Assembly (NCBI GenBank): GCA_023267635.1
Contig: JAHFMX010000001.1
Span: 83,165-147,164 of the forward strand
Reading direction: 5' to 3'
From: a bacterium
Lineage (GTDB): Bacteria; Patescibacteriota; Minisyncoccia; Phycocordibacterales; UBA5272
Length of the DNA: 64,000 nt
Part shown: positions 1 to 64,000 of the stretch, piece by piece
How positions within the stretch are numbered: position 1 is the stretch's first letter
Layout of the letters: each line of letters starts with the position of its first letter
Program-made: the position numbers and the translations under genes
Notes under the pieces: generated by a model
The model's database searches: none
Told to the model about the DNA's origin: nothing
Seen by the model: the letters and a program-made list of their open reading frames with translations, nothing else

Positions 1-179
1 ATGATGAGGGAGCCAATGCTTCCTGCAAGGAACATCACTGTGAACCCGACAACTAACTGGTAGATGCGAGTATTGTCTGGTTGGAGGTATTTGCCCACGG
101 ATATTGCCGTCTGTGTAATTATTACAGAAGTAATGGTCCACTCAAGAGCTCTCCATGGAGTGTATTTGGGTGGAGGCAC
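1..179 (-). CDS. N-terminal fragment of a membrane protein; gene continues beyond window start
   Basis: Open minus-strand frame from 179 down to position 1 encoding VPPPKYTPWRALEWTITSVIITQTAISVGKYLQPDNTRIYQLVVGFTVMFLAGSIGSLI with hydrophobic stretches; AGGA about 6 nt upstream of GTG at 177-179; absent from the ORF track because it is truncated. Confidence 0.3.
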   Translation of the reverse strand, partial: MPPPKYTPWRALEWTITSVIITQTAISVGKYLQPDNTRIYQLVVGFTVMFLAGSIGSLI

Positions 180-197
180 CAAAATTCCTTTCAGGGT

Positions 198-380
198 TTA
201 GTAGCAGCGAATCTTCTCGCGGCCGCTGGTGCGGTTGCGACTGAAGCCGATGATGATCCGACGTTGCGCTGGAATCTTGCTGGGTTGAAACCCTGAGGTT
301 TCGCCAGTGAATGCTCCTGGTGTCGGAATATCCACGGTTTTTGCTTTGTGTCCTGGGCGCTTCACGGTGACTTGGCACAT
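198..380 (-). CDS. small basic protein, 60 aa; possibly a divergent ribosomal protein L28-like
   Basis: ATG at 380 preceded by AAGGAG with a 7-nt spacer; local GC about 53% against about 40% background; N-terminus MCQVTVKRP resembles the L28 CxxTGKRP start and FQPSKIPAQRRIIIG resembles L28 FLPNLxxxRIxVDG, but the GNNVSH motif is missing. Confidence 0.4.
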   Translation of the reverse strand: MCQVTVKRPGHKAKTVDIPTPGAFTGETSGFQPSKIPAQRRIIIGFSRNRTSGREKIRCY

Positions 381-524
381 ACTGTTTCTCCTTGGTTGTT
401 GTTAATGTACAGAAATGAAATCGGGTATCCTATACTCTATTATACACCATTTAACACATTTGTCAAGTATCCATAACCCTTATACATACTGTCTAAATAA
501 AAAAGCTATGGTAGAATACTCCAC

Positions 525-1160
525 ATGATTATCACTCACTTTGGACGACAACACTTTAAATTTCAAGTTGGAGATACAACCTTTGCCCTTAATCCTGTTT
601 CTAAAGACGGAAAAGGAAAGGTTGCTAAATATGGTGCAGATGTATGTCTTATTACGACAAACCATCCAGACTATAACGGACGTGAACAAACAGAGCACGG
701 AGGAAAGACTCCTTTCGTAATTATGGGCGCAGGGGAGTATGAAGTTGCAGATATTTTTATCAAAGGATTTGGTACAGAAGTTGAACTAAAGGACGGAAAG
801 ACTGCAAAGAAATACCAGAATACAAGTTACTGCTTTACCTTTGATGGTATTAAGGTGACATTCCTCGGTGCGCTTTCACATATGCTTGAGCCTGCACATA
901 AAGAAATTATTGATGAGACAGATGTTCTCTTTATTCCAGTTGGAGAAGATGGGTTCCTTCTTAACGCGTATGATGCGCACAAGCTTGCTGTGTCACTTGA
1001 ACCGAAACTCATTATTCCTATGGATTACAATGAGCAGTCAATTCCAATTTTCTTGAAAGAAGCAGGAGCAGAAAAAGTTGAACCAGTTGAAAAGCTTACT
1101 ATCAAGAAAAAAGATATTGATGGGAAACTCGGCGAGGTGGTTCTCTTTCACGAAATGTAA
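525..1160 (+). CDS. MBL-fold metallo-hydrolase-like protein
   Basis: 211 aa; N-terminal beta-lactamase-like pattern MIITHFGRQ..DTTFALNP..GADVCLITTNHPDY; canonical HxHxDH is degenerate; followed by a hairpin terminator. Confidence 0.45.
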   Translation: MIITHFGRQHFKFQVGDTTFALNPVSKDGKGKVAKYGADVCLITTNHPDYNGREQTEHGGKTPFVIMGAGEYEVADIFIKGFGTEVELKDGKTAKKYQNTSYCFTFDGIKVTFLGALSHMLEPAHKEIIDETDVLFIPVGEDGFLLNAYDAHKLAVSLEPKLIIPMDYNEQSIPIFLKEAGAEKVEPVEKLTIKKKDIDGKLGEVVLFHEM

Positions 1161-1165
1161 ACAAA

Positions 1166-1190
1166 GCGCGAACGTACAGTTCGCGCTTTT
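1166..1190 (+). terminator. intrinsic terminator
   Basis: Perfect 8-bp stem GCGCGAAC/GTTCGCGC with loop GTACA, then TTTT. Confidence 0.6.
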
Positions 1191-1209
1191 ACGTTATACT
1201 TAACCACAT

Positions 1210-1500
1210 ATGAAATTCCCATTTTTTTGGAAGAAGGAAAACATACAAGGCGATGATCTTATTATTAAAGAACAAGCTGAACAAACACTTCTAGGACGCA
1301 ATCATGATCTCGATGCCATACGAGAGCGATTAGAAAGAGAGTACCCGAGCGCAGAAAGCGCTATTGAGGATTATAGAAAGGAGTATGTAACTGAAGCACA
1401 GTTGGCGTTACGATTTTCACCTGAGGAAATTGACACCATTCATGCTGAACGAGATGGGAGGGATAGAGAAGACGCTGAGATTCCTTCAGGATATTTATAA
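1210..1500 (+). CDS. hypothetical acidic protein
   Basis: 96-aa ORF; TATACT at 1195-1200 nine nt upstream of ATG; stop overlaps next start as TAATG. Confidence 0.4.
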   Translation: MKFPFFWKKENIQGDDLIIKEQAEQTLLGRNHDLDAIRERLEREYPSAESAIEDYRKEYVTEAQLALRFSPEEIDTIHAERDGRDREDAEIPSGYL

Positions 1501-1826
1501 TGAAATTTATTTTAAAACATTTTACGCTTCGTTATTATTTGAGGCATGTACGAAAGCAAAATAAACACATGCAACATGTGCATGCTATTGCGTTTGCTGG
1601 GATTATTACGGCTCTTATTGCGGGTGTTATTTTGTACGCCGACTACGGATTTTGGCACGAAACATACGTTGCAGAAGATGCCCTTGTTGTTACTGATGCA
1701 AACATACCGGAGGAGTCTTCCGGATACTCCTGGGGGAGCTTTTTTGCAGAAGCTAAAGAGCGTTTTGCAAACATTGGAACAACAAGTGCAAGCTTCTTAG
1801 AAGGTAAAGAAACATATAAAAAGTAG
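1500..1826 (+). CDS. hypothetical membrane protein
   Basis: 108 aa with one TM segment AIAFAGIITALIAGVILY; translationally coupled TAATG with upstream ORF. Confidence 0.4.
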   Translation: MKFILKHFTLRYYLRHVRKQNKHMQHVHAIAFAGIITALIAGVILYADYGFWHETYVAEDALVVTDANIPEESSGYSWGSFFAEAKERFANIGTTSASFLEGKETYKK

Positions 1827-1857
1827 CATAAAAGCTATAGCAAAAGAGTTCACTTTA

Positions 1858-1866
1858 TGGTATACT
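1858..1866 (+). promoter_or_regulatory. extended -10 element TGGTATACT upstream of gyrA
   Basis: TGnTATACT 25 nt upstream of the gyrA ATG; no clear -35. Confidence 0.35.
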
Positions 1867-1891
1867 AAAAAGATAATAATCCCTTATATCT

Positions 1892-4378
1892 ATGGCAAAA
1901 AAGACTGTTCCACAAGGAGAAAATAACGATGCTGGAGGTGCTTCTGTAGCAGTTCACAACGCCCATCTTAAGGTAAATATTTCTCGTGAAATGAAGGACG
2001 CGTATTTGGATTACGCGATGTCTGTTATTACTTCTCGTGCGCTTCCTGATGCTCGAGATGGAATGAAACCAGTGCACCGTCGAATTCTTTTTGCGATGAA
2101 CAACATGGGTCTTACTGCGGGAGCAAAGTTCCGAAAGTCTGCAACAGTGGTTGGAGAAGTACTCGGTAACTATCACCCTCACGGAGACGCATCAGTGTAT
2201 GATGCGATGGTAAAAACAGCGCAGGATTTTTCGTATCGTTATCCACTTGTTATGGGGCAGGGAAACTTTGGATCAATCGACGGTGACGGAGCAGCTGCTA
2301 TGCGTTATACGGAAGCAAAAATGTCGAAGCTTTCTATGGAAATGATGCGTGATATCGAAAAGGACACGGTAAAGATGGTTCCTAACTATGACGGTACAAA
2401 GCGTGAACCTCATGTTCTTCCAACATCTGTTCCGAACCTTCTTCTTAACGGAACACTTGGTATTGCCGTTGGTATGGCAACAAACATTCCTCCACACAAC
2501 TTGGGAGAGGTGATTGATGCTACGGCGCATTTAATTGATAACCCACACGCAACGACTGAAGAGTTGTGTGACTACGTTAAGGGGCCTGACTTTCCACTTG
2601 GTGGAATTGCATTCGGTCAGTCTGATATTCGTGCAGCGTACGCAACAGGGCGTGGCGGAGTTGTTGTTCGAGGAGAAGCGGAAATTACAGAAACAAAGAA
2701 TGGAATGTTCCAAATCATTATTACTTCTATTCCATACCGTGTACTGAAGAGTAATCTCATTGAAAACATTGCAGATCTTGTGCGTGAAAAGAAAATTGAA
2801 GGCATCAAAGGACTTCGTGATGAATCAACAAAAGACATTCGCGTGGTGATTGATTTGAAGAGTGGTGCTCAGCCACAGAAGGTTCTTAACTATTTATATA
2901 AACACACAGAACTAGAATCAACATTCCATTACAACGTTGTTGCGCTTGTTGATGGTGTACCTCAAACGCTTGCTCTTAAAGGAGCACTTGAAGCGTTTAT
3001 TGGTCACCGAAAGGAAGTTGTTCGTCGTCGTACTGAATTTGATCTTAAACGTGCACTTGAACGTGAACACATCTTACTTGGTCTTAAAAAGGCGCTTGAT
3101 CACATTGATGAAATCATCAAAACAATTCGTGCTTCAAAGGACACACCTGATGCTCATGCGGCTTTGGTAAAGAAGTTTAAGTTCTCAGATATTCAGGCAA
3201 CTGCGATTCTTGAAATGAAGCTTCAGCGATTGGCTGGACTTGAACGAAAGAAGATTGAGGATGACTTGAAAGCAGTTCAGGCTCTCATTGCAGAGCTTAA
3301 GGCAATTCTTGCATCAGAAAAGAAAATGCTCGCAATTATCAAAGGTGAACTTACTGATATCAAAGATAAATACGGAGACGAACGCCGCACAAAGATTGTA
3401 AAGCATCGCGCAAAGGAATTTAATCCAGAAGATTTGATTGCAGATCAGGAACAAGTACTTGTGTATACATCAGGAGGATATGTAAAGCGTACAGACCCTG
3501 CAGAATTTAGAACACAGAAACGTGGTGGTGTTGGAGTTGTTGACATGAACACGAAGGAAGAAGACTTCGTAACGATGTCACTTACTACCTCAACTCACAG
3601 TGATCTTCTCTTCTTTACTGACAAAGGAAAGGCATATCAGATCAAGATGTATGATCTTCCAGAAGGGAAGCGTGCCACTCGTGGGAAATCAATCATGAAC
3701 TTCCTACAGCTAGTGGACGGTGAAAAGGTAACGTCTATCCTTCCAATGTCAAAAGATGTGAAGGCACTCGTTGGGCAGTCTCTTATGATGATTACAAAAG
3801 AAGGAACCGTGAAGAAGTCATCTGCTGAAAGCTTTAAGGATGTGCGAAGAAATGGTTTGATTGCGATTCGTCTAGAGGACAAGGATGAATTACTTGCTGC
3901 ACTTTTTGTAACGGGTGAGGACAATGTGATGCTCACAACTCAGAATGGTCAGTCAATTCGTTTCAATCACACAGATGTTCGAGAAATGGGTCGTACTGCA
4001 GGAGGGGTGATTGGTATGAAGTTAGACAAGGGAGATATCATTGTTGCTGCAGATAAGATTCCAGAAGGAACTCGTGGAGCTGAACTTCTTGTGGTAACTG
4101 CAAATGGATATGGAAAGAAAACAAAACTTTCTGAATACAAAACACAGAAGCGTGGAGGTTCAGGTATCAAGACAGTGAAGGTAACAACAAAAACTGGTCC
4201 GCTTATTGTGGCTCGTGTGGTAACTGCAGAGCATGAAGAACTTCTTGCGGTATCAAAAGATTCACAAGTGATCAGAACAGAAGTAAGTTCTATCCCAACG
4301 CTTGGACGAGACACACAGGGTGTGCGAGTGATGAAGTTGCGGGAGGGGGATAGTGTTGCAACATTTAACTTGCTTTAA
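1892..4378 (+). CDS. gyrA: DNA gyrase subunit A
   Basis: 828 aa; N-terminal [28 protein letters not shown] with the catalytic Tyr region; C-terminal beta-pinwheel repeats. Confidence 0.95.
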
Positions 4379-4380
4379 AC

Positions 4381-5136
4381 ATGTTTAAAGATTCCTTAGA
4401 TTTTTTTAGAAATATTATTCTGGGGAAAGAAAATGATGTGGTAGTTTCGGCAGAAGATACTTTGAAGGAAAGAATATCATCTCCTTTCTATGGTTATTTT
4501 CTGATTTCTTGGATTATATTTAATTGGAAGTTTATTTATATAGCTTTTTTTGTAAGTGAAGAAAAAATTTTCCAAAAAACAGGACTATTGAGAGAAGAGT
4601 ATCTCTGGTTGAATTCACCAGTAGATGTTTTGGGGAATATTTTTCAATTTGTTCTATATCCGTTTATGTTCTCACTCTTTGCGATATTTGTTCTACCGTA
4701 CATTTCACAGCTCTTTTTTTGGAAAAGTGTACTCAATAAGAGAGCTCTATTAAATATTGAAAAAAGATTGAATGAAAAAATAGCGGAGAAAATTGATTCG
4801 GACACTAAAGTTATCGTAGCAGAAACTAAAAAAAAGGTAGCTGAAAAAAGTGCAGAAGCAGAAGCGCCAGAAGTTCTTTGGGAAAGAGAGTTCGAAAAAT
4901 TCAAAAAAAATATTCTTTATCTTGAATTTGGTAAAGTAATCTACAATTTTTATAAAGGAAATGAGTTTTCTATATCTGCCAGCATGGCTGCCTTTTTAGA
5001 TTTAAACGGACTGGGAAATGTTCAATTGTTCAACAGTAAGGTGGCATTAGAGGAGAAAGGAAAGTTTTTTGTAAAAAAATATTTGGAAATTAATCCGAAT
5101 GCTTTATTAATATCACCAGAGAATAGTTCTAGATAG
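4381..5136 (+). CDS. hypothetical membrane protein, very AT-rich
   Basis: 251 aa; two hydrophobic segments then a Lys/Glu-rich helical region; starts 2 nt after the gyrA stop; GC clearly below neighbours. Confidence 0.45.
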   Translation: MFKDSLDFFRNIILGKENDVVVSAEDTLKERISSPFYGYFLISWIIFNWKFIYIAFFVSEEKIFQKTGLLREEYLWLNSPVDVLGNIFQFVLYPFMFSLFAIFVLPYISQLFFWKSVLNKRALLNIEKRLNEKIAEKIDSDTKVIVAETKKKVAEKSAEAEAPEVLWEREFEKFKKNILYLEFGKVIYNFYKGNEFSISASMAAFLDLNGLGNVQLFNSKVALEEKGKFFVKKYLEINPNALLISPENSSR

Positions 5137-5213
5137 GTTAGCTTCTTAGAGTTTGCTGGTTGATAGCCTATCCACTACTTACTGTTCATCACCTGCTGCT
5201 ATACTGTACCCAT

Positions 5214-5735
5214 ATGTTTTTAACCCCAGACCATCTTGTTCGTGAATTATATTTGAAGCCAGGAGATCGCGTGGCTGATATTGGTTGTGGAACAGGAGCG
5301 TACACTATTGCGCTTGCTCGTGAAGTAGGAGATATGGGTCAGGTGTACGCGGTGGACGTACACAAGGATCAGTTACATACCCTCGCAAGCACACTTGAAC
5401 GCCAGAAACTTTTGAATGTTGAAATTCTCTGGGCGGATATCGAAAAAGGAATTCCTATTGATGCATATAGTTTGGATGCAGTTGTGCTCTCTAATGTTTT
5501 GTTCCAATTACAAGATATTGATGCAGCGCTTACGTATGTTGCAAAGATTGTAAAACCAGGAGGAATGCTGCTTGTAGTGGATTGGTCTAAGTCACACGCT
5601 GGTATTGGACCACATAGCTCTCACGTAGTAACAGAAGAACAAGCAGAAACATTTGTTCTGAAACATGGATTTCGTATGCAGAAAAGATTACCTGCAGGGG
5701 ACTATCACTACGCATTTATTTCAGTATCTGCGTAG
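5214..5735 (+). CDS. class I SAM-dependent methyltransferase
   Basis: Motif VADIGCGTGAYTIALA (GxGxG SAM-binding); start set at ATG 5214 because TATACT at 5200-5205 lies 8 nt upstream; the ORF track extends to 5160. Confidence 0.7.
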   Translation: MFLTPDHLVRELYLKPGDRVADIGCGTGAYTIALAREVGDMGQVYAVDVHKDQLHTLASTLERQKLLNVEILWADIEKGIPIDAYSLDAVVLSNVLFQLQDIDAALTYVAKIVKPGGMLLVVDWSKSHAGIGPHSSHVVTEEQAETFVLKHGFRMQKRLPAGDYHYAFISVSA

Positions 5736-5822
5736 TATCTGGGCTGGAAAATAAAGGCGGGAAGTAAGGGTTGAGGTTTTTGTCCACTACCTAGTACCCA
5801 TTACCTGCTATATACTGTTCTC

Positions 5823-7121
5823 ATGTTACGCACAATACTTCTCGGCGCTGGAATTTTCGCAGCTCTACTTTCTATATTAATATTCTCTGGGAAAATTCCT
5901 CTAGGGAACGCAAAAGATAAACCAGTAGGAGAGGTTGTCTTATGGGGAACTGTTGATGAGGTGCAAATGAATACGATAGTGCAGGAATTTAATCCGCAGG
6001 CCAAAACGTACCAAGTACGGTATACGGAGATTCCAGCAACACAGTTTAGTCAGAAGTTACTCGAAGCTCTAGCTAATGGAACAGGACCAGACATGATTAT
6101 TGTTCCTCATCAGCTTATCCTAGCGAATCAGACACGACTCTACCCATTTCCAATTGGCTCGCTATCAGAGAAGAAATATAAAGATCTCTATGTAGATGGG
6201 GCTTCGGTGTTGTTTACTCCATCAGGGGCGCTCGCACTTCCTGTGTCTATTGATCCGTTGGTTCTTTTCTATAACCGTACATTATTCTCTAAACATGGCA
6301 TAGTTAATCCTCCGCAGTATTGGGATGAGTTAGTAAACATGGTTCCACTCCTTACTATTCTTGATAGTCGTGGTCAATTTGTAGAATCCGCTATTTCTCT
6401 TGGTGCTCCAAATACACCGTATGCAAAAGAAATTCTTATGGCAACTGTGCAACAGCTTGGACAAACTCCAGTACTTAAGCAGTATCAGGAAGATGGTCAG
6501 TCGTATCTAAGTGTCACTGCGAATACTCCAGTTACGCAGGACGGTGAAGTGTTTCCACTAGCAACGGCTGCGCGATTCTTTACCCAGTTCTCAGATCCAA
6601 CAAAAAATACCTACACATGGAGTCAGTACGGAGGGAATGCAGAGGATCAGTTTGTGGCAGAAAAAGTTGCTATGTATATCGGACGAGCAAGTGAACTTGC
6701 GACACTTCGTGCACGTAATCCAAAGGCAGATGTAGAGATGTCATATCTTCCTCAGACGAGGGGGTACAATACATTTTCAACAACAGGACAAATGTATGCA
6801 ATCGGCACACTTAAGACAAGTAAGAATCTTGTAACGTCACTCACTATTGAGGGAGAGTTTGCGGGTGCTGGGGTTTCTCCTGCAATTGCGTCTCTTATGG
6901 GAACTGTTCCAGCACTTCGCGCGTATTCAAGTACTGAAGGCCTGTCTGATGTAATCGCTCGAAGTATGTTGGTCGCAAAACCTTGGTATGATAGTTTCCC
7001 AATCGAATCAGTAACACTCGTCTCTACCATGCTAGCTGACATTATAAGTGGAAGAGCGGGAGCGGCGGATGCGGCGGCGGACTTTGTATCTCGTTTGCAG
7101 GACCTGTATACTCCACTGTAA
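5823..7121 (+). CDS. membrane-anchored extracellular solute-binding-like protein
   Basis: 432 aa; N-terminal TM anchor then periplasmic-binding-protein-like sequence (LWGTVDE..QEFNPQ..); no adjacent permease or ATPase genes; TATACT 6 nt upstream of ATG. Confidence 0.4.
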   Translation: MLRTILLGAGIFAALLSILIFSGKIPLGNAKDKPVGEVVLWGTVDEVQMNTIVQEFNPQAKTYQVRYTEIPATQFSQKLLEALANGTGPDMIIVPHQLILANQTRLYPFPIGSLSEKKYKDLYVDGASVLFTPSGALALPVSIDPLVLFYNRTLFSKHGIVNPPQYWDELVNMVPLLTILDSRGQFVESAISLGAPNTPYAKEILMATVQQLGQTPVLKQYQEDGQSYLSVTANTPVTQDGEVFPLATAARFFTQFSDPTKNTYTWSQYGGNAEDQFVAEKVAMYIGRASELATLRARNPKADVEMSYLPQTRGYNTFSTTGQMYAIGTLKTSKNLVTSLTIEGEFAGAGVSPAIASLMGTVPALRAYSSTEGLSDVIARSMLVAKPWYDSFPIESVTLVSTMLADIISGRAGAADAAADFVSRLQDLYTPL

Positions 7122-7130
7122 TACTCAGCT

Positions 7131-8111
7131 ATGAAATCCTCTACCATGAAGACAGTTTTCCTCTCAATATTTCTTGCGACGGTGTTAGCTACTCTTTCGG
7201 TTTCTGGTGTGCAAGCTCAAACTCCTTCTATTGCGGGAGATGGTACATGTGGAGCAACTGCCGCGGACGTATGTACCCCTCAGGATTTAAAAGAAATGGG
7301 AAGGAAACTTCTCACTATGTTTGCATTGCTCGGTAGTGGAATACTGGTTGTTATCATCGGTATACGTTTAGTAACATCTATGTTTGCCTACATGCGGGGA
7401 GATGTTATGGCTATTAAAAAGGCAGGCGAAGCTGCATTTAATGCGGCGATCGGTTTCTTTATTGTGTTTGCGGTTGCTGGAGGAATATTCCTATTAGGAC
7501 TTAAATACCTAGGTGCTCAACCATGGGTGGGGCAACTGCTTCAAATGTTTTCAAGTGCGTTTGTAGAGACAGCGTATGCACAGGAAACACTTTTGCCCAA
7601 TCCGCTTGGATCAAACAGTGCGTATGATCTTATATTAGCTGCAATGAATCTTGCAATGAGATTCTTTATTTACCCAGGACTTATCGTAATGTGGGTAGCG
7701 TCAGGATTTAAGTTTATTTATTCACAGGGTAACCCAGAGGGGCTTAAAACTGCACGCAACTGGTTGTTTATGTCTTTTATTATTACGGTTGTTGCGTTTT
7801 CACTCCAGGCGTTTCTATTAGCTTTCCGTGCGACGGCAGAGAAGATCGTTCCTATAGAGAAGAGTCAGACTATCCCTGCACCACAGACCACATCTCCTCT
7901 TCCTACAAACACAAATACTCCTGTTGCATGTGGATCAATTGCAAGCGAAGTACAGCGCAACGCATGTTTTGCAGCACAAGCGGGGACGACGGATGGTCGT
8001 GGGAAGCCAGAACCTAAGACACCAGGAGCTGCTTGTGTTGTGGGAGGAATGAATGGTAGGTGGGTGGGGGATTCTCTTAACGGATATTGTGTTGCAGGAG
8101 GAAGCAGATAA
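7131..8111 (+). CDS. membrane protein with VirB2/TrbC-pilin-like core and Cys-containing C-terminal extension
   Basis: Signal peptide, multiple TM helices; segment VMWVASGFKFIYSQGNPEGLKTARNWLFMSFIITVVAFSLQA matches the helix-loop-helix pattern of the three small paralogs downstream. Confidence 0.45.
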   Translation: MKSSTMKTVFLSIFLATVLATLSVSGVQAQTPSIAGDGTCGATAADVCTPQDLKEMGRKLLTMFALLGSGILVVIIGIRLVTSMFAYMRGDVMAIKKAGEAAFNAAIGFFIVFAVAGGIFLLGLKYLGAQPWVGQLLQMFSSAFVETAYAQETLLPNPLGSNSAYDLILAAMNLAMRFFIYPGLIVMWVASGFKFIYSQGNPEGLKTARNWLFMSFIITVVAFSLQAFLLAFRATAEKIVPIEKSQTIPAPQTTSPLPTNTNTPVACGSIASEVQRNACFAAQAGTTDGRGKPEPKTPGAACVVGGMNGRWVGDSLNGYCVAGGSR

Positions 8112-8170
8112 TCCTTGTGGGTGGAAAATATGTAAGATACACTATAGACACTATTAACTTATACGCAGCC

Positions 8171-8914
8171 ATGAAAAAGATTCCTTATCTCCAAATTCTT
8201 CTCTTTATTTGTATTGTTAGTTTCGTTTCTATTCCTACGCTTGTGTTTGCTCAGGATGGTGCTGCTCAGATTAACAAAGGCTTTGATACATTTGGCGGAA
8301 TCATTACTAGATTTACTCAAACAATCGTTCGCTCACTTGCAACACTCTTTGCAACCGCGGCCATGGTTGCGTTTTTCTACGGCATCGTACAGTTCATCTG
8401 GGGGTCACGAGACGGAGATGCTACGAAAGCAAAGAATGGTAAGAATTTTATGCTGTGGGGACTCATTGCGCTTTTCGTAATGTTCTCAGTCTGGGGAATC
8501 ATTAACTACGCTCAGGGAATATTTGGTATCGCAGGAAAAAATACAATTGTTATCCCACAGATTGAATTAGGGAATGGTAAGACTCAAGCAGATCCAAGTT
8601 CACAGGGATTGCCAATACTTAGGACTATCTACTATTGTTCAGATGGAACGCCGTATTACAATCAGTCTGATTTCAAAACAGCCTGCGCTCCTGCTCCAGG
8701 GGGTTCATCATCAAATACAACTAACACAAATCCTTGTGCTAATGACCCTAATGGTTTGACGCAGTATGATCCTGAGAGTAAAGGATGTGTGCGACCTTCA
8801 TCGCCAGGAGGAACTACTCAAACACCATATACTTGTCCAGATGGAGTAACGCCGTATTATGCTCCATCTGACTTCTCAACGGTCTGTACAGGTAGTGCGG
8901 CAAGTGGCATTTAA
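8171..8914 (+). CDS. T4SS pilin-like protein (VirB2/TrbC topology) with Cys/Pro-rich C-terminal domain
   Basis: Signal peptide MKKIPYLQILLFICIVSFVSIPTLVFA, then two hydrophobic helices separated by a short GDATKAKNGK loop (FFYGIVQFIWGSRDGDATKAKNGKNFMLWGLIALFVMFSVWGII); paralog of 10461 and 10976; the ORF track extends upstream to 8087. Confidence 0.5.
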   Translation: MKKIPYLQILLFICIVSFVSIPTLVFAQDGAAQINKGFDTFGGIITRFTQTIVRSLATLFATAAMVAFFYGIVQFIWGSRDGDATKAKNGKNFMLWGLIALFVMFSVWGIINYAQGIFGIAGKNTIVIPQIELGNGKTQADPSSQGLPILRTIYYCSDGTPYYNQSDFKTACAPAPGGSSSNTTNTNPCANDPNGLTQYDPESKGCVRPSSPGGTTQTPYTCPDGVTPYYAPSDFSTVCTGSAASGI

Positions 8915-9129
8915 TTTTTCCGACATGTATAAATACAACTTACATCAACGTAAGTAGGCGTGCGTGGAGCGTCACTGAACTTAATTGTAGTCAGCAGAAG
9001 TCTACCTTTTAGAAAATTAGGGTTTAATTACCAGTATTGACAGAATCTTTTTGGTAACGTAGTGTAGAAAATGAAGGTACCGATACATGTCGGTTACTGC
9101 ATTCTTTTTCAACTCATTGGAGGTATTTT

Positions 9130-9888
9130 ATGACCACGAAAAGTGACCCAACGACAGGTGAAAAGACGTTTATGGAGTCTGTTCAGCAGGGTGGGCAACG
9201 CCCACCTAAAAGAGGAGTGGAGGACCATGAGGCAAGAAGGCCTCAAAGGCCAGCTCCTCCTCCCCATGGAACCGCGAGTGGTGGGCAACCTCCAACGCCA
9301 CCACCAGCTGTTCCTGGTGGTGGCGACAACGGAAAGTCTGGAGGTGATGAAGGTGGATCAGGGGGCGGGGTTAAGAAATGGCTGGAGGACAACAAGTTGG
9401 CCACGCTCTTTCTCGGACTTCTTCTGTTGACTACTTTTACTGCAATCGGCAATCAGATATGGGTGTACTATACCCGGCAAAGCATCCAATTGGTCAAGGA
9501 GCTCAACGACGCAGAGTCGTCTCCTGCCAAGGTTGCCGTGCCGCGTGTGGTTCCTGCCAAAATCCCTGTGCCGCCTGCAGTGCAATGTCAGTCGCCTGCA
9601 CCCGGAGCTACGCTTTTCTGGCAGCCACTATCTCTTTCACCAGGAAGCTGTGTGGAGCTTGCTCCACCAGCAAACGGAAGTATGTATTTTTGGGCGACAT
9701 TTTCTGCTGTCCCGAAATCCATGGAAGGCGTGTCTGAGATCAAGAGCGCGCGCGACGCAGGTGGACAGGACATTGTTCCAACAGGCGTTTGCCAAGGATC
9801 CAATTGTCAGGATTTCATCCGCAATCACTTGGGGCAAAGCTTGTTTGTGCGACAAGTTTCCAACCAAAACTTACATATCAAACTTTAA
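9130..9888 (+). CDS. Pro/Gly-rich membrane-anchored surface protein
   Basis: GGAGG 8 nt upstream; N-terminal PPPP/GGxGG low complexity, one TM (LATLFLGLLLLTTFTAIG), C-terminal Cys-containing domain; region GC about 55%. Confidence 0.5.
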   Translation: MTTKSDPTTGEKTFMESVQQGGQRPPKRGVEDHEARRPQRPAPPPHGTASGGQPPTPPPAVPGGGDNGKSGGDEGGSGGGVKKWLEDNKLATLFLGLLLLTTFTAIGNQIWVYYTRQSIQLVKELNDAESSPAKVAVPRVVPAKIPVPPAVQCQSPAPGATLFWQPLSLSPGSCVELAPPANGSMYFWATFSAVPKSMEGVSEIKSARDAGGQDIVPTGVCQGSNCQDFIRNHLGQSLFVRQVSNQNLHIKL

Positions 9889-9900
9889 AGGAGTATCTTC

Positions 9901-10284
9901 ATGTCACCTCCACCAGCAAAAACCACACCAGCCGCAGCCGAGAAGAAGGAGGATGAGAAGAAACCCGAGAAGAAGAAGTCGCTTGGTGAAAATCTTGCGA
10001 TGATCCTGCTCTCCATTCTCTTCATTGTCATTTTCCTGTATATCCTCAATCCGCTTTTGGGAATGGGATTTGACGCAAGCGCGCAGACGATACGAACGAC
10101 TGGCGATGGATTGCAAAGCAACGGGGTTGCCTTGATTCATGCAGGCATCGGCGCTGGGGTCTTCATGGCTGGACTTACCGGCTTCATCCTGAAGATGCTA
10201 CTCATCGCACTGGTTGTCGTCGGTAGTGCACTGCTCGCACGGCTTATTGTCGGATTGATGAAGCCAAAGGAAGCTCACCATTAA
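9901..10284 (+). CDS. Lys/Glu-rich N-terminus membrane protein
   Basis: AAAGGAG RBS; 127 aa with 3 hydrophobic helices; GC-rich like the upstream gene. Confidence 0.5.
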   Translation: MSPPPAKTTPAAAEKKEDEKKPEKKKSLGENLAMILLSILFIVIFLYILNPLLGMGFDASAQTIRTTGDGLQSNGVALIHAGIGAGVFMAGLTGFILKMLLIALVVVGSALLARLIVGLMKPKEAHH

Positions 10285-10313
10285 AAAGCCGTCATTTGCA
10301 CGTTACGCAATAA

Positions 10314-10388
10314 GGGGGTTTCTCACCTCCTGCATCACTCGGTATTACACCGCTTTGATGCGGGTCCGAGAAACCTCCTTTTCCTTTT
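10314..10388 (+). terminator. long-stem terminator / structured 3' element
   Basis: GGGGGTTTCTC (10314-10324) pairs with GAGAAACCTCC (10368-10378), enclosing an inner hairpin GCATCA..TGATGC, followed by a TTTTCCTTTT tract. Confidence 0.45.
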
Positions 10389-10405
10389 CCCCAATAAAGC
10401 TGGTA

Positions 10406-10422
10406 ATTCCTTGCAAAGGAAT
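10406..10422. promoter_or_regulatory. 17-bp perfect palindrome ATTCCTTGCAAAGGAAT overlapping the -35 of the pilin-like gene promoter
   Basis: 7-bp arms ATTCCTT/AAGGAAT around GCA; overlaps TTGCAA -35. Confidence 0.5.
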
Positions 10423-10438
10423 GGGAGAGCGCTATACT
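10411..10438 (+). promoter_or_regulatory. sigma70-like promoter TTGCAA-16-TATACT
   Basis: -35 TTGCAA 10411-10416, -10 TATACT 10433-10438, 16-nt spacer, 22 nt before the ATG at 10461. Confidence 0.5.
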
Positions 10439-10460
10439 TTATATATACATAATAAATAAT

Positions 10461-10862
10461 ATGAAAAAAGCTTTACAAAGAATTTCTGTCGCAGTGGGGG
10501 TTATGGCAACAAGTGTTTCACTTGCATTTGCTCAAATTACAATTGGAATCGGAACACAGCAGGGTCAGGTAAATGGTGGAGCGCTCCTCCAACTCCTTTC
10601 ACTCGCTCAAGAGATCATGAGTCGCCTTGTGCCGTTTGCTGTTACGCTCGCGGTGCTCGCGTTCTTCTGGTTCCTTATCAAGTTCATCTTTAAGTCTGGT
10701 GATGCTACAGGAAGAGCTGATTCACTTAAAGGTATGGGATTTTCTATCCTTGCACTTTTCGTGATGGTTTCTATTTGGGGTATTATCGGACTTCTCGGTT
10801 CTATCGTTGGAGTTGGACAAGGTGGAAATATTCCAATCCCAGGAGTTCCACGACCTAACTAA
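10461..10862 (+). CDS. T4SS pilin-like protein (VirB2/TrbC family topology)
   Basis: 133 aa; signal peptide MKKALQRISVAVGVMATSVSLAFA; two hydrophobic helices separated by KSGDATGRADSLKG; shares G-D-A-T..K..G..LFVM.S.WGII with the 8171 gene. Confidence 0.55.
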   Translation: MKKALQRISVAVGVMATSVSLAFAQITIGIGTQQGQVNGGALLQLLSLAQEIMSRLVPFAVTLAVLAFFWFLIKFIFKSGDATGRADSLKGMGFSILALFVMVSIWGIIGLLGSIVGVGQGGNIPIPGVPRPN

Positions 10863-10896
10863 TCTCAGAACTTTTTACAGATTTTCTTTGTACAAA

Positions 10897-10925
10897 CAAA
10901 ACACCCTCGAAAGAGGGTGTTTTGT
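10897..10925 (+). terminator. intrinsic terminator
   Basis: ACACCCTC-GAAA-GAGGGTGT perfect 8-bp stem followed by TTTTGTT. Confidence 0.65.
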
Positions 10926-10975
10926 TATATATACTCATGTATACTTATATACAATTACAAACAATCATATTACCT

Positions 10976-11227
10976 ATGTCTGGAGAACAAATTTTATCAA
11001 ACGTCGTTACTGAAATCTTCAGCCCGCTCTACCAAGCTGTTGTCGGTGTCGCTATTCTTTATTTTCTCTACGGTGTAGCAAAATATGTTCTTGATCTTAA
11101 TAATCCAGAAAAGCAGACATTTGGAAAGAGTCATCTTTTATGGGGAATGGTTGGACTCTTTATTATTCTTTCAGTCGGAGGGATATTAAGTGCTCTTAAT
11201 GAGTCACTTGGCGGAATGTTTAAATAA
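10976..11227 (+). CDS. T4SS pilin-like small membrane protein (paralog)
   Basis: 83 aa from ATG 10976 (the ORF track starts 10922); ILYFLYGVAKYVLDLNNPEKQTFGKSHLLWGMVGLFIILSVGGIL matches the helix-loop-helix pattern of the paralogs; no cleavable signal peptide evident. Confidence 0.45.
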   Translation: MSGEQILSNVVTEIFSPLYQAVVGVAILYFLYGVAKYVLDLNNPEKQTFGKSHLLWGMVGLFIILSVGGILSALNESLGGMFK

Positions 11228-11255
11228 AAAGCTAGTGTGCTAGAATGAGCAACAT

Positions 11256-12647
11256 ATGAACGGAACTGACATGAATGCAATGGAAAAAATCGTATCGCTT
11301 TGTAAGCGTCGAGGTTTTATTTTCCCTGGGTCTGAAATCTATGGAGGACTTGCTGGAACATTTGATTACGGGCCTCTTGGTGTATTACTCAAGAATAATA
11401 TTGAAAATAGTTGGTGGGATCATTTTGTTACCAATCGAGATGATATGTATGGAATTGACGCTGCTATTTTGATGAATCCACGAGCGTGGGAAGCAAGCGG
11501 GCACGTTGGAGGATTTTCTGATCCATTGGTTGAAGATCTTGAAACAAAGAAAAGATACCGAGCTGATCACCTTCTTGAAGCAAGTGGACACAGCGCCCTT
11601 GGCTTGAATCTTGAGGAACTTAATTCAAAAATCCAGGCACTAGCATTAGCTGGAAAGTTAGAAAATTCAGAGGGAACGGTGTTAAAGAAAATTGGCGAGG
11701 TACGACAGTTTAATATGATGTTTAAGACCCAAGTTGGAGCTACTGAAGATCCAACATCAATTTCCTATTTACGCCCAGAAACAGCAGGTGGTATGTTTGT
11801 TAATTTTAAAAATGTTGTTGATAGTTTCCACCCGAAACTTCCATTTGGTCTCGCTCAGATTGGAAAAGCATTCCGCAATGAAATTGCTCCTCGTGATTTT
11901 ATTTTTCGTCTACGAGAACTTGGACAGATGGAGATCGAATATTTTTGTCACCCTTCTAAATGGGAAGAGAGATTTGAACATCTTCGCACCGAGTTTCTTA
12001 CATGGATGATTTCTATTGGATTACCAGAATCAAAAATACATGAAGTGGAAATTGGGGATGGGGACAGAGCTCACTATAGTAAACGCACAATTGATTTTGA
12101 ATTTGATTTTCCTATGGGGCAGAAAGAACTTGCGGGGCTAGCTTACCGTACAGACTTTGATTTGAAGGCGCATAGCGAATACAGCAAAACTGACCTTTCT
12201 TATTTTGATGAAGAAACAAAAGAGCGATTTATTCCACACTGTATTGAACCATCTATTGGAATTGAGAGAACATTTCTTGCTGTTCTTTCGTCTGCGTATA
12301 ATGAAGAAGAGATTGACGGAGAAATTAGAACAGTGCTTCGTTTTAATCCAAAAGTTGCTCCAATCCAGATCGCGGTGCTCCCACTTTCGAAAAAAGAAGA
12401 ACTTTCAGTTCCTGCAGAAAAAATTGCTAAAGATCTTAAAAAGATTGCACGAGTGTCATATGATGAAACGCAGTCAATTGGAAAGCGATATCGTCGTCAG
12501 GATGAAATTGGTACACCATTTTGCGTGACCGTTGACTTCGATACGCTCACTGATAACGCCGTAACAGTCCGTGATCGCGATACGATGGAACAAGTCCGTA
12601 TCCCAGTGGCTGATTTAGCTTCTTATTTTTCAGATAAACTTGTTTAA
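11256..12647 (+). CDS. glyQS: glycine--tRNA ligase (dimeric class II form)
   Basis: 463 aa; KRRGFIFPGSEIYGGLAGTFDYGPLG and class II motifs; extended -10 TGCTAGAAT 9 nt upstream of ATG. Confidence 0.9.
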   Translation: MNGTDMNAMEKIVSLCKRRGFIFPGSEIYGGLAGTFDYGPLGVLLKNNIENSWWDHFVTNRDDMYGIDAAILMNPRAWEASGHVGGFSDPLVEDLETKKRYRADHLLEASGHSALGLNLEELNSKIQALALAGKLENSEGTVLKKIGEVRQFNMMFKTQVGATEDPTSISYLRPETAGGMFVNFKNVVDSFHPKLPFGLAQIGKAFRNEIAPRDFIFRLRELGQMEIEYFCHPSKWEERFEHLRTEFLTWMISIGLPESKIHEVEIGDGDRAHYSKRTIDFEFDFPMGQKELAGLAYRTDFDLKAHSEYSKTDLSYFDEETKERFIPHCIEPSIGIERTFLAVLSSAYNEEEIDGEIRTVLRFNPKVAPIQIAVLPLSKKEELSVPAEKIAKDLKKIARVSYDETQSIGKRYRRQDEIGTPFCVTVDFDTLTDNAVTVRDRDTMEQVRIPVADLASYFSDKLV

Positions 12648-12692
12648 GCGGTGGTTGCGTAGAGTTAAGAAATACTGTATAATATACACATT

Positions 12693-12854
12693 ATGGCAAA
12701 AGGACAGGATAATCTCATCCAATTAAAAAACAAGGAAACAGGCGAAGTCTACTGGACTTCAAAGAACAAGAAGCTTGTTACTCGAAAGATTGAACTTAAG
12801 AAGTATTCAAAGAAACTTCGTAAGCACATTACTTTCAAGGAAACAAAGAAGTAG
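12693..12854 (+). CDS. rpmG: 50S ribosomal protein L33
   Basis: 53-aa ORF MAKGQDNLIQLKNKETGEVYWTSKNKKLVTRKIELKKYSKKLRKHITFKETKK matches the L33 pattern MAKG...T.KNK......ELKKY......H..FKE.K; missed by the ORF track because under 60 aa. Confidence 0.75.
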   Translation: MAKGQDNLIQLKNKETGEVYWTSKNKKLVTRKIELKKYSKKLRKHITFKETKK

Positions 12855-12863
12855 TAGTCCCTA

Positions 12864-12892
12864 AAAATCACTGTCCAAAACAGTGATTTTTT
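12864..12892 (+). terminator. intrinsic terminator after rpmG
   Basis: AAAATCACTGT-CCAAA-ACAGTGATTTT then TT. Confidence 0.65.
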
Positions 12893-13061
12893 GTTAGTAT
12901 TCAGTGGTTGGAAGAAAAGCACTGTGTAGCATAGGGATGAGGCCCTGAAGCGAGTGTGTAGTTGTTCCCTTCAATGGGAATGGTTCATGCTATCGCATCG
13001 CCAGATGCCGTGGAGCCGCAATATGAAATACTCCCCTGTGGTTTTCTTTCAACACCACTTT

Positions 13062-13132
13062 GGGCCTATAGTTTAATGGTAGAACAACGGCCTCCAAATC
13101 CGTTGGTCGAAGTTCGATTCTTCGTGGGCCCG
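13062..13132 (+). tRNA. trnW: tRNA-Trp (anticodon CCA)
   Basis: Cloverleaf: acceptor GGGCCTA/TGGGCCC, D-arm GTTT-AATGGTA-GAAC, anticodon loop CTCCAAA (U33, CCA at 34-36), T-arm CGAAG-TTCGATT-CTTCG; 71 nt; classic rpmG-tRNA-Trp neighbourhood. Confidence 0.8.
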
Positions 13133-13218
13133 CTGAAATAAAAATACTGCACGCACTGTGCGGTGTTTTTATTTGTATTCCCCAGAGCATTTTTCTAAAA
13201 CAGGTTATACTTTAAAGC

Positions 13219-14274
13219 ATGGATAAAAAACTTCGTGTTGGTATTAATGGATTTGGTCGCATTGGTCGCGCTTTCTTTAAAGTTGCTGCACTTAGGGACG
13301 ATATGGAAGTTGTAGCAGTAAATGATTTAGGGGACATTCACAATCTCGCGTATCTTCTTCAGTACGACACAGTCTACAAAGTTGCGCCATATGACGTGCA
13401 AGCAGAGATTCATGACACCGAGCAATACCTCACAACTGGAGGTTCATTTGAATCACGTGTGCGAGTGTTTCAGGAAAAAGACCCTGCCGCTATTCCATGG
13501 GGAACACTTGATGTAGATGTTGTAGTTGAATCAACTGGACTCTTTACAGCGTATGACAAAGCTTCAGCTCATCTGAAAGGTGGAGCTAAAGCAGTTGTTA
13601 TTTCTGCTCCAGCAAAAGCAGGAGAAGATGAAAGTGTTAAAGGGGAAACAATTCTTCTTGGAGTGAATGAAGAAAAATTTGGAACATGCTCTGTTACTTC
13701 AAATGCGTCATGTACAACAAATGCTTCTTCTCCAATCATTGCGATTCTTGATGAGGCACTTGGTATTGAGAAAGCTATTTTAAATACTGTGCACTCTTAC
13801 ACTGCATCACAATCAATCGTGGACGGTCCAAATAAAAAAGATTTTCGTGAAGGTCGTGCAGCAGCACAGAATATTGTCCCATCATCCACGGGGGCGGCAA
13901 TTGCAGTAACAAAAGCATTCACATCGTTAGTTGGACTCTTCGACGGTATTTCAATCCGTGTACCAACTCCAGCAGGCTCGATTGCAGATATTACCTTTAT
14001 CTCAAAACGACCCACAACAGCTGAAGAAGTTAATAAGATATTACAAGATGCTGCAGCAACTGAGCGATGGTCTTCTATTTTCCAAGCTACAGAAGAGGAA
14101 CTTGTTTCAAGTGATATCATCGGACTTCCTTTTGCTTCTATTGCAGATCTTAAAATGACTCGCGTGGTTGGTGGTAACCTTGTTAAGGTTCTTGCGTGGT
14201 ATGACAATGAAATGGGGTATACGCATACTTTAGTAGAACATGTGCATCGTGTAGGGCAAAAGTTGGTCAAATAG
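13219..14274 (+). CDS. gap: glyceraldehyde-3-phosphate dehydrogenase
   Basis: RVGINGFGRIGRAFF N-terminus, SNASCTTN active-site region; TATACT 7 nt before ATG. Confidence 0.9.
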   Translation: MDKKLRVGINGFGRIGRAFFKVAALRDDMEVVAVNDLGDIHNLAYLLQYDTVYKVAPYDVQAEIHDTEQYLTTGGSFESRVRVFQEKDPAAIPWGTLDVDVVVESTGLFTAYDKASAHLKGGAKAVVISAPAKAGEDESVKGETILLGVNEEKFGTCSVTSNASCTTNASSPIIAILDEALGIEKAILNTVHSYTASQSIVDGPNKKDFREGRAAAQNIVPSSTGAAIAVTKAFTSLVGLFDGISIRVPTPAGSIADITFISKRPTTAEEVNKILQDAAATERWSSIFQATEEELVSSDIIGLPFASIADLKMTRVVGGNLVKVLAWYDNEMGYTHTLVEHVHRVGQKLVK

Positions 14275-14298
14275 GGCCTTTACAGACAGTGTCTATAG

Positions 14299-14396
14299 AA
14301 TTTTCAATTTCTAGTTTTCAATTTTCAATAAAAATCTAATGTAAACAATTAAAACATTATATATTGATTAGAAATTTAAAATTCCAAATTTAAAAT
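14299..14396. repeat. AT-rich intergenic repeat (TTTTCAATTT / GATTAGAAATT family)
   Basis: ttttcaatttctagttttcaattttcaat...attgattagaaatttaaaattccaaatttaaaattagc; copies in both orientations at 40141-40210, 46942-47058, 56006-56110, 57443-57486, 57848-57902, 61836-61952, 63150-63189, 63570-63622. Confidence 0.75.
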
Positions 14397-14417
14397 TAGC
14401 CTGCTATACTATTTCAT

Positions 14418-14885
14418 ATGACAACTATCTATTTGGCTACAGATCATGCGGGCTATGAATTAAAAGAAGCAATTAAAGCGTGCCTTGAAACAACCGAGAA
14501 TTACGAAGTCTATGACTGTGGGGCGCTCACTCTAGAGCCAGGGGATAACTATCCAGAGTATATGGCTCGTGCGGCAGAGAAGGTGCAGTACGATTCGATG
14601 CATGATCCATCGGTCGCTATTATTTTTGGAGGTTCGGGAGTAGGGGAAGCTATTGTTGCGAATCGTTATGCTCATGTGCGCGCTGTCGTCTACGCTGGAG
14701 GACCACTCGATGTCATCAAGGTATCACGTGAACATAATGATACAAATGTGCTTTCTTTAGGTGCTCGTTTTGTTTCAGGAAGTGAAGCTAAACAAGCGGT
14801 AGATCTTTTTCTTACGACGCTCTTCTCTCATGATGAACGACATGCTGATCGAGTAATTCAGATCGACGAGGTAACAAGTAAGTAG
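14418..14885 (+). CDS. rpiB: ribose-5-phosphate isomerase B
   Basis: 155 aa; MTTIYLATDHAGYELKEAI is typical of the RpiB/LacAB family; TATACT 7 nt before ATG. Confidence 0.85.
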   Translation: MTTIYLATDHAGYELKEAIKACLETTENYEVYDCGALTLEPGDNYPEYMARAAEKVQYDSMHDPSVAIIFGGSGVGEAIVANRYAHVRAVVYAGGPLDVIKVSREHNDTNVLSLGARFVSGSEAKQAVDLFLTTLFSHDERHADRVIQIDEVTSK

Positions 14886-14886
14886 T

Positions 14887-15891
14887 ATGGAACATGCACC
14901 ATTTTCTAATCAAGGGTTAGAGCCAGAACGTTTAGAAAAGGAAGAGGGTTTGTGGGTTCAAAAAAGAGAACAAGTAGAAGATTTTCTAAAAAATGAAATA
15001 GATTTTACTGCCATAGGTGACATAATTGGGGAGATGTATTTTAAGTCTCGTCCCGACGCTCCAGAACGAGGACAAGATGATTTACGCAAGTATAGATTTA
15101 GTAATATTTATGATCCAAAGTATGAAGTGCAGTATGTTTATAGTGATAACGGTAAAGCTGTAACAGCTCAGGCTAAAAAGGGGAGAATACATTTCTCAGC
15201 ACGGTCTTTTTTTGAAAATAACGAACTGAATCGAGCGTTGCTGCTTCATGTAACTATTCATGAATTATGCCACCTCGCTTCTTTAACGGTTTCTTTTGAC
15301 TCAAAAACAGAACGCACGCAATTGAGCGGAGTATCATCCGTAACATATAATGTTCAAGCGTTAAGAGAGGATACTGTAGAGGGAAAAGATAAAGAATTAG
15401 AAGTATTATTTAGTGGGCTTAACGAAGGAATTACTGAGTTCGTTTCAGATGCGGTGTATAGTGAATACCTTGCGCGAACTGGTAAAGTTTTGGAAACTGT
15501 ATACCAAAAAGGATTTGTAACTAACGAGGTTCATGGTTTGATTGAAACACCAGTAACATATTATGATGAAAGAATTGCAGCTTACGAATTAATTGAAAAG
15601 ATAAGTCAGGAAAGTGAACTACCCATGGAGACCGTAACAGAAGGTTTCGTTCAAGCCTATTTAAGGAATGAACGACTTGATTCAGAAGACTTGTTAAGTT
15701 TTTTTGATGAAGATTCAAAAGCTGTATTATTTTTGAATAAATTAAAAGGTAATGATATTGCAAAACATGAGCACGATAAACAGCGTTTTTTGGTAGATAT
15801 TTTACCTAATACAGAAAGGATTTTTGTAAAGGCTTTATTTGGTAGAGATGTGGTTGGGACGTATAATAAGAATATAATAGAGTCTCTATAA
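14887..15891 (+). CDS. hypothetical protein with HExxH zinc-metallopeptidase motif
   Basis: 334 aa; HVTIHELCH motif; start 1 nt after the rpiB stop; no other recognisable domain. Confidence 0.45.
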   Translation: MEHAPFSNQGLEPERLEKEEGLWVQKREQVEDFLKNEIDFTAIGDIIGEMYFKSRPDAPERGQDDLRKYRFSNIYDPKYEVQYVYSDNGKAVTAQAKKGRIHFSARSFFENNELNRALLLHVTIHELCHLASLTVSFDSKTERTQLSGVSSVTYNVQALREDTVEGKDKELEVLFSGLNEGITEFVSDAVYSEYLARTGKVLETVYQKGFVTNEVHGLIETPVTYYDERIAAYELIEKISQESELPMETVTEGFVQAYLRNERLDSEDLLSFFDEDSKAVLFLNKLKGNDIAKHEHDKQRFLVDILPNTERIFVKALFGRDVVGTYNKNIIESL

Positions 15892-15915
15892 AACTACCAA
15901 CATCTAATTTAGTAT

Positions 15916-16590
15916 ATGAATATCGTCCCTGCAATTCTTACGTATAGTTTTGAAGAAGTGAAAGAAAAACTTTCACGCCTTGAAGGGCTGGTGACACATG
16001 TTCAAATTGATGTGTGTGATGGAGTGTTTGGAATGTATAAAACTTGGCTCCCAGAAGGGGAAGATGGGGCAGAAGTATTATCTTCTGATTTCACGTACCA
16101 GTTCGATGTTATGGTTGATGATTGGCGAGTGTACATTCCACGGTGCCTTGCACATAAAGCTTCTTCTATTGTGGCTCACGTAGATATGTTTTCAGATCAG
16201 GATCTTGCTGATTTAGTTGCCATGGTTTCTCCGGCCACTATACCGCTCGGTATTTCTGTTTCAAATGATAAAGATGTTGAACTGCACGCTGAAGCTATAC
16301 GTAAAATACAAACCATGTACCCAAATGTATTCATTCAGGTAATGGGTATTCCTCATGTGGGCGCGCAGGGTCAGTTCTTTGATGAACAAGCACCAGTCCG
16401 TGTAAAAGCGCTTAAGCAACAATTTAGTAATCTTCTTATTCAAGTTGATGGAGGCATGAGACCAGAAACGGTTGCGTCTGTTGTTCACAGTGGTGCTGAA
16501 ACAGTTGTAGTTGGTTCTTTTTTGTTTGCTTCTTCAGATATTGGGAGTGCGCTTAAAAAATTAGAACTCCTCGAGTGTAATTCTATCTAG
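15916..16590 (+). CDS. rpe: ribulose-phosphate 3-epimerase-like TIM-barrel protein
   Basis: 224 aa; IVPAIL..HVQIDVCDG..; C-terminal QVDGGMRPETVASVVHSGAETVVVGSFLF matches the Rpe phosphate-binding end; lies between rpiB and transketolase. Confidence 0.55.
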   Translation: MNIVPAILTYSFEEVKEKLSRLEGLVTHVQIDVCDGVFGMYKTWLPEGEDGAEVLSSDFTYQFDVMVDDWRVYIPRCLAHKASSIVAHVDMFSDQDLADLVAMVSPATIPLGISVSNDKDVELHAEAIRKIQTMYPNVFIQVMGIPHVGAQGQFFDEQAPVRVKALKQQFSNLLIQVDGGMRPETVASVVHSGAETVVVGSFLFASSDIGSALKKLELLECNSI

Positions 16591-16660
16591 AACAGTGTAG
16601 TGCACATTTTCTGTGAACTAGACGCTCTCGTAAGAGCACCTCACACTGTATACTGTAGGC

Positions 16661-17527
16661 ATGCATTCTCTTACTGATGTTGAAGTTCAAGCGCTCACAC
16701 TTCGTGCAGAGGATATACGTGAAAGTATCGTAAAGATGCTTGTTGAAGCGGGTTCAGGTCATACAGCTGGTCCGCTCGGTATGGCAGATGTTTTTACTGC
16801 GCTTTATTTTAGAATACTTAACCATAATCCGCGTCATCCAGACTGGATTCAGCGTGACCGCGTAATTCTTTCAAATGGACATATTGTTCCTGTGCTCTAT
16901 GCAACTATGGCTCACGCTGGATATTTTTCAGTGTCAGAACTTAAAACGTTACGAAGATTCGGGTCACGTCTGCAAGGGCATCCACATCGAGAAAGTCTAC
17001 CAGGACTTGAAACAACCTCAGGCCCTCTTGGGTGTGGACTTTCTCAAGCAATTGGTATGGCGCTCATGGATCGCCTCGAAGGACACAAGCCAAATCGTTA
17101 TTTCTATTGTTTGATGAGTGACGGAGAATTAGACGAAGGACAAAATTGGGAATCATTGCTTCTTCTTAACAAATACAAGTTAACAAAAGTAATTCCTATT
17201 ATTGATCGCAATACTATTCAAATTGATGGGTACACAGAAGATGTGCTCCCACTGGAATCTCTTAAGGATAAATTAGAGAGTTTTAATTTTCATGTGATAG
17301 AAATTGACGGTCATGATTTTAGAGATATTATGAGAGCTGTTGGAGCTGCTAAAAATTCATTGGATAAACCAACCGTAATCATTGCACACACCATCCCTGG
17401 AAAAGGGGTTACAGCATTTGAAGGTGATTTTAGGTGGCACGGAAAAACTCCGAATGAAGAAGAAGCAAAGAAAGCTTTGAAAGAACTTCGTACATTTAAG
17501 GGGAAGGTACTACACGGAGAAGCTTAA
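16661..17527 (+). CDS. transketolase, N-terminal (TPP-binding) subunit
   Basis: 288 aa; GSGHTAGPLGMADVF, GHPH motifs; TATACT 6 nt before ATG. Confidence 0.85.
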   Translation: MHSLTDVEVQALTLRAEDIRESIVKMLVEAGSGHTAGPLGMADVFTALYFRILNHNPRHPDWIQRDRVILSNGHIVPVLYATMAHAGYFSVSELKTLRRFGSRLQGHPHRESLPGLETTSGPLGCGLSQAIGMALMDRLEGHKPNRYFYCLMSDGELDEGQNWESLLLLNKYKLTKVIPIIDRNTIQIDGYTEDVLPLESLKDKLESFNFHVIEIDGHDFRDIMRAVGAAKNSLDKPTVIIAHTIPGKGVTAFEGDFRWHGKTPNEEEAKKALKELRTFKGKVLHGEA

Positions 17528-17531
17528 TACT

Positions 17532-18518
17532 ATGTTACGAAAAACTTTATTTACAGTCAAAGAAGAAGAGCGAGCCACACGAGATGGTTTTAGTGATGGG
17601 CTTGTACAAGCAGCAGATGATAACTCAAAAGTTGTTGCTCTTTGTGCTGACTTAACAGAGAGTGTACGTATGGAGGCGTTTCGTACAAAGTATCCAAATA
17701 GATTTTTCGAAGTAGGTATTACTGAGCAAGCGATGTCGGGTGTGGCAAGTGGTATGGCTGCGATGGGATATGTTCCTTTCATGGCATCCTACGCCATGTT
17801 TTCTCCCGGAAGAAACTGGGAGCAAATCCGTACCACCATCGCGTACAATAATGTGCCAGTGAAAATAGTTGGAGCTCACACTGGATTATCTGTTGGGCCT
17901 GACGGGGCAACACATCAAGCGCTCGAAGATATAGCGCTCATGCGTATGGTTCCAAATATGGAAGTGTTTGTTCCGTGTGATGCGATTGAAGCAACAGCAA
18001 TCACGCAGCATATTGCAAAAACAGTAAAACCTTCATATCTTCGCCTCACTCGTGAAAAGACACCGCTGATTCTTTCAGACGAATATGAATGGAATGGTGG
18101 CAAGGCATACATCATGTCATTTCCACGACACAAGCATGGAGGGGATTTTATGCATTCAGTGGGGATTATTGCATGTGGTCCTGTTATCTATGAAGCGCTT
18201 AAAGCGGCAAAAGAATTAGAAAAAGAAAATATAGGAGTAACGGTGGTAAATATGCCACAAGTAAAACCACTTGATGGTGGGTTCCTTCTTCGTTTTGCAA
18301 AAGATGTGAAGGCCATTGTTACGGTTGAAGAGGCTCAGACAGCAGGAGGGTTGGGTGGCGCGGTTTCAGAATTTTTAAGTGAACATCATCCAATTCGTAT
18401 TATCCGTGTTGGAGTTGAAGATAGATTTGGACAATCAGGGAAACCACAAGAATTATATGAGGAGTACGGTCTTACAGCAAAACATATTGCTGAAAAAATA
18501 CGATCAGTGATCAGATAG
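17532..18518 (+). CDS. transketolase, C-terminal (pyrimidine-binding) subunit
   Basis: 328 aa; FEVGITEQAMSGVASGMA, transketolase C-domain; immediately follows the N-subunit gene. Confidence 0.85.
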   Translation: MLRKTLFTVKEEERATRDGFSDGLVQAADDNSKVVALCADLTESVRMEAFRTKYPNRFFEVGITEQAMSGVASGMAAMGYVPFMASYAMFSPGRNWEQIRTTIAYNNVPVKIVGAHTGLSVGPDGATHQALEDIALMRMVPNMEVFVPCDAIEATAITQHIAKTVKPSYLRLTREKTPLILSDEYEWNGGKAYIMSFPRHKHGGDFMHSVGIIACGPVIYEALKAAKELEKENIGVTVVNMPQVKPLDGGFLLRFAKDVKAIVTVEEAQTAGGLGGAVSEFLSEHHPIRIIRVGVEDRFGQSGKPQELYEEYGLTAKHIAEKIRSVIR

Positions 18519-18520
18519 AT

Positions 18521-18550
18521 AAAAAGCGCGCCTCATAGGCGCGCTTTTTA
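18521..18550. terminator. bidirectional intrinsic terminator between convergent genes
   Basis: AAAAAGCGCGCC-TCATA-GGCGCGCTTTTT. Confidence 0.7.
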
Positions 18551-18560
18551 TCTGCACTCT

Positions 18561-19562
18561 TTAAAGTATTACTAGTTTGTAACTCTCAGGGGCTTTTTGT
18601 AAAAATTCCTCAATTGCTTTCTCGGAAAGAAGCCCTTCTTGAGCCCCGATATGCTGCACAACATTCATACTGTTAATTGGCGCGCGGTTGATTGCGTAAA
18701 TAGGATCATACCCTTTAACAAGATATGCAATGAAGGTTGAGAAAAAAGCGTCTCCTGCACCAGTGCGCTCAAGCGGCGGCGCAATGTCTGGGTAGATTGG
18801 CATATTGAAATAGGTATGATCATATTTCATATAGGCGCCGAGAGGTCCGTCGGTAATAATAACAGTCGACGGGCCGAGTGCTTCTAATCCATCCAGTAGT
18901 TTTTTTATATCATGTTCATCACTTTCAAGTAAGACTTGGGCTTCTTCTTTATTAACACATACAACATCTGTTTCTTTGTAGAGCTCTGTATTCTTTCCCA
19001 TCTTGAGTTGAAATGTTCCTGGCTGAAACGCTACGCGTACATCTGGATTATTTTTTACATACGCTGTCAGCTCGTCGTGGAAGCTTTCAGTGTGAGCACC
19101 TAGCGAAGAGATGTACAACCAAGTAGGGGAACCAATTGCTGGAAGGGAATAATCAAACGCTTCGTGTTTTACAAGAATGGTTCGATCATCACCATACCAT
19201 AGTACGTAGTGATAGTTAGTTTTTTTACCAGCTTGCAGTTGTATGAAATCGCTCAGCACACCTTCTTTAACAAGCGTTTCTCTACAGAGATTTCCATAAG
19301 CGTCCTCACCTAACCATGTGAGAAGGGAAGAGTGTACACCTAAGCGCGCAGCTGAAACCGCAGCGTTGGCGCTGTTTCCGACACCAGCAATAAGAGTAGC
19401 GCTTTCGTAAGGAACTTTTGCGCCGTATGGAATACAAAGTTCAGGACCATTAGCTGTTTCTTGCACATGTCCCACAGAAAGCTTGATGAAAGGTTCAATA
19501 ACTGTATCACCAACCGCGAGGAATGTTCCTGTATTTGTTGCACTATTTTCCTTATCTGTCAT
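18561..19562 (-). CDS. PfkB-family carbohydrate kinase (ribokinase-like)
   Basis: 333 aa; C-terminal TGAGDAFFSTFIAYL signature; N-terminal GG-type sugar-binding region. Confidence 0.8.
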   Translation of the reverse strand: MTDKENSATNTGTFLAVGDTVIEPFIKLSVGHVQETANGPELCIPYGAKVPYESATLIAGVGNSANAAVSAARLGVHSSLLTWLGEDAYGNLCRETLVKEGVLSDFIQLQAGKKTNYHYVLWYGDDRTILVKHEAFDYSLPAIGSPTWLYISSLGAHTESFHDELTAYVKNNPDVRVAFQPGTFQLKMGKNTELYKETDVVCVNKEEAQVLLESDEHDIKKLLDGLEALGPSTVIITDGPLGAYMKYDHTYFNMPIYPDIAPPLERTGAGDAFFSTFIAYLVKGYDPIYAINRAPINSMNVVQHIGAQEGLLSEKAIEEFLQKAPESYKLVIL

Positions 19563-19590
19563 GAACGTATGGTATCACGAACTTCTTGTT

Positions 19591-19705
19591 CCAGAGTGTG
19601 TAAAAACTCCTGAGGCAAGGCGTGCGAGTGAGGAATCATGAGGACGTACAACCTCGTACGTTGAATGGTTCCAAGCGAAGTGAAGCGTAGTATCAGGAGT
19701 TTTTA
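19591..19705. repeat. 23-bp perfect inverted repeat pair flanking a 69-bp spacer
   Basis: CCAGAGTGTGTAAAAACTCCTGA (19591-19613) and its exact reverse complement (19683-19705); inner hairpin ACGTAC..GTACGT; sits between divergent pfkB-family and fba genes. Confidence 0.8.
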
Positions 19706-19729
19706 CACACTCTGGTATACTGTATTGAT

Positions 19730-20620
19730 ATGATGAAGCTTCCGCCCCAATCCAACCATTATTTAGACACGATTCTCGCATACAAAAAAGAAGGCAAAGC
19801 AATCGCACATTTTAATATTTCAAATCTTGATCAAGCACGAGCAATTGCAGACGTTGCACAAGAGTTGCAGCAGCCAGTTATTATTGGTGTGAGTGAAGGG
19901 GAGCGTGAGTACATTGGAGTAAAGATGGTACGTACAGTAATCGAAGAGCTTAATGAGGAATATGCTATCCCAATTTTTTTAAACGCTGATCATACCTACA
20001 CACTCGAAAAAGTAATGGAAGCAGTAGAAGCTGGATACGATAGTGTTATAGTGGACGGTGCAAAACTTCCATATGAAGAGAACGTGGCGTTAGTACGAAT
20101 CTGTACAGATGCCGTTCGTATGTATGAAGAAAAAACAGGTAAGCGTGTTTTGGTTGAAGCAGAACTTGGGTACATTGGTCAGTCATCATCTTTGAATCAG
20201 TCTCTTCCAGAGGGAGTAAGTGAGGCGAACCTTACTACGGTTGAACAAGCTAAGGATTTTGTTATTCGGACAGGAATAGATATGTTCGCACCAGCAATTG
20301 GAAATGTGCATGGAATGCTTGTTGACGCAGAGGAGCCAAAGCTTCATATTGATCGTCTTAAAGAAATTGCAGCTGCAATAGATATACCACTCGTACTCCA
20401 CGGAGCAAGTGGAAATACAGATGAAGACTTACGTGCAGCAATTGATGCAGGAATTGCACTTGTTCACATCAACACAGAAATTAGAAAAGCCTTCCGTGAT
20501 GGGGAAATGAATTATTTGGAAGAGCATCCAAATGAAGTTGCGCCGTATAAGTTTGGAAAGGAAGGACAAGAAGAAATGAAGAAGGTAGTGCGTGCGAAGA
20601 TGGAGTTATACGCTAAATAA
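19730..20620 (+). CDS. fba: class II fructose/ketose-bisphosphate aldolase
   Basis: 296 aa; IAHFNISNLDQARAIADVA..IIGVSEGE, class II aldolase Zn-binding His pattern. Confidence 0.8.
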   Translation: MMKLPPQSNHYLDTILAYKKEGKAIAHFNISNLDQARAIADVAQELQQPVIIGVSEGEREYIGVKMVRTVIEELNEEYAIPIFLNADHTYTLEKVMEAVEAGYDSVIVDGAKLPYEENVALVRICTDAVRMYEEKTGKRVLVEAELGYIGQSSSLNQSLPEGVSEANLTTVEQAKDFVIRTGIDMFAPAIGNVHGMLVDAEEPKLHIDRLKEIAAAIDIPLVLHGASGNTDEDLRAAIDAGIALVHINTEIRKAFRDGEMNYLEEHPNEVAPYKFGKEGQEEMKKVVRAKMELYAK

Positions 20621-20634
20621 TAAAGAAATAGTTT

Positions 20635-21777
20635 ATGAATCACGATTACAATAAGGAGTCTATCGATTTACATAAGAAGCATCACGGGAAAATTGAGTTA
20701 GCAGTTAAGGTTCCCATGAATGATAAAGATGATTTATCACGTGCATACACTCCTGGCATTGCTGAAATTTCAAGAGAAATAGGAAAAGATCCATCACTTG
20801 CAAGAGAGTATACGTTAAAGCGAAATACTGTCGCTATTATTTCTGATGGGTCAGCAATACTTGGACTTGGTAACCTAGGAGCACTCGCCGCAATTCCTGT
20901 TATGGAAGGAAAGGCTGCAATATTAAAATCTTTTGCTGGAGTGGACGCGTTTCCTATTTGTTTAGACACACAAGATACTGAGGAAATTATTAAAGCAGTG
21001 AAACAGTTGGCTCCAGTCTTCGGTGCAATTAATTTGGAAGACATCGCCGCGCCAAAGTGTTTTGAAATTGAAGAACGATTACGTCGTGAGCTTTCTATTC
21101 CTGTTATGCATGATGATCAGTGGGGGACAGCAACTGTTGTTCTTGGGGGGCTTATCAATGCGCTTATGGTGACGGGCAGAGAAACAGGTTGGGATGCAAA
21201 AATTGTAATCAACGGAGTTGGTTCAGCGGGAGTAGCGACAGCCCGTATTCTTCTTTCGTACGGATTTAAAAATATATTGTTCTGTGATAGTAAGGGTATT
21301 ATCCATACAGGACGCCAGGACTTGAATGATCAGAAAAAAGAATTACTCGCAGGTTCTTTACTCGGGGGGCATGAAGGAACACTTGCGGACGCAGTGGTAG
21401 ACGCTGATGTATTTATCGGTGTATCAAAAGCAGGAGTATTAACTGGAGAGATGATTCATACTATGAAGTCTAATCCAATTGTGTTTGCGCTGGCTAATCC
21501 AATTCCAGAGATCATGCCTGAGATTGCAAAGGAGGCAGGGGTTGCGGTGATGGCAACAGGGCGAAGTGATTTTCCAAATCAACTCAACAATTCACTTATT
21601 TTCCCAGGATTATTTAAAGGAGTACTTGATGCCAACATTAAGCAATTTGATATCACTATGTTTACTCGAGCAGCTCTCGCTCTCGCACAGCATGTAAAGA
21701 ATCCAAGCAGAGAGGAAATATTACCAAACATGTTTGATAAGGAGTTGGTGGATGTGGTTGCTAACACAGTTAGATAG
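20635..21777 (+). CDS. NAD(P)-dependent malic enzyme (short form)
   Basis: 380 aa; LSRAYTPGIAEISREI, GLGNLGALAAIPVMEGKA, NPIPEI motifs. Confidence 0.8.
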   Translation: MNHDYNKESIDLHKKHHGKIELAVKVPMNDKDDLSRAYTPGIAEISREIGKDPSLAREYTLKRNTVAIISDGSAILGLGNLGALAAIPVMEGKAAILKSFAGVDAFPICLDTQDTEEIIKAVKQLAPVFGAINLEDIAAPKCFEIEERLRRELSIPVMHDDQWGTATVVLGGLINALMVTGRETGWDAKIVINGVGSAGVATARILLSYGFKNILFCDSKGIIHTGRQDLNDQKKELLAGSLLGGHEGTLADAVVDADVFIGVSKAGVLTGEMIHTMKSNPIVFALANPIPEIMPEIAKEAGVAVMATGRSDFPNQLNNSLIFPGLFKGVLDANIKQFDITMFTRAALALAQHVKNPSREEILPNMFDKELVDVVANTVR

Positions 21778-21782
21778 ATAAT

Positions 21783-21815
21783 ATAAAAATGAGGTCCCGC
21801 GAACGGAACCTCATT
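21783..21815. terminator. hairpin terminator, convergent genes
   Basis: AATGAGGT-12 nt loop-ACCTCATT; T-tract on the minus-strand side, A-tract on the plus side. Confidence 0.45.
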
Positions 21816-22545
21816 GCATAGCTGAGAAATCAAATATTCTGTTCCAGTTTTCTTGGACCAGTTTCTTTTGCCTTTCTCGAAGTAGTGGCACAAGTTTGCG
21901 CCACTGTGGTGAAAGTGCACCACATTCGACCCTAATCTCAATTTCGGCCTCAAGGCGGTTAAAAATGAATACAAAATACTTCTCTGTTTCTTGGAGTTTT
22001 CTCACTTGTGAGTGGAGCTCCATTCCGTAGAGAGTCGAGAGGTTGTCTTCTCGGTCAAACACCTTGGCGATGAGTGACCAGATGTAAAACAACTTCACAA
22101 GCCGTGCCAACATGTGATGAGAGTGTTCATTTCCTTGTTTGGTAATTTGCATTGTTCCAAATGCAATCTCTGCGGTGAATCGAGCTAGAATTTTTTCTCG
22201 AACTAGCTCTGGATCAAAGCCTGCTTTCTTCGCGTCTTCTATTACGTCGTGAAGCAACAAGATCATTACAATCTTGCAATTCCAGATACCAAGTAGAACA
22301 AACACTAGAAGCAGTCGCATTACCGCTCGGTGGATGTGATAGAAGTAGTGCTCTCCTGTTGCACGTTTAGGTGCATTGAGGTGGTGTTCAAGACTGAAAT
22401 CATAAACAATCGAGAGTTCAACAGTTTCTTTTTTCGACGCTTTTGTTTTGCCGAGCCCGTGCATGAACTCGAGCTTTTTTGGAAGCTGTGAGTCCATGGA
22501 AGTTCTCCTTGGTGTAGAAACTAACGAGGCCACGATGAGCGGCAT
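21811..22545 (-). CDS. HD-domain protein, SpoT/RelA-like (p)ppGpp hydrolase domain only
   Basis: EHYFYHIHRAVMRL and LLLHDVIEDAKKAGFD match the RelA/SpoT HD motifs; no synthetase domain; true start may be an internal Met (about 22497). Confidence 0.55.
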   Translation of the reverse strand: MPLIVASLVSTPRRTSMDSQLPKKLEFMHGLGKTKASKKETVELSIVYDFSLEHHLNAPKRATGEHYFYHIHRAVMRLLLVFVLLGIWNCKIVMILLLHDVIEDAKKAGFDPELVREKILARFTAEIAFGTMQITKQGNEHSHHMLARLVKLFYIWSLIAKVFDREDNLSTLYGMELHSQVRKLQETEKYFVFIFNRLEAEIEIRVECGALSPQWRKLVPLLRERQKKLVQENWNRIFDFSAMQ

Positions 22546-22706
22546 ATATGCTCACGTGGGTTGTCTTGAACGATTACACAATAGATAACAAAAAAGAAAA
22601 AGGGAACGCCTACAAATATAAGCGCTAGTCCCGCCAAAAGGATCGCGAGTACCCCCTTCCCGCAGAATATGACCCCAAGCAAGAGATTTTCGAGTAGGTG
22701 TCGCAT
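22521..22706 (-). CDS. possible small membrane protein
   Basis: 61-aa frame MRHLLENLLLGVIFCGKGVLAILLAGLALIFVGVPFFFFVIY.. with AGGA 6 nt upstream; lies in the tgt/HD intergenic region; the longer ORF-track version overlaps tgt. Confidence 0.25.
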   Translation of the reverse strand: MRHLLENLLLGVIFCGKGVLAILLAGLALIFVGVPFFFFVIYCVIVQDNPREHICRSSWPR

Positions 22707-22784
22707 GACAGTTCCTGTAAAGTTCAACTGCCCGCATACTACTTGTTTTAGTGGGAGAAGTCTACTTTGTGATAGTATGGGGAC

Positions 22785-24041
22785 ATGTCGTTTTCTTTCG
22801 AGATAACCCACAATTCTAAAGAAGCTCCGCTTGCTCGATCGGGGGTTATTCATACTCCGCACGGAGATATACAAACTCCTGCTTTTATTACTGTTGGCAC
22901 AAAAGCTACAGTTAAAGCTCTCACCGCTGAACAGATTCGTGATGCGGTCGGCGCTCAAGCAGTTCTTGCAAATACTTACCATCTCTATCTTGAGCCAGGG
23001 GATGAAATAGTTGCCAAGCATGGTGGTTTCCCAAAAATGATGAACTGGCAAAAAGACGGAAAGGTGCTTCCTTCAGTAACCGACTCAGGAGGGTTCCAAG
23101 TTTTTTCATTAGGACAGGCTCTTGGGCACGGGGTGAGTAAGATCGCAACAAGCGAAGAAATTTCAGCGTATGAATCTACGCTGAGTAAGCGTGAGGAAAA
23201 AGAAATCGCTCAAGAAAGCATTCATGAAAAGATGGCGCACATTGATGAAGATGGAGTGACGTTTAAATCAGTGATTGATGGAAGTAAACATAGATTTACT
23301 CCTGAACGTAGTATGCAGATACAACACAATTTGGGAGCGGATATCTTTTTTGCTTTTGATGAATGCACTAGTCCGCTTGCTCCTATCACGTACCAGAAAG
23401 AAGCGATGGATAGAACGCATAGATGGGCAAAGCGTAGTCTCGATGAGCATAAACGATTAGGTGTATCAGCAGCAACAGGAGAGATGCAGGCGCTCTTTGG
23501 AGTTGTACAGGGCGGAGCATATGAGGAATTACGTCGTGAATCTGCAAAAATACTTGGTGCTATGGATTTTGATGGATATGGTATCGGTGGAAGTTTCACC
23601 AAAGACGATATGGCAACAGCGGTGCGATGGGTATGTGAGGAACTACCAGTTGGAAAGCCTCGACACTTGCTTGGTATTGGGGAACCGCTTGATATGCTGC
23701 TCGCCATTGAAAATGGCATTGATACATTTGATTGTGTTGCGCCAACTCGAATTGGAAGAAACGGAACACTCTATACGCTTGATGGACGTATTAATATTAC
23801 TAATGCAAAGTATAAGGATGACATGTCTCCTGTATCGGAGGATGCTACATGGTACACACATGGGTATACAAAAAGTTATCTTTCACATTTGTTCAGAGCG
23901 GATGAAATGCTCGCTGCAACACTTGCGTCCATTCATAATCTGAAATTTTTAACAGCACTCGTTGATGATGCACGTAAAGCGTTACAGGAAGGAAGGTTTA
24001 TGGAATTTAAAAATAGTTTTATCGCACGATACTATAAATAA
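22785..24041 (+). CDS. tgt: queuine tRNA-ribosyltransferase
   Basis: 418 aa; ARSGVIHTPHGDIQTPAFITVGT, Zn-binding C-terminal region; TAGTAT 6 nt upstream of ATG. Confidence 0.9.
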   Translation: MSFSFEITHNSKEAPLARSGVIHTPHGDIQTPAFITVGTKATVKALTAEQIRDAVGAQAVLANTYHLYLEPGDEIVAKHGGFPKMMNWQKDGKVLPSVTDSGGFQVFSLGQALGHGVSKIATSEEISAYESTLSKREEKEIAQESIHEKMAHIDEDGVTFKSVIDGSKHRFTPERSMQIQHNLGADIFFAFDECTSPLAPITYQKEAMDRTHRWAKRSLDEHKRLGVSAATGEMQALFGVVQGGAYEELRRESAKILGAMDFDGYGIGGSFTKDDMATAVRWVCEELPVGKPRHLLGIGEPLDMLLAIENGIDTFDCVAPTRIGRNGTLYTLDGRINITNAKYKDDMSPVSEDATWYTHGYTKSYLSHLFRADEMLAATLASIHNLKFLTALVDDARKALQEGRFMEFKNSFIARYYK

Positions 24042-24049
24042 GGTAAAGA

Positions 24050-24079
24050 AAAAAGCCGCACAGTGTGTGGCTTTTTTTG
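24050..24079. terminator. bidirectional intrinsic terminator
   Basis: AAAAAAGCCGCACA-GTG-TGTGGCTTTTTTT. Confidence 0.7.
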
Positions 24080-24087
24080 TGGCTTGT

Positions 24088-24501
24088 CTAGGGTCGGGGT
24101 TCCTTGTAGCGCCACCCACCTGAAAGGCTTCCCCCAATAATCCCGCAAGAAAACAACAAAGCAAGCAGAATCGGTGGAAGGTTTTTCCAAACCCAAGAGA
24201 AGAAACCAAAGTACCAAAGGATGGTGCAGAAAATAATAACTGCCGCCACAACACAACCAAGGAAACAGTTGAAAACAGCTATTTTTACTTCTTCTGCCGG
24301 AGACATTTCTGGTTCAACTCTCTTTTGTCGAGGTGTGTGTTTTTGTTTTTCGACACACGCAAACAAGAAAAAAGTAATCGCAGGCAGAAGCGGCAGCCCC
24401 CATACAAGTTCAGGGTAGTTTTTAAATGCCAGCCACCCAGAAAAGAGTATGCACGCAAACGTACATACAAGGAAAAAGATTTTTCGTATGATTTTCCGCA
24501 T
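24088..24501 (-). CDS. hypothetical integral membrane protein
   Basis: 137 aa with 4 predicted TM helices. Confidence 0.45.
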   Translation of the reverse strand: MRKIIRKIFFLVCTFACILFSGWLAFKNYPELVWGLPLLPAITFFLFACVEKQKHTPRQKRVEPEMSPAEEVKIAVFNCFLGCVVAAVIIFCTILWYFGFFSWVWKNLPPILLALLFSCGIIGGSLSGGWRYKEPRP

Positions 24502-24532
24502 ACAGCTCTCCTTCTGCTTTACAGCAATGGTT

Positions 24533-24637
24533 TCAGATCAATGTGGCAGCAACGATGATGAATATCACCAGTGCTTCCATCTTGTGATTCATGAGGAATT
24601 CGAGGTCTCCCTCGCCCTCTTCGTCGGGTGTTTCCAT
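24533..24637 (-). CDS. possible 34-aa membrane peptide upstream of the membrane protein gene
   Basis: ATG with GGAG 8 nt upstream; METPDEEGEGDLEFLMNHKMEALVIFIIVAATLI; ends 31 nt before the downstream gene. Confidence 0.2.
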   Translation of the reverse strand: METPDEEGEGDLEFLMNHKMEALVIFIIVAATLI

Positions 24638-24687
24638 AGGTTTGTCTCCTGTCTTGTAAGGGGTTATTCAAACAGCTTTCAATTTTA

Positions 24688-24696
24688 TGCTATAAT
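24688..24696 (+). promoter_or_regulatory. extended -10 TGCTATAAT upstream of uvrB
   Basis: TGnTATAAT 12 nt before the ATG at 24709. Confidence 0.4.
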
Positions 24697-24708
24697 GACA
24701 TCTTAACT

Positions 24709-26751
24709 ATGTCAAGCAAGAATACACGCAGAGATAAGGGGGTATTTGATATCAAAGGCTTTACTCCAGCAGGAGATCAGCCGAAAGCAATTGCCGAACT
24801 TGTAGTTGGACTGAAAAAGGGGACAGCAAAACAAACACTCCTCGGCGCTACTGGGACTGGTAAAACGTTCACTATTGCGAACGTTATTCAGCAGGTCCAA
24901 AAACCAACGCTTGTTATTGCTCACAACAAAACTCTCGCCGCCCAACTCGCTCAAGAATTTCGTACTTTTTTCCCAGATGCTGCAGTGCACTATTTCGTTT
25001 CGTACTATGATTACTATCAGCCAGAAGCGTACATGCCAGTGACGGATACGTATATTGAAAAAGATGCTCAAATCAACGAAGAGATTGATAGATTACGTCA
25101 CGCTTCAACACAGGCGCTGCTTACCAGAAAAGATGTAATCATCGTTGCGTCAGTTTCTTGTATTTATGGTTTGGGATCTCCAAAAGACTATGAGCGAGAG
25201 AATATGATTCTTTCTGTTGGAGACAGCGCATCGAAAGTAGAGCTTATGCAAAAGTTTGTGGCTATTTATTATGAACGTACAAATGCCGATCTTTCACCTG
25301 GAACATTTCGTGCGATAGGAAATAGAATTGATATCATGCCTATTTCTGAAACGCTCATGCTTCAGATAGAAATTGCAGGAGGAAAAATTTCTCGCCTACA
25401 AACAGTTGATCCAGTATCGATGAAACTTTTGTCCGTAGTTGATGAATATTATATTTTCCCTGCAAAGCACTTTATTTCTGACGTACCAACACGTGAACGT
25501 GCCGTTGAAACAATTCAAAAAGAATTAGAATCTCGTTTAGCAGAATTTGATAAGGAGGGGAAAATTCTTGAAGCAGAACGTCTTAAGCGTCGAACACGCT
25601 ACGATGTGGCCATGATTAAAGAAGTAGGGTTTTGTCAGGGAGTAGAAAACTATTCTCGACATCTTTCAGGCAAGCTTCCAGGGGAGGCTCCAGACACACT
25701 CCTAGAATATTTCCCACACGATAAGGACGGGAAGCCAGATTTCCTTACTATTATTGATGAGTCACACGTAACCTTGCCTCAACTTCACGGCATGTATGCA
25801 GGTGATCAGTCACGCAAGCAAACGCTTGTTGAATATGGTTTTCGTTTACCAAGTGCGAAAGATAACCGCCCACTTCGATATGAAGAGTTTGAGAAAAGAA
25901 TTGCTGATGTGATCTATGTGTCTGCTACTCCTGGAGCATATGAACGCGCAGACTCTGCGACAATTATTGAACAGATTATTCGTCCAACAGGATTGCTTGA
26001 TCCAGTACTTGAAGTAAAGCCAGTAGAAGCAAAAGGGGCGTATGAAGGACAGGTGCATCATTTTATTAAAGAAGCAGTAGCTGATATTAAATTAGGTGGG
26101 CGTATTATTGCTACGACGCTCACCAAGAAAATGGCAGAGAGTCTTTCTGAGTACTTGAAAGAACAGGGGGTGAAGGCAGAGTATCTTCATAGTGATATTA
26201 AGACCATGGATAGAATTCAAATTCTTACAGAATTTCGTAAGGGAAAGTTTGACTGTCTTGTTGGAGTTAACTTGCTTCGAGAGGGACTCGACTTACCAGA
26301 GGTAACGCTGATTGGAATCTTAGACGCTGACAAAGAAGGGTTCCTTCGTTCAGAAACGTCTCTCATCCAAACAATTGGTCGTGCAGCTCGTAATGTTCGC
26401 GGGCGTGTTATTTTATATGCTGATGTGATGACAGGATCGCTCGAGCGAGCTATTGCTGAAACAAATCGTCGTCGCACTATTCAGGAAGATTACAACAAGA
26501 AGCACGGAATTACTCCAACGACCATTAAGAAGAATATTCAAGATATTACTGAAAGTATGTTGAGTAGTCACGATAAGGCAGTGTCAGAGGAGCTTCAAAT
26601 AGATGCAAAAGTATTTGCTAAAAATCCTGACAAGCTTATTAAATTAAAGGAGAAGCAAATGAAAGAAGCTGTGAAAGCGCTTGATTTTGAGACTGCTGCA
26701 ATCCTTCGTGATGAGATTAAGGTGTTGAAGATACGGTTGGAAAATAAGTAA
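24709..26751 (+). CDS. uvrB: excinuclease ABC subunit B
   Basis: 680 aa; GATGTGKT Walker A, helicase motifs, C-terminal UVR domain. Confidence 0.95.
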   Translation: MSSKNTRRDKGVFDIKGFTPAGDQPKAIAELVVGLKKGTAKQTLLGATGTGKTFTIANVIQQVQKPTLVIAHNKTLAAQLAQEFRTFFPDAAVHYFVSYYDYYQPEAYMPVTDTYIEKDAQINEEIDRLRHASTQALLTRKDVIIVASVSCIYGLGSPKDYERENMILSVGDSASKVELMQKFVAIYYERTNADLSPGTFRAIGNRIDIMPISETLMLQIEIAGGKISRLQTVDPVSMKLLSVVDEYYIFPAKHFISDVPTRERAVETIQKELESRLAEFDKEGKILEAERLKRRTRYDVAMIKEVGFCQGVENYSRHLSGKLPGEAPDTLLEYFPHDKDGKPDFLTIIDESHVTLPQLHGMYAGDQSRKQTLVEYGFRLPSAKDNRPLRYEEFEKRIADVIYVSATPGAYERADSATIIEQIIRPTGLLDPVLEVKPVEAKGAYEGQVHHFIKEAVADIKLGGRIIATTLTKKMAESLSEYLKEQGVKAEYLHSDIKTMDRIQILTEFRKGKFDCLVGVNLLREGLDLPEVTLIGILDADKEGFLRSETSLIQTIGRAARNVRGRVILYADVMTGSLERAIAETNRRRTIQEDYNKKHGITPTTIKKNIQDITESMLSSHDKAVSEELQIDAKVFAKNPDKLIKLKEKQMKEAVKALDFETAAILRDEIKVLKIRLENK

Positions 26752-26783
26752 AATACCCCTGACAAAGGCTGTTTTTTGTGTCT

Positions 26784-26812
26784 TTGCACATTCTTTTCCC
26801 TAGGCGTATACT
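26784..26812 (+). promoter_or_regulatory. sigma70-like promoter TTGCAC-17-TATACT
   Basis: -35 at 26784-26789, -10 at 26807-26812, 6 nt before the ATG at 26819. Confidence 0.45.
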
Positions 26813-26818
26813 TTGGGC

Positions 26819-27343
26819 ATGAAAACATACAAAGCCATTTTATTAGCAGTTCTCGGTCTTGTGATTGTAGTAGCAGGAGCATATTTTTATATGAAGGATA
26901 AACCTGTCGCACAAGCGCCAATTGTTACAAGTACCATGAAAACGTTGGAAGGTCAGGTGGTTCGTGTATTTGAAGGTGAGAATAAGCTTATCTACAGTCT
27001 TGATATTCCAGAAACGGCAACATCAACACTTAGTATGAATGATGCGCTTGTAAAAATTACTGATAATGGAGCGGCGTACATTTCAATGTACATGAGCTAT
27101 GAAGGAGGACGAGGGTATTCATCACTTGATTACATCAACAATGTGATCGCTCCTCGCGTGTCTACGCTAGCGGTTGTTGGAACAACAACTATTGCAGGAA
27201 GTGTTTGGACGATTGCTCAGTCAGCAAACACTGAATGGCATGTAGGACAGGCGGGAGACGGACAGTGGCTTATGGTTGTTGAAAGCGCGCGCGCTAATCA
27301 CGATCAGGTAGTTGAGACACTCGATTCACTTACTACAAAGTAA
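26819..27343 (+). CDS. hypothetical membrane-anchored secreted protein
   Basis: N-terminal TM AILLAVLGLVIVVAGAYFY then a soluble domain; the ORF track starts at TTG 26813. Confidence 0.5.
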   Translation: MKTYKAILLAVLGLVIVVAGAYFYMKDKPVAQAPIVTSTMKTLEGQVVRVFEGENKLIYSLDIPETATSTLSMNDALVKITDNGAAYISMYMSYEGGRGYSSLDYINNVIAPRVSTLAVVGTTTIAGSVWTIAQSANTEWHVGQAGDGQWLMVVESARANHDQVVETLDSLTTK

Positions 27344-27355
27344 TCTTCTTATACT

Positions 27356-27383
27356 AAAAACCGACCAGTTATGGTCGGTTTTT
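27356..27383 (+). terminator. intrinsic terminator
   Basis: AAAAACCGACC-AGTTAT-GGTCGGTTTTT. Confidence 0.7.
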
Positions 27384-27411
27384 AGTATAGAGAGTAAGCA
27401 CTTGGCAATTT

Positions 27412-27440
27412 TTGAAAAAGGTTGTCAAATATGCTATAAT
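27412..27440 (+). promoter_or_regulatory. consensus-like sigma70 promoter TTGAAA-17-TATAAT for uvrA
   Basis: -35 at 27412-27417, 17-nt spacer, -10 at 27435-27440; the ORF-track start at 27412 falls inside the promoter. Confidence 0.55.
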
Positions 27441-27459
27441 GCGGAAATTGTCCTCACCC

Positions 27460-30102
27460 ATGACTCCTAAAAAAACAACAAAAAAAGAAGGAACCAGTAA
27501 AACCGTGCAACACTTGGAAAGTATTATTGTTCGAGGTGCACGTACGCACAATCTTAAGAACATTACTGTGGAGATGCCACGTCACAAGATGATTGTGTTC
27601 ACTGGTCTTTCTGGGTCTGGAAAGTCTTCCCTTGCGTTCGATACTATCTTCGCTGAAGGGCAGCGACGATATGTTGAATCTCTTTCAGCGTACGCTCGTC
27701 AGTTTCTTAACCAAATGCAAAAGCCTGATGTTGATGAAATCGTAGGTCTTTCACCAGCTATTTCAATCGATCAGAAATCGGCTGGGCGAAACCCTCGTTC
27801 TACTGTTGCGACTATTACAGAAATTTATGACTACCTTCGTGTTTTGTATGCACGTGTTGGGAAGCCATACTGTGTTGATTGTGGATCAAGAATTCAAAAG
27901 CTTTCAAACGAAGAAATTCTTCACTTCATTTTGGATAAAGTAAAACATGCTGACGATAAACATAAGAAGGAAAAGATTCTAGGAGTTGAATATTCCCAAG
28001 CGGAACTTCATATCTTGTCGCCGTTAGTTCGTGGGCGAAAAGGGGAGCACTATCAAATGCTCTATGACATGCTTGGGCGTGGATATACTGAGGCTATTAT
28101 TGATGGTGAAAAAAAGTCACTTCGTGAACAGATTGTTCTTACAAAGACAAAGAAGCATGAGATTTCTCTTGTTGTGGATTCGATTGCGCTCGACGATTTT
28201 CGTCACAAGACCAGAGAGAAAGATTCACTCGTTAGACTCTCTGAATCTATCGAACGAGCTCTTCAGGAGTCAAACGGTCTCCTTGAAATTGAAATTCTTG
28301 GTGAGAAAACAATCATGAGTAATAAGTTCTCATGTGCTAATTGTGGATTTTCATTCCCAGAAATTGAACCTCGCCTCTTTTCTTTCAACTCTCCGTATGG
28401 AGCATGTTCAGCTTGTAACGGACTCGGCACAAAGTATTTCGGTGGACTAGATGAATGTGATGTGTGTATGGGTAAGCGTTTGCGACCAGAAGCATTGAAT
28501 GTGTTTTTGGATGATACTGAGAAAATTAACATCGTTGATATCACTGCGCTTTCTATTAAAGATGCTGTGGACTATTTCGCCCGACTTCCTCTTTCAAAGA
28601 AGGATCAGGAAATTGCCTCAGTCGTAATCAAGGAAATCGAATCACGCCTTATTTTTATGCTCGATGTAGGGCTAGACTATCTTTCACTTAACAGAAAAGC
28701 AGACACGCTCTCAGGTGGAGAAGCACAGCGTATTAGACTTGCTTCACAACTAGGAAGTAAACTTGTGGGCGCTCTCTATGTTCTTGATGAACCAACGATT
28801 GGACTTCATCAGCGGGATAACGATAGATTGATTAAGACACTGCTTCACCTTCGTGATATGGGTAACACTATTATCATCGTTGAGCACGATGAAGATACTA
28901 TCTATGCGTCAGACTTTATCGTAGACATTGGACCACTTGCTGGAGTCCATGGTGGTGAAGTTGTGGTGTCAGGGTATTTGGATGAACTACTTACTGCACC
29001 TAAAAATAAATCCGGGAGCCTCACACTTGCGTATCTTCGTGGTGAAAAAGAAATTCCTGTTCCAATACGCCGCACGGGGGATAAGGGCTCACTTCGTATT
29101 GAAGGCGGAAATGTATTTAATATTAAAGATCTAAAGGCCACCGTTCCGCTTGGAAAGATGACTGCAATTACAGGTGTGTCTGGGTCTGGGAAGTCGTCAT
29201 TCATGTATGAGATTTTATACAAGAACCTACTTGCTCGTTTAGAACGTCGCCATCGCTCAGCGCAGATTTATAACTGTACATCATTTACTGGAAGTGAATA
29301 TGTTTCGCGCGTAGTGTTGATTGATCAGTCGGCTATTGGGCGTACACCGCGCAGTAATCCTGCAACCTACACTGGGTCATGGACATTCATTCGTGATTTG
29401 TTTGCAGAGACCGAAGAGGCTCGTATTCGTGGATGGAAGCCGTCTCGATTTTCATTTAACGTGAAAGGAGGGCGTTGTGAAGCATGTCAGGGTAATGGAG
29501 AAATTGCAGTTGAAATGCACTTCCTTCCAACCGTCTATGTTCAGTGTGATGTGTGTTTAGGAAAGCGATTCATGAAGGAGACACTAGAAGTGAAATGGAA
29601 AGGGAAGAACATTTACGATGTTCTCTGTATGACTGTTGAGGAAGCTCTCACATTCTTCTACGATATTCCAGCGGTATATGATCGTATAAAATCTTTGTCA
29701 GATGTAGGATTGAACTATCTTGAGCTTGGACAGTCAGCTACAACACTCTCAGGTGGAGAGGCACAGCGTGTAAAAATTTCATCAGAACTGTATCGTCCAC
29801 ACGTTGAGAAAACAATTTACCTTCTCGACGAACCATCAATCGGTCTTCATTATGAAGATATTGCAAAGCTGATTGAAATATTAAACAAACTTGTTGATAA
29901 GGGAAATTCAGTTGTGCTCATCGAACACAATTTGGATATTGTAAAATGTGCCGATCATATTATTGATATTGGCCCAGAAGGTGGAGTAGGTGGTGGAAAG
30001 ATTGTTGCTTCAGGATCTCCTGAAAGTGTGGCGGGAAATGTGAATTCATACACAGGACAGTATTTAAAGAAAGTGCTCAAGAAAAGTAAAAGTAATAAAT
30101 AA
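27460..30102 (+). CDS. uvrA: excinuclease ABC subunit A
   Basis: Two ABC modules (GLSGSGKSSLAF, GVSGSGKSS), Zn fingers CxxC; start set at ATG 27460 downstream of the promoter. Confidence 0.95.
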   Translation: MTPKKTTKKEGTSKTVQHLESIIVRGARTHNLKNITVEMPRHKMIVFTGLSGSGKSSLAFDTIFAEGQRRYVESLSAYARQFLNQMQKPDVDEIVGLSPAISIDQKSAGRNPRSTVATITEIYDYLRVLYARVGKPYCVDCGSRIQKLSNEEILHFILDKVKHADDKHKKEKILGVEYSQAELHILSPLVRGRKGEHYQMLYDMLGRGYTEAIIDGEKKSLREQIVLTKTKKHEISLVVDSIALDDFRHKTREKDSLVRLSESIERALQESNGLLEIEILGEKTIMSNKFSCANCGFSFPEIEPRLFSFNSPYGACSACNGLGTKYFGGLDECDVCMGKRLRPEALNVFLDDTEKINIVDITALSIKDAVDYFARLPLSKKDQEIASVVIKEIESRLIFMLDVGLDYLSLNRKADTLSGGEAQRIRLASQLGSKLVGALYVLDEPTIGLHQRDNDRLIKTLLHLRDMGNTIIIVEHDEDTIYASDFIVDIGPLAGVHGGEVVVSGYLDELLTAPKNKSGSLTLAYLRGEKEIPVPIRRTGDKGSLRIEGGNVFNIKDLKATVPLGKMTAITGVSGSGKSSFMYEILYKNLLARLERRHRSAQIYNCTSFTGSEYVSRVVLIDQSAIGRTPRSNPATYTGSWTFIRDLFAETEEARIRGWKPSRFSFNVKGGRCEACQGNGEIAVEMHFLPTVYVQCDVCLGKRFMKETLEVKWKGKNIYDVLCMTVEEALTFFYDIPAVYDRIKSLSDVGLNYLELGQSATTLSGGEAQRVKISSELYRPHVEKTIYLLDEPSIGLHYEDIAKLIEILNKLVDKGNSVVLIEHNLDIVKCADHIIDIGPEGGVGGGKIVASGSPESVAGNVNSYTGQYLKKVLKKSKSNK

Positions 30103-30110
30103 GGAAAATA

Positions 30111-30140
30111 AAAAACCGCCACCCCTAGGGATGGCGGTTT
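30111..30140 (+). terminator. intrinsic terminator after uvrA
   Basis: AACCGCCA-loop-TGGCGGTT followed by TT; preceded by an A-tract. Confidence 0.65.
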
Positions 30141-30158
30141 TGCTACATGGGAGGGTTT

Positions 30159-30599
30159 TTAATCCTTCATATAGTTAAGGGCAACGAGGGCTGCTCGCAG
30201 TGTTTTCCGCTCAAAGCACAAGTTTCCAAACTGCGCGCCGCTGACCCAGTCAGTGCGGCCGCTTTTCACGAGGTTGATGAGGCTTTGGACCTCATGTTCC
30301 TGTTCTTGTGTGGACTTGAGTACTGGAGCATAAACGCGACATTTCCCATCCGCTTGTAGGCGAATGATGTGCCCTTTTCCTGGTCTGTCGCCGCTGTGGC
30401 TCACTTTCATGAGCACACTAGCGGAGCGCGGTACCGCAAGAGGTACGTCAACCTGTCCAGGTTTTCGCAGGAGTGCGATTTTCGGGTCTTTCGCCCATGC
30501 CGCGACTATGTCACTAGGACGAGAGGCTCTGGCTACAGCCCTCTCCTGTGGAGGCGGAAGAGTGTCTACTCCCGCATCTTTATTTTGTGCCAAAAACAT
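30159..30599 (-). CDS. hypothetical protein on a GC-rich island, opposite orientation to flanking uvr genes
   Basis: 146 aa; about 53% GC against about 40% flanks; no confident family match by eye. Confidence 0.45.
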   Translation of the reverse strand: MFLAQNKDAGVDTLPPPQERAVARASRPSDIVAAWAKDPKIALLRKPGQVDVPLAVPRSASVLMKVSHSGDRPGKGHIIRLQADGKCRVYAPVLKSTQEQEHEVQSLINLVKSGRTDWVSGAQFGNLCFERKTLRAALVALNYMKD

Positions 30600-30741
30600 C
30601 TTACTTACCTTCTTTGTAAAGAACTTTTATTATGACCATTTTGATTTGGTCTCGATTCGCTCACTGTAGTGCTAGTTTGCCGCTTTAAGTTAACTCGGTT
30701 TACCAGTTGCAAAGGCGAATATTTATTGTACAATAGATTCA

Positions 30742-31956
30742 ATGAAAAGGCAAGACCTAGAAAAGTGTGGATTACCAGACACCCCAGGGGTGTATTTTTT
30801 CCGTGACACAGAAGGAAACATTCTCTACATAGGAAAAGCCACATCTCTGCGCGACCGTGTACGAAGTTACTTCAATCCTGACCTCATGAAATCCCGTGGG
30901 TTGCGTCTTGTGAGTATGGTTACTGCAGCTCATACGGTAACTCACCAAATAACCGAAAGCGTGTTGGAAGCTCTTCTTTTGGAAAGTAAGCTAATCAAAG
31001 ATAATGTTCCACCGTATAACGCGAAGGAAAAGGATAACAGGAGTTTTACCTGCGTAGTCATTACCAAGGAGGAGTTCCCTCGAGTGCTTGTCATGCGTAC
31101 GCGAGAATACGAAAAGAGGTTTACCAAAAAAGATACGCTTGCCGTGTATGGTCCGTTTGCTTCACTCACCCAATTGCGCGATGCAATGAAGATAATTAGA
31201 CGTATGTTCCCGTACAGAGATAAGTGTGAAGTTAACCAAGGCAAGCCTTGTTTTAACGCGCAGTTAAAGTTGTGTCCTGGGGTATGTTATGGTGCGGTGA
31301 CGAAGGAAGAGTATAAAAGACATATCAGTAATATTCAGAAACTCTTCGAAGGTAAAAAGACAGAACTTAAAAAAGACCTTGAAAAGCAAATGAAAGAGTA
31401 TGCCAAAAAGCATGCGTTTGAAAAAGCTGCCCAGGTAAGAAATACGCTTTTTGCGCTTGATCACATAAAAGACATTAGCTTAATTAAGGATGATGAAATA
31501 GTGTCCTTTAAAGATTCAGCCTTTAGAATTGAAGGGTATGATGTTGCACACATTTCTGGAACGGATCGAGTAGGGGTTATGACGGTGATTGAAGGTAAGG
31601 AAAAGATGACGGATGAGTACCGTAAATTCAAGCTTCCAGAAAGAACCAATGATGATTATGCAGGCCTTCGTGAAATAATGCTTCGTCGATTTGGACACAA
31701 AGAATGGCGTTATCCAGACCTCATTGTGATTGACGGAGGGGTAGGACATAAGCAAACAGCTGAAAAAATTCTCGCCGGACTCGGACTTCTTATTCCAATT
31801 GTGTCAGTGGTAAAAGATGAACGTCACAAACCAAAGGACATTTTAGGAGCAGCACTTCATGTGGATAACCACAAAAAGGAAATACTTTTAGTGAACTCCG
31901 AAGCTCACCGATTCGCGATTGGGTATCACAAAGTCTTACGAAATAGGCTTGTTTAG
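30742..31956 (+). CDS. uvrC: excinuclease ABC subunit C, short form lacking the C-terminal HhH region
   Basis: 404 aa; N-terminal GIY-YIG (PGVYFFRD..ILYIGKATSLRDRVRSYF), UVR domain (EKAAQVRNTLFAL), RNase H-like endonuclease region (YDVAHISGTD.., DDYAGLREIM, IVIDGGVGH); ends without (HhH)2; extended -10 TGTACAAT 7 nt before ATG. Confidence 0.75.
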   Translation: MKRQDLEKCGLPDTPGVYFFRDTEGNILYIGKATSLRDRVRSYFNPDLMKSRGLRLVSMVTAAHTVTHQITESVLEALLLESKLIKDNVPPYNAKEKDNRSFTCVVITKEEFPRVLVMRTREYEKRFTKKDTLAVYGPFASLTQLRDAMKIIRRMFPYRDKCEVNQGKPCFNAQLKLCPGVCYGAVTKEEYKRHISNIQKLFEGKKTELKKDLEKQMKEYAKKHAFEKAAQVRNTLFALDHIKDISLIKDDEIVSFKDSAFRIEGYDVAHISGTDRVGVMTVIEGKEKMTDEYRKFKLPERTNDDYAGLREIMLRRFGHKEWRYPDLIVIDGGVGHKQTAEKILAGLGLLIPIVSVVKDERHKPKDILGAALHVDNHKKEILLVNSEAHRFAIGYHKVLRNRLV

Positions 31957-32081
31957 AAGCACGCGAAAAGGGCTGTCAAGACTAACTCTTGACACTGATT
32001 TGAGAGACAAAAAAGATGGCTTTTAGCTATAAATAGTTACAATAGGTGTATTAATAAATGTACTAATTTCAAGCGAGTGTT

Positions 32082-35063
32082 ATGGCTATTCTACAAATAA
32101 TTAAGAAGCGAAATGGTGAGTTTGTTCCGTTCGATGCAGATAAGATTGAGAGGGCTATTAAGAAGGCGTTCGTCAGCGTAACTCGCGACGAAAAAGCCGC
32201 GGTTGCAAAACATATTACGGAACTTGTTTCAAAAGAACTCGAACTTGAAGCCATTACGCGCGAGGGATATACACCAACGGTTGAGCATACGCAGGACCTC
32301 GTGGAAAAGCACATCATGGGAGCTGGTTTCTTTGAGGTTGCAAAGCATTACATCATTTACCGCTTTGAGCACGCCAAGATTCGTGAAGTGAAGAAGCAGG
32401 AGACGCTTGAAAAGGTGGAGGAGGGAGGTCTCGCCATCACAAAGCGCGACGGGTCTTCACAGCGCTTTGATATTGAAAAGGTTCGCACATCAATTATGAA
32501 CGTTATTGCTGGCTACGAGAAGGAAATTAACGTTGAGCAGATTCTTAACCAGATCAAACTTGAAGTGTACGAAGGAATGCCAACTCGCGAAATTCGTAAG
32601 GCTCTCGTGATGACGGTTCGTTCAATGATTGAACAGGATCCAGCGTATGCATACGTTGCATCACGCATGGTACTTCATTCAATTAATGAGGATATTCTTG
32701 GGGACGCGCTTGATTACAGTAAGATTGATGAACAGTACAAAGCTGCGTTTGCTACAGGTATCAACAAGGGACTTGAACGTGGTCTTTTGGATCAGCGTAT
32801 GAAGAACTTTGATCTTTCTCGTCTTGCGAACGCGCTCGTTCGTTCTCGTGACGATTTGTTTATGTATCTCGGTACTCAGACACTCTATGAACGATACCTC
32901 GTTCGTGATGTGGAAGGGGATGGAAAAATTATTGAACACATGCAGGGATTCTGGATGCGTATCGCTATGGGTATCGCGCTTGCTGAAAAAGAACTTGATC
33001 GCACAACACGTGCTATCGAATTCTATGAAGCAATGTCGACACTTCGTTTCGTGCCATCATCTCCTACACTCTTCCACGCTGGAACAAAGCACCCACAGCT
33101 TTCAAGTTGCTACTTGAACACCGTAGGGGATTCGCTTGAATCTATCTTTAAGGTGTACGCTGACAACGCACAGCTTTCAAAGTGGGCAGGAGGAATTGGA
33201 AGTGACTGGACAAATGTTCGTGCCTCAGGATCTCTTGTTAAGAAATCAGGCATCCGTTCAAACGGAATCATTCCGTTTCTTAAGATCGCAAACGACGTAA
33301 CGGTAGCTATTAACCGTTCAGGTCGCCGCCGAGGAGCAACATGTGTGTACCTCGAAAACTGGCACTTAGACGTTGAAGAATTCCTAGATCTACGAAAGAA
33401 CACAGGAGATGACCGTCGTCGAACACACGATATGGATACAGCGCTTTGGATTTCTGACCTCTTTATGAAGCGTGCACAAGAAGATGGAGATTGGACACTC
33501 TTCTCACCGGACGAAGTGCCAGAGCTCCACGAAACATACGGCTCAACATTTGAGGCTCACTACAACCGCTACGAAGCACTCGCAGCTGAAGGTAAGATGA
33601 AGGTATTCAAGACTATCAAGGCTCGTGAACTTTGGAGAAAGATGGTGACTATGCTCTACGAAACAGGACACCCATGGATTACATGGAAGGATGCATCAAA
33701 CGTTCGTTCACCACAGGATCACGCAGGAGTTATTCACAACTCAAACCTTTGTACAGAAATCACATTAAACAACTCAACAGAAGAAACAGCCGTATGTAAC
33801 CTCGGATCACTTAACTACCAGCGTCTTATGCGTGATGGTAAGTTTGATGTAGATCTCGTTGCAACAACAGTTCGTACAGCAGTGCGAATGCTTGATAACG
33901 TTATCGATGTGAACTACTACCCAACCGTAGAAGCAGAACGTTCAAACTTCCGCCACCGACCAATTGGAATGGGTATCATGGGATTCCACGATGCGCTCTA
34001 TATAATGGACATCAACTTTGACTCAGATGAAGCTGTAAAGTTTGCTGACGAATCAATGGAACTTATCTCATATCACGCAATTCTTACATCAGCTGACCTA
34101 GCACGTGAGCGAGGAAGTTATTCAAGTTACAAGGGAAGTAAGTGGGATAGAAGTATTTTCCCAGTGGACACTATGGCGCTCCTTGAAAAGGAACGTGGGG
34201 TAGAAATTCCAGTAAGCAAGGAAGGACGACTTGATTGGACACCAGTTCGTGAAGCGGTACGTCAGTACGGTATGCGAAATAGTAACACAATGGCGATGGC
34301 GCCGACTGCTACGATTTCAAACATCGCAGGTTGTGTTCCATGTATCGAACCGATCTACAAGAACATCTATGTGAAGTCGAACATGAACGGTGAGTTCATT
34401 ATCATCAACCCATACCTCGTGACTGATTTGAAGGCACTTGGTCTTTGGGACTTTGAAATGATTGGCCAGCTCAAGTATCACGATGGATCAGTGAAGGATA
34501 TTCCACAAGTGCCAGCGCATTTGAAGGATAAGTACAAGGAAGTGTTCGAGGTCGACCCATCATGGCTCATTAAGTCAGCGGCACATCGTGGAAAGTGGGT
34601 AGACATGTCACAATCCCTCAACATTTACTTTGCCGGAACTTCAGGACGTGAACTCGCAAACATTTATGAGTACGCATGGAACCTCGGTCTCAAGACAACA
34701 TATTACCTTCGTTCACTCAGTGCGTCTCAGGTTGAGAAGTCTACGGTTAACGCATCTGAATTCGGCTCAACACACAAGCGTGGAGCAGAAGGTGGAACAC
34801 AGGTTAGTTCATCCTCTGAAACTTCCGTTCCAAGTACTATGAACATGGAAACAGCGGTGGCTTCAGTTGTCGCAGCAGACGTTGCGGTTGCAGAAGCAAT
34901 ACCAGCGCCGATCCTCTCTATCGTTCCAGATATGGCACAAGTTTCTAACGTTGTTGTACAAGAACAAGTACCAGCATTTGCAAACATGGGTACACCAACG
35001 AAGACTGCATCAAAGTACAACATCACCGTTATGCCTGAAGCACGTTGCGACGGTTGTGAATAA
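32082..35063 (+). CDS. nrdA: ribonucleoside-diphosphate reductase alpha subunit (class I) with two N-terminal ATP-cones and a long low-complexity C-terminal tail
   Basis: 993 aa; ATP-cone 1 (KRNGEFVPFDADKI), ATP-cone 2 (KRDGSSQRFDIEKV), NLCTEI active site, C-terminal CDGCE redox pair. Confidence 0.9.
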   Translation: MAILQIIKKRNGEFVPFDADKIERAIKKAFVSVTRDEKAAVAKHITELVSKELELEAITREGYTPTVEHTQDLVEKHIMGAGFFEVAKHYIIYRFEHAKIREVKKQETLEKVEEGGLAITKRDGSSQRFDIEKVRTSIMNVIAGYEKEINVEQILNQIKLEVYEGMPTREIRKALVMTVRSMIEQDPAYAYVASRMVLHSINEDILGDALDYSKIDEQYKAAFATGINKGLERGLLDQRMKNFDLSRLANALVRSRDDLFMYLGTQTLYERYLVRDVEGDGKIIEHMQGFWMRIAMGIALAEKELDRTTRAIEFYEAMSTLRFVPSSPTLFHAGTKHPQLSSCYLNTVGDSLESIFKVYADNAQLSKWAGGIGSDWTNVRASGSLVKKSGIRSNGIIPFLKIANDVTVAINRSGRRRGATCVYLENWHLDVEEFLDLRKNTGDDRRRTHDMDTALWISDLFMKRAQEDGDWTLFSPDEVPELHETYGSTFEAHYNRYEALAAEGKMKVFKTIKARELWRKMVTMLYETGHPWITWKDASNVRSPQDHAGVIHNSNLCTEITLNNSTEETAVCNLGSLNYQRLMRDGKFDVDLVATTVRTAVRMLDNVIDVNYYPTVEAERSNFRHRPIGMGIMGFHDALYIMDINFDSDEAVKFADESMELISYHAILTSADLARERGSYSSYKGSKWDRSIFPVDTMALLEKERGVEIPVSKEGRLDWTPVREAVRQYGMRNSNTMAMAPTATISNIAGCVPCIEPIYKNIYVKSNMNGEFIIINPYLVTDLKALGLWDFEMIGQLKYHDGSVKDIPQVPAHLKDKYKEVFEVDPSWLIKSAAHRGKWVDMSQSLNIYFAGTSGRELANIYEYAWNLGLKTTYYLRSLSASQVEKSTVNASEFGSTHKRGAEGGTQVSSSSETSVPSTMNMETAVASVVAADVAVAEAIPAPILSIVPDMAQVSNVVVQEQVPAFANMGTPTKTASKYNITVMPEARCDGCE

Positions 35064-35094
35064 TTAATTAAAAAACGCTTAACATTAAAAACGT

Positions 35095-36207
35095 ATGCCC
35101 CCAACAACTCCCAACAACACACATGTAAACGGTTCATCAGGTCCAGTACCAGCGGGCTATAATCCTGCGAACCCAGTTATCGACCGCACTGCAGGACGTG
35201 TGGATGTAAACAAGCGTAAGATCATCAACGGTGAAGGGGCAGACGTGGTACAGTTGTGGCCAATCAAGCACAAGTTCGCATGGGACGCGTACAATGTTGG
35301 AAATGCAAACCACTGGCTTCCAACGGAAATCAGTATGCAGTCAGACATCGAACAGTGGAAGGCATCAAACGTACTGACAGCAGATGAACGTCACGCACTT
35401 CGTATGGTGCTTGGATTCTTTACAACAGCTGACTCAATTGCTGCGAACAACCTCGTGCTCGCATTCTACAAACACATTACCTCGCCTGAGGCGCGACTCT
35501 TCCTTCTTCGTCAGGCGTACGAAGAGGCGATTCACACACAGGCGTACCAGTACATCGTGGAGTCTCTTGGACTTGATGGAACAGAAATCTTCAATATGTA
35601 TCGTGAGGTGGATGCGATTTATGACAAGGAAGAATTTATTCTTTCTTTCAATCAAGGAATCTTTGATCCAAATTTCAAGACAGGAACATTTGAAAACGAT
35701 CAGAAGTTTCTTGAGAACATGTGCGTATTCTCACTCATCCTTGAAGGAATCTTCTTCTATTCATCGTTTGCGGTTATGTTCGGATTCCAGCGACAGAACA
35801 AGCTTGTTGGTTCAGCAGAACAGATTCAGTACATCATGCGTGACGAATCAACACATATGAACTTCGGTATCGATATGATTAACACGATCAAGCAGGAACA
35901 ACCAGAACTCTGGACACCAGCGTTTGTTGATCGTATCAAGGCGCTTATTGATAAGGCGGTAAAGCTTGAGTATCAGTTCGCAGTGGACGTTTTCCCTAAG
36001 GGAATCTTTGGACTTAACGCTGAAGGGTTCAAGCAGTACATCGAACACATCGCAGACCGACGTCTTGCTCGTGTTGGAATCGACCCTGTGTACAATACAG
36101 CAAACCCATTCCCATGGATGTCAGAGGCGGTGGATTTGAACAAGGAGAAAAACTTTTTCGAGACGCGTGTGACTGAGTATAAGACTGGCGGAACTCTTAG
36201 CTGGTAA
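35095..36207 (+). CDS. nrdB: ribonucleoside-diphosphate reductase beta subunit
   Basis: 370 aa ferritin-like R2; EEAIHTQAY and ESTHMNF iron ligand motifs. Confidence 0.9.
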   Translation: MPPTTPNNTHVNGSSGPVPAGYNPANPVIDRTAGRVDVNKRKIINGEGADVVQLWPIKHKFAWDAYNVGNANHWLPTEISMQSDIEQWKASNVLTADERHALRMVLGFFTTADSIAANNLVLAFYKHITSPEARLFLLRQAYEEAIHTQAYQYIVESLGLDGTEIFNMYREVDAIYDKEEFILSFNQGIFDPNFKTGTFENDQKFLENMCVFSLILEGIFFYSSFAVMFGFQRQNKLVGSAEQIQYIMRDESTHMNFGIDMINTIKQEQPELWTPAFVDRIKALIDKAVKLEYQFAVDVFPKGIFGLNAEGFKQYIEHIADRRLARVGIDPVYNTANPFPWMSEAVDLNKEKNFFETRVTEYKTGGTLSW

Positions 36208-36335
36208 GCCAGCTTCCATTTTCGGCGAATTTCTTTGTTGTCATCGTGCGCTCATGTGTCACTGTACAACTTGTACACCTCCACACTCGCGCACTCGACG
36301 CCTCGAACTTCATCCAAAACTGAAAGCTTAAGTAA

Positions 36336-36896
36336 ATGAAAAGAAAAGACTTAATTGATAATATTGAAGGATCAAGACTTAAGAAGCAGTTCCTAGAAGC
36401 ATTTCTCCTACAGAGTGCTTTTATTGAGGGGTTGTTAAAAAAGCTTGTAGAAGATAATTTCTTTTCAAAAGTCTCCCTTCCTATTATGATGGCCAAGCTT
36501 AAAGAAACTCCAAATTCGTTTACAGAGCCAAAGGAGATTGTTTATTTAAAAGAAAAACTATTAAGGCAAAATCTTTACGAGATTATAGAGCACCTTTCCA
36601 AGGTAGAAGTTATTGATGACGAACTTAAAAAGCAACTTCACTTTTATCGGGATAGAAGAAATTCTATTTTGCATGACCTTGTTGGTAAGATGTCAAAACA
36701 GGAATTCGAAAAAGAAATAGAAGAACTTGTTTCCAAGGGTGTTGCGATACTAAATAACCATTCAATGGTTGCAGCGTCTGAATCTGTAAGGCAAAGAGAG
36801 GAGATCGCAGAAGTAATTGAAAGCGGTGATGAGGAAAAACTTAAAGAGTACTTAGACGCTCTTGGAGAAAAGTCGAAGAAATTACCAGAGGTTTAA
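36336..36896 (+). CDS. hypothetical all-helical protein with HEPN-like R-x4-H motif
   Basis: 186 aa, charged helical; FYRDRRNSILHDLV contains RNxxxH; flanked by GC-rich non-coding DNA. Confidence 0.45.
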   Translation: MKRKDLIDNIEGSRLKKQFLEAFLLQSAFIEGLLKKLVEDNFFSKVSLPIMMAKLKETPNSFTEPKEIVYLKEKLLRQNLYEIIEHLSKVEVIDDELKKQLHFYRDRRNSILHDLVGKMSKQEFEKEIEELVSKGVAILNNHSMVAASESVRQREEIAEVIESGDEEKLKEYLDALGEKSKKLPEV

Positions 36897-36924
36897 AATT
36901 TCTTTTCCCTTCGCTCTCTAAAAA

Positions 36925-37105
36925 GATTTATAGAAAAAGAAAAGCCGAGGACTTATAAGTCCTCGGCAGGTTGCGTCACAGAGCTACGATGTGGAATCCA
37001 CGACACGTGGTGTACGCACCTTGAGTTGTTCAAGACAAACTCACATATAACACACGAAACGACGCTCGGCTGCGGCGACGTGCGCGCGTAGCTCCTACAG
37101 TATAC
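36925..37105 (-). ncRNA. candidate minus-strand small RNA (GC-rich, structured)
   Basis: Minus-strand extended -10 TGGTATACT (plus coords 37099-37107) and a minus-strand intrinsic terminator (stem GCCGAGGACT/AGTCCTCGGC at 36944-36967 followed on the minus strand by TTTTCTTTTT); about 170 nt, no ORF (ATG immediately followed by TGA); internal hairpins GTGGA-A-TCCAC and GGTG-TACG-CACC. Confidence 0.3.
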
Positions 37106-37138
37106 CATTATGGGTTTTGGTTCTGATATACTAAACCC

Positions 37139-38116
37139 ATGTTACACGTATCTCGCAGTCTTCCTGATATCGCCGTTCTCCGTGGAGGAAAAGAGGATTT
37201 TGGTGTGTCTCTTCAAGAAGGACAAGAGGTACTGAAATCACTCTCACAGATTGGCTATAAACCACTCGATGTGTTGGTTGATAAAGAGGGGAATTGGACA
37301 ACGCAAGGAAAGCCAACGGACGCGCACGCTGTGTTTACCCGTGCTCACACGGTGGTGGATGCAACACGAGACGCTCATGCCTCACACATTAAACTCGCAA
37401 AGAAAATGGGGATCACATTATTTTTCTCAAAAGGAAATGATGTACACATGGATAGGGAAGATATGTATCGATTGCTTCGCATGCAAGGATTTAAAGTTCC
37501 TGATACAACAGTTGTGCGAGCGAAGGCGTCACTTGAGGATTCTTTCTTTCGTAATCTCTGGTCAACATATCACACACCGCTCATGATTCGTCCGCTTGAG
37601 CGCAGTAGTACTGAACAGTCAAAACTCGTCACTGCATTTCCAGATTTTGAAAACACGGTACGAGACTTTCATAGTAAGGGGATAGATGTACATGTGCTTA
37701 CATATAAAAAAGCGCCAACATCATCCATAGCTGTACTCCCTAACTTTCGTGGAGAGGAACTCTACACACCTCTTTGGGTTGAAACATTTGGAAGCCTAAA
37801 TGCAATTCCAAATAGAAGTCATCCAATGCGCGCTCACGCAAACGCACCTGACTACAGAAAGGAACAAATGAAAGATATTGCTACAAAAGTATACAAGGCG
37901 CTTAATCTTTCTTCCCCAGCCTGTATCGATGTTGTTCCGCACGGAGATGGATATATGATTGTGAACGTTGAACGTACTCCGTCTATCGGTAAAGAGGGAC
38001 GCTTCATGCAGTCGCTCCATTCAACAGGAATTGATGTTGGGCAATATGTGCATTCTCAGATTCAGCGCGAACTGGAAAGCGTTGCACCTCTACAACCATA
38101 TGAGTACGCGAGATAG
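37139..38116 (+). CDS. ddl: D-alanine--D-alanine ligase-like ATP-grasp enzyme
   Basis: 325 aa; IAVLRGGKEDFGVSLQEGQEVLKSL..VLVDKEGNW matches the Ddl N-terminal pattern AVLxGGxSxExxVSLxS..V..D..G.W; TGATATACT 9 nt before ATG. Confidence 0.5.
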   Translation: MLHVSRSLPDIAVLRGGKEDFGVSLQEGQEVLKSLSQIGYKPLDVLVDKEGNWTTQGKPTDAHAVFTRAHTVVDATRDAHASHIKLAKKMGITLFFSKGNDVHMDREDMYRLLRMQGFKVPDTTVVRAKASLEDSFFRNLWSTYHTPLMIRPLERSSTEQSKLVTAFPDFENTVRDFHSKGIDVHVLTYKKAPTSSIAVLPNFRGEELYTPLWVETFGSLNAIPNRSHPMRAHANAPDYRKEQMKDIATKVYKALNLSSPACIDVVPHGDGYMIVNVERTPSIGKEGRFMQSLHSTGIDVGQYVHSQIQRELESVAPLQPYEYAR

Positions 38117-38183
38117 GCAACTCATTGCCATTATTTTAGGACTTCCAATTCTCATCGCAATTATTTTTTACTTTCTGTAGCTT

Positions 38184-38212
38184 TTGACAAAAGTACGTTT
38201 TTATGATATAAT
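38184..38212 (+). promoter_or_regulatory. perfect-consensus sigma70 promoter TTGACA-17-TATAAT
   Basis: -35 TTGACA 38184-38189, 17-nt spacer, -10 TATAAT 38207-38212; 65-nt leader with GAGGGG RBS before the ATG at 38284. Confidence 0.65.
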
Positions 38213-38283
38213 ATAGAGATAAGCCTATAGGGCTAACGTGTTTCTTAGTACTTTCAAAATAACTTACGTAACGAGGGGTAACA

Positions 38284-38895
38284 ATGAACAAGCTGTATTT
38301 CACTCTGGTGCTCGCTGTTCTTTCCTTTATTGGGAACGCACAAGCGGGAACCGTGACGCTTAATAAGAAAAAAATTGTTGAGGTGAACTCAGCTTCTGCT
38401 GTCTATGTTCTTAACGGGAAGGTGATTATCGACAACAAAGATTTCACACCTTCCGATACGAAAGAAGTTGATCTTATGGTCACCGGCTCGATCAAGGAGT
38501 TGAAAGTTAACTTCTGTGAATATTTGAGAATACACGGGGATGTGGAAACAACACAAACCAAATATTCGAAAATTGAAGTTGCGGGAGGTGTCTCTGGCTT
38601 GGCTAGTACGTACTCAGGTGGTGTTCATTCCAGAACGATATCGGGTACTGTATTTAAAAATCATGGAGAGATCATTTCCTCGAAAGAGAAAGAGCCTTTC
38701 CTTGAGGAGGCCAGAAAGATACGGGTCTTGATTAACGGCTCGATCAAGGAGTTGAAGGTCGGCGTTTGCTCAGGTGTCAGAATAAACGGCAACGCCAAAG
38801 ACGTTCAAACTCACTCGGGCAACATCGAAGTTTCCGGCACTATTTCTGGAGTGATACGAACCAAGTTTGGAGCAGTAAGCGCAAGTATCAAGTAG
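38284..38895 (+). CDS. secreted protein with internal duplication
   Basis: Signal peptide MNKLYFTLVLAVLSFIGNAQA; two copies of a roughly 45-aa module (GSIKELKVxxCxxxRIxGxxxxxQTxxxxIEVxGxxSG). Confidence 0.55.
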   Translation: MNKLYFTLVLAVLSFIGNAQAGTVTLNKKKIVEVNSASAVYVLNGKVIIDNKDFTPSDTKEVDLMVTGSIKELKVNFCEYLRIHGDVETTQTKYSKIEVAGGVSGLASTYSGGVHSRTISGTVFKNHGEIISSKEKEPFLEEARKIRVLINGSIKELKVGVCSGVRINGNAKDVQTHSGNIEVSGTISGVIRTKFGAVSASIK

Positions 38896-38908
38896 TGCAA
38901 TTTTTGTA

Positions 38909-38934
38909 CAAAACCACCCTCGGGTGGTTTTTTC
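38909..38934 (+). terminator. intrinsic terminator
   Basis: AAACCACCC-TCG-GGGTGGTTTTTTC. Confidence 0.75.
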
Positions 38935-39204
38935 TTTTGTTCTAAAGAGAAAGTAAACTTTTGTCTATATAAGACAATGGATACGCGACGCAGAATATTT
39001 TTTGATTGAGGTGTACAAGGAGTACTCCGATTGAGAAAAATATTCTGCAACAAAGTAGACGTGACTTAGATGGCAAAAGATTTCAATTTTTGGTTTTAGA
39101 AGGATGCAGATATTAGGCGCGGAGAAACGAACGAGGAGACGTACGAAGAGTACGTTGACGAGCGAGTGAGGCTCCGCAACAAAATAAATGCGCCTTATAA
39201 AAGT

Positions 39205-39238
39205 AAAAACCGCCCCTCTGGTAAGTATGGCGGTTTTT
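39205..39238. terminator. hairpin terminator (bidirectional)
   Basis: AAAAACCGCC-14 nt loop-GGCGGTTTTT; about 80 nt past the stop of the minus-strand DUF1508-like gene. Confidence 0.5.
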
Positions 39239-39315
39239 ACTTTGTTATTCTTTTTGCACTTGCGTGCATGAGAACGACGTCTTTGTTTGATGCGTTACGG
39301 TTGCTTCATGGCTAC

Positions 39316-39612
39316 CTACGCAACTTTTTTGTTAGCGGAAGGTTTTGCTTTCGAAGTTTCCGCTTTTTTGTGAGCAGCCTGTTTGAGGGACTGCTTCCCA
39401 GTTGTTTTTGAAGCCGCATCTGCTTTTTTATCAGCATCGACAAGCAAAGCCTTAGTGGTCCATTCAGATAGTTTCTGCGCTGTAGCTAGTGCGGTAGATT
39501 TTTTCTCATATCCTTCGGACATGAAAACCTGAGCACCACTTCGAGCGAGAAGTCTGAATCGATACAAACCTTTCTTATCTTTATAGACTTCAAGGATTGG
39601 TATCTTTGTCAT
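39316..39612 (-). CDS. DUF1508 (YegP-like) domain protein with Lys/Ala-rich tail
   Basis: 98 aa; ILEVYKDKKGLYRFRLLARSGAQVFMSEGYEKKSTALATAQKL matches the YegP/DUF1508 repeat. Confidence 0.6.
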   Translation of the reverse strand: MTKIPILEVYKDKKGLYRFRLLARSGAQVFMSEGYEKKSTALATAQKLSEWTTKALLVDADKKADAASKTTGKQSLKQAAHKKAETSKAKPSANKKVA

Positions 39613-39721
39613 CTATTTGTATTACTTAAATTCTGATAAACATGAAACAACTGTCTACCAACTAGTGTAGCAACACTGCGTGGTATACTCAAGTGAAAGC
39701 TAGTAAGTTATTCACATATTT

Positions 39722-40144
39722 ATGGAAGAATCAAAAACACACATCAATCCTTACATTGGAAATATCCAAGCACTCGTCATGCGGAATGATAATTTTCGTG
39801 AGGTTCTTTTTACGGGAGAGAAATCTCAACTCGTTGTGATGTCGATTCCTGTTGCTGGTGAAGTAGGAGAAGAGACACATGAACATGTAGAACAAACGCT
39901 CTACATTGTGGCTGGTATATGTAAGGTTGTGCTTGATGGCGAAGAACATGTTGTCTCAGGTGGAGATGTGATAGTGGTAACTCCTGGAACAAAACATAAT
40001 TTTATAAACGTAGGAGAAGAATTTGTAAAAATTATTACAACGTACTCTCCACCAAACCATATTGATGGTCGAGTTCATGCTACGAAAGAGGATGCCGAAC
40101 TTGATACTGCTGATGAGGAATTTGGTCATCAGTATACAAGTTAA
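39722..40144 (+). CDS. cupin-domain protein
   Basis: 140 aa; two-motif cupin pattern (GEETHEHVEQTLYIVAG..., GDVIVVTPGTKHNFINVGEE). Confidence 0.65.
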   Translation: MEESKTHINPYIGNIQALVMRNDNFREVLFTGEKSQLVVMSIPVAGEVGEETHEHVEQTLYIVAGICKVVLDGEEHVVSGGDVIVVTPGTKHNFINVGEEFVKIITTYSPPNHIDGRVHATKEDAELDTADEEFGHQYTS

Positions 40145-40213
40145 TTTTTAATTTAAAATTTGAAATTTTAAAAATTGATTAGAAATTAAAAATTTCAAAT
40201 TAAAAATTGCGCA

Positions 40214-40993
40214 ATGGATGACAGAAAATTCATCAATAAAGTATTAAGGCACTATAAAGTGTCAGGGCGACATACATTGTTGTGGCGTCGCAAGGTTACT
40301 CCCTACAGGATTCTGGTGAGCGAGATTATGCTTCAGCAGACTCAGGTGTCACGTGTGGTGCCCAAATTTGAGCTATGGATGAAAAGGTATCCAACGTTAT
40401 CCAGACTCTCTAAGGCATCTCTGTCTGACATTTTGAAGCTCTGGCAGGGGTTGGGATATCAACGCCGTGCAAAGGCGTTATTTGAAGTAGCACAAACCTC
40501 GAAAAGTATTCCAAAAACCTACGGCGAGTTACTTATGTTAAAAGGTATCGGACCATACACAGCTTCTGCCGTATGCGCGTTTGCCTATAATATATTTCCT
40601 GAGAAATTATTGGAAACAAATATTCGCACAGCACTCATCGAAGCATTTCACCAAGGTACCACTAAAGTTCACGATGGAGTCCTCCATGATGATCTTGCTC
40701 GTTTGAATCATCATTCACTAGTGAAGAATCTAGGTGCACGAGAGTGGTATTACGCACTCATGGATTATGGAGCACATCTTAAGACACTTCGTGTATCTCA
40801 TAACAGCAAGAGCGCTCACTACACAAAACAAACACCCTATGAAGGTTCAGCTCGTCAATTACGTGCGAAGGTATTATTTGCGATTACTCATCGTGAAAAG
40901 CTTCCACAAGACGAGCGACTAGAATCTGTTATCAATCAACTAACCAAAGAAGGATATATTATTAAAAAAGGAAAAGGATATGTCGTTGTCTAA
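40214..40993 (+). CDS. HhH-GPD superfamily DNA glycosylase (MutY/Nth-like)
   Basis: 259 aa; TPYRILVSEIMLQQTQV, helix-hairpin-helix LKGIGPYTASAV plus catalytic Asp region; no obvious Fe-S cysteine cluster. Confidence 0.7.
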   Translation: MDDRKFINKVLRHYKVSGRHTLLWRRKVTPYRILVSEIMLQQTQVSRVVPKFELWMKRYPTLSRLSKASLSDILKLWQGLGYQRRAKALFEVAQTSKSIPKTYGELLMLKGIGPYTASAVCAFAYNIFPEKLLETNIRTALIEAFHQGTTKVHDGVLHDDLARLNHHSLVKNLGAREWYYALMDYGAHLKTLRVSHNSKSAHYTKQTPYEGSARQLRAKVLFAITHREKLPQDERLESVINQLTKEGYIIKKGKGYVVV

Positions 40994-41000
40994 ATTGAAA

Positions 41001-41693
41001 CTATTTTTCGATTCCTGTTTCTGAAAGAAGTGTTTTTATTTGTCGTGGTGAGAGCATGTGAACGACACCAGATTTTAGTCCGTGTGATACGAATGAAAGA
41101 ATACGTACACGTACAAGTTTCTTTACCGTAAGGTTAAGTGCGTTAAGCATTCGTCTGATTTCATGTTTCTTCCCTTCTGTAAGAACAATACGAAGCGAAT
41201 GACCTTCGTTGTAAATAGAAACTGATTTTACAGGGGCGTACTGCGCTTCCTGCGTTCGTATTCCTTTTTTAAGAAGTGTCACTACACGTGGTGTACATTT
41301 TTCATACACAAGCACCTCGTATTCCTTTTCTCGGCCATGCTTTGGGTTAAGAAGAGCATCTGACACACGGTAGTCGTTGGTATAGAGAAGAAGTCCTTCA
41401 CTTTCTTTGTCGAGGCGTCCAAGCGGTTCACAACCTGGAAGTTCTGGGTGATGTCCAGTTACTTCACCTCGTGGCTTGTTGTAGAGCGCATAGATAAGTT
41501 CTTTGTGTGGATGTTCAACATGTATCTTGTCTCCTGATACAACCTTACTACCAAGCGTAGCTGGTTTTTTATTAATCATGACATATCCTTTTTCGATATA
41601 GGCATCAATAGTACGACGTGATCCAATTCCTTCATCACGAAGAAACGCGTTTATTCTTTTCTCTTCTTGGTTTGTGGCAATAATTTCTTTCAT
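41001..41693 (-). CDS. RsuA/RluB-family pseudouridine synthase with S4 domain
   Basis: S4-like RINAFLRDEGIGSRRTIDAYIEKGYVMIN, then ALYNKPRGEV..GRLDKESEGLLLYTND catalytic Asp motif; start set at internal Met to avoid overlap with the MFS gene. Confidence 0.75.
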   Translation of the reverse strand: MKEIIATNQEEKRINAFLRDEGIGSRRTIDAYIEKGYVMINKKPATLGSKVVSGDKIHVEHPHKELIYALYNKPRGEVTGHHPELPGCEPLGRLDKESEGLLLYTNDYRVSDALLNPKHGREKEYEVLVYEKCTPRVVTLLKKGIRTQEAQYAPVKSVSIYNEGHSLRIVLTEGKKHEIRRMLNALNLTVKKLVRVRILSFVSHGLKSGVVHMLSPRQIKTLLSETGIEK

Positions 41694-41704
41694 AGGTATA
41701 TAGT

Positions 41705-42874
41705 TTATCTGGTGTCTTTCATTGGGAATACGTACGCTACGCTCGCGAGGATTGCACATCCTAGAATGACGAACATTAATTGTGGACGAGCGATAAGGAA
41801 TGGTCCGATAAGAATTCCAAGCGCGCCGACAACAATAGTTGCAAAGCTAAGTGTGTTTGAGAAAAGCGCAGTAAGGGAGGCATCCTCTGGTCCAACTTTT
41901 TTAAAGTAGTATGCAAATGCCATTGTTTCTACACACGCAGCTCCAACACGTGAAAGGAGAAGAATGATAACCCAGATAACAGGATTAGCTGTGGTTACAA
42001 TAACACATAGGAAGACAGTAAGCGAGAGGATGAGTAATCCTCCAATAAGGAGCTCTTTTTCCCCATAGCGTTTATCTGCAAGGTAGCCGAGCTCATACGG
42101 AAGCACAACAAGAGGAATCAAAGCAAAAGGAAGTATGGCAGTAAGGTATACCGTAAGAGGAATACCAAGTGTTGCGAGGTAGATTGGTGAATAAATAACC
42201 ATAACAGCGTAGAAACACTGCACCATAAATTCTGCAATAAGGGCAGCGCGAATATTTTTATTTTTCCAAGCAACACGGAATGCTTGGTACATATTAATTG
42301 TTTCGTACGCCGGCTCTTCTATGTGGTACAGGTAGGTTCGTACAAGGAGTATGAATGGAACCAGCATACATGACGCAATAATATAGAGCGTTGAAAACGA
42401 AGCAAAGGAAAGAATACTTCCTCCTATAATTGGTGAGATGAGAATACCAATGTTGAGAAGCGTAAGGAAGAGTCCTCTAATTGAACCAGTTTCTGCATGT
42501 TTTGAGAAGCTTTCAATAAATACATTAAGACATACATAGAGAAGTGTTTGAAGAAGGAAGTGAGTTATAAAGAATGCTGCAATAAGAAGTGGGTTCTTAC
42601 TGATTCCGAAGGCGATAGTAATAACGATTTCCGCAATAACTAATCCGATAGTAAATCCATAGGTATGGAACTTCCTCATATATTTTGCCACTGACATTGA
42701 TCCGATGAGAGCTGCGATGGCACCAAACATGTACAACATGCTCACGGTAGATGATCCAAAGTATTGATGAAGATACGACGAAGTCGCATACAGAGGAATT
42801 CCGTAATGAAGGGCGTAGAGGAGGGTAAGAAGATAACTTACTATGAGAAGTTTATTCTTAATGATGGCGTGCAT
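41705..42874 (-). CDS. MFS transporter
   Basis: 389 aa, about 12 TM helices. Confidence 0.75.
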   Translation of the reverse strand: MHAIIKNKLLIVSYLLTLLYALHYGIPLYATSSYLHQYFGSSTVSMLYMFGAIAALIGSMSVAKYMRKFHTYGFTIGLVIAEIVITIAFGISKNPLLIAAFFITHFLLQTLLYVCLNVFIESFSKHAETGSIRGLFLTLLNIGILISPIIGGSILSFASFSTLYIIASCMLVPFILLVRTYLYHIEEPAYETINMYQAFRVAWKNKNIRAALIAEFMVQCFYAVMVIYSPIYLATLGIPLTVYLTAILPFALIPLVVLPYELGYLADKRYGEKELLIGGLLILSLTVFLCVIVTTANPVIWVIILLLSRVGAACVETMAFAYYFKKVGPEDASLTALFSNTLSFATIVVGALGILIGPFLIARPQLMFVILGCAILASVAYVFPMKDTR

Positions 42875-42981
42875 ATATGGAGATAGTATATCAGTTCACG
42901 TTGGGCTTTCTAGTGGGTAACAATGGCAGAAGGTCGACGCCGTAGGCGTCGACCTTCTTGTTCCATTTGTTGTTTTAGAAA

Positions 42982-44871
42982 CTAGACACTAATAATTACA
43001 GGTATAATCACTGGACGTTTTGCAGTCTTTTGAAGCAGGAACTTTGTCGTTGCTTCAGTCACGTCTTGCTTTAGCTGATCGAGGTTAGTGTAATCACCAC
43101 GAGCAAGTCCATCATCAATTACTTTCTTCGTAAGAAGACGTGTTTGGTAAAGGAGGTCTTGTGATTCTTTAAGGTACACGAATCCACGAGAGATAAGATC
43201 AGGAGACTTCTTAAGGGTGTGTGTCTGACTATCGATAACACCGATAACCACAAACATTCCATCTTCAGCAAGTGCCTGACGATCTCGCATAACCACATCT
43301 TGAATCTTTCCAACTGATGTTCCATCAACCACGATCATTTCAGAAGGAGCCTTTTCTTTAAGGATTCCAATCTTGTTACCGCCATCAGTGATTTCAATCA
43401 CCATACCGTTATCAGGTACTACGATATTGCTTTCTGGCATACCAAGTTTCCGTTCGATGTCAGCGTGCACGCGAAGCATGTAGTGATATCCGTGAACAGG
43501 GATGAAGAACTTTGGATGAACCTTTCGGTGAATCCACATAAGTTCATCATGGTTGGCGTGACCTGAAGAGTGAACGTCAGATGTTTTGTAGTGAATAAGA
43601 TGAGCACCTTGTCGAGATAGCTTATCTTTCAAATTTTGTACCGCACGTTCATTTCCTGGAACCACAGACGATGACATAAGAATAGTGTCTCGTGGAGTAA
43701 GACGAAGGAACTTATGAGTCTTGTTCGCAATACGTCCAAGGGCTGCAAATTCTTCACCTTGCTGACCTGTTGCAAGAATAAGAAGTTTATTTTCTGGGAA
43801 GCGCTGCATGTCTTCAAGACTAATGAGTGTCTCTGGGCGAACCTTGAGCATATTGGCAAGCTTTGCAATTTCAACGTTTGTCTTCATACTTCTTCCTTCG
43901 ATTACCACTTTCTTGCCATATTTTTCTGCTGTATCAAGCATGAAAAGCATACGCTCTACCTGAGAGGCAAAGGTACTAATGATAAGACGTCCTGGAGTTT
44001 CTCGAATGATTGTTTCGATGTTGTTGTATACAACAGTATCAGAAATAGAGAATCCTGGGTTCTCACAGTTTGTTGAGTCTGCCATAAGAAGAAGTGTGTT
44101 TCTTCCTTCGAACACTTTGTAACGATCAACTTCATCGTCAGTAGGAATATCATTATTGTGTTCGAGACGAAGATCTCCTGTGTGAACAATGTCACCGAAT
44201 GGAGTTTCAATCATGATACCCATTGAGTCTGGAATAGCATGTGTTACTCCAAAGAATCTCACTCGTAAATCGCCAAGTGTAACTGTATCGTTTTTCTCAA
44301 CAACGTTGATGGTAAGAGGGCTTAGGTGAGGGAACTCTTCCTGACGCTTCTTAATCATAAGAGACGTGAAAAGGCGAGAGTAGATTTGAGGGTTGCCAAT
44401 ACGAGGCATGATATATGGAATAGCTCCGATGTGATCGAGGTGACCATGAGTTACGAGCACTCCTTTGATTTTGTGCTTGTGCTCTTCGAGGTAGCGAGTG
44501 TTTGGAAGAATGAAATCAATTCCAGGAGTTGTTGTTTCCGTGAACTGGATACCACAGTCAACAATGATGATGGTGTCTTTGTATTCAACCATACTCATGT
44601 TACGTCCAATTTCTTCCACTCCACCCAAATGGATAACACGAATATCACCATCTTTTAGTGGGGGAATGTGATCTGTCTCACGCTTTCCGGTTACGGTCGT
44701 GTCGAATTTTGGACCAACCATAGATCGTGGTGGGCGAGCGTTTCGTCCACGAGCTCCGCTACGCGCGCGTTCTGGGCGCTTGAATCCAGGCGCTGCTGGC
44801 GTCTGTGTGTTGAGAGGTTCCATAGGAATGCTCTCTTCTGTTGGTAATGTTGTTGTGGTATCTTCGTTCAT
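42982..44871 (-). CDS. rnj: ribonuclease J
   Basis: 629 aa; metallo-beta-lactamase VTHGHLDHIGAIPY, beta-CASP domain, Arg-rich N-terminal extension. Confidence 0.85.
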   Translation of the reverse strand: MNEDTTTTLPTEESIPMEPLNTQTPAAPGFKRPERARSGARGRNARPPRSMVGPKFDTTVTGKRETDHIPPLKDGDIRVIHLGGVEEIGRNMSMVEYKDTIIIVDCGIQFTETTTPGIDFILPNTRYLEEHKHKIKGVLVTHGHLDHIGAIPYIMPRIGNPQIYSRLFTSLMIKKRQEEFPHLSPLTINVVEKNDTVTLGDLRVRFFGVTHAIPDSMGIMIETPFGDIVHTGDLRLEHNNDIPTDDEVDRYKVFEGRNTLLLMADSTNCENPGFSISDTVVYNNIETIIRETPGRLIISTFASQVERMLFMLDTAEKYGKKVVIEGRSMKTNVEIAKLANMLKVRPETLISLEDMQRFPENKLLILATGQQGEEFAALGRIANKTHKFLRLTPRDTILMSSSVVPGNERAVQNLKDKLSRQGAHLIHYKTSDVHSSGHANHDELMWIHRKVHPKFFIPVHGYHYMLRVHADIERKLGMPESNIVVPDNGMVIEITDGGNKIGILKEKAPSEMIVVDGTSVGKIQDVVMRDRQALAEDGMFVVIGVIDSQTHTLKKSPDLISRGFVYLKESQDLLYQTRLLTKKVIDDGLARGDYTNLDQLKQDVTEATTKFLLQKTAKRPVIIPVIISV

Positions 44872-44900
44872 ATATTTGTTGTTAATGATTAGTAATTAAT

Positions 44901-46625
44901 TTAATGAATAGTGTTTTCTACGATTTGAATAACTTGCTTGTAATATGTTTTTGGCCACACTCGCTCGCTGTATCTATGCCACATATGCACCAAGGCAAAT
45001 CGTGAGGCATTGGTATAACTGACAGAGGGTAGGAGTGTCGTCGCTTTATCTTTACTTATATAAATGAGAGATGGTGCGAATAAGAATATTCCTGGAACTT
45101 CATCAGCAAATTCTTGTCGTACTTCATCGTATGCTGCAGCTGTTTTCAGGATGTCTGAGTCAGTGCGTAGAATTTCTAAATTCTTATCAAGTTCGTTACT
45201 TACGTAATTTGAAATATTTAATCCAGGGTAGTTTCGTTGGCTTGAATGCCAGAAAGCATAGAGGTCAGATGGTGTTTCTGTGATAGAACCATAGAGAAGA
45301 GCTTGGAAGTTTCGTTCTCGAATAACAGACTGGTTAAGGTCAGATACTTCATATACAGCAAGTGTGGTCTGTACACCAATTGCTTCCCAATCGGTCTTTA
45401 TCATTTCAGCAACCTTTCTCATTTCATCGGTGTTTGCTGTAGCTAAGGTGATCTCTATTGTTTCTGATGCTTTGAATGCCTTACTTCCTTTGAGTAGTGT
45501 TATTGCTAAGTCTTTGTCATATGTTGAGCTCGCAACGTCTTCATCGAAAGGGTATGGTGCGTTGATGGCTTTTCCATAATTGTTAAGAACTGTTTGAACG
45601 ATTGCCTCTTTGTTGATTGCATGTGAAAGCGCTTGGCGAACTTTTTTTTCAGACAATGCCGGTGCTTTATTAGCATTAAAGAATACAGTGAACGTTCTTG
45701 GAAGAAGGGACGTGTGAATTTGAGAAGGTGATACACCAAGTGAAGTAATAGATTCTGGTGATAGTCCATGGATTCTGTCGATGTCTCCATTATTAAATGC
45801 GGCAATAGCATATCGTTCGCTCTGGTATGTACTAATAGTGAGCATGTCTATATATGGACGACCAAGAGTATAACTTTTGTGTGCCTCAAGGATAAATGTA
45901 TGAGGAATCCCAGAAGTAGACTTAATATCTTTTATTTTATAAGGACCACTTCCAATAGCATTAATGTTGTATGCACTTAAACTGAACTGTTCGTCATTAA
46001 GATTTTTCCACACATTCTTAGGAAGGATACCGATTGTTAGGTTATCCATAAACAGCGGGTATGGCTTCTTGAGAGAGAACACCATTTCAGTAGCAGATAT
46101 TTTTTCCATGGTGATACCTTCCCATTCAATACGGTGAGGACTTTTAATATTTGGGTTCTGAATAAGATTGATTGTGTAGATAATGTCATCGACAGTTACA
46201 TTTGTTCCATTATGAAAGCGAGCTGTGGATTTAAGTACAACAGTATAGTGAAGCTTATTTTCATTTTCTGTAACGGATTCTGCCATGTCTAATTCATTAG
46301 TGCCTAGCTCTCCTTTCTTTGTTAATCCAGCATAAACGAGCGCAGTGAGATCTTCATCTTGTTCACTTGTTGCAAGCACTGGGTTGATGAACCTCGGAGT
46401 GCCGATGATTCCTTCAGTAATGTCTCCACCGTAACTCGGTACTGTTGTGAGAAAACGTGAGTTAAATGAGATGAGTGCAGAAAAGAAAAGGATTGTTGAT
46501 ATAGAAATAAGCAACCAAAAGACTATCACGCGTTCTGGTGATAGTGTTCGGTAAAGCGCCTTCAGTGTAGAAGGTATAGCTTTGAGACCTCTCGTAGAGT
46601 TGTTTATGTCCATAGCAGTACGCAC
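44901..46625 (-). CDS. ABC-type substrate-binding protein, family 5 (peptide/nickel type)
   Basis: 574 aa; N-terminal TM anchor; FHNGTNVTVDDIIYTINLIQNP typical of SBP_bac_5; no adjacent permease genes. Confidence 0.65.
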   Translation of the reverse strand: MRTAMDINNSTRGLKAIPSTLKALYRTLSPERVIVFWLLISISTILFFSALISFNSRFLTTVPSYGGDITEGIIGTPRFINPVLATSEQDEDLTALVYAGLTKKGELGTNELDMAESVTENENKLHYTVVLKSTARFHNGTNVTVDDIIYTINLIQNPNIKSPHRIEWEGITMEKISATEMVFSLKKPYPLFMDNLTIGILPKNVWKNLNDEQFSLSAYNINAIGSGPYKIKDIKSTSGIPHTFILEAHKSYTLGRPYIDMLTISTYQSERYAIAAFNNGDIDRIHGLSPESITSLGVSPSQIHTSLLPRTFTVFFNANKAPALSEKKVRQALSHAINKEAIVQTVLNNYGKAINAPYPFDEDVASSTYDKDLAITLLKGSKAFKASETIEITLATANTDEMRKVAEMIKTDWEAIGVQTTLAVYEVSDLNQSVIRERNFQALLYGSITETPSDLYAFWHSSQRNYPGLNISNYVSNELDKNLEILRTDSDILKTAAAYDEVRQEFADEVPGIFLFAPSLIYISKDKATTLLPSVSYTNASRFALVHMWHRYSERVWPKTYYKQVIQIVENTIH

Positions 46626-46644
46626 ATGGAGTAGCTATTGTTGA

Positions 46645-46869
46645 TTAGCGAGCAAGAAGCGGGTACGCAAGTGCGAGAACGAAAGCCACCGCAATAATAA
46701 CCGTTAAACGGTGTAGTGACTTTTCCGCTCCACGCTTTTCAAGCGCAGCTCCTGATCCTCCGTCAGCACCAAAAGCGCCTGACGCATCGGTGTTAGCTCG
46801 TTGGATAAGAACGAGTGCAGTGAGGAGAATAGCTAGCGTTATTTGCACAATAGATAGCATGTGAACCAT
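46645..46869 (-). CDS. secG: preprotein translocase subunit SecG
   Basis: 74 aa, two TM helices with Gly-rich loop (LTALVLIQRANTDASGAFGADGGSG..RG.EK.L..T). Confidence 0.7.
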   Translation of the reverse strand: MVHMLSIVQITLAILLTALVLIQRANTDASGAFGADGGSGAALEKRGAEKSLHRLTVIIAVAFVLALAYPLLAR

Positions 46870-47052
46870 GTTTCCAGTATATCATAAGGGGTATAGGCCT
46901 GTAAATATGGGGATAGTTGTCCCTTCGTGGTGTGTTGAGAGCTAAATTTCTAATTTTCAATTTAAAATTTCTAATCAAATCTAAATGTTTCAAAATTAAT
47001 ACATGTAGACATTGAAAATTCAATAAAAATTTATAATTAGAAATTGAAAATT

Positions 47053-47075
47053 CTTTGCAACTACTGTTGCAAAGC
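47053..47075 (-). terminator. hairpin overlapping the dnaE stop
   Basis: CTTTGCAAC-TACT-GTTGCAAAG perfect 9-bp stem, followed on the minus strand by a T-rich repeat region. Confidence 0.4.
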
Positions 47076-50000
47076 TTTAATTTCATCAACAACAATAGTC
47101 TTTTCTCCGTTTCGAGTAGCAACTTTTCCACGTACCACAACAGGGAGGTCAAGAATAATTGCTGATTTGTAGCGCTTATAGGTTTCTGGGAAAACGGCCA
47201 CCTCAATCGACCCTCGATAATCACGCAAGGTAACAAGCGCCATGTGGTCTCCTTTTTTAGTTTTTGTTATTTTGCTTTTCTCGATAATAACAGCGAGTGA
47301 AACTTCTTTTCCATCCGGTGTATCGTGATGTACTTTATCAATATCAATTCCTCGAGCCTCAATTTTTTCACGCCATGGATCAAGAGGGAAGCCTGACACG
47401 AAGAGTCCAAGTAATTCTTTTTCCCATGCAAGCTTTTGTTCCTGGGTTACGAGTGGTGCACGCTTCATGGTAAATGAAGTTGTGTCTGCTTCTCCAAAGA
47501 GTGAGTTTTGGTGTCGGTTATCTTTTACTGCGTGTTTATGGAAAGCGAGAATGTTATCCATGTTTGCAAGAACGTCACCACGTTCTGCGAACTCATCAAG
47601 CGCTCCACACATAGTGAGAGCTTCGAGAGATTTTTTGTTAAGGTTCTTGTGAGTGATTCTGTTAATGAAATTTTCAAATGACGTAAATGGTCCTTTTGCT
47701 TTTCTTTCTGCAATGATAGCGTCCGCAATATCAACTCCTAAGTTTTTTACGGTGTAGAGACCGAAACGAATTTCCTCCTTTCCATTTTCATCAGTCACGA
47801 TACTAAACCCACCCTCACTCATGTTGATGTTTGGTGGAAGCACAATAATATTCATACGCTTACACTCGGACACAATTTCAGCAATTTTTTCTACGTCTCC
47901 TGATTCGTTCGTCATAATCGCCGTCATATACGCAACAGGGAAGTTTGCTTTCATGTACGCTGTTTGATAGGCAACACGTCCATAACTCGCAGCATGGGCT
48001 TTGTTAAATCCATAGGCTGCAAACGGTTCAATCAGTGACCAGAGGAGGTCTGCTTTTTTCTGAGACAGTCCATGTTCGAGAAATCCTTTGAAGAGTTTTT
48101 CTTTTTGAGCCGTCATTTCTGCTGGAATTTTCTTACCCATCGCTTTACGTAATTTGTCAGCTTCAAGCCATGAATATCCAGCCAAGTGAATGGCGATAAG
48201 CATCACGTCATCTTGGTATACAATCACGCCAAAGGATTGATCAAGAATTGGTTCAAGACGGGGGTCGAGATATGCGACAAGAGATTGGTCATGCTTTCGT
48301 TTGATGTACTCAGGAATCATTTCAAGTGGTCCAGGACGGTAGAGAGCCACCATAGCGTTAATGTCAAAAATAGTCGAAGGCTTTAGCTCCTTCAAAAATC
48401 GTGTCATACCAGAACCGTTTAATTGGAATAGTCCCATCGTATATCCGTGAGCAAGCATATCGAATGTCTTACTGTCATCAAGTGGAATGGTTTCAATATC
48501 AATAGTGGTGTTGTATCTGACTTGAGCAATTTCAATTGCGTCTCCTAAAATAGTAAGGTTACGAATACCGAGGAAGTCGAATTTAAGTAGTCCTGCATCT
48601 TCAATGGTGTACATGTCGTACTGAGTAATAACCTTGCCCCCCTTAGGGTCTTTTTGTATCGGACTGAATTCCCACAGCGGACGAGGCGAGATAACCGTTC
48701 CAGCGGCATGAACAGAAATGTGTCGCGCACAGCCTTCTACTTTTTGTGCCATGTCTAAAATGATTTGCACATCACGGTCCGTGTCATAGAGTTCTTTCAG
48801 TTCAGGCATTTCAAGGAGCGCTCCAGCAATTGTCACAGGGAAACCTTGTCGTGGCGGAGGAATCATTTTTGAAATACGGTCCCCAACCATGTAAGGAAAC
48901 TTCATTGCACGAGCAACATCCTTCACAGCCCCACGCGCCATCATTGTTCCGAATGTTCCAATCTGTGCAACGTTATCTATTCCATATTTTCTACGCGCGT
49001 AGTCAATAACCTCGTCACGACGAGTATCGGCGTAGTCCATGTCGATATCTGGCGCAGAGGGTCGTTCAGGGTTGAGGAAACGTTCAAACGGCAACTTGTA
49101 TTCAAAGGGGTCAACGATGGTAATACGAAGAAGATAGGTAACAAGAGATCCCGCAACGGATCCACGAATGTTAGTAAGAATTTTATTTTCACGAGCGAAA
49201 CGCAAGAGGTCGTACACCACAAGAAAGTATGGTGAATACCCTTTGTCCGAGATAACTTTAAGCTCATAATCAAGCCTCGTTTTAACTGTCTCTGTAAGCT
49301 CCATGTTACGCACAATAAGTCCCGCATGCGCTAGTTCACGAAGATCTTCATCGTAACTTTTTTTGTATTCAATGTCAGGAAATACCCACGCCCCAAGCGG
49401 TATTTGTAGGGAGCAACTTTTGGCAAGGACAAGTGTGTTTGAAAGAGCGTCAGGGACGTCCTTAAACTGTCCCATACCCGTAGCGACATCTACCATAGTA
49501 AAGTCATCTTTTTGGAACATGTGATTGTACTCATCTTGAGAATGTTCGTCGCCGTGAATAAGGTAGAGTGTTTTATGTGCAGCCTTATCTGCAGCCGATA
49601 AGTAGTGAGTGTTCCACGTTGCGATAAGTGGAGTGTCCGTCTCACGAGCGAGCGCTATTGTTTTGTCGTACATCTCTTTCCCACGTTCCATCGAAACCTG
49701 CGGATTAATTTCTAGGTAAAAATGCTCACCAAAATGTGACGCGTAGAACTCCAGGCGTTTTTTTGCTTCTTCAGGATTAATAACAAGAAGATTAGATACT
49801 TCACCCCACTGACCACCAGAGAGAACCGCAAGACCTTCTTTGTAAGTGATAAGTGTTGCTTCAGTAAGAAGTGGGTCAAGCGGATTTTCTACGTTCACGA
49901 TTGAGGTGATGCGCATGAGATTTTTGTATCCTTGTAGATCTCTTGCGATAAGAACTATTTTAAATCTCCGGTCTTCGTACTTAAGAGAAAATTCTACACC

Positions 50001-50186
50001 GATGATTGGTTTGATTCCTGCGTTCTCACAGCTTTTGTAAAACTCGATAGTTCCATACATATTACTGTAGTCAGTAATAGCTAGAGCAGGCTGACCGAGT
50101 GATGCAGCTTTTTTTACAAGAGGGTCTATTTTCGGGAGGGCTGAGAGTAGAGAGTAGTGACTGTGATTGCGTAGATGGACGAACAT
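47061..50186 (-). CDS. dnaE: DNA polymerase III alpha subunit
   Basis: 1041 aa; N-terminal PHP domain (HLRNHSHYSLL), polymerase core, OB-fold C-terminus. Confidence 0.95.
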   Translation of the reverse strand: MFVHLRNHSHYSLLSALPKIDPLVKKAASLGQPALAITDYSNMYGTIEFYKSCENAGIKPIIGVEFSLKYEDRRFKIVLIARDLQGYKNLMRITSIVNVENPLDPLLTEATLITYKEGLAVLSGGQWGEVSNLLVINPEEAKKRLEFYASHFGEHFYLEINPQVSMERGKEMYDKTIALARETDTPLIATWNTHYLSAADKAAHKTLYLIHGDEHSQDEYNHMFQKDDFTMVDVATGMGQFKDVPDALSNTLVLAKSCSLQIPLGAWVFPDIEYKKSYDEDLRELAHAGLIVRNMELTETVKTRLDYELKVISDKGYSPYFLVVYDLLRFARENKILTNIRGSVAGSLVTYLLRITIVDPFEYKLPFERFLNPERPSAPDIDMDYADTRRDEVIDYARRKYGIDNVAQIGTFGTMMARGAVKDVARAMKFPYMVGDRISKMIPPPRQGFPVTIAGALLEMPELKELYDTDRDVQIILDMAQKVEGCARHISVHAAGTVISPRPLWEFSPIQKDPKGGKVITQYDMYTIEDAGLLKFDFLGIRNLTILGDAIEIAQVRYNTTIDIETIPLDDSKTFDMLAHGYTMGLFQLNGSGMTRFLKELKPSTIFDINAMVALYRPGPLEMIPEYIKRKHDQSLVAYLDPRLEPILDQSFGVIVYQDDVMLIAIHLAGYSWLEADKLRKAMGKKIPAEMTAQKEKLFKGFLEHGLSQKKADLLWSLIEPFAAYGFNKAHAASYGRVAYQTAYMKANFPVAYMTAIMTNESGDVEKIAEIVSECKRMNIIVLPPNINMSEGGFSIVTDENGKEEIRFGLYTVKNLGVDIADAIIAERKAKGPFTSFENFINRITHKNLNKKSLEALTMCGALDEFAERGDVLANMDNILAFHKHAVKDNRHQNSLFGEADTTSFTMKRAPLVTQEQKLAWEKELLGLFVSGFPLDPWREKIEARGIDIDKVHHDTPDGKEVSLAVIIEKSKITKTKKGDHMALVTLRDYRGSIEVAVFPETYKRYKSAIILDLPVVVRGKVATRNGEKTIVVDEIKALQQ

Positions 50187-50217
50187 GGAACTAGTATATC
50201 AGCTGTATACTTAGCGC
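50187..50217. promoter_or_regulatory. 31-bp divergent promoter region with symmetric TATACT boxes for dnaE (minus) and rnhB (plus)
   Basis: AGTATA-tCAGCTG-TATACT: each arm reads TATACT toward its own gene, 6 nt from each ATG. Confidence 0.4.
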
Positions 50218-50859
50218 ATGAAAAGAAGAGTAAAAAGGCCACAAGGGGTTATTGGAGTCGATGAAGTTGGGCGAGGGCCTCTAGCGGGGCCTGTTACTCT
50301 CTGTGCTTTCTATGTAGAAGACGAAAAAGAGGCACTTAGAGAAATTTTTCATAATACTATTAGAGATTCTAAGAAGTTAAATAAATCTAATAGATTAAAT
50401 ATATATCAAATAATTAGAAAAAACAGATTGATTAAAACAAGAGTGGAATATGCGATTTCTTCACGTAGTGCGGAGTATATAGATAAGTACGGAATATCTC
50501 ATGCTGTGAGACAGTGTTTGGTTTCCTGTATGCGGACTTTAGTTAAAAAAGGTATAGAAATAGAGAAAATTAGCATACGTCTTGATGCAGGATTAAAAAT
50601 ACCGCTTAAAAACCTTACACAAGAAAGTTTTATTAAAGGGGATGAACGATTTGTTGAAATAGCACTTGCCTCAATCATGGCAAAAGTGTCACGAGATATG
50701 TATATGGAAAAGCTAACAAAAGAACATAATGAGTACGGATGGGAACGAAATGTAGGATATGGAACTAAATATCATAGAGAAGCTATAAAAAATATAGGAA
50801 TTACTAAGTACCACAGAAGAACCTATTTAAAAGCTTTTAAATTGTTTGATAAAATTTAA
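50218..50859 (+). CDS. rnhB: ribonuclease HII
   Basis: 213 aa; GVDEVGRGPLAGPV catalytic DEDD start. Confidence 0.85.
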   Translation: MKRRVKRPQGVIGVDEVGRGPLAGPVTLCAFYVEDEKEALREIFHNTIRDSKKLNKSNRLNIYQIIRKNRLIKTRVEYAISSRSAEYIDKYGISHAVRQCLVSCMRTLVKKGIEIEKISIRLDAGLKIPLKNLTQESFIKGDERFVEIALASIMAKVSRDMYMEKLTKEHNEYGWERNVGYGTKYHREAIKNIGITKYHRRTYLKAFKLFDKI

Positions 50860-51103
50860 TACTTTAAACACACCTTCATAACGTAACCTCTCTCACTGTG
50901 TGTTTCAATAATCTTTAAGTTGTATATAGATTACTCACCACATGTCCCTTAATAAAGATTTTGTTAGGTGATTGATTTTGCGTCGGACGCAGATTTTATC
51001 TTTGCACTGTAAGCTTTTTTAATTTGTACTTTATCCCCAGGTTAATCTAAAGTTATGCTGCGGCTATGCACTATTTTTACTATACTAAGTAATATCGAAG
51101 TAC

Positions 51104-54100
51104 ATGCAAGAGATTAGTTGCCCTCCATTTTTTATATATAAGAAAATTCTAATCTCTACCCTTGTCTTCTTTATTGGTATCACTTCTGTAGAGGTTCACG
51201 CAGCATCAGATTTTCAGCAGAATTTAAACACCACATCTTCTGTATCTGGCAATAGAGATACATCTTTCCAGTATCCGTCACTTTCAAACCTCATCACCTT
51301 ACGTGTAGCCACCCCCTCTAAACACAACCTTTCTCTTCCTGGAACATCTAATCGAGAAATAGCTGTCGCAGGTCCAACTATCTCTCTCATTGGAAACGTA
51401 CAACCACGAGAACTTATTTTGCGTAATAGTGAATCTTCGTTATTTTCTTTCCCATCATTCTTTTCTCTTCAGATTACTAGATACAAAATGCCACGTCTTG
51501 CACAGATTGAACTGCTCCCAGTAAAAAAATATGTATCATTTGCTTTGGGTGCAAATACAGTGCGTGCAGCAGAAGAGCTTTCAACAAAAAAAGCATCTCT
51601 TCCTTTCATTGATCAATTGTCACTCTCTTTCTTTTGCGCACTTGCTCCACGCAAACAGGTCATTGATAGTAGACGCTGTGATTATCAAACACTTGCAAGT
51701 GGGCGACTTGATTTACCGTCTGGTCTTGCAACAAACATCAATCCATCGGCAGAAGAGCCCTCAGCAACAGAAGAATTACCAGCTCCAACTGAAGTAGCCA
51801 CAACAAACCAAACCCCACCTCTCTCTCCATCTTCACCAATCTACCTTACCCGCTACATCACCTCCTACATCGGCATCCCAGGTCCAGCAGGTAAAGATGG
51901 AACAGATGGTAAAGACGGAGTAAACGGTATCACGTCATCTGCACCAGAAGGCTATGGTTCCTACCTCATTCCATCGTACTCTTCTCCAGCAACATCAATT
52001 GGAGTTTCTACCATCTCCTACCTACGACAAACAACCATTGAACTTCCTGTCATTACAGGAGGTACTGCAACTAATTTGTCTCTCATCACACCAACGGTAC
52101 AAGGTGGAGTATTCAGTGGTCTCTCACTCTTCAATGACTCTGCATCATTCACTGGTTCAGTAACCATCAACAACCTTACAGCTACCTCAACCACAGTAAC
52201 CAATCTCACTGCAACTAACGCCACTACCACCACCGCATACATTGATGTCCTTACCGTAGGATCATCCACTGCAGGAAGCCTTACACTAAGTGGCACCTTA
52301 AACGTAGCAGGGACTTCAACGCTTGCAACTACTACCGCATCTTCTTTCACTGCAACCTACGCAACCACAACAAACCTCTTCACGCAGAATCTTTCTGTGG
52401 GTAATGCTTCAACAACAGGGAATCAATCAATTGATGGACAATTCAACGTATCAGGAACATCAACCCTTGGAGCAAAGGTTTTCCTTAACGGAAGTGTGGT
52501 AGTTGGTACTTCCACTGATGAACTGTTCACCGTAAACGCACTTGTTAACTCAAACATTACTCCATCTCAGAACATTACCTATGACCTCGGTTCTGCATCT
52601 TTCTACTGGAGAAACCTCTACGCTAACAACATTAACGTAAACAGTATCTCTGCTGCCTCAACCACCATCTCTGGAACATCTAACAATGACTTCATTGTGA
52701 ACTCAGACAATGGTTCCTCTGATGCTGAAGATGCTTCCCTTGTGTTCTTCCGCGGACTCTCTACACCAAATGCTCTCATACGTTGGAACTCTGCAACCAA
52801 GCGTATTGAATCCAACATGAGTTTCAAAGTACAAAACGAAACACCAACCACAGGAACCACAACACTCACCGTACAAGCAGGCGCAGGACAGTCATCGACC
52901 AATCTCTTCGAACTCCTTAACAATGCAGGAACCAAACTCTCTGCATTTACCTCACAAGGATGGCTAGGTATTGGAACTACCACTCCCTCTACATCTCTTC
53001 ATCTTACTACTAACGATGGACTCATCATTCCAGCAGGTACAACAGCACAGCGTCCAAGCACAACTCTCCCAGGTGTCATCAGATACAACACTACTAACAC
53101 TGGCTTTGAAGGATTCAATGGTTCTACCTGGGGATCTCTTGGTGGAGTAAGTGATGCAGATCAAAATACCTACATCTCAGCTGAGAACTCAGCTGGAGCA
53201 AACAATGATGAACTGAAGTTCTATACCGCAGGTACACTACGAGGCATCTTCTCCTCAACAGGGAACTTTGGGGTGGGGACGAGTACGCCAGGGGCGAAGT
53301 TGACAGTTGATGGTACTCTAACAGCTGGTGATACTGTTATAAGTGGATCAGGTAATGCCAATGGTCTTACTATTAAAAATGGAACCACGAACCAAGCATA
53401 TTCAGGTGGGTTGACTCTTGCATCAAATGATGGCACATCTGTAATCTCAAGAATGTATGCCTCTACAGCAGGTTTGTTTTTGTCTTATGGTGGTGCAGAT
53501 ATTGGAGCTTTCACTGGTAGTGGATTATCCATCGTAAGTGGGGCAACGTATAAAATTAACGGGGCAACAATCGCTCAAGCTTCCACCACCCTCAATAACT
53601 ACTTCTTTGGTAATTCTGGAAATTTGACGATGACAGGTAATTACAACACCGCAACTGGTTATACCTCTCTCTTCTCCAACACCACCGGCTCCTACAACAC
53701 CGCGAATGGTGCGCAATCCCTCTACTCCAACACCACCGGATCCTACAACACCGCGAATGGCAGCTATTCCCTCATCTACAACACCACCGGAAACTTCAAC
53801 ACCGCGAATGGCAGCTATTCCCTCCAATCCAACACCACCGGCGGTGCCAATACCGCGAATGGTTATGCTTCCCTCAACTACAACACCACCGGCTCCAACA
53901 ACACTGCAAATGGCAGCTATTCCCTCAACCACAACACCACCGGCACCCAAAACACCGCGAATGGTATGTATTCTCTCTACTCCAACACCACCGGATCCTA
54001 CAACACCGCAAATGGTTATCAATCCCTCAACTACAACACCACCGGCACCCAAAACACCGCGAATGGCATGAATTCTCTCTACTCCAACACCACCGGATCC

Positions 54101-55987
54101 TACAACACCGCGAATGGTATGTATTCTCTCTACTCCAACACCACCGGCACCCAAAACACCGCGAATGGTTATGCTTCCCTCAACTACAACACCACCGGCT
54201 CCAACAACACTGCAAATGGCGTGAACGCCCTCTTCTCCAACACTACAGGTAGTTTCAACACCGCTTTTGGCTACCAAGCTGGATACGGAGATGGAACTGT
54301 AAATCAAGCTTCTATTATAGACAATTACATGACCTTCCTTGGCTACCAAGCATCTCGTGATGCATCTGTTGCTTCCACAACAGCTCTCACTAACGGAACT
54401 GCTATCGGAAAGAATGCTAGAGTCGGTGCTTCAAACACTATTGTCCTTGGGGGTACTGGAGCAGATGCAGTGAATGTGGGGATTGGAACTGTTCTACCAA
54501 CATCTCGACTTAACGTTGTTGGAACAACTACACTTGTTGGATCATCAACCTCTTCTACTGCACTACACGTAATTGGAAATATTGATAACACAGCAACGAG
54601 TACGTTTGCACCGAGACTTATTTCTAGTCCGAGTACTGGAGTAAATCCAGGTTCAGTCTTCGTCTCTGGTCGTTATGCTTATACGGCGAATTTTAATGGC
54701 AACTCTATGTCCATCATCGACATCTCCAATCCAGCTTCTCCTGCAACTATTTCTACCCCAAGTACTGGGTCAGGATCAGGTTCGTATTCAGTCTTCGTCT
54801 CTGGTCGCTATGCGTATGTGGCGAATGTTAATACTAACTCTATGTCCATCATCGACATCTCTAATCCAGCTTCTCCAACAGTTGTAGCTACTTCAAGCAC
54901 TGGAGCTGGCCCATACTCAGTCTTCGTCTCTGGTCGCTATGCGTATACGGCGAATCAAAATGCTGGCACCATCTCCATTATCGACATTTCCAACCCCACT
55001 TCTCCTATAACAGTAGCTACTCCAAGTACTGGAGCTACTCCACGCTCCGTCTTCGTCTCTGGTCGTTATGCGTATGTGGCGAATAGCGGTGGCAGTTCCA
55101 TGTCCATCATCGACATTTCCAATCCAGCTTCTCCAGTTACCGTCTCTACTCCAAGTACTGGAGCTGGCCCACAATCCGTCTTCGTCTCTGGTCGTTATGC
55201 GTATGTGGCAAATAATGCTAGCAGCACCATGTCCATTATCGACATCAAAAACCCTGCATCTGCCGTCACAGTAGCTACTCCAAGCACTGGAGCTGGCCCA
55301 CAATCCGTCTTCGTCTCTGGTCGTTATGCATATGTGGCGAATAATAGTGCTAACACGATGTCTATCATTGACGTCTCAAATCCAAGTTCCCCAGTTACCG
55401 TCTCTACTCCAAGCACTGGAGCTGGCCCATTCTCAGTCTTCGTCTCTGGCCGTTATGCGTATGTGGCGAATAATAGTGCTAGTTCCATCTCCATCCTCGA
55501 CCTCGGTGGTATTGAATCCACTTCAGCTATTATCCATTCGCTTACTACCGGTAATCTTTCAGTTAACAATGACATCTTTGCAAATGGAAATATCGTAGCG
55601 AATGGGGGACTCACCATTGCAAGCGGATTCCAATCCCAAAATAACTCATCTGTGTATGGCTCGCTTAATGTTTCTACAGCAAACAGCGTGTCGCAGCTAC
55701 GTCTAGGTAAAACAAGTTCTGTGTATGCTGATCTAACGCTTGATAGTGGGGGAGATCTTACTTTCACCACAACTGGGTATAACGTTAAAGCAATGAGTAA
55801 CAACTTGTATATTTGTGATAATGCAGGATGTCCAACACTCACCGCTACAAGTACAGCAGGAAACATCTTTGTGGAAAATGCTCAAGTGTTCGGTAATAAT
55901 TTCTCTATTAACCAGACCTCTTCAACCTCTCTTGGTATGTTTGATCATAGTGGCTCACTAATTATGACGTTTGATGAAGCTCCATAG
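51104..55987 (+). CDS. giant secreted surface protein: signal peptide, short collagen-like triplets, Thr-rich beta region, about 13 copies of a 15-aa repeat, 8 LVIVD-type beta-propeller repeats
   Basis: 1627 aa; signal KKILISTLVFFIGITSVEVHA/AS; GIPGPAGKDGTDGKDGVNG; NTANGxxSLxxNTTGxx repeated; SPSTGxGPxSVFVSGRYAYVANxxxxSMSIIDISNPASP repeated 8 times (LVIVD-like). Confidence 0.7.
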   Translation: MQEISCPPFFIYKKILISTLVFFIGITSVEVHAASDFQQNLNTTSSVSGNRDTSFQYPSLSNLITLRVATPSKHNLSLPGTSNREIAVAGPTISLIGNVQPRELILRNSESSLFSFPSFFSLQITRYKMPRLAQIELLPVKKYVSFALGANTVRAAEELSTKKASLPFIDQLSLSFFCALAPRKQVIDSRRCDYQTLASGRLDLPSGLATNINPSAEEPSATEELPAPTEVATTNQTPPLSPSSPIYLTRYITSYIGIPGPAGKDGTDGKDGVNGITSSAPEGYGSYLIPSYSSPATSIGVSTISYLRQTTIELPVITGGTATNLSLITPTVQGGVFSGLSLFNDSASFTGSVTINNLTATSTTVTNLTATNATTTTAYIDVLTVGSSTAGSLTLSGTLNVAGTSTLATTTASSFTATYATTTNLFTQNLSVGNASTTGNQSIDGQFNVSGTSTLGAKVFLNGSVVVGTSTDELFTVNALVNSNITPSQNITYDLGSASFYWRNLYANNINVNSISAASTTISGTSNNDFIVNSDNGSSDAEDASLVFFRGLSTPNALIRWNSATKRIESNMSFKVQNETPTTGTTTLTVQAGAGQSSTNLFELLNNAGTKLSAFTSQGWLGIGTTTPSTSLHLTTNDGLIIPAGTTAQRPSTTLPGVIRYNTTNTGFEGFNGSTWGSLGGVSDADQNTYISAENSAGANNDELKFYTAGTLRGIFSSTGNFGVGTSTPGAKLTVDGTLTAGDTVISGSGNANGLTIKNGTTNQAYSGGLTLASNDGTSVISRMYASTAGLFLSYGGADIGAFTGSGLSIVSGATYKINGATIAQASTTLNNYFFGNSGNLTMTGNYNTATGYTSLFSNTTGSYNTANGAQSLYSNTTGSYNTANGSYSLIYNTTGNFNTANGSYSLQSNTTGGANTANGYASLNYNTTGSNNTANGSYSLNHNTTGTQNTANGMYSLYSNTTGSYNTANGYQSLNYNTTGTQNTANGMNSLYSNTTGSYNTANGMYSLYSNTTGTQNTANGYASLNYNTTGSNNTANGVNALFSNTTGSFNTAFGYQAGYGDGTVNQASIIDNYMTFLGYQASRDASVASTTALTNGTAIGKNARVGASNTIVLGGTGADAVNVGIGTVLPTSRLNVVGTTTLVGSSTSSTALHVIGNIDNTATSTFAPRLISSPSTGVNPGSVFVSGRYAYTANFNGNSMSIIDISNPASPATISTPSTGSGSGSYSVFVSGRYAYVANVNTNSMSIIDISNPASPTVVATSSTGAGPYSVFVSGRYAYTANQNAGTISIIDISNPTSPITVATPSTGATPRSVFVSGRYAYVANSGGSSMSIIDISNPASPVTVSTPSTGAGPQSVFVSGRYAYVANNASSTMSIIDIKNPASAVTVATPSTGAGPQSVFVSGRYAYVANNSANTMSIIDVSNPSSPVTVSTPSTGAGPFSVFVSGRYAYVANNSASSISILDLGGIESTSAIIHSLTTGNLSVNNDIFANGNIVANGGLTIASGFQSQNNSSVYGSLNVSTANSVSQLRLGKTSSVYADLTLDSGGDLTFTTTGYNVKAMSNNLYICDNAGCPTLTATSTAGNIFVENAQVFGNNFSINQTSSTSLGMFDHSGSLIMTFDEAP
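53640..54260 (+). repeat. tandem 45-bp coding repeat, about 13 copies
   Basis: Unit approximately CAACACCACCGGxxCCTACAACACCGCGAATGGxxxxxxxTCCCTC; encodes the 15-aa NTTGxYNTANGxxSL period. Confidence 0.85.
54600..55500 (+). repeat. tandem coding repeat of about 120 bp, 8 copies (LVIVD-like propeller blades)
   Basis: Recurrent GTCTTCGTCTCTGGTCGTTATGCGTATGTGGCGAAT...ATGTCCATCATCGACATTTCCAATCCAGCTTCTCC. Confidence 0.85.
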
Positions 55988-56123
55988 AAATACCACATAG
56001 TAATGTGAATTTTCAATTTCTAATTTTCAATTTTCACTCAATGAGTTAATTTTAAAATTAAAAACATTGGAAATTCATTAAAAATTAGAAATTAAGAATT
56101 AAAAATTATGCTAGCATACACCC

Positions 56124-56909
56124 ATGTTTGAAGAAATAAAAAAGTTCAAAGACCTCATAGTTACATGGTTAGCTTTATTTATAGGGGTTGGTGTCTTCTT
56201 CTTCTTCTTTGGAATGGCACCTGCAACACTTTTTGGGCACTTGGTACATATTCCACTTCCAACCGATGTATCTTTTGCTGCGCAGTTTTTTAGAATGATG
56301 GAGGAATCTATTTTGCCAGCAGGGGTTACTCTTGTTGCGTTAGGTCCGCTCTCTGCTCTTAATACGCAAACGATTGTTGCGTTTATGCTATCTTTTCTGG
56401 TTACGTTTCCATATCTTTTGTATAGACTGGTGCGGTATATTTCTCCAGCGCTCCATACGAATGAGCGTAAAGCTTTTCTCACGGTGCTTGTTCCTGCTAT
56501 AGTTCTTTTCTTCAGCGGAGCACTATTCTCCTATAAGTTTGTTATACCTCCAACATTTAAGGCTTTGTATTCGTATACCGCTGCTACAGGAGTAGTATCT
56601 ATTTTTTCAATGGAAGCTTTTGTTTCAACGGTTGTTACATTTATGGTAGTTTCAGGGTTCTTGTTCTTACTACCTATTTTTATGGTGTTATTAAGTTTCT
56701 TAGGAATCTGTCCACCACCATTTTGGTGGAAGAATTGGCGCTATGCACAGTTCAGCTTTCTAGCCTTCTCTGCTATAATTACACTAGACGGAAGCGGTGT
56801 TAGCATGGTGCTACTCTCTTTGCCTCTGACAGGATTGTATGCTGTCGGGGCTACGGTTGCACAGGTTACACACAAACAAAGTATTACGGAGATTACAGGA
56901 ACAACGTAA
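56124..56909 (+). CDS. tatC: twin-arginine translocase subunit TatC
   Basis: 261 aa, 6 TM; FLVTFPYLLYRLVRYISPALHTNERKAF parallels E. coli TatC ILYQVWAFIAPALYKHERR. Confidence 0.8.
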   Translation: MFEEIKKFKDLIVTWLALFIGVGVFFFFFGMAPATLFGHLVHIPLPTDVSFAAQFFRMMEESILPAGVTLVALGPLSALNTQTIVAFMLSFLVTFPYLLYRLVRYISPALHTNERKAFLTVLVPAIVLFFSGALFSYKFVIPPTFKALYSYTAATGVVSIFSMEAFVSTVVTFMVVSGFLFLLPIFMVLLSFLGICPPPFWWKNWRYAQFSFLAFSAIITLDGSGVSMVLLSLPLTGLYAVGATVAQVTHKQSITEITGTT

Positions 56910-56945
56910 TCTATTTCTATTATTTATTAACTATCTATCACTACT

Positions 56946-57134
56946 ATGTTTGGAATCGGAATACCAGAATTAATTATTCTTGCACTTGCGTTTGGAATCC
57001 TCTTTTTTGGAAGTCACAAGGTGACAGAATTTGCTAAATCATTAGGTAGATTTACTGGTGAATTTAAAAAAGGTAAGCAAGAAGTTGAGCGTGAACTCAA
57101 AGCAGGGGAGGAGGAAGCAAAAGAAGATAAGTAA
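56946..57134 (+). CDS. tatA: twin-arginine translocase subunit TatA/E
   Basis: 62 aa; MFGIGIPELIILALAFGILFFGSHKV..GEFKKG matches the TatA N-terminal TM plus amphipathic helix (FG..KL hinge). Confidence 0.7.
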   Translation: MFGIGIPELIILALAFGILFFGSHKVTEFAKSLGRFTGEFKKGKQEVERELKAGEEEAKEDK

Positions 57135-57163
57135 AAGCAGGGTTGTTTGGTTGGTTAGAATAC

Positions 57164-57442
57164 ATGGAGCACAAAATACATATTCATCGTCAATACGAAG
57201 CGCAAGAAGAATCAATACCAGTTGAATCTAAACGCCGAGCCCTTTTAAAGTACGTTCTTTTTGGCGGTGGATTTTTTATGTTAGGAAAAATTTTTGGCCC
57301 AAGTATAAGTATGTTCTCATCAAGCGGTGAGTTTAGTAGCACAACAGATTTTCAAAATTTTCGTGTAGTTGAGTCAGGCAAGGAGTTGCAATTTTTTGAT
57401 AAAATGGGGAACGAAATTCTTACGTTAGACAAAGAAGCATAG
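57164..57442 (+). CDS. hypothetical small membrane protein
   Basis: 92 aa from ATG 57164; one TM LLKYVLFGGGFFMLGKIFGP. Confidence 0.35.
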   Translation: MEHKIHIHRQYEAQEESIPVESKRRALLKYVLFGGGFFMLGKIFGPSISMFSSSGEFSSTTDFQNFRVVESGKELQFFDKMGNEILTLDKEA

Positions 57443-57486
57443 AATTAATTTTCAATTTCAAATTTTTAATTTTCAATCAATTTACA

Positions 57487-57855
57487 ATGACTGAAGTTAT
57501 TAAAAATAAGTATGATTTAGAGGAAAGGACATTCAAATTTGCAGAAGATGTTATAGGGATATGTAAAACAGTAAAGAAAGACATTGTAAGCACGCCTGTA
57601 ATTTCTCAACTTATTCGTTCTGCGACAAGTATCGGTGCAAATTATATGGAAGCAAACGGTGCCAGTTCTAAAAAGGATTTTATAAATAAGATATTTATTT
57701 GCAAAAAAGAAGCACAAGAAACAAAGTACTGGTTACGAATATTGGCAGTTTGCTTTGATGACAAAAAAGTAGAAATAAGGAAATTATGGAAAGAATGCCA
57801 AGAACTCACTCTTATTTTTTCTAAAATAGCAGCCTCTTCAAAGCTTAAAAATTAA
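57487..57855 (+). CDS. four-helix-bundle protein (23S rRNA IVS protein / Avd-like family)
   Basis: 122 aa; conserved RSATSIGANYMEANGASSKKDF and FICKKEAQETKYWL core typical of the family; paralog at 63190. Confidence 0.7.
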   Translation: MTEVIKNKYDLEERTFKFAEDVIGICKTVKKDIVSTPVISQLIRSATSIGANYMEANGASSKKDFINKIFICKKEAQETKYWLRILAVCFDDKKVEIRKLWKECQELTLIFSKIAASSKLKN

Positions 57856-57980
57856 AATATTTAAGCATTCATTTAAAATTAGAAATTTGTAATTGAAAAT
57901 TACACCTCTTTTATATTTCTGTGGATTTACTACGTACCACAAGGAGGTGTCCGTAGTGTATACTGAAGGGAATAAACACT

Positions 57981-58385
57981 ATGGTAAAAATTTCTGCTAA
58001 CAGATTGGATATGGAGACAAAACGTCTCGAACGTCCTCAGATGAAGAATTACACTGAAACTCTTGTTTCAGTGACTGCAACAACTACAACTATACTTGAT
58101 ATTTCATCTGGAAATGTTTTTGCTATAGCTCAAGCTGCGGCGATTACGACACTTACGATCACCAATATCCCTGCATCTGGAACCGTATGTAGTATTACTA
58201 TCATTAGAACTCATGATGCCACTAGTACAACGTATGGAATAACTTGGCCTGTAGCGTTTAAATGGGCTTCAGCAACCGCACCAACACTTACTCAGACTGC
58301 AAACTCAGTTGATATTATAACTGCTATGACCAAAGATGGGGGAACAACATGGTATGCGTTTGCTGCAGGTCTTAACATGAGCTAG
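57981..58385 (+). CDS. small Thr/Ala-rich beta-structure protein, phage tail-fibre-associated-like
   Basis: 134 aa; alternating T/I/A beta-strand pattern, WPVAFKWASATAPTLTQTAN...DGGTTWYAF. Confidence 0.5.
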   Translation: MVKISANRLDMETKRLERPQMKNYTETLVSVTATTTTILDISSGNVFAIAQAAAITTLTITNIPASGTVCSITIIRTHDATSTTYGITWPVAFKWASATAPTLTQTANSVDIITAMTKDGGTTWYAFAAGLNMS

Positions 58386-58414
58386 CCATTTAATGTCTTT
58401 ACTTCACCTTCACT

Positions 58415-61400
58415 ATGCTAGCAAATAGAACTCTTCAAGCAGCATCAAATACGGGATATCAGATTCAGCGTAGTTTGCGGTTTCGTGGTAATGTAAGCGC
58501 GTATTTAAGTAAAACTTTTGCTACCGGAAACAGAAGGACTTGGACTTTAAGTTGCTGGGTTAAGCGTGGATCGTTGAGCTCTTTTCAAACTATGTTTAGC
58601 GCTGGCACAACTTCTCCTAATTATGCAGGATTTCGCTTTACTGATACTAATGCATTACAATTTTTTGTTGGCGGCGCTGTATCTGTTAATTGTATAACAA
58701 ATGCTGTATATCGTGATCCGTCTGCTTGGTATCATGTAGTTCTTCGTTTCAATACAACTGAAGCAACAGCATCTAATCGTATTATTATCTATGTAAACGG
58801 AACTCAATCTGTATTAGGTACAGCAAATTATCCAAGCCAAAACACTGATTGGGAGGTTAATAATACGTATATTCATACACTTGCAGCACAGTGGATTACC
58901 TCTGCAACTACACATTTCGACGGCTATATGTCTGAAGTTAATTTCATCGATGGACAAGCCTTAGACGCAAACTCCTTTGGCCAAACCGACCCTGTTAGCG
59001 GAGTCTGGTCCGCAAAAAAATATATCGGCACATACGGTAACAATGGATTCTATTTAGATTTTAACGATACGTCTTCTGTTGAAGCTCTTGGGTACGACAA
59101 GCAAACAACCTCACGCACATTCTCAACTGCAGGCACATATAGTTTTACTGTGCCAACATATTCAACTAGTTTAGTGGTGAAGCTTTGGGGAGGTGGAGGT
59201 GGAGGTGGAGGTGGAGGTTCAACGTTTGGAAATAGTGGAACAAACGGAACCGCTACTACATTCTCTACTCTTTCTGCAGGTGGTGGAGGAGGAGGGACGG
59301 GTGCATGGACAGCAAACCCAACAGGATCTTCTGGTGCCGGAGGAACGGCCACAGGGGGAACTATCAATACTAATGGAAACAGTATCGCAACCACAAACGG
59401 GGCCACCACGGGTGCTGGCGCACCAAACGGTGGAGGTAATACAGTCACCGCTACTGCTAATGCGGAACACTATGCTGGAACTGTTCCTGGAGGAGCAGGT
59501 ACAGGAGGGCGTTGGGAGGGTTCTGGAAATCCAACTGGAGGAGCGGGGGGTTCTGGTGCGTATGTAGAAAAAACGTACAATGTTGGTGATTTAATACCAG
59601 GCACTGTTATGTCTATTACAGTTGGCGCTGCCGGTTCTGGTGGTTCTTCTGACGCTGATCAGGGAGCGAATGGGGCAGATGGTCGTATTATGATTATTGT
59701 AGATAGAGTTTTTCTCACTGATGTTTCTAGTGTGGCTGGGTGGACACTTAACACAGGAGTAGGGGGAACACCTTCTATTACGCTTACTTCAGGCGATACT
59801 CGTGTTGCTAATGGTTCAAATAACTCTGTCGGGTACTATAAAACAATTTCAACAGTTATTGGTCAAACATATTATGTGGAGGGGCGTATATTTAACGTTA
59901 GCGTTGGAGCGGCTGATCGCGCCGCTTCTATTGTTAAAGCGGACGTCAGTGCATTTAATGTAAACGTAGTGACTATCGGGTCTGTTCTACAGTCTTCTGG
60001 TAGTGGAACTGTTCGCGGCACATTCGTGGCTACAGCTACTACGACGTATATTTCACTTGCTGCAGATATTCTTACTTCAGGGTCTGCGGATTTTGAGGAT
60101 GTTACTGTGGGAACGGTAGGGTTTATGAATAATTGGACCCCGACGAATATAAGTCTTACCGCAGGCGCTACCTATGACTCAATGCTTGATGTTCCGTTAG
60201 GTGGAGGGGGAAGTGAGAGAGGGAATTACTGTGTTCTTAATCCTTTAATTTCACAGACATCACTTGCTTCAGGGAATCTGTATGCCTCTACTACAGGACA
60301 ATCTGGCGCTGCTGGGACAATAGTTTTTCCATATGCAAAAACAATATTTGAATCAGTGTTTGGGCTCCCCGGTGCATCAAATCATGTTGGAGTAATTCAA
60401 GCAAACTGTACACAGTCGCAACTTCAAACTATAGCGACCGCTGACGGTGTTCTTTACCGATCTGATGGGGGTATTTTTAGAGATACAGGTAGCGGTTATT
60501 CACAAATACAGACCGTTGCAAGCTACACTAACAGTGAGGTGATTGGTGTGGCTGTTGATATTACGGTACCTTCTGTTCAGTTTTACAAAAATGGTTCTGC
60601 TGTCGGTACTCCAGTGTCACTAACGGCTTCCGTATCATATTTACCATTCGTCCATTTTGGAGGGGGTACTCTTAATGCTAATGTTAACTTCGGCCAACGT
60701 CCTTTTACATATACCCCGCCTACTGGATTCAAAGCTCTTCATACGGGTAATCTTCCTATTCCAGCAATTCGAAAACCAAATCAGTATTTCGATGTTATAA
60801 CCTACACAGGAGACAGCTCTTCTTCTAGAAGTATAACTGGACTGCATTTTGCGCCAGATTTTGTGTGGTCTAAACCGCGGACAGCTGGCTCATCCTCAAT
60901 TCCGCATTGGTTGTATGATAGAGTTCGTGGCACAGGCGCCAACTCTCTCTATTCGTTGTCGACAAATAATTCGGATGCAGAATTTGACTCGTTGGGGGGA
61001 TCTGGTAATGCGACAGCCTTCACTTCTGATGGGGTAACCTTTACCTCAGGAACATCTAATAATTTTAATAGAAATGAAAGTGGTGTTTTATTTGTAAACT
61101 GGAACTGGAAAGCCGGAGGCACAGCAGTCACCAACACCGCAGGAACTATCACTTCCCAAGTGAGTGCGAATACCACTTCTGGGTTTTCGATTGTTACTTT
61201 TACAGCTCACGCTGCAGGTTCTGGTACTTTTGGACACGGTCTCGGCGTTGTACCAGCCATGGTTATCGTTAAGTCCAGAAGCAGTGTTACTGATTGGTTT
61301 GTTTATCATAAATCTTTAGGAGAAACTAAAAATGTTCGACTTAATTTGACAGATCCCTCTGATATACGGACAGGTGCTTGGAATGATACAGCTCCGACAT

Positions 61401-61810
61401 CTACTGTTGTTACTCTTGGAAGTAATTGGGCATCATCAGTTTCAATGGTTGCCTACGTCTTTGCGGAAGTTGCTGGGTTTTCAAAATTTGGTAGCTACAC
61501 AGGAAATGGAAGCGCCGACGGTCCATTTGTATATTGTGGATTTAGACCACGGTATGTGATGTGGAAGCGCACAGACACCGCTGGCAACTGGTACATGTTG
61601 GACGCAGTGCGAGGCACATCGCAGCCTATAAACGCTACACTGTATCCGAACCTCTCAAATACGGAGTACTCTGCGTCAACAGAGTTTGTTGATTTCCTGT
61701 CAAACGGCTTCAAGCAAAGAAACACGGAACCTGACAAGAACGGCAGCGGCGGCACATACATCTTCATCGCATTTGCTGAAGCTCCGTTTAAGTACGCGCT
61801 CGCGAGATAG
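58415..61810 (+). CDS. large secreted protein: LamG/concanavalin-like N-terminal domain plus glycine-rich domain (phage tail-fibre type) plus C-terminal beta-rich region
   Basis: 1131 aa; WYHVVLRFNTTEATASNRIIIYVNG (LamG-like jelly-roll); YSFTVPTYSTSLVVKLWGGGGGGGGGGS...ITVGAAGSGGSS..GADGRIMII matches the glycine-rich domain of phage tail-fibre proteins. Confidence 0.65.
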   Translation: MLANRTLQAASNTGYQIQRSLRFRGNVSAYLSKTFATGNRRTWTLSCWVKRGSLSSFQTMFSAGTTSPNYAGFRFTDTNALQFFVGGAVSVNCITNAVYRDPSAWYHVVLRFNTTEATASNRIIIYVNGTQSVLGTANYPSQNTDWEVNNTYIHTLAAQWITSATTHFDGYMSEVNFIDGQALDANSFGQTDPVSGVWSAKKYIGTYGNNGFYLDFNDTSSVEALGYDKQTTSRTFSTAGTYSFTVPTYSTSLVVKLWGGGGGGGGGGSTFGNSGTNGTATTFSTLSAGGGGGGTGAWTANPTGSSGAGGTATGGTINTNGNSIATTNGATTGAGAPNGGGNTVTATANAEHYAGTVPGGAGTGGRWEGSGNPTGGAGGSGAYVEKTYNVGDLIPGTVMSITVGAAGSGGSSDADQGANGADGRIMIIVDRVFLTDVSSVAGWTLNTGVGGTPSITLTSGDTRVANGSNNSVGYYKTISTVIGQTYYVEGRIFNVSVGAADRAASIVKADVSAFNVNVVTIGSVLQSSGSGTVRGTFVATATTTYISLAADILTSGSADFEDVTVGTVGFMNNWTPTNISLTAGATYDSMLDVPLGGGGSERGNYCVLNPLISQTSLASGNLYASTTGQSGAAGTIVFPYAKTIFESVFGLPGASNHVGVIQANCTQSQLQTIATADGVLYRSDGGIFRDTGSGYSQIQTVASYTNSEVIGVAVDITVPSVQFYKNGSAVGTPVSLTASVSYLPFVHFGGGTLNANVNFGQRPFTYTPPTGFKALHTGNLPIPAIRKPNQYFDVITYTGDSSSSRSITGLHFAPDFVWSKPRTAGSSSIPHWLYDRVRGTGANSLYSLSTNNSDAEFDSLGGSGNATAFTSDGVTFTSGTSNNFNRNESGVLFVNWNWKAGGTAVTNTAGTITSQVSANTTSGFSIVTFTAHAAGSGTFGHGLGVVPAMVIVKSRSSVTDWFVYHKSLGETKNVRLNLTDPSDIRTGAWNDTAPTSTVVTLGSNWASSVSMVAYVFAEVAGFSKFGSYTGNGSADGPFVYCGFRPRYVMWKRTDTAGNWYMLDAVRGTSQPINATLYPNLSNTEYSASTEFVDFLSNGFKQRNTEPDKNGSGGTYIFIAFAEAPFKYALAR
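59190..59222 (+). repeat. (GGAGGT)5 hexanucleotide microsatellite encoding poly-Gly
   Basis: ggaggtggaggtggaggtggaggtggaggt within the Gly-rich domain coding sequence. Confidence 0.85.
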
Positions 61811-62029
61811 GGGTCTAATTAAACCGATTACAGTTTAATTAATTTCTAATTCTCAATTTTAAATTTCTATTGAATGAGTTAAAGCTTCAATGTTTTTAAA
61901 ATTAAATTCATTAAAAATTGATTGAAAATTCAAAATTTGAAATTGAAAATTAATAAGGTATTCCAAACACGTGTGGATGTATCCAGTACTCTTGAGACCA
62001 GACCTGTTGTATACTATAAATATAAATCT

Positions 62030-63148
62030 ATGATAGGAAAAATAGTTAATTTCATCCAGTATAATAACTTCTTCACACTTACTCTTATGTTTGTGTTTAT
62101 GGGGGCAAGTGCAACATTTGCTGCAAGTCCTGATGCTCGTGCGAGTATTATTGACCAAAAGGAAACCGTTCGTTCAGTTGATAACACCTATCTTATCAAT
62201 ACCGACTTCACGCTCTTTGAGGTGGGGCTAAAAATTCAGTCTGTTAAAGAAGATGATGAGTGGTACTACATTGACTACACCTACAACACTGCGGAAGTAG
62301 TTGATTATGTGTGGATGAGGGTTGCAAAGACAGCTTCAATGAAAGTAACTAAAAAGGAACTAGGAGCCAAAGATCTTGGTCTCTATGTTGCTGAACAATT
62401 AGGCCAGGTAACTGATCAGAAACTCGCATACCTACAAGATATTCAAAAGATAGAAAAGAAAATTGGCATGACACAGAAGGTTGTTGCTACGGAGTATTCT
62501 GGTTTAGTCGGGCAGTTTTTAAGTGCTGATGAAAAAACCTTCGAAGGGTATGTTCCTGTTAAGCCGCCAATACTTGTTGCAGCCTTTGAGTCAACAGGGG
62601 AGAACACAACATTGATTGGCACAGAGTTAGGAACGACCTACGGAGTACCAACCCCAACCCCACTTTCTCCTGAACAAATACAACGATTGATTTCAGATGC
62701 TGTGCGACAGCTACTCGCTGGAGATACTGCTACGACAACTGCGTCAACCACAATTGCTGTCATTGATACACCAACAACAGGAGGAGGGGGAGGTTCAACT
62801 CCAGCAGTGTCGACAGGGACGACCACTCCAGTTGATACATCAACTTCAACACCTGTAATTGCTTCAACAACGCCGACGGTAACTGGGACGACTACTCCAG
62901 CAGTAACTCCAACTGCGTCAACAACTCCATCAACTACTGCAACAACTACACCGTCAGATCCTGTAGCAACTTCTACTCCTGCAGAACCAACACCTGTGTC
63001 TGAGCCAGTTACTACGCCTGAGCCAACTCCAACTCCAACTCCAACTCCAACTCCTGAACCTGTAGTGGAGCCTACTCCTGCACCAGAACCAACACCAACA
63101 CCAGAACCGGCTCCTGCTCCTGTGGATGCAGTCACAACAACCCCTTAA
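62030..63148 (+). CDS. secreted protein with Thr/Pro-rich C-terminal linker
   Basis: Start set at ATG 62030 (the ORF track starts 61922 inside the AT-rich repeat); signal peptide FFTLTLMFVFMGASATFAASP; C-terminal TPTPTPTPTPEP low complexity encoded by a (CCAACT)n repeat. Confidence 0.5.
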   Translation: MIGKIVNFIQYNNFFTLTLMFVFMGASATFAASPDARASIIDQKETVRSVDNTYLINTDFTLFEVGLKIQSVKEDDEWYYIDYTYNTAEVVDYVWMRVAKTASMKVTKKELGAKDLGLYVAEQLGQVTDQKLAYLQDIQKIEKKIGMTQKVVATEYSGLVGQFLSADEKTFEGYVPVKPPILVAAFESTGENTTLIGTELGTTYGVPTPTPLSPEQIQRLISDAVRQLLAGDTATTTASTTIAVIDTPTTGGGGGSTPAVSTGTTTPVDTSTSTPVIASTTPTVTGTTTPAVTPTASTTPSTTATTTPSDPVATSTPAEPTPVSEPVTTPEPTPTPTPTPTPEPVVEPTPAPEPTPTPEPAPAPVDAVTTTP

Positions 63149-63189
63149 TAATTTTTAGTTTTCAATTTAAAATTTCTAATCAATTTTTA

Positions 63190-63555
63190 ATGACTCAAAT
63201 TATAAAAAAGGAATATGATTTAGAAAATAGAACGGCAGAGTTTGGAGAAAATATTATTAGATTTTGTAGAACTCTAAAATTAGATATCATAACCACACCT
63301 CTTGTTTCTCAGATAGTAAGATCTGCCACCAGTGTTGGCGCTAATTATATGGAGGCGAACGGTGCTAGTTCTAAAAAGGATTTCAGTAACAAGATATTTA
63401 TTTGCAAAAAGGAGATTCAAGAGACTAAACACTGGTTACGGATGCTTGCAGTTAATTTGGAAGATAGAAAAGTTGAAATAAGGGTTCTCTGGAAAGAAGC
63501 GCAAGAGCTTACCTTAATTTTTTCAAAAATAGCTTCATCAACCAAAAAGGGCTAA
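63190..63555 (+). CDS. four-helix-bundle protein (Avd-like family), paralog of 57487 gene
   Basis: 121 aa; about 70% aa identity to 57487..57855 including RSATSVGANYMEANGASSKKDF and FICKKEIQETKHWL; about 40 nt of upstream sequence also conserved between the two copies. Confidence 0.7.
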   Translation: MTQIIKKEYDLENRTAEFGENIIRFCRTLKLDIITTPLVSQIVRSATSVGANYMEANGASSKKDFSNKIFICKKEIQETKHWLRMLAVNLEDRKVEIRVLWKEAQELTLIFSKIASSTKKG

Positions 63556-63695
63556 TTATTTAGTAATTATAGTTTAAAAATTGATTAGAAATTAAGAACT
63601 AAAAATTAAAAATTGGAAATCGCTGATTCTATACACAAGCTAAAGGATACAGCGCTCTTGCCTTAACCCTTTAAATACGCTATAATAAACCAACT

Positions 63696-63899
63696 ATGGT
63701 AGTACGAATGAGACACACACGAGCGCATACGGCTAATCGCCGTAGCCACCACGCGCTTAAGGCAGCAAACCTTGTTGCCTGCAAAAACTGTAACGCTATG
63801 AAGACGCCTCATCACGTTTGTGATGCTTGCGGTTATTATCGTGGCAAGAAAGTATTACAAATTAAGGCTAAAGTAACAAAAAGCGCCACCAAGGCATAA
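63696..63899 (+). CDS. rpmF: 50S ribosomal protein L32 (zinc-ribbon type)
   Basis: 67 aa; RRSHHALKA and CxxC..CxxC with YYRGKKVL; TATAAT 9 nt before ATG. Confidence 0.8.
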   Translation: MVVRMRHTRAHTANRRSHHALKAANLVACKNCNAMKTPHHVCDACGYYRGKKVLQIKAKVTKSATKA

Positions 63900-63944
63900 C
63901 AGTCTACTTAGCTCCTAAACCTTCAACTGCTCCTTTAAAACCCT

Positions 63945-64000
63945 ATGAGTACCCGTCACATTGCACGAACACTCGCCCTCCAAACACTTTTCGAACTTGA
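63945..64000 (+). CDS. 5' end of a NusB-like gene (truncated by window end)
   Basis: MSTRHIARTLALQTLFEL resembles the NusB N-terminus (AR..A.Q.L[YF]). Confidence 0.3.
   Translation, partial: MSTRHIARTLALQTLFEL

What the first reader, a model, noticed from the sequence alone, without database searches (positions are those of the whole stretch)
36925..37105. Candidate minus-strand sRNA with its own extended -10 and intrinsic terminator
On the minus strand, TGGTATACT (plus coords 37099-37107) is followed about 160 nt later by a strong hairpin (GCCGAGGACT/AGTCCTCGGC) and then TTTTCTTTTT. On the plus strand the same hairpin lacks a U-tract. The interval is GC-rich, has multiple internal hairpins and no ORF. 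It is antisense and adjacent to the start of the ddl-like gene and downstream of the HEPN-like gene, so it is a possible regulatory or antitoxin RNA.
Basis: seen in the sequence. Interest (0 to 1): 0.5.

Follow-up and report, generated by a model that had tools for sequence, protein, structure and literature searches.

The report
New structured small RNA in Nomurabacteria
The flagged stretch is a real stand-alone gene for a folded small RNA of about 155 nt, with its own promoter and terminator, conserved in related candidate-phyla-radiation bacteria, absent from the Rfam RNA family database, unlinked to the neighbouring HEPN-like gene, and of unknown function.

Summary
On the minus strand, TGGTATACT (37099-37107) is a genuine promoter type for this organism. 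TGNTATACT occurs 10 times against 1.8 expected, and the other nine copies sit 6-32 nt before long ORFs. A 10-bp GC-rich hairpin plus U-tract (36967-36935) follows.

The source is a Candidatus Nomurabacteria genome. Seven other distinct contigs (ddl protein 66-96% identical) carry a homologous RNA gene. All lie on the same strand in the variable nrdB-ddl interval, each with the same promoter type and its own terminator. A ninth, divergent copy is probable (L022).

The 3' domain comprises hairpin PD, a P3/P4/P5 three-way junction and the terminator. It is 92-98% paired, with 12-13 pairs changed on both sides; shuffled and slid controls score far lower.

Two elements are invariant: a 5' CUAC and the P5 loop GUAGCUC, inside YCACA-NN-GUAGCUC-UGUGR-CG.

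There is no Rfam, tRNA or tmRNA match. The 51-aa ORF is broken by a stop in the closest relative. The downstream neighbour differs in almost every locus, so the HEPN-antitoxin idea is not supported. The RNA does not overlap ddl.

Best reading: a new family of trans-acting structured sRNA. Its partner is unknown.

The parts
37099..37107 (-). Extended -10 promoter TGGTATACT of the small RNA
   Evidence: Exact match. The motif is 5.6-fold enriched in the window, and the other 9 copies lie directly before long ORFs. All 8 homologues have TG(G/A)TATACT at the same distance from the conserved CUAC; the divergent L022 copy has TGATATAAT.
36935..37092 (-). Predicted small RNA transcript of about 155 nt. 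The start is inferred as the 7th nt after the -10 element and the 3' end as lying within the U-tract.
   Evidence: Start and end are inferred from the promoter and terminator. There are no expression data.
37087..37092 (-). 5'-terminal block GCUACG. CUAC is invariant in all homologues and is complementary to the GUAG of the P5 loop.
   Evidence: In the window the complementarity extends to 9 bp, GGAGCUACG/CGUAGCUCU. Because both sides are invariant, the pairing itself is inferred.
37050..37085 (-). 5' domain. P2 stem GCGCACG (37085-37079) pairs with CGUGUGU (37056-37050). It carries a short apical hairpin (37077-37063) and a U-rich 3' internal loop UCGUUU (37062-37057).
   Evidence: The CACG/CGUG core is present in 7 of 8 homologues, and the apical extension varies in length from 13 to 50 nt. 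The stem is predicted in the single-sequence folds. It was not quantified for covariation.
37023..37042 (-). Hairpin PD: GAGUU [UGUCUUGAAC] AACUC
   Evidence: Of its 5 pairs, 3 change on both sides across homologues (GGGUU/AACCC, GGGUC/GACCC, GGGCC/GGCCU, GAGUU/AACUC). Cells paired: 97.5%. RNAalifold also recovers it on an uncurated MAFFT alignment.
36968..37021 (-). Three-way junction domain closed by P3: AGGUGCG (37021-37015) pairs with CGCAACCU (36975-36968)
   Evidence: P3 is nearly invariant, with one compensatory change in L021 (AGGUA/UACCU) and a bulged A that switches strand in the window. It is predicted in the single-sequence folds of the window and L006. It depends on the curated or model-based alignment and is lost on plain MAFFT.
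36998..37010 (-). Hairpin P4: CCACG UGU CGUGG
   Evidence: The sequence is not conserved but a hairpin is always present at this position (GGCG/YGCC, CCGC/GCGG, CGACUC/GAGUCG). On the manual alignment 5 of its 6 aligned pair positions change on both sides. Support is weaker on the model-made alignment.
36976..36994 (-). Hairpin P5: CCACA [UC GUAGCUC] UGUGA, with the invariant loop GUAGCUC at 36987-36981
   Evidence: CACA-NN-GUAGCUCUGUG is identical in all 8 homologues. The closing pair covaries: U-A in 3, C-G in 2, U-G in 1, and C.A in the window and L001. It is recovered on the uncurated alignment.
36935..36967 (-). Intrinsic terminator: stem 36967-36944 followed by the U-tract 36943-36935
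   Evidence: In the 8-pair core aligned across all homologues, 100% of cells are paired and 3 pairs change on both sides. The extra basal G-C pair of the window is A-U in L001.
37124..37132 (+). Context only, not part of the RNA: the divergent TGATATACT promoter of the leaderless ddl-like gene (ATG at 37139)
   Evidence: The same arrangement, TGNTATACT plus 6 nt plus ATG, precedes ddl in L002, L003, L006 and L017.

Best explanation
The interval holds a stand-alone gene for a structured, non-coding small RNA of a family that has not been described.

**Transcription.** RNA polymerase starts from an extended -10 promoter of the type this lineage uses for its genes, many of which look leaderless. 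It stops at a strong intrinsic terminator, giving a transcript of about 155 nt, or 190-220 nt in relatives.

**Fold.**
- A 5' stem (P2) with a U-rich internal loop and an apical extension of variable length.
- A hairpin (PD).
- A three-way junction (P3/P4/P5).

**Invariant parts.** These are the P3 and P5 helices, the 7-nt P5 loop GUAGCUC and the 5'-terminal CUAC.

**Inferred mechanism.** The 5' CUAC(G) pairs with the (C)GUAG of the P5 loop, closing the molecule and hiding its 5' end. The invariant P3/P5 module is the surface recognised by a trans-acting partner. That partner is more likely a protein or another structured RNA than an mRNA bound through a linear seed. The reason is that whole helices are conserved in sequence while peripheral helices and junction strands vary freely.

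The RNA is not functionally tied to whichever gene lies next to it.

**What is shown and what is inferred.** Shown: promoter type, terminator, conservation, covarying helices, absence of a conserved ORF, and variable neighbours. Inferred: the exact 5' and 3' ends, the 5'-end/loop pairing, and action in trans through the P3/P5 module.
For: **Promoter.**
- The motif is enriched and linked to gene starts.
- Across about 200 kb of fetched DNA, the combination of an extended -10, 5-9 nt and CTAC occurs only at these RNA genes.

**Terminator.** Found. It carries compensatory changes in relatives.

**Homologues.**
- They lie at L001 3798-3960, L006 3606-3812, L011 485-684, L012 9083-9301, L016 8575-8770, L017 9745-9962 and L021 1477-1688.
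- All are on the strand opposite to ddl.
- nhmmer E-values run from 1e-20 to 1e-59. The covariance model gives 85-126 bits and no other significant hit in 198 kb.

**Structure.**
- Manual alignment: 31 pairs, 97.9% of cells paired against 86.8 +/- 1.5 in shuffles, and 13 pairs changed on both sides against 7.7 +/- 1.4 (0 of 500 shuffles). Slid controls are 28-40% paired.
- Model-made alignment: 91.8% paired and 12 pairs changed on both sides.
- RNAalifold gives the same structure on the manual alignment. On plain MAFFT it recovers PD, P5 and the terminator.
- The MFE fold of L006 alone reproduces P1, P2, PD, P3, P4 and P5.

**Strand.** The promoter and U-tract are on the minus strand in every locus. 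Wobble pairs give only a slight hint: 7 G-U cells against 4 A-C cells.

**Non-coding.**
- The 51-aa ORF starts in the -10 element and has an in-frame TGA in L001.
- Reading the aligned homologues, indels do not preserve a reading frame (my reading).

**Not a known family.** There is no Rfam hit over the RNA in the window or in five homologous loci, even at E <= 5-10. ARAGORN finds nothing.

**Neighbours.** They vary between loci.
Against: - There are no expression data, so the transcript and its ends are predicted only.
- Only 8 clear sequences, from one narrow clade, are available. Two are near-identical. Relatedness can inflate the shuffle statistics.
- P3 and P4 depend on an alignment made with the structure in mind.
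- P3, P5 and the 5'-CUAC/loop-GUAG pairing are almost invariant, so they carry little or no covariation.
- In the window itself the P5 closing pair is a C.A mismatch. A competing 9-bp 5'/3' helix is possible there.
- No partner was found. Duplex prediction against 119 ORF starts in the window gave nothing better than shuffled seeds. The loop complement GAGCUAC is not enriched, at 5 observed against 5.0 expected.
- A pattern scan of JGI metagenome contigs found only chance hits. The family is therefore rare there, or too divergent for an exact 19-base pattern.
Confidence: 0.65

Rival explanations
1. Classical base-pairing small RNA. The invariant stretch GUAGCUCUGUG(A/G)CGCA, partly exposed in the P5 loop, acts as a seed that pairs with one or more mRNAs elsewhere in the genome. 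The rest of the molecule is scaffold.
For: - The 17-22-nt stretch is invariant while ddl proteins are only about 70% identical.
- It lies just upstream of an intrinsic terminator, as in many trans-acting small RNAs.
- Its location is independent of neighbouring genes.
Against: - Most of the invariant stretch is base-paired in covariation-supported or predicted helices.
- No complementary site with <= 3 mismatches exists in the 64-kb window.
- The best duplex with ORF starts (-21.4 kcal/mol) is weaker than the typical best for shuffled seeds (mean -24.0).
- The loop complement is not enriched.
- Only about a tenth of the genome could be searched, so targets elsewhere are not excluded.
Confidence: 0.2
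2. Local cis effect rather than an RNA-level function. The strong minus-strand promoter and terminator sit between co-directional plus-strand genes and act as an insulator. This could work by promoter occlusion of ddl, by polymerase collision with read-through from nrdAB or the accessory genes, or through an antisense duplex with read-through transcripts.
For: - The RNA gene is always on the strand opposite to all its neighbours and always in the nrdB-ddl interval.
- In the window and in L017 the two -10 elements are back to back, 16 and 14 nt apart.
- On the plus strand the hairpin has no U-tract, so read-through across the RNA gene is plausible.
Against: - Covarying helices and an invariant hairpin loop are not needed for insulation.
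- In L006 and L011 the RNA promoter lies about 130-150 nt from the ddl promoter, with a separate terminator hairpin between them.
- In L012, L016 and L021 the divergent neighbour is not ddl.
Confidence: 0.08
3. RNA antitoxin or regulator of the adjacent HEPN-like gene.
For: The 186-aa neighbour has weak HEPN-type similarity: PADLOC CARF_HEPN E = 7e-4 and Pfam DUF4145 E = 4e-3, both below curated thresholds. It is convergent with the RNA.
Against: - That gene is next to the RNA only in the window (and in L004, its near-identical copy).
- The 96%-identical relative L001 has a different 225-aa ORF there. The other six homologues have FKBP, 8xMP or unrelated ORFs.
- The RNA contains no tandem repeats.
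- It does not overlap the HEPN-like coding sequence, which ends at 36896, while the RNA ends at about 36935.
Confidence: 0.03
4. Orphan riboswitch-like sensor. The folded domain binds a metabolite or ion and controls its own terminator. Read-through then produces an antisense RNA against the convergent genes, which ancestrally were nrdB and nrdA.
For: - It has a multi-helix fold with a candidate pseudoknot directly followed by an intrinsic terminator.
- It has a conserved core with variable peripheral helices.
- It always points towards the nrdAB operon.
Against: - No gene lies downstream on the same strand.
- Junction strands j2 and j3 are variable. The conserved nucleotides lie in helices, unlike known aptamers.
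- I saw no conserved anti-terminator alternative on reading the sequences. This is inspection only, not a computation.
- One to three unrelated accessory genes now separate the RNA from nrdB in every RNA-carrying locus.
- No Rfam riboswitch model matches.
Confidence: 0.04

Closest known systems
Stand-alone bacterial small RNAs with their own promoter and a Rho-independent terminator, including protein-binding structured ones such as 6S RNA or bacterial Y RNAs
   Same: It is an independent transcription unit in an intergenic region and is non-coding. It is G+C-rich relative to the genome, ends in an intrinsic terminator, is 150-220 nt long, and has a conserved fold.
   Different: There is no sequence or structure match to any Rfam family. 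The architecture is a 5' stem, a hairpin and a three-way junction, not the 6S rod with a central bubble and not a Y-RNA stem with a tRNA-like module. No partner protein gene is linked.
Riboswitch-derived or riboswitch-controlled small or antisense RNAs without a downstream ORF, such as B12-riboswitch EutX/Rli55 and AspocR, or the SreA SAM riboswitch acting in trans (recalled from the literature, not tested here)
   Same: A complex folded domain is followed directly by a terminator, with no ORF downstream. It is convergent with protein genes.
   Different: There is no recognisable aptamer class. Junctions are variable and I saw no anti-terminator alternative. The convergent genes are not conserved.
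RNA antitoxins: type III ToxI-like repeats and type I antisense RNAs
   Same: It is a small non-coding RNA next to a gene with weak HEPN-type similarity, in the window only.
   Different: It has no repeat array and no overlap with a toxin mRNA. It has no conserved toxin partner, and its neighbours change between close relatives.
tRNA and tmRNA genes as landmarks next to variable gene islands
   Same: It is a small structured RNA gene whose 3' side borders a hypervariable set of accessory genes in the nrdB-ddl interval.
   Different: ARAGORN finds no tRNA or tmRNA features here. No duplicated 3' segment (att-like repeat) flanks the variable genes. No integrase was seen in the intervals.

Membership tests
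Any described RNA family (Rfam 15, 4227 models) | A covariance-model score at or above the family's gathering threshold, or at least a consistent sub-threshold hit across homologues | tested here: not met
   The gathering-threshold scan of the window finds only tRNA-Trp at 13062-13132. An E <= 10 scan of 36850-37200 gives only two terminator-hairpin hits on the opposite strand, at 14-17 bits against thresholds above 170. An E <= 5 scan of five homologous loci gives nothing over the RNA.
tRNA / tmRNA | Cloverleaf or tRNA-like domain detectable by ARAGORN | tested here: not met
   ARAGORN finds one gene in the window, tRNA-Trp, and it is not here.
Independent small RNA gene (generic kind) | Its own promoter of the type used by the organism | tested here: met
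   TGGTATACT. The motif occurs 10 times against 1.8 expected, and 9 of 10 copies lie before ORF starts. It is conserved in all homologues.
Independent small RNA gene (generic kind) | Its own intrinsic terminator on the same strand | tested here: met
   A 10-bp stem plus TTTTCTTTTT. The stem is kept through compensatory changes in all homologues.
Independent small RNA gene (generic kind) | No conserved protein-coding frame | tested here: met
   The 51-aa ORF starts within the -10 element and is interrupted by TGA in L001. Reading the aligned homologues, frame-shifting indels occur among them (my reading).
Independent small RNA gene (generic kind) | A discrete transcript detected | not testable with these tools
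   No transcriptome data are available.
Type III antitoxin RNA (ToxI-like) | Tandem array of direct repeats, immediately upstream of and co-transcribed with a toxin gene | tested here: not met
   There are no tandem repeats in the interval. No gene lies downstream on the same strand, and the neighbours differ between loci.
Type I antitoxin / cis-antisense RNA | Overlap with, or extended complementarity to, a neighbouring mRNA that is conserved with it | tested here: not met
   The RNA (36935-37092) overlaps neither coding sequence; the HEPN-like gene ends at 36896 and ddl starts at 37139. ddl looks leaderless from 37124-37132. Overlap with read-through transcripts cannot be excluded.
Riboswitch | Located in the 5' leader of a regulated gene on the same strand | tested here: not met
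   Reading the gene tables, no locus shows a called gene downstream of the RNA's 3' end on its strand.
Riboswitch | Specific ligand binding that changes the expression platform | not testable with these tools
   This needs in-line probing or transcription assays.
6S RNA | Long irregular hairpin closed by the 5' and 3' ends, with a large central bubble | tested here: not met
   The consensus is multi-branched, with a 5' stem, a hairpin and a three-way junction. No Rfam family, 6S included, gave a hit at E <= 10.

The most novel reading that the evidence does not exclude
The RNA is the scaffold or ligand-sensing component of a CPR-specific system that has not been described. Examples would be an RNA-protein complex recognised through the invariant P3/P5 module, or an orphan sensor whose read-through silences the convergent nrdAB side. 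The probable divergent copy in the outgroup locus L022 hints that the family is much wider in Paceibacteria than exact-motif searches reveal.
Probability: 0.12. Interest if true: 0.7.

Novelty: new member of a known kind. Interest (0 to 1): 0.45.

Why it matters
I found no paper describing non-coding RNAs specific to candidate-phyla-radiation bacteria in four literature searches. These organisms have tiny genomes, are mostly uncultured, and are poorly covered by RNA family databases.

This case gives a concrete RNA gene family supported by covariation, with defined promoter, terminator and secondary-structure elements. It can be turned into a covariance model and searched across Patescibacteria genomes and metatranscriptomes.

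It also documents the promoter grammar of this lineage: TGNTATACT, often 6-8 nt before the start codon. It shows that the nrdB-ddl interval is a hotspot of gene turnover. If a partner is found, it would be one of the first functional small RNAs described in Parcubacteria. If not, it remains a well-defined orphan family of narrow distribution.

Tried and rejected
- **Known RNA families.** Rfam at the gathering threshold and at permissive E-values found nothing over the RNA, on the window and on five homologous loci. ARAGORN found nothing here.
- **Phage and plasmid collections.** blastn gave one 24-nt chance match in phages and none in plasmids.
- **Viral contigs.** A scan with GTAGCTCTGTGACGCA gave 3 hits, judged chance hits on reading them: none has a terminator or flanking similarity. 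The degenerate motif gave 0 hits.
- **Metagenome contigs.** Both lie in high-G+C sequence unlike the RNA and I judged them chance hits. In hindsight the pattern was too strict, because the probable L022 homologue would not match it.
- **Coding hypothesis.** The 51-aa ORF and the short ORFs after the SD-like AGGUG are not conserved in frame (my reading).
- **tRNA-like, hammerhead-like and SRP-like readings.** I considered these by eye. I dropped them because the defining motifs are absent and Rfam is silent.
- **Closing helix from the -10-proximal bases.** GGGUUCU could pair with GGAACCC before the terminator in L006, L012 and L021. I rejected this as a family feature. It is absent from the window, L011 and L017, and the 5' strand probably lies upstream of the transcription start.
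- **Integration-site idea.** No second copy of the RNA's 3' motif or other att-like repeat flanks the variable genes.
- **mRNA target search in the window.** RNAduplex against 119 ORF starts did no better than shuffled seeds. The loop complement is not enriched.
- **Second orphan promoter at 56771.** I suspected another ncRNA. It precedes a 34-aa hydrophobic ORF upstream of a TatA-like gene.

Full report
**1. What is in the sequence**

On the minus strand the interval reads TGGTATACT (37107-37099), then gtaggaG, then CUACGCG. A G+C-rich body follows. It ends in GCCGAGGACU-UAUA-AGUCCUCGGC (36967-36944) and UUUUCUUUUU.

The terminator scan reports this hairpin with 10 pairs, 7 of them G-C, a 4-nt loop and a T-rich tail. 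On the plus strand the hairpin is followed by AGGTTGCGTC, so it is a terminator only for the minus strand.

The body is 55% G+C, against 42% for the window. Folding the 166 nt gives -61.5 kcal/mol, z = -3.57.

**2. The promoter is real for this organism**

TGNTATACT occurs 10 times in 64 kb against 1.8 expected, and no shuffle reaches 10. Nine of the ten copies lie 6-32 nt upstream of the start codon of an ORF of 74-1041 aa. Six of these are only 6-10 nt upstream, which implies leaderless mRNAs. The tenth copy is the one in the finding and has no ORF behind it.

The ddl-like gene (37139-38116) has its own TGATATACT at 37124-37132, 6 nt before its ATG. The two units therefore diverge, with -10 elements 16 nt apart, and do not overlap. 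The RNA is not antisense to ddl.

**3. Organism and homologues**

Searching with the ddl-like protein identifies the source as a Candidatus Nomurabacteria (Parcubacteria, CPR) genome. Contigs fetched through ddl relatives gave seven further distinct copies of the RNA gene:

| Locus | Coordinates |
|---|---|
| L001 | 3798-3960 |
| L006 | 3606-3812 |
| L011 | 485-684 |
| L012 (= L013) | 9083-9301 |
| L016 | 8575-8770 |
| L017 (= L018-L020) | 9745-9962 |
| L021 | 1477-1688 |

nhmmer E-values range from 1e-20 to 1e-59.

Every copy lies between nrdB and ddl, on the strand opposite to all flanking genes. Each starts with TG(G/A)TATACT, then 6-9 nt, then CUAC, and ends in its own G+C-rich hairpin and U-tract. 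Across about 200 kb of fetched sequence, that promoter-plus-CTAC signature occurs only at these genes.

The same signature also picks out a divergent copy in the outgroup locus L022 (8016-7848). It has TGATATAAT, gaaatt, CUACGCG, a stem with a GUUU internal loop, a hairpin presenting CGUAG, and a terminator. The covariance-model hit there is only E = 1.4, so I call it probable.

The RNA is absent from L002, where nrdB abuts ddl. It is also absent from L005, where a conserved element upstream of the RNA promoter survives without the RNA. L003 and L007 have under 650 nt upstream of ddl, so absence there is not established.

On the ddl tree, RNA-bearing loci span the whole ingroup. The picture is a clade-level gene with occasional loss, not a sporadic element.

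**4. It is non-coding**

The only sizeable ORF is 51 aa (36953-37108, minus strand). It begins inside the -10 element and is cut by an in-frame TGA in L001. On reading the aligned homologues, their indels are not multiples of three and no frame is shared (my reading).

**5. Structure**

I derived the helices by reading the sequences. I then encoded a register-true alignment of the 3' domain, using N as padding.

| Helix | Window sequence | Variants in relatives |
|---|---|---|
| PD | GAGUU/AACUC | GGGUU/AACCC, GGGUC/GACCC, GGGCC/GGCCU, GGGUU/AGCCC |
| P3 | AGGUGCG/CGCAACCU | AGGUGACG/CGCACCU; AGGUAACG/CGUACCU in L021 |
| P4 | CCACG/CGUGG | GGCG/YGCC, CCGC/GCGG, CGACUC/GAGUCG |
| P5 | YCACA[NNGUAGCUC]UGUGR | closing pair U-A in 3, C-G in 2, U-G in 1, C.A in the window lineage |

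The terminator is the fifth helix.

- **Manual alignment.** It has 31 pairs and 97.9% of cells are paired, against 86.8 +/- 1.5 in shuffles (0 of 500 reach it). Thirteen pairs change on both sides, against 7.7 +/- 1.4. Sliding the 3' partners by 1-3 columns drops pairing to 28-40%.
- **RNAalifold.** On that alignment it returns the same structure. On a plain MAFFT alignment it still recovers PD, P5 and the terminator but loses P3 and P4.
- **Model-made alignment.** A covariance model built on the MAFFT alignment re-aligns the eight sequences. It gives 91.8% pairing and 12 pairs changed on both sides.
- **Single sequence.** The MFE fold of L006 alone reproduces P1, P2, PD, P3, P4 and P5.

Three caveats apply. 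There are only eight related sequences, two of them near-identical. The alignments lean towards the structure. P3 and P5 are mostly invariant.

The 5' domain is a stem with core CACG/CGUG; in the window it is GCGCACG/CGUGUGU. It carries a U-rich 3' internal loop, (U)CGUUU or GGUU, and an apical extension of 13-50 nt. L011 and L021 add an extra hairpin and a second UCUACACGU copy. I did not quantify this domain.

Strand assignment rests on the promoter and U-tract. Wobble pairs give only a slight hint, with 7 G-U cells against 4 A-C cells.

**6. What is conserved, and what that suggests**

- **Invariant in all eight:** the 5' CUAC, CACA-NN-GUAGCUCUGUG-R-CG, and most of AGGUG(A)CG/CGCA(A)CCU.
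- **Variable:** junction strands j2 and j3, P4, the apical extension of P2 and the terminator sequence.

Conservation of the sequence of whole helices, together with free variation of peripheral elements, is what one expects of a molecule recognised by a protein or folded through tertiary contacts. A linear-seed small RNA would show a different pattern.

CUAC(G) at the predicted 5' end is complementary to (C)GUAG in the P5 loop in every member, including L022. In the window the complementarity extends to 9 bp. I infer a 5'-end/loop pseudoknot. Because both sides are invariant, there is no covariation to prove it.

**7.

The gene convergent with the RNA's 3' end differs between loci:

| Locus | Convergent gene |
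|---|---|
| Window | weak HEPN/DUF4145-like 186-aa ORF (Pfam E = 4e-3, PADLOC CARF_HEPN E = 7e-4) |
| L001 | unrelated 225-aa ORF |
| L006, L021 | FKBP |
| L012 | 180-aa ORF, behind a Bro-N gene |
| L016 | 8xMP protein |
| L017 | 262-aa ORF |

The divergent neighbour is ddl in five loci, FKBP in L012, and small unknown ORFs in L016 and L021.

The nrdB-ddl interval is thus a hotspot of gene turnover in which the RNA is the constant element. This argues against an antitoxin or regulator dedicated to the HEPN-like gene. There are no tandem repeats. No att-like duplicate of the RNA's 3' end was found.

**8. Search for function**

- No site complementary to the invariant 16-mer with <= 3 mismatches exists in the window apart from the gene itself.
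- RNAduplex of the invariant 26-mer against 119 ORF starts gives a best value of -21.4 kcal/mol. The mean best for shuffled seeds is -24.0.
- GAGCTAC is not enriched, at 5 observed against 5.0 expected.
- Phage, plasmid, viral-contig and JGI metagenome searches gave only chance matches.
- Literature searches for CPR, Parcubacteria or Patescibacteria structured or small RNAs returned nothing that describes this RNA.

**9. Verdict**

This is a genuine, independently transcribed, structured small-RNA gene of a family absent from Rfam, conserved in a Nomurabacteria/Paceibacteria sub-clade.

- Confidence that it is such a gene: about 0.85.
- Confidence in the proposed way of working (trans action through the invariant P3/P5 module, with the 5' end tucked into the P5 loop): about 0.35-0.4.
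- The antitoxin and ddl-antisense readings are not supported.

It is a new member of a known kind: stand-alone bacterial structured small RNAs. It is of moderate interest because it comes from a lineage in which I found no described small RNAs in the literature searches, and because its distribution as seen here is narrow.

Noticed in passing
window, whole (e.g. 5197, 14402, 19713, 37124 on +; 50201, 46884, 42893 on -): Many genes have TGNTATACT only 6-10 nt before their start codon. This implies widespread leaderless mRNAs driven by extended -10 promoters in this Nomurabacteria genome. The same arrangement precedes ddl in L002, L003, L006 and L017.
   Followed up: partly
window 36208-37138 and the matching nrdB-ddl intervals of L001, L002, L005, L006, L012, L016, L017, L021, L022: The interval between nrdB and ddl is hypervariable among relatives. 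It holds between zero and four co-oriented accessory ORFs, including a HEPN-like ORF, FKBP, Bro-N, 8xMP, Trypsin_2 and unknowns. No integrase or flanking repeats were seen.
   Followed up: partly
L022 7848-8016 (minus strand): A probable divergent member of the RNA family lies in an outgroup genome. It has TGATATAAT, 6 nt, CUACGCG, a stem with a GUUU internal loop, a hairpin presenting CGUAG, and a terminator. It lacks the PD and P4 hairpins and the 'invariant' 3' motif. The covariance-model hit is only E = 1.4.
   Followed up: partly
L005 1190-1260, L006 3824-3870, L011 694-740, L016 8780-8825, L021 1698-1745 (minus strand): A conserved element of about 40 nt, CTGCCAGAAAnGnGGnnAAAAGG(C/T)AATT, lies just upstream of the RNA promoter. 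It persists in L005, where the RNA gene from its -10 element through its terminator is missing. It is absent from the window. Its role is unknown; it may be an upstream promoter element or a regulator site.
   Followed up: no
L011 640-684 and L021 1640-1688 (minus strand): These two RNAs carry a second copy of UCUACACGU and an extra 5' hairpin between the copies. The ddl of L021 is closest to that of L016 (84% identity), whose RNA lacks this feature. This hints at recombination of the RNA gene between lineages.
   Followed up: no
window 36246-36294: A G+C-rich imperfect inverted repeat (24-nt arms, 71% complementary) lies in the spacer between nrdB and the HEPN-like ORF, downstream of a small terminator-like hairpin at 36199-36214. 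Its function is unknown.
   Followed up: no
window 56771-56910: TGCTATAAT with no long ORF behind it turned out to precede a 34-aa hydrophobic ORF (ATG at 56806). This lies upstream of a TatA-like gene starting at about 56947. It is a small protein, not an ncRNA.
   Followed up: partly
window 36953-37108 (minus strand): A 51-aa Cys/His-containing ORF overlaps the RNA gene. Its ATG lies inside the -10 element and it is broken by TGA in L001, so it is almost certainly spurious. Gene callers did annotate a similar spurious 104-aa ORF over the RNA in L011 (408-722).
   Followed up: yes

What the first reader, a model, noticed from the sequence alone, without database searches (positions are those of the whole stretch)
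51104..55987. 1627-aa multi-domain surface protein with three distinct repeat systems
A signal peptide is followed by a short collagen-like G-x-y stretch, a Thr-rich beta region, about 13 tandem 15-aa repeats (NTANGxxSLxxNTTG, from 45-bp DNA units) and 8 LVIVD-type propeller repeats. Giant surface proteins of this kind are characteristic of episymbiotic CPR bacteria and are candidates for host attachment. The near-identical DNA repeats make the gene prone to copy-number variation.
Basis: partly seen in the sequence, partly recalled or inferred. Interest (0 to 1): 0.55.

Follow-up and report, generated by a model that had tools for sequence, protein, structure and literature searches.

The report
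Modular tail-fibre-like surface fibre gene
This intact 1627-residue gene of an ultrasmall (CPR/Patescibacteria) bacterium most likely encodes a secreted three-chain fibre built from interchangeable modules also found in phage tail fibres and bacterial adhesins, and it varies between closely related strains, which fits a role in attaching to other cells without proving it.

Summary
The ORF (51104-55987, +) is real, intact and identical in a second assembly.

- The short repeat is 17 aa / 51 bp, not 15 aa / 45 bp. There are 12 good copies plus one degenerate copy.
- There are 7 LVIVD blades, not 8.
- The DNA repeats average 77% identity, so they are not near-identical.

The protein is a mosaic of modules:
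- a Sec-type signal peptide;
- a conserved N-terminal domain;
- a conserved 6-triplet collagen-like stretch;
- beta-rich stalk modules joined by a G-[IV]-G-T-x-x-P-x-x-x-L motif, which matches the solved Bdellovibrio MAT fibre Bd2133;
- a 7-bladed LVIVD propeller;
- an undescribed C-terminal cap domain, with no Pfam or PDB match and at least 510 protein clusters.

A paralogue on the same contig shares the N-terminal 600 aa at 82% identity but ends in a phage S74 chaperone module. One otherwise identical assembly lacks exactly six 17-aa units. A sister lineage has deleted the distal gene together with 7 kb downstream.

Best reading: a trimeric, tail-fibre-like surface adhesin with swappable tips. 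This is a new variant of a known kind, and its function is inferred, not shown.

The parts
51104..55987 (+). Complete gene, 1627 aa plus stop codon
   Evidence: The ORF is listed. The identical protein is in the public collection (P0001). The same gene was called in an independent assembly, L001.
51104..51202 (+). Signal-peptide-like N-terminus, aa 1-33 (KK, hydrophobic ILISTLVFFIGITSV, then VHA|A)
   Evidence: It holds the only hydrophobic window of the protein (Kyte-Doolittle 15-residue mean 2.41). There is no twin-arginine. The assignment is rule-based only.
51203..51823 (+). N-terminal domain, aa 34-240, with two conserved Cys; the presumed cell-proximal base
   Evidence: It is shared with paralogue P0003 (where it follows a cytoplasmic HTH and a hydrophobic segment) and with P0005, P0006, P0074, P0076, P0078 and P0082.
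51872..51928 (+). Collagen-like stretch of six G-x-y triplets, aa 257-275, directly after the PIYLTRYITSYI motif
   Evidence: Its position is conserved in homologues of 35-80% identity, which have 4-8 triplets and variable X/Y residues. Pfam Collagen is only E 0.4.
52001..52966 (+). Thr-rich stalk (aa 300-480, 24% Thr) plus a conserved stalk module (aa 480-621) with the YDLGSxxxYWxxxY ... FFRG ... PNAL motifs
   Evidence: Composition is. The module at roughly query aa 357-632 (core about 411-627) is shared with P0011, P0012, P0034, P0040, P0041 and P0044. The alignment shows 32 invariant columns. No Pfam or PDB match was found.
52967..53011 (+). Junction motif 1, GIGTTTPSTSLHL (aa 622-636)
   Evidence: The motif was found, where starts and ends of homology segments cluster at this position. 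The same motif aligns to the solved MAT fibre Bd2133 (8ond, E 5.1e-5).
53012..53269 (+). Stalk module aa 637-722 with the GVIRYNTTNTGFEGFNGSTWGSLGG motif
   Evidence: tblastn finds 53-55% identity to cyanophage virion structural proteins and gp7 baseplate proteins (E about 3e-14).
53270..53314 (+). Junction motif 2, GVGTSTPGAKLTV (aa 723-737); homology with the S74-type paralogue ends here
53642..54253 (+). Array of twelve 17-aa (51-bp) units, xNTANGxxSLxxNTTGx, aa 847-1050, with a higher-order period of 153 bp
54254..54478 (+). Degenerate 13th unit and the closing part of the head-like module, aa 1051-1125 (…TAIGKNARVGASNTIVLGG…)
   Evidence: It is conserved with homologues of the 17-aa module and modelled at pLDDT about 85.
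53852..53914 (+). First copy of the 63-bp perfect direct repeat (second copy at 54158-54220); these two copies bound the 306-bp indel
   Evidence: L001 lacks exactly 306 bp between the two copies.
54158..54220 (+). Second copy of the 63-bp perfect direct repeat
54479..54523 (+). Junction motif 3, GIGTVLPTSRLNV (aa 1126-1140), preceding the propeller module
   Evidence: 11 homology segments start in the aa 1120-1140 bin.
54602..55513 (+). LVIVD beta-propeller, aa 1167-1470: seven 43-aa units (129 bp) plus a preceding strand-like segment
   Evidence: PF08309 E 1.6e-51 with 7 stretches; TIGR02276. PDB sequence matches are to the beta-propeller proteins 6-phosphogluconolactonase (6nau, E 4e-5) and hydrazine synthase beta subunit (5c2v); the seven-blade reading rests on the 7 units. 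Units are listed.
55514..55657 (+). Post-propeller conserved segment, aa 1471-1518 (ESTSAIIHSLTTGNLSVNNDIFANGN…)
   Evidence: It is conserved after the propeller in P0007, P0008, P0013, P0015, P0016 and P0018 (sequences; segments).
55658..55984 (+). C-terminal cap domain, aa 1519-1627, with invariant C-x4-C and TATSTAGNxFVE
52447..63093 (.). 10.6-kb segment missing from a sister lineage: the distal 3.5 kb of this gene, tatC, tatA, a 23S-IVP gene, and the 134-aa, 1131-aa and 408-aa genes
   Evidence: blastn of L005 (GCA_021733405.1) against the window.

Best explanation
The gene encodes a secreted, fibre-shaped surface protein of a Paceibacteria-type CPR bacterium. It is most likely a homotrimer, built like a phage tail fibre or a Bdellovibrio 'mosaic adhesive trimer' (MAT).

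Proposed mechanism, with each step marked:
1. Export by Sec through the N-terminal signal peptide (inferred from sequence).
2. The conserved N-terminal domain (aa 34-240) stays at the cell surface as the base (inferred from the paralogue, whose copy of this domain follows a cytoplasmic HTH and a hydrophobic segment).
3. Three chains register through the short collagen-like stretch and the beta-rich stalk modules, which are delimited by the G-[IV]-G-T-x-x-P-x-x-x-L motif (motif and its match to Bd2133 shown; trimerisation inferred).
4. The distal half presents a YadA-like-head beta-roll made of the 17-aa repeats, then three laterally displayed 7-bladed LVIVD propellers, one per chain, as the likely ligand-binding surfaces. 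It ends in a lineage-specific C-terminal cap, which may nucleate folding and registration in the way the S74 chaperone or tip domains do in related fibres (fold assignments shown; roles inferred).
5. The gene diversifies in three ways: module exchange at the junction motifs, gain or loss of 17-aa units by recombination between repeats, and whole-segment deletion (all three kinds of variation observed).

The biological role is most likely adhesion to a host or partner cell or to a surface (inferred).
For: - The ORF is intact and is the same in two assemblies.
- The signal-like N-terminus is the only hydrophobic segment. There is no LPXTG signal and no C-terminal transmembrane segment.
- The collagen-like G-x-y run is conserved in position, while the number of triplets (4-8) and the X/Y residues vary among homologues.
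- A profile of the stalk has a single PDB hit, the trimeric MAT fibre Bd2133 (8ond, E 5.1e-5), aligned through the GNVGIGTxxPxxKLxV motif. The MAT paper describes such motifs as capping loops of intertwined trimeric beta-helices, S74 and non-S74 subfamilies, and tip swapping between members with about 75% identical N-termini (PMC10769870).
- The same pattern is seen here. Paralogue P0003, on the same 195-kb contig, is 82% identical over aa 130-737. It then diverges exactly at junction motif 2 and carries Peptidase_S74 (E 4.5e-16).
- The architecture is mosaic, and homology breakpoints cluster at the three junction motifs.
- The LVIVD propeller matches at E 1.6e-51.
- Modules are shared with annotated phage tail fibres and virion proteins.
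- Variation is observed: a 306-bp indel of six units and a 10.6-kb deletion in a sister lineage.
- The chromosomal context is housekeeping genes.
Against: - No experiment and no multimer prediction was possible, so trimerisation is inferred from analogy and from six G-x-y triplets, which alone would be too few for a stable triple helix.
- The Pfam Collagen and YadA_head models do not match at sequence level. The PDB profile search with the 17-aa module found nothing.
- The match to Bd2133 is short, carried mainly by a motif, and modest (25.8 bits).
- The C-terminal cap model is only moderately confident (pLDDT 74, pTM 0.48) and has no fold match, so its role is a guess.
- No retention mechanism at the cell surface is demonstrated if the signal peptide is cleaved.
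- The gene is lost in a sister lineage, so it is not essential.
- Adhesion and any host specificity are untested.
Confidence: 0.6

Rival explanations
1. It is the same fibre but in reverse orientation. The conserved C-terminal cap would be a lineage-specific cell-envelope anchoring or sorting domain, comparable in logic to other C-terminal sorting domains, and the N-terminal part would point outward after signal-peptide cleavage.
For: The cap is strikingly conserved. It sits at the very C-terminus of 92 of 104 proteins whose lengths range from about 120 to 3300 aa. That pattern is more typical of a sorting, anchoring or assembly domain than of a variable receptor-binding tip. The named carriers are Patescibacteria, and none was found in viral contigs with the one pattern tried.
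Against: Paralogues P0003, P0004 and P0011 carry a cytoplasmic HTH domain and a hydrophobic segment N-terminal to the shared domain. This places the N-terminal end at the membrane. In MAT and phage fibres the conserved N-terminus is the attachment end (PMC10769870). The cap has no recognisable anchor motif, transmembrane segment or LPXTG signal. Some proteins carry several internal partial copies of the cap.
Confidence: 0.15
2. It is a monomeric multi-domain envelope protein rather than a trimeric fibre adhesin, for example a component associated with the surface layer. On this reading the beta-solenoid and LVIVD propeller are structural or enzymatic domains.
Confidence: 0.15
3. It is a phage-derived receptor-binding protein, such as a prophage remnant, a tailocin or a component of a phage-like particle, and not a protein of the cell surface.
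For: PHROG matches to virion structural and tail spike families reach E 8.7e-35. tblastn hits fall in 63 phage records annotated as tail fibre. In the same 10.6-kb strain-variable segment, the 134-aa and 1131-aa genes match tail-fibre and virion structural PHROGs (E 3.7e-14 and 4.6e-175), and the 1131-aa protein has no signal peptide.
Against: This protein has a signal-peptide-like N-terminus, which phage fibres assembled in the cytoplasm lack. No capsid, portal, terminase, tail tube or integrase gene appears among the window ORFs scanned, which cover most ORFs of at least 250 aa; those with a Pfam match are housekeeping. Its first 1.3 kb lies in the conserved syntenic backbone. tatC and tatA lie between it and the phage-like genes. 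The C-terminal cap was not found in viral contigs (a single pattern, so a weak test).
Confidence: 0.1

Closest known systems
Bdellovibrio bacteriovorus mosaic adhesive trimer (MAT) fibres, e.g. Bd2133 (PDB 8ond), non-S74 subgroup (PMC10769870)
   Same: A signal peptide is followed by a conserved N-terminal domain, a long beta-rich stalk and a variable C-terminal part. The G-x-G-x-x-x-P-x-x-x-L junction or capping motif is shared, and a profile of the stalk hits Bd2133 at E 5.1e-5. Paralogues with very similar N-termini have exchanged C-termini, one with S74 and one without. The organism likewise lives by contact with other bacteria.
   Different: Outside the motif region there is no detectable sequence similarity. 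The MAT N-terminal domain was not compared. The host organism is a CPR bacterium, presumably without an outer membrane. The distal part carries a YadA-like head beta-roll, an LVIVD propeller and a different, undescribed cap instead of the MAT tips (TNF-like, C-type lectin or beta-sandwich). The cap has no fold match in the PDB library searched.
YadA-like head domains of trimeric autotransporter adhesins (UspA1, BpaC, BoaA, EibD, CbpF, YadA)
   Different: There is no YadA_anchor beta-barrel and no coiled-coil stalk. Polarity is opposite, since trimeric autotransporters are anchored at the C-terminus. The repeat is 17 aa. The Pfam YadA_head model gives no match at E<=1, and PDB sequence and profile searches give none either.
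Phage tail fibres and tailspikes with NTAxG-type repeats and S74 intramolecular chaperones (Pelagibacter phages HTVC111P/112P, Roseobacter phage CRP-1, cyanophage P-SSM2; K1F endosialidase type)
   Same: The 17-aa module is 37-51% identical to annotated tail-fibre proteins. A stalk motif is 53-55% identical to cyanophage virion proteins. The paralogue ends in Peptidase_S74.
   Different: This protein has a signal peptide, lies among chromosomal housekeeping genes with no phage morphogenesis genes nearby, lacks S74 itself, and carries an LVIVD propeller and a cap domain not seen in the viral contigs scanned.
LVIVD-repeat (PF08309) cell-surface proteins of archaea and bacteria (PMC2447325)
   Same: Seven canonical repeats of about 43 aa match at E 1.6e-51 in a secreted protein.
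   Different: Here the propeller is one module inside a fibre-like mosaic, flanked by junction motifs and a conserved exit segment. No function is known for LVIVD propellers in general.

Membership tests
LVIVD repeat proteins (Pfam PF08309) | Tandem repeats of about 42 aa matching the LVIVD profile above the gathering score | tested here: met
   171.8 bits against a cut-off of 20.2, E 1.6e-51, 7 stretches. TIGR02276 matches at E 7e-14.
LVIVD repeat proteins (Pfam PF08309) | The repeats form a closed beta-propeller (7 blades expected here) | tested here: inconclusive
   There are seven 43-aa units plus a unit-tail-like strand before the first unit. The region aligns to the beta-propeller proteins 6-phosphogluconolactonase (6nau) and hydrazine synthase beta subunit (5c2v).
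Collagen triple-helix repeat (Pfam PF01391) | Match to the collagen profile above the gathering score | tested here: not met
   E 0.4, 10.9 bits against a cut-off of 27.2. Only six triplets are present.
Collagen triple-helix repeat (Pfam PF01391) | Uninterrupted G-x-y periodicity conserved in homologues | tested here: met
   Six triplets at aa 257-275. Homologues have 4-8 triplets at the same position with variable X/Y residues.
Trimeric autotransporter adhesins | C-terminal YadA-type membrane anchor (12-stranded barrel, PF03895) | tested here: not met
   No such Pfam match at E<=1. The C-terminus is the cap domain, which has no Pfam or PDB match.
Trimeric autotransporter adhesins | YadA-like head (left-handed parallel beta-roll) | tested here: met
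MAT (mosaic adhesive trimer) fibre superfamily | Signal peptide followed by the conserved MAT N-terminal beta-rich domain of about 130 aa | not tested
   A signal-like N-terminus and a conserved N-terminal domain exist. No MAT N-terminal sequence or structure was available for comparison, as that domain is unsolved according to PMC10769870.
MAT (mosaic adhesive trimer) fibre superfamily | Beta-helix stalk modules bounded by the capping-loop motif | tested here: met
   Three motifs at aa 622, 723 and 1126. The stalk profile hits Bd2133 (8ond) at E 5.1e-5 through this motif.
MAT (mosaic adhesive trimer) fibre superfamily | Intertwined homotrimer | not testable with these tools
   Only monomer prediction was available.
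MAT (mosaic adhesive trimer) fibre superfamily | Paralogue set with shared N-termini and exchanged tips, in S74 and non-S74 subgroups | tested here: met
   The query has no S74. P0003, on the same contig, is 82% identical over aa 130-737 and carries Peptidase_S74 at E 4.5e-16.
Phage tail fibres with S74 intramolecular chaperone | C-terminal Peptidase_S74 domain with the SDxxxK motif | tested here: not met
   It is absent from this protein and present only in the paralogue.

The most novel reading that the evidence does not exclude
Paceibacteria-type CPR bacteria may possess their own repertoire of chimeric trimeric fibres, analogous to the Bdellovibrio MAT system. These would be assembled from modules exchanged with phages at a conserved junction motif and closed by a lineage-specific, still undescribed C-terminal cap domain (at least 510 protein clusters, no Pfam or PDB relative). 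Such fibres would set which host cells the episymbiont can attach to. Some paralogues fuse the fibre to a cytoplasmic DNA-binding domain, which would allow contact with a partner to be signalled across the membrane.
Probability: 0.3. Interest if true: 0.7.

Novelty: new variant of a known kind. Interest (0 to 1): 0.5.

Why it matters
How uncultivated CPR/Patescibacteria recognise and hold on to their hosts is largely unknown outside a few cultivated Saccharibacteria. In those, type IV pili and 'multiple adhesins' are required (PMC10633639, PMC12206443).

This locus gives a concrete, testable candidate family for the far larger Paceibacteria branch. The candidate is a fibre whose modules, junction motif and paralogue pattern mirror the prey-recognition fibres of Bdellovibrio. 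Strain-level variation is already visible in public assemblies.

The locus also defines a compact, widespread C-terminal domain with no family assignment. That domain could serve as a search handle for cataloguing such fibres in metagenomes.

Taken on its own, though, the gene is a predictable kind of object: a large repeat-rich surface protein in a CPR genome.

Tried and rejected
- A global MAFFT alignment of 50 full-length homologues failed.
- A mixed-module alignment (A1) placed the 17-aa rows on the propeller region, so it was discarded. Modules were then aligned separately.
- blastp without composition correction gave meaningless full-length low-identity alignments and was replaced.
- PDB sequence searches with the 17-aa module found nothing, either as a single sequence or as a profile. 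The single stalk sequence gave only a chance hit.
The A2 pattern found no viral relative.
- Exact look-ups of P0001, P0003 and the ribonucleotide reductase gene found no contig, so the paralogue's own locus could not be read.
- The second homologue search, with the N-terminal stalk, missed even the known close relatives because low-complexity words swamped the candidate filter.
- The promoter and terminator scan was at chance level, apart from one terminator-like hairpin after rnhB.
- The idea that the neighbouring tatC/tatA genes export this protein was rejected, because the signal has KK and no twin-arginine.
- The long antisense ORFs inside the repeats (for example 53525-54349, minus strand) were treated as by-products of the repeat composition.
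Full report
**1. What is in the sequence**

The window holds one uninterrupted ORF at 51104..55987 on the + strand, encoding 1627 aa. The identical protein is in the public collection on a 194,963-bp NCBI contig (P0001). An independent ENA assembly (L001, 22.6 kb) carries the same gene in the same gene order. The protein is rich in S, T, G and N, which together make up 48% of residues. This composition explains the local reversal of GC skew and the long antisense ORFs inside the repeats.

**2. The repeats**

Tandem Repeats Finder reports a 51-bp period at 53642-54243, with 11.8 copies, 77% matches and a 153-bp higher-order period. It also reports a 129-bp period at 54653-55501.

- At protein level the short repeat is 17 aa, xNTANGxxSLxxNTTGx. 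There are twelve regular units at aa 847-1050 and a degenerate thirteenth.
- The 51-bp units average 77% DNA identity, ranging from 57% to 96%. The longest exact repeat in the gene is 63 bp. 'Near-identical' is therefore an overstatement.
- The long repeat is the LVIVD repeat (PF08309, E 1.6e-51, seven stretches). SVFVSGRYAY occurs seven times at 43-aa spacing.
- A segment before the first unit (aa 1170-1183, PRLISSPSTGVNPG) resembles the tail of a unit. This would let the first strand close the last blade. I therefore count seven blades, not eight. This region aligns to the beta-propeller proteins 6-phosphogluconolactonase (6nau, E 4e-5) and hydrazine synthase beta subunit (5c2v).
- The collagen-like run GIPGPAGKDGTDGKDGVNG (aa 257-275) has six triplets. 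It fails the Pfam Collagen model (E 0.4), but only about 2e-4 such runs are expected by chance. It recurs at the same place, directly after a P-x-Y-[IL]-T-x-Y-[IV] motif, in homologues of 35-80% identity. Those homologues have 4 to 8 triplets and varying X/Y residues.

**3. N- and C-termini**

The only strongly hydrophobic segment is aa 15-29. It is preceded by KK and followed by V-H-A|A. This is a Sec-type signal by the usual rules; no predictor was available. There is no twin-arginine, so the adjacent tatC/tatA genes are probably unrelated. There is no LPXTG signal and no C-terminal transmembrane segment.

**4. The protein is a mosaic**

Different parts of the protein are shared with different sets of proteins.

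| Query region (aa) | Shared with |
|---|---|
| 130-737 | P0003 (82% identity), P0004 (78%) |
| 141-637 and 1520-1624 | P0005, P0006 |
| about 357-632 (core about 411-627) | P0011, P0012, P0034, P0040, P0041, P0044 |
| 810-1140 (17-aa module) | about twenty proteins |
| 1133-1549 (propeller module) | about twenty-five proteins, sometimes placed before the 17-aa module |

Three copies of the motif G-[IV]-G-T-x-x-P-x-x-x-L-x-V lie at aa 622, 723 and 1126. Starts and ends of homology segments cluster at these positions. The identity with P0003 ends exactly at the second motif.

**5. Fold assignments**

- The 17-aa module (aa 790-1150) was modelled with an 18-row alignment. It gave a solenoid with one strand per 17 residues, core pLDDT above 90 and pTM 0.75.
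- At sequence level neither Pfam nor PDB searches connect this module to those heads. It is, however, 37-51% identical to annotated tail-fibre proteins in 63 phage records, and it matches PHROG virion and tailspike families.
- A six-row profile of the stalk (aa 400-800) has a single PDB hit, Bd2133 of Bdellovibrio (8ond, E 5.1e-5). The alignment runs through GNLGLGTAAPTSALHV and GNVGIGATAPTAKLEV. In the MAT paper such motifs are the capping loops of intertwined trimeric beta-helix domains, and they are shared with S74-type phage fibres (PMC10769870).
- The stalk motif GVIRYNTTNTGFEGFNGSTWGSLGG is 53-55% identical to cyanophage virion structural and gp7 proteins.

**6. The C-terminal cap**

The last 109 residues, with an invariant C-x4-C and TATSTAGNxFVE, define a domain family. 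A profile search found 510 cluster representatives at E<=1e-3 and 242 at E<=1e-10. Of 104 near-full-length matches, 92 end within three residues of the protein's C-terminus, in proteins of about 120 to 3300 aa. A few proteins carry tandem partial copies.

**7. Variation**

- L001 is 100% identical to window 41383-64000 except for a clean 306-bp gap, which equals six 17-aa units or two 153-bp super-units. The junction lies in the 63-bp perfect repeat at 53852-53914 / 54158-54220. This is either real copy-number heterogeneity or a collapse in the short-read assembly. Reads are needed to decide.
- In a sister lineage (84-90% nucleotide identity; GCA_021733405.1 and three further assemblies) the syntenic gene is only 475 aa.
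- The alignment to that lineage breaks at window 52446 and resumes at 63094. The last 55 bp of the 408-aa ORF are still present there, which indicates a deletion in the sister lineage.
- The deleted segment carries the distal 3.5 kb of this gene, tatC, tatA, a 23S-IVP gene and the 134-aa, 1131-aa and 408-aa genes. The gene is therefore accessory.

**8. Context**

The ORFs scanned across the rest of the window that have a Pfam match are housekeeping genes: gyrA, gap, transketolase, tgt, uvrABC, ribonucleotide reductase, dnaE, rnhB, RNase J and transporters. No phage morphogenesis genes were found. The organism is a CPR bacterium of the Paceibacteria type, judging from the names of all named homologues and from an 87%-identical relative of the paralogue in a Candidatus Nomurabacteria genome.

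**9. Interpretation**

The evidence fits a secreted homotrimeric fibre organised like phage tail fibres and the Bdellovibrio MAT fibres. Its parts, in order, are:
- a conserved base;
- a short collagen-like registration segment;
- stalk modules bounded by capping motifs;
- a YadA-like head;
- one LVIVD propeller per chain;
- a conserved cap.

The paralogue pair, with the same first 600 residues and different distal halves (one with S74), reproduces the 'tip swapping' described for MAT proteins.

The following are shown: the modules, their fold-level or profile-level relatives, the breakpoints and the variation. The following are inferred: export, trimerisation, orientation, the role of the cap, and adhesion.

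Rival readings are listed with their tests: reverse orientation with the cap as anchor, a monomeric envelope protein, and a phage-derived particle component. The signal peptide and the chromosomal backbone argue against a purely phage role. The trimer-specific relatives argue against a monomer. The HTH-bearing paralogues argue for an N-terminal base.

**10. Verdict**

The interpretation of a surface protein and candidate adhesin is reasonable, and it is sharpened here to a tail-fibre-like modular fibre. This is a new variant of a known kind rather than a new kind. The undescribed cap domain and the strain-level variation are the most useful leads.

Noticed in passing
window 57981-58385 (+) and 58415-61810 (+): Two genes just downstream look like phage receptor-binding proteins. 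The 134-aa protein matches the C-terminal parts of several PHROG tail-fibre families (best E 3.7e-14). The 1131-aa protein (Laminin_G_3, SPRY, DUF7483) matches a virion structural PHROG at E 4.6e-175 and a tail-fibre PHROG at E 1e-82, and it has no signal peptide. No other phage genes are nearby.
   Followed up: partly
window 52447-63093: This 10.6-kb segment is absent from a sister lineage (GCA_021733405.1 and three read-set assemblies). It includes tatC and tatA, so that lineage either lacks the Tat pathway or encodes it elsewhere.
   Followed up: partly
P0003 (same 194,963-bp contig, outside the window); also P0004, P0011, P0075; L002 25-4398: Paralogues of this fibre begin with a cytoplasmic helix-turn-helix domain (HTH_23, E 6e-7) and a moderately hydrophobic segment before the shared extracellular part. 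P0003 also carries a phage tail-collar-like motif (CPAGWILADGTSGTPDLRG) and Peptidase_S74, followed by about 400 further residues. A DNA-binding domain fused to an extracellular fibre is unusual and was not explained.
   Followed up: partly
window 57487-57855 (+), and a second copy near 63200-63560 (L001 21502-21867): Two paralogous '23S rRNA intervening sequence protein' genes (PF05635) lie in and next to the variable segment, one inside it and one just beyond its downstream end. The sister lineage keeps only one.
   Followed up: no
window 56077-56108: A 7-bp tandem repeat, ATTAAAA x 4.6, lies in the 136-bp spacer between this gene and tatC.
   Followed up: no
window 61922-63148 (+): This 408-aa protein has a signal- or transmembrane-like segment and a long Pro/Thr-rich C-terminal tail resembling the tail of paralogue P0003. 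It has no Pfam or PHROG match.
   Followed up: no
window 50977-50993 (+): A terminator-like hairpin lies after rnhB, about 110 bp upstream of the fibre gene. This suggests the gene has its own promoter, but none was convincingly identified.
   Followed up: no
L009 168-419 (ENA contig matching window near 10970-11230): A small T4SS_pilin-family gene (PF18895) lies directly upstream of the tRNA synthetase gene at window 11256-12647.
   Followed up: no
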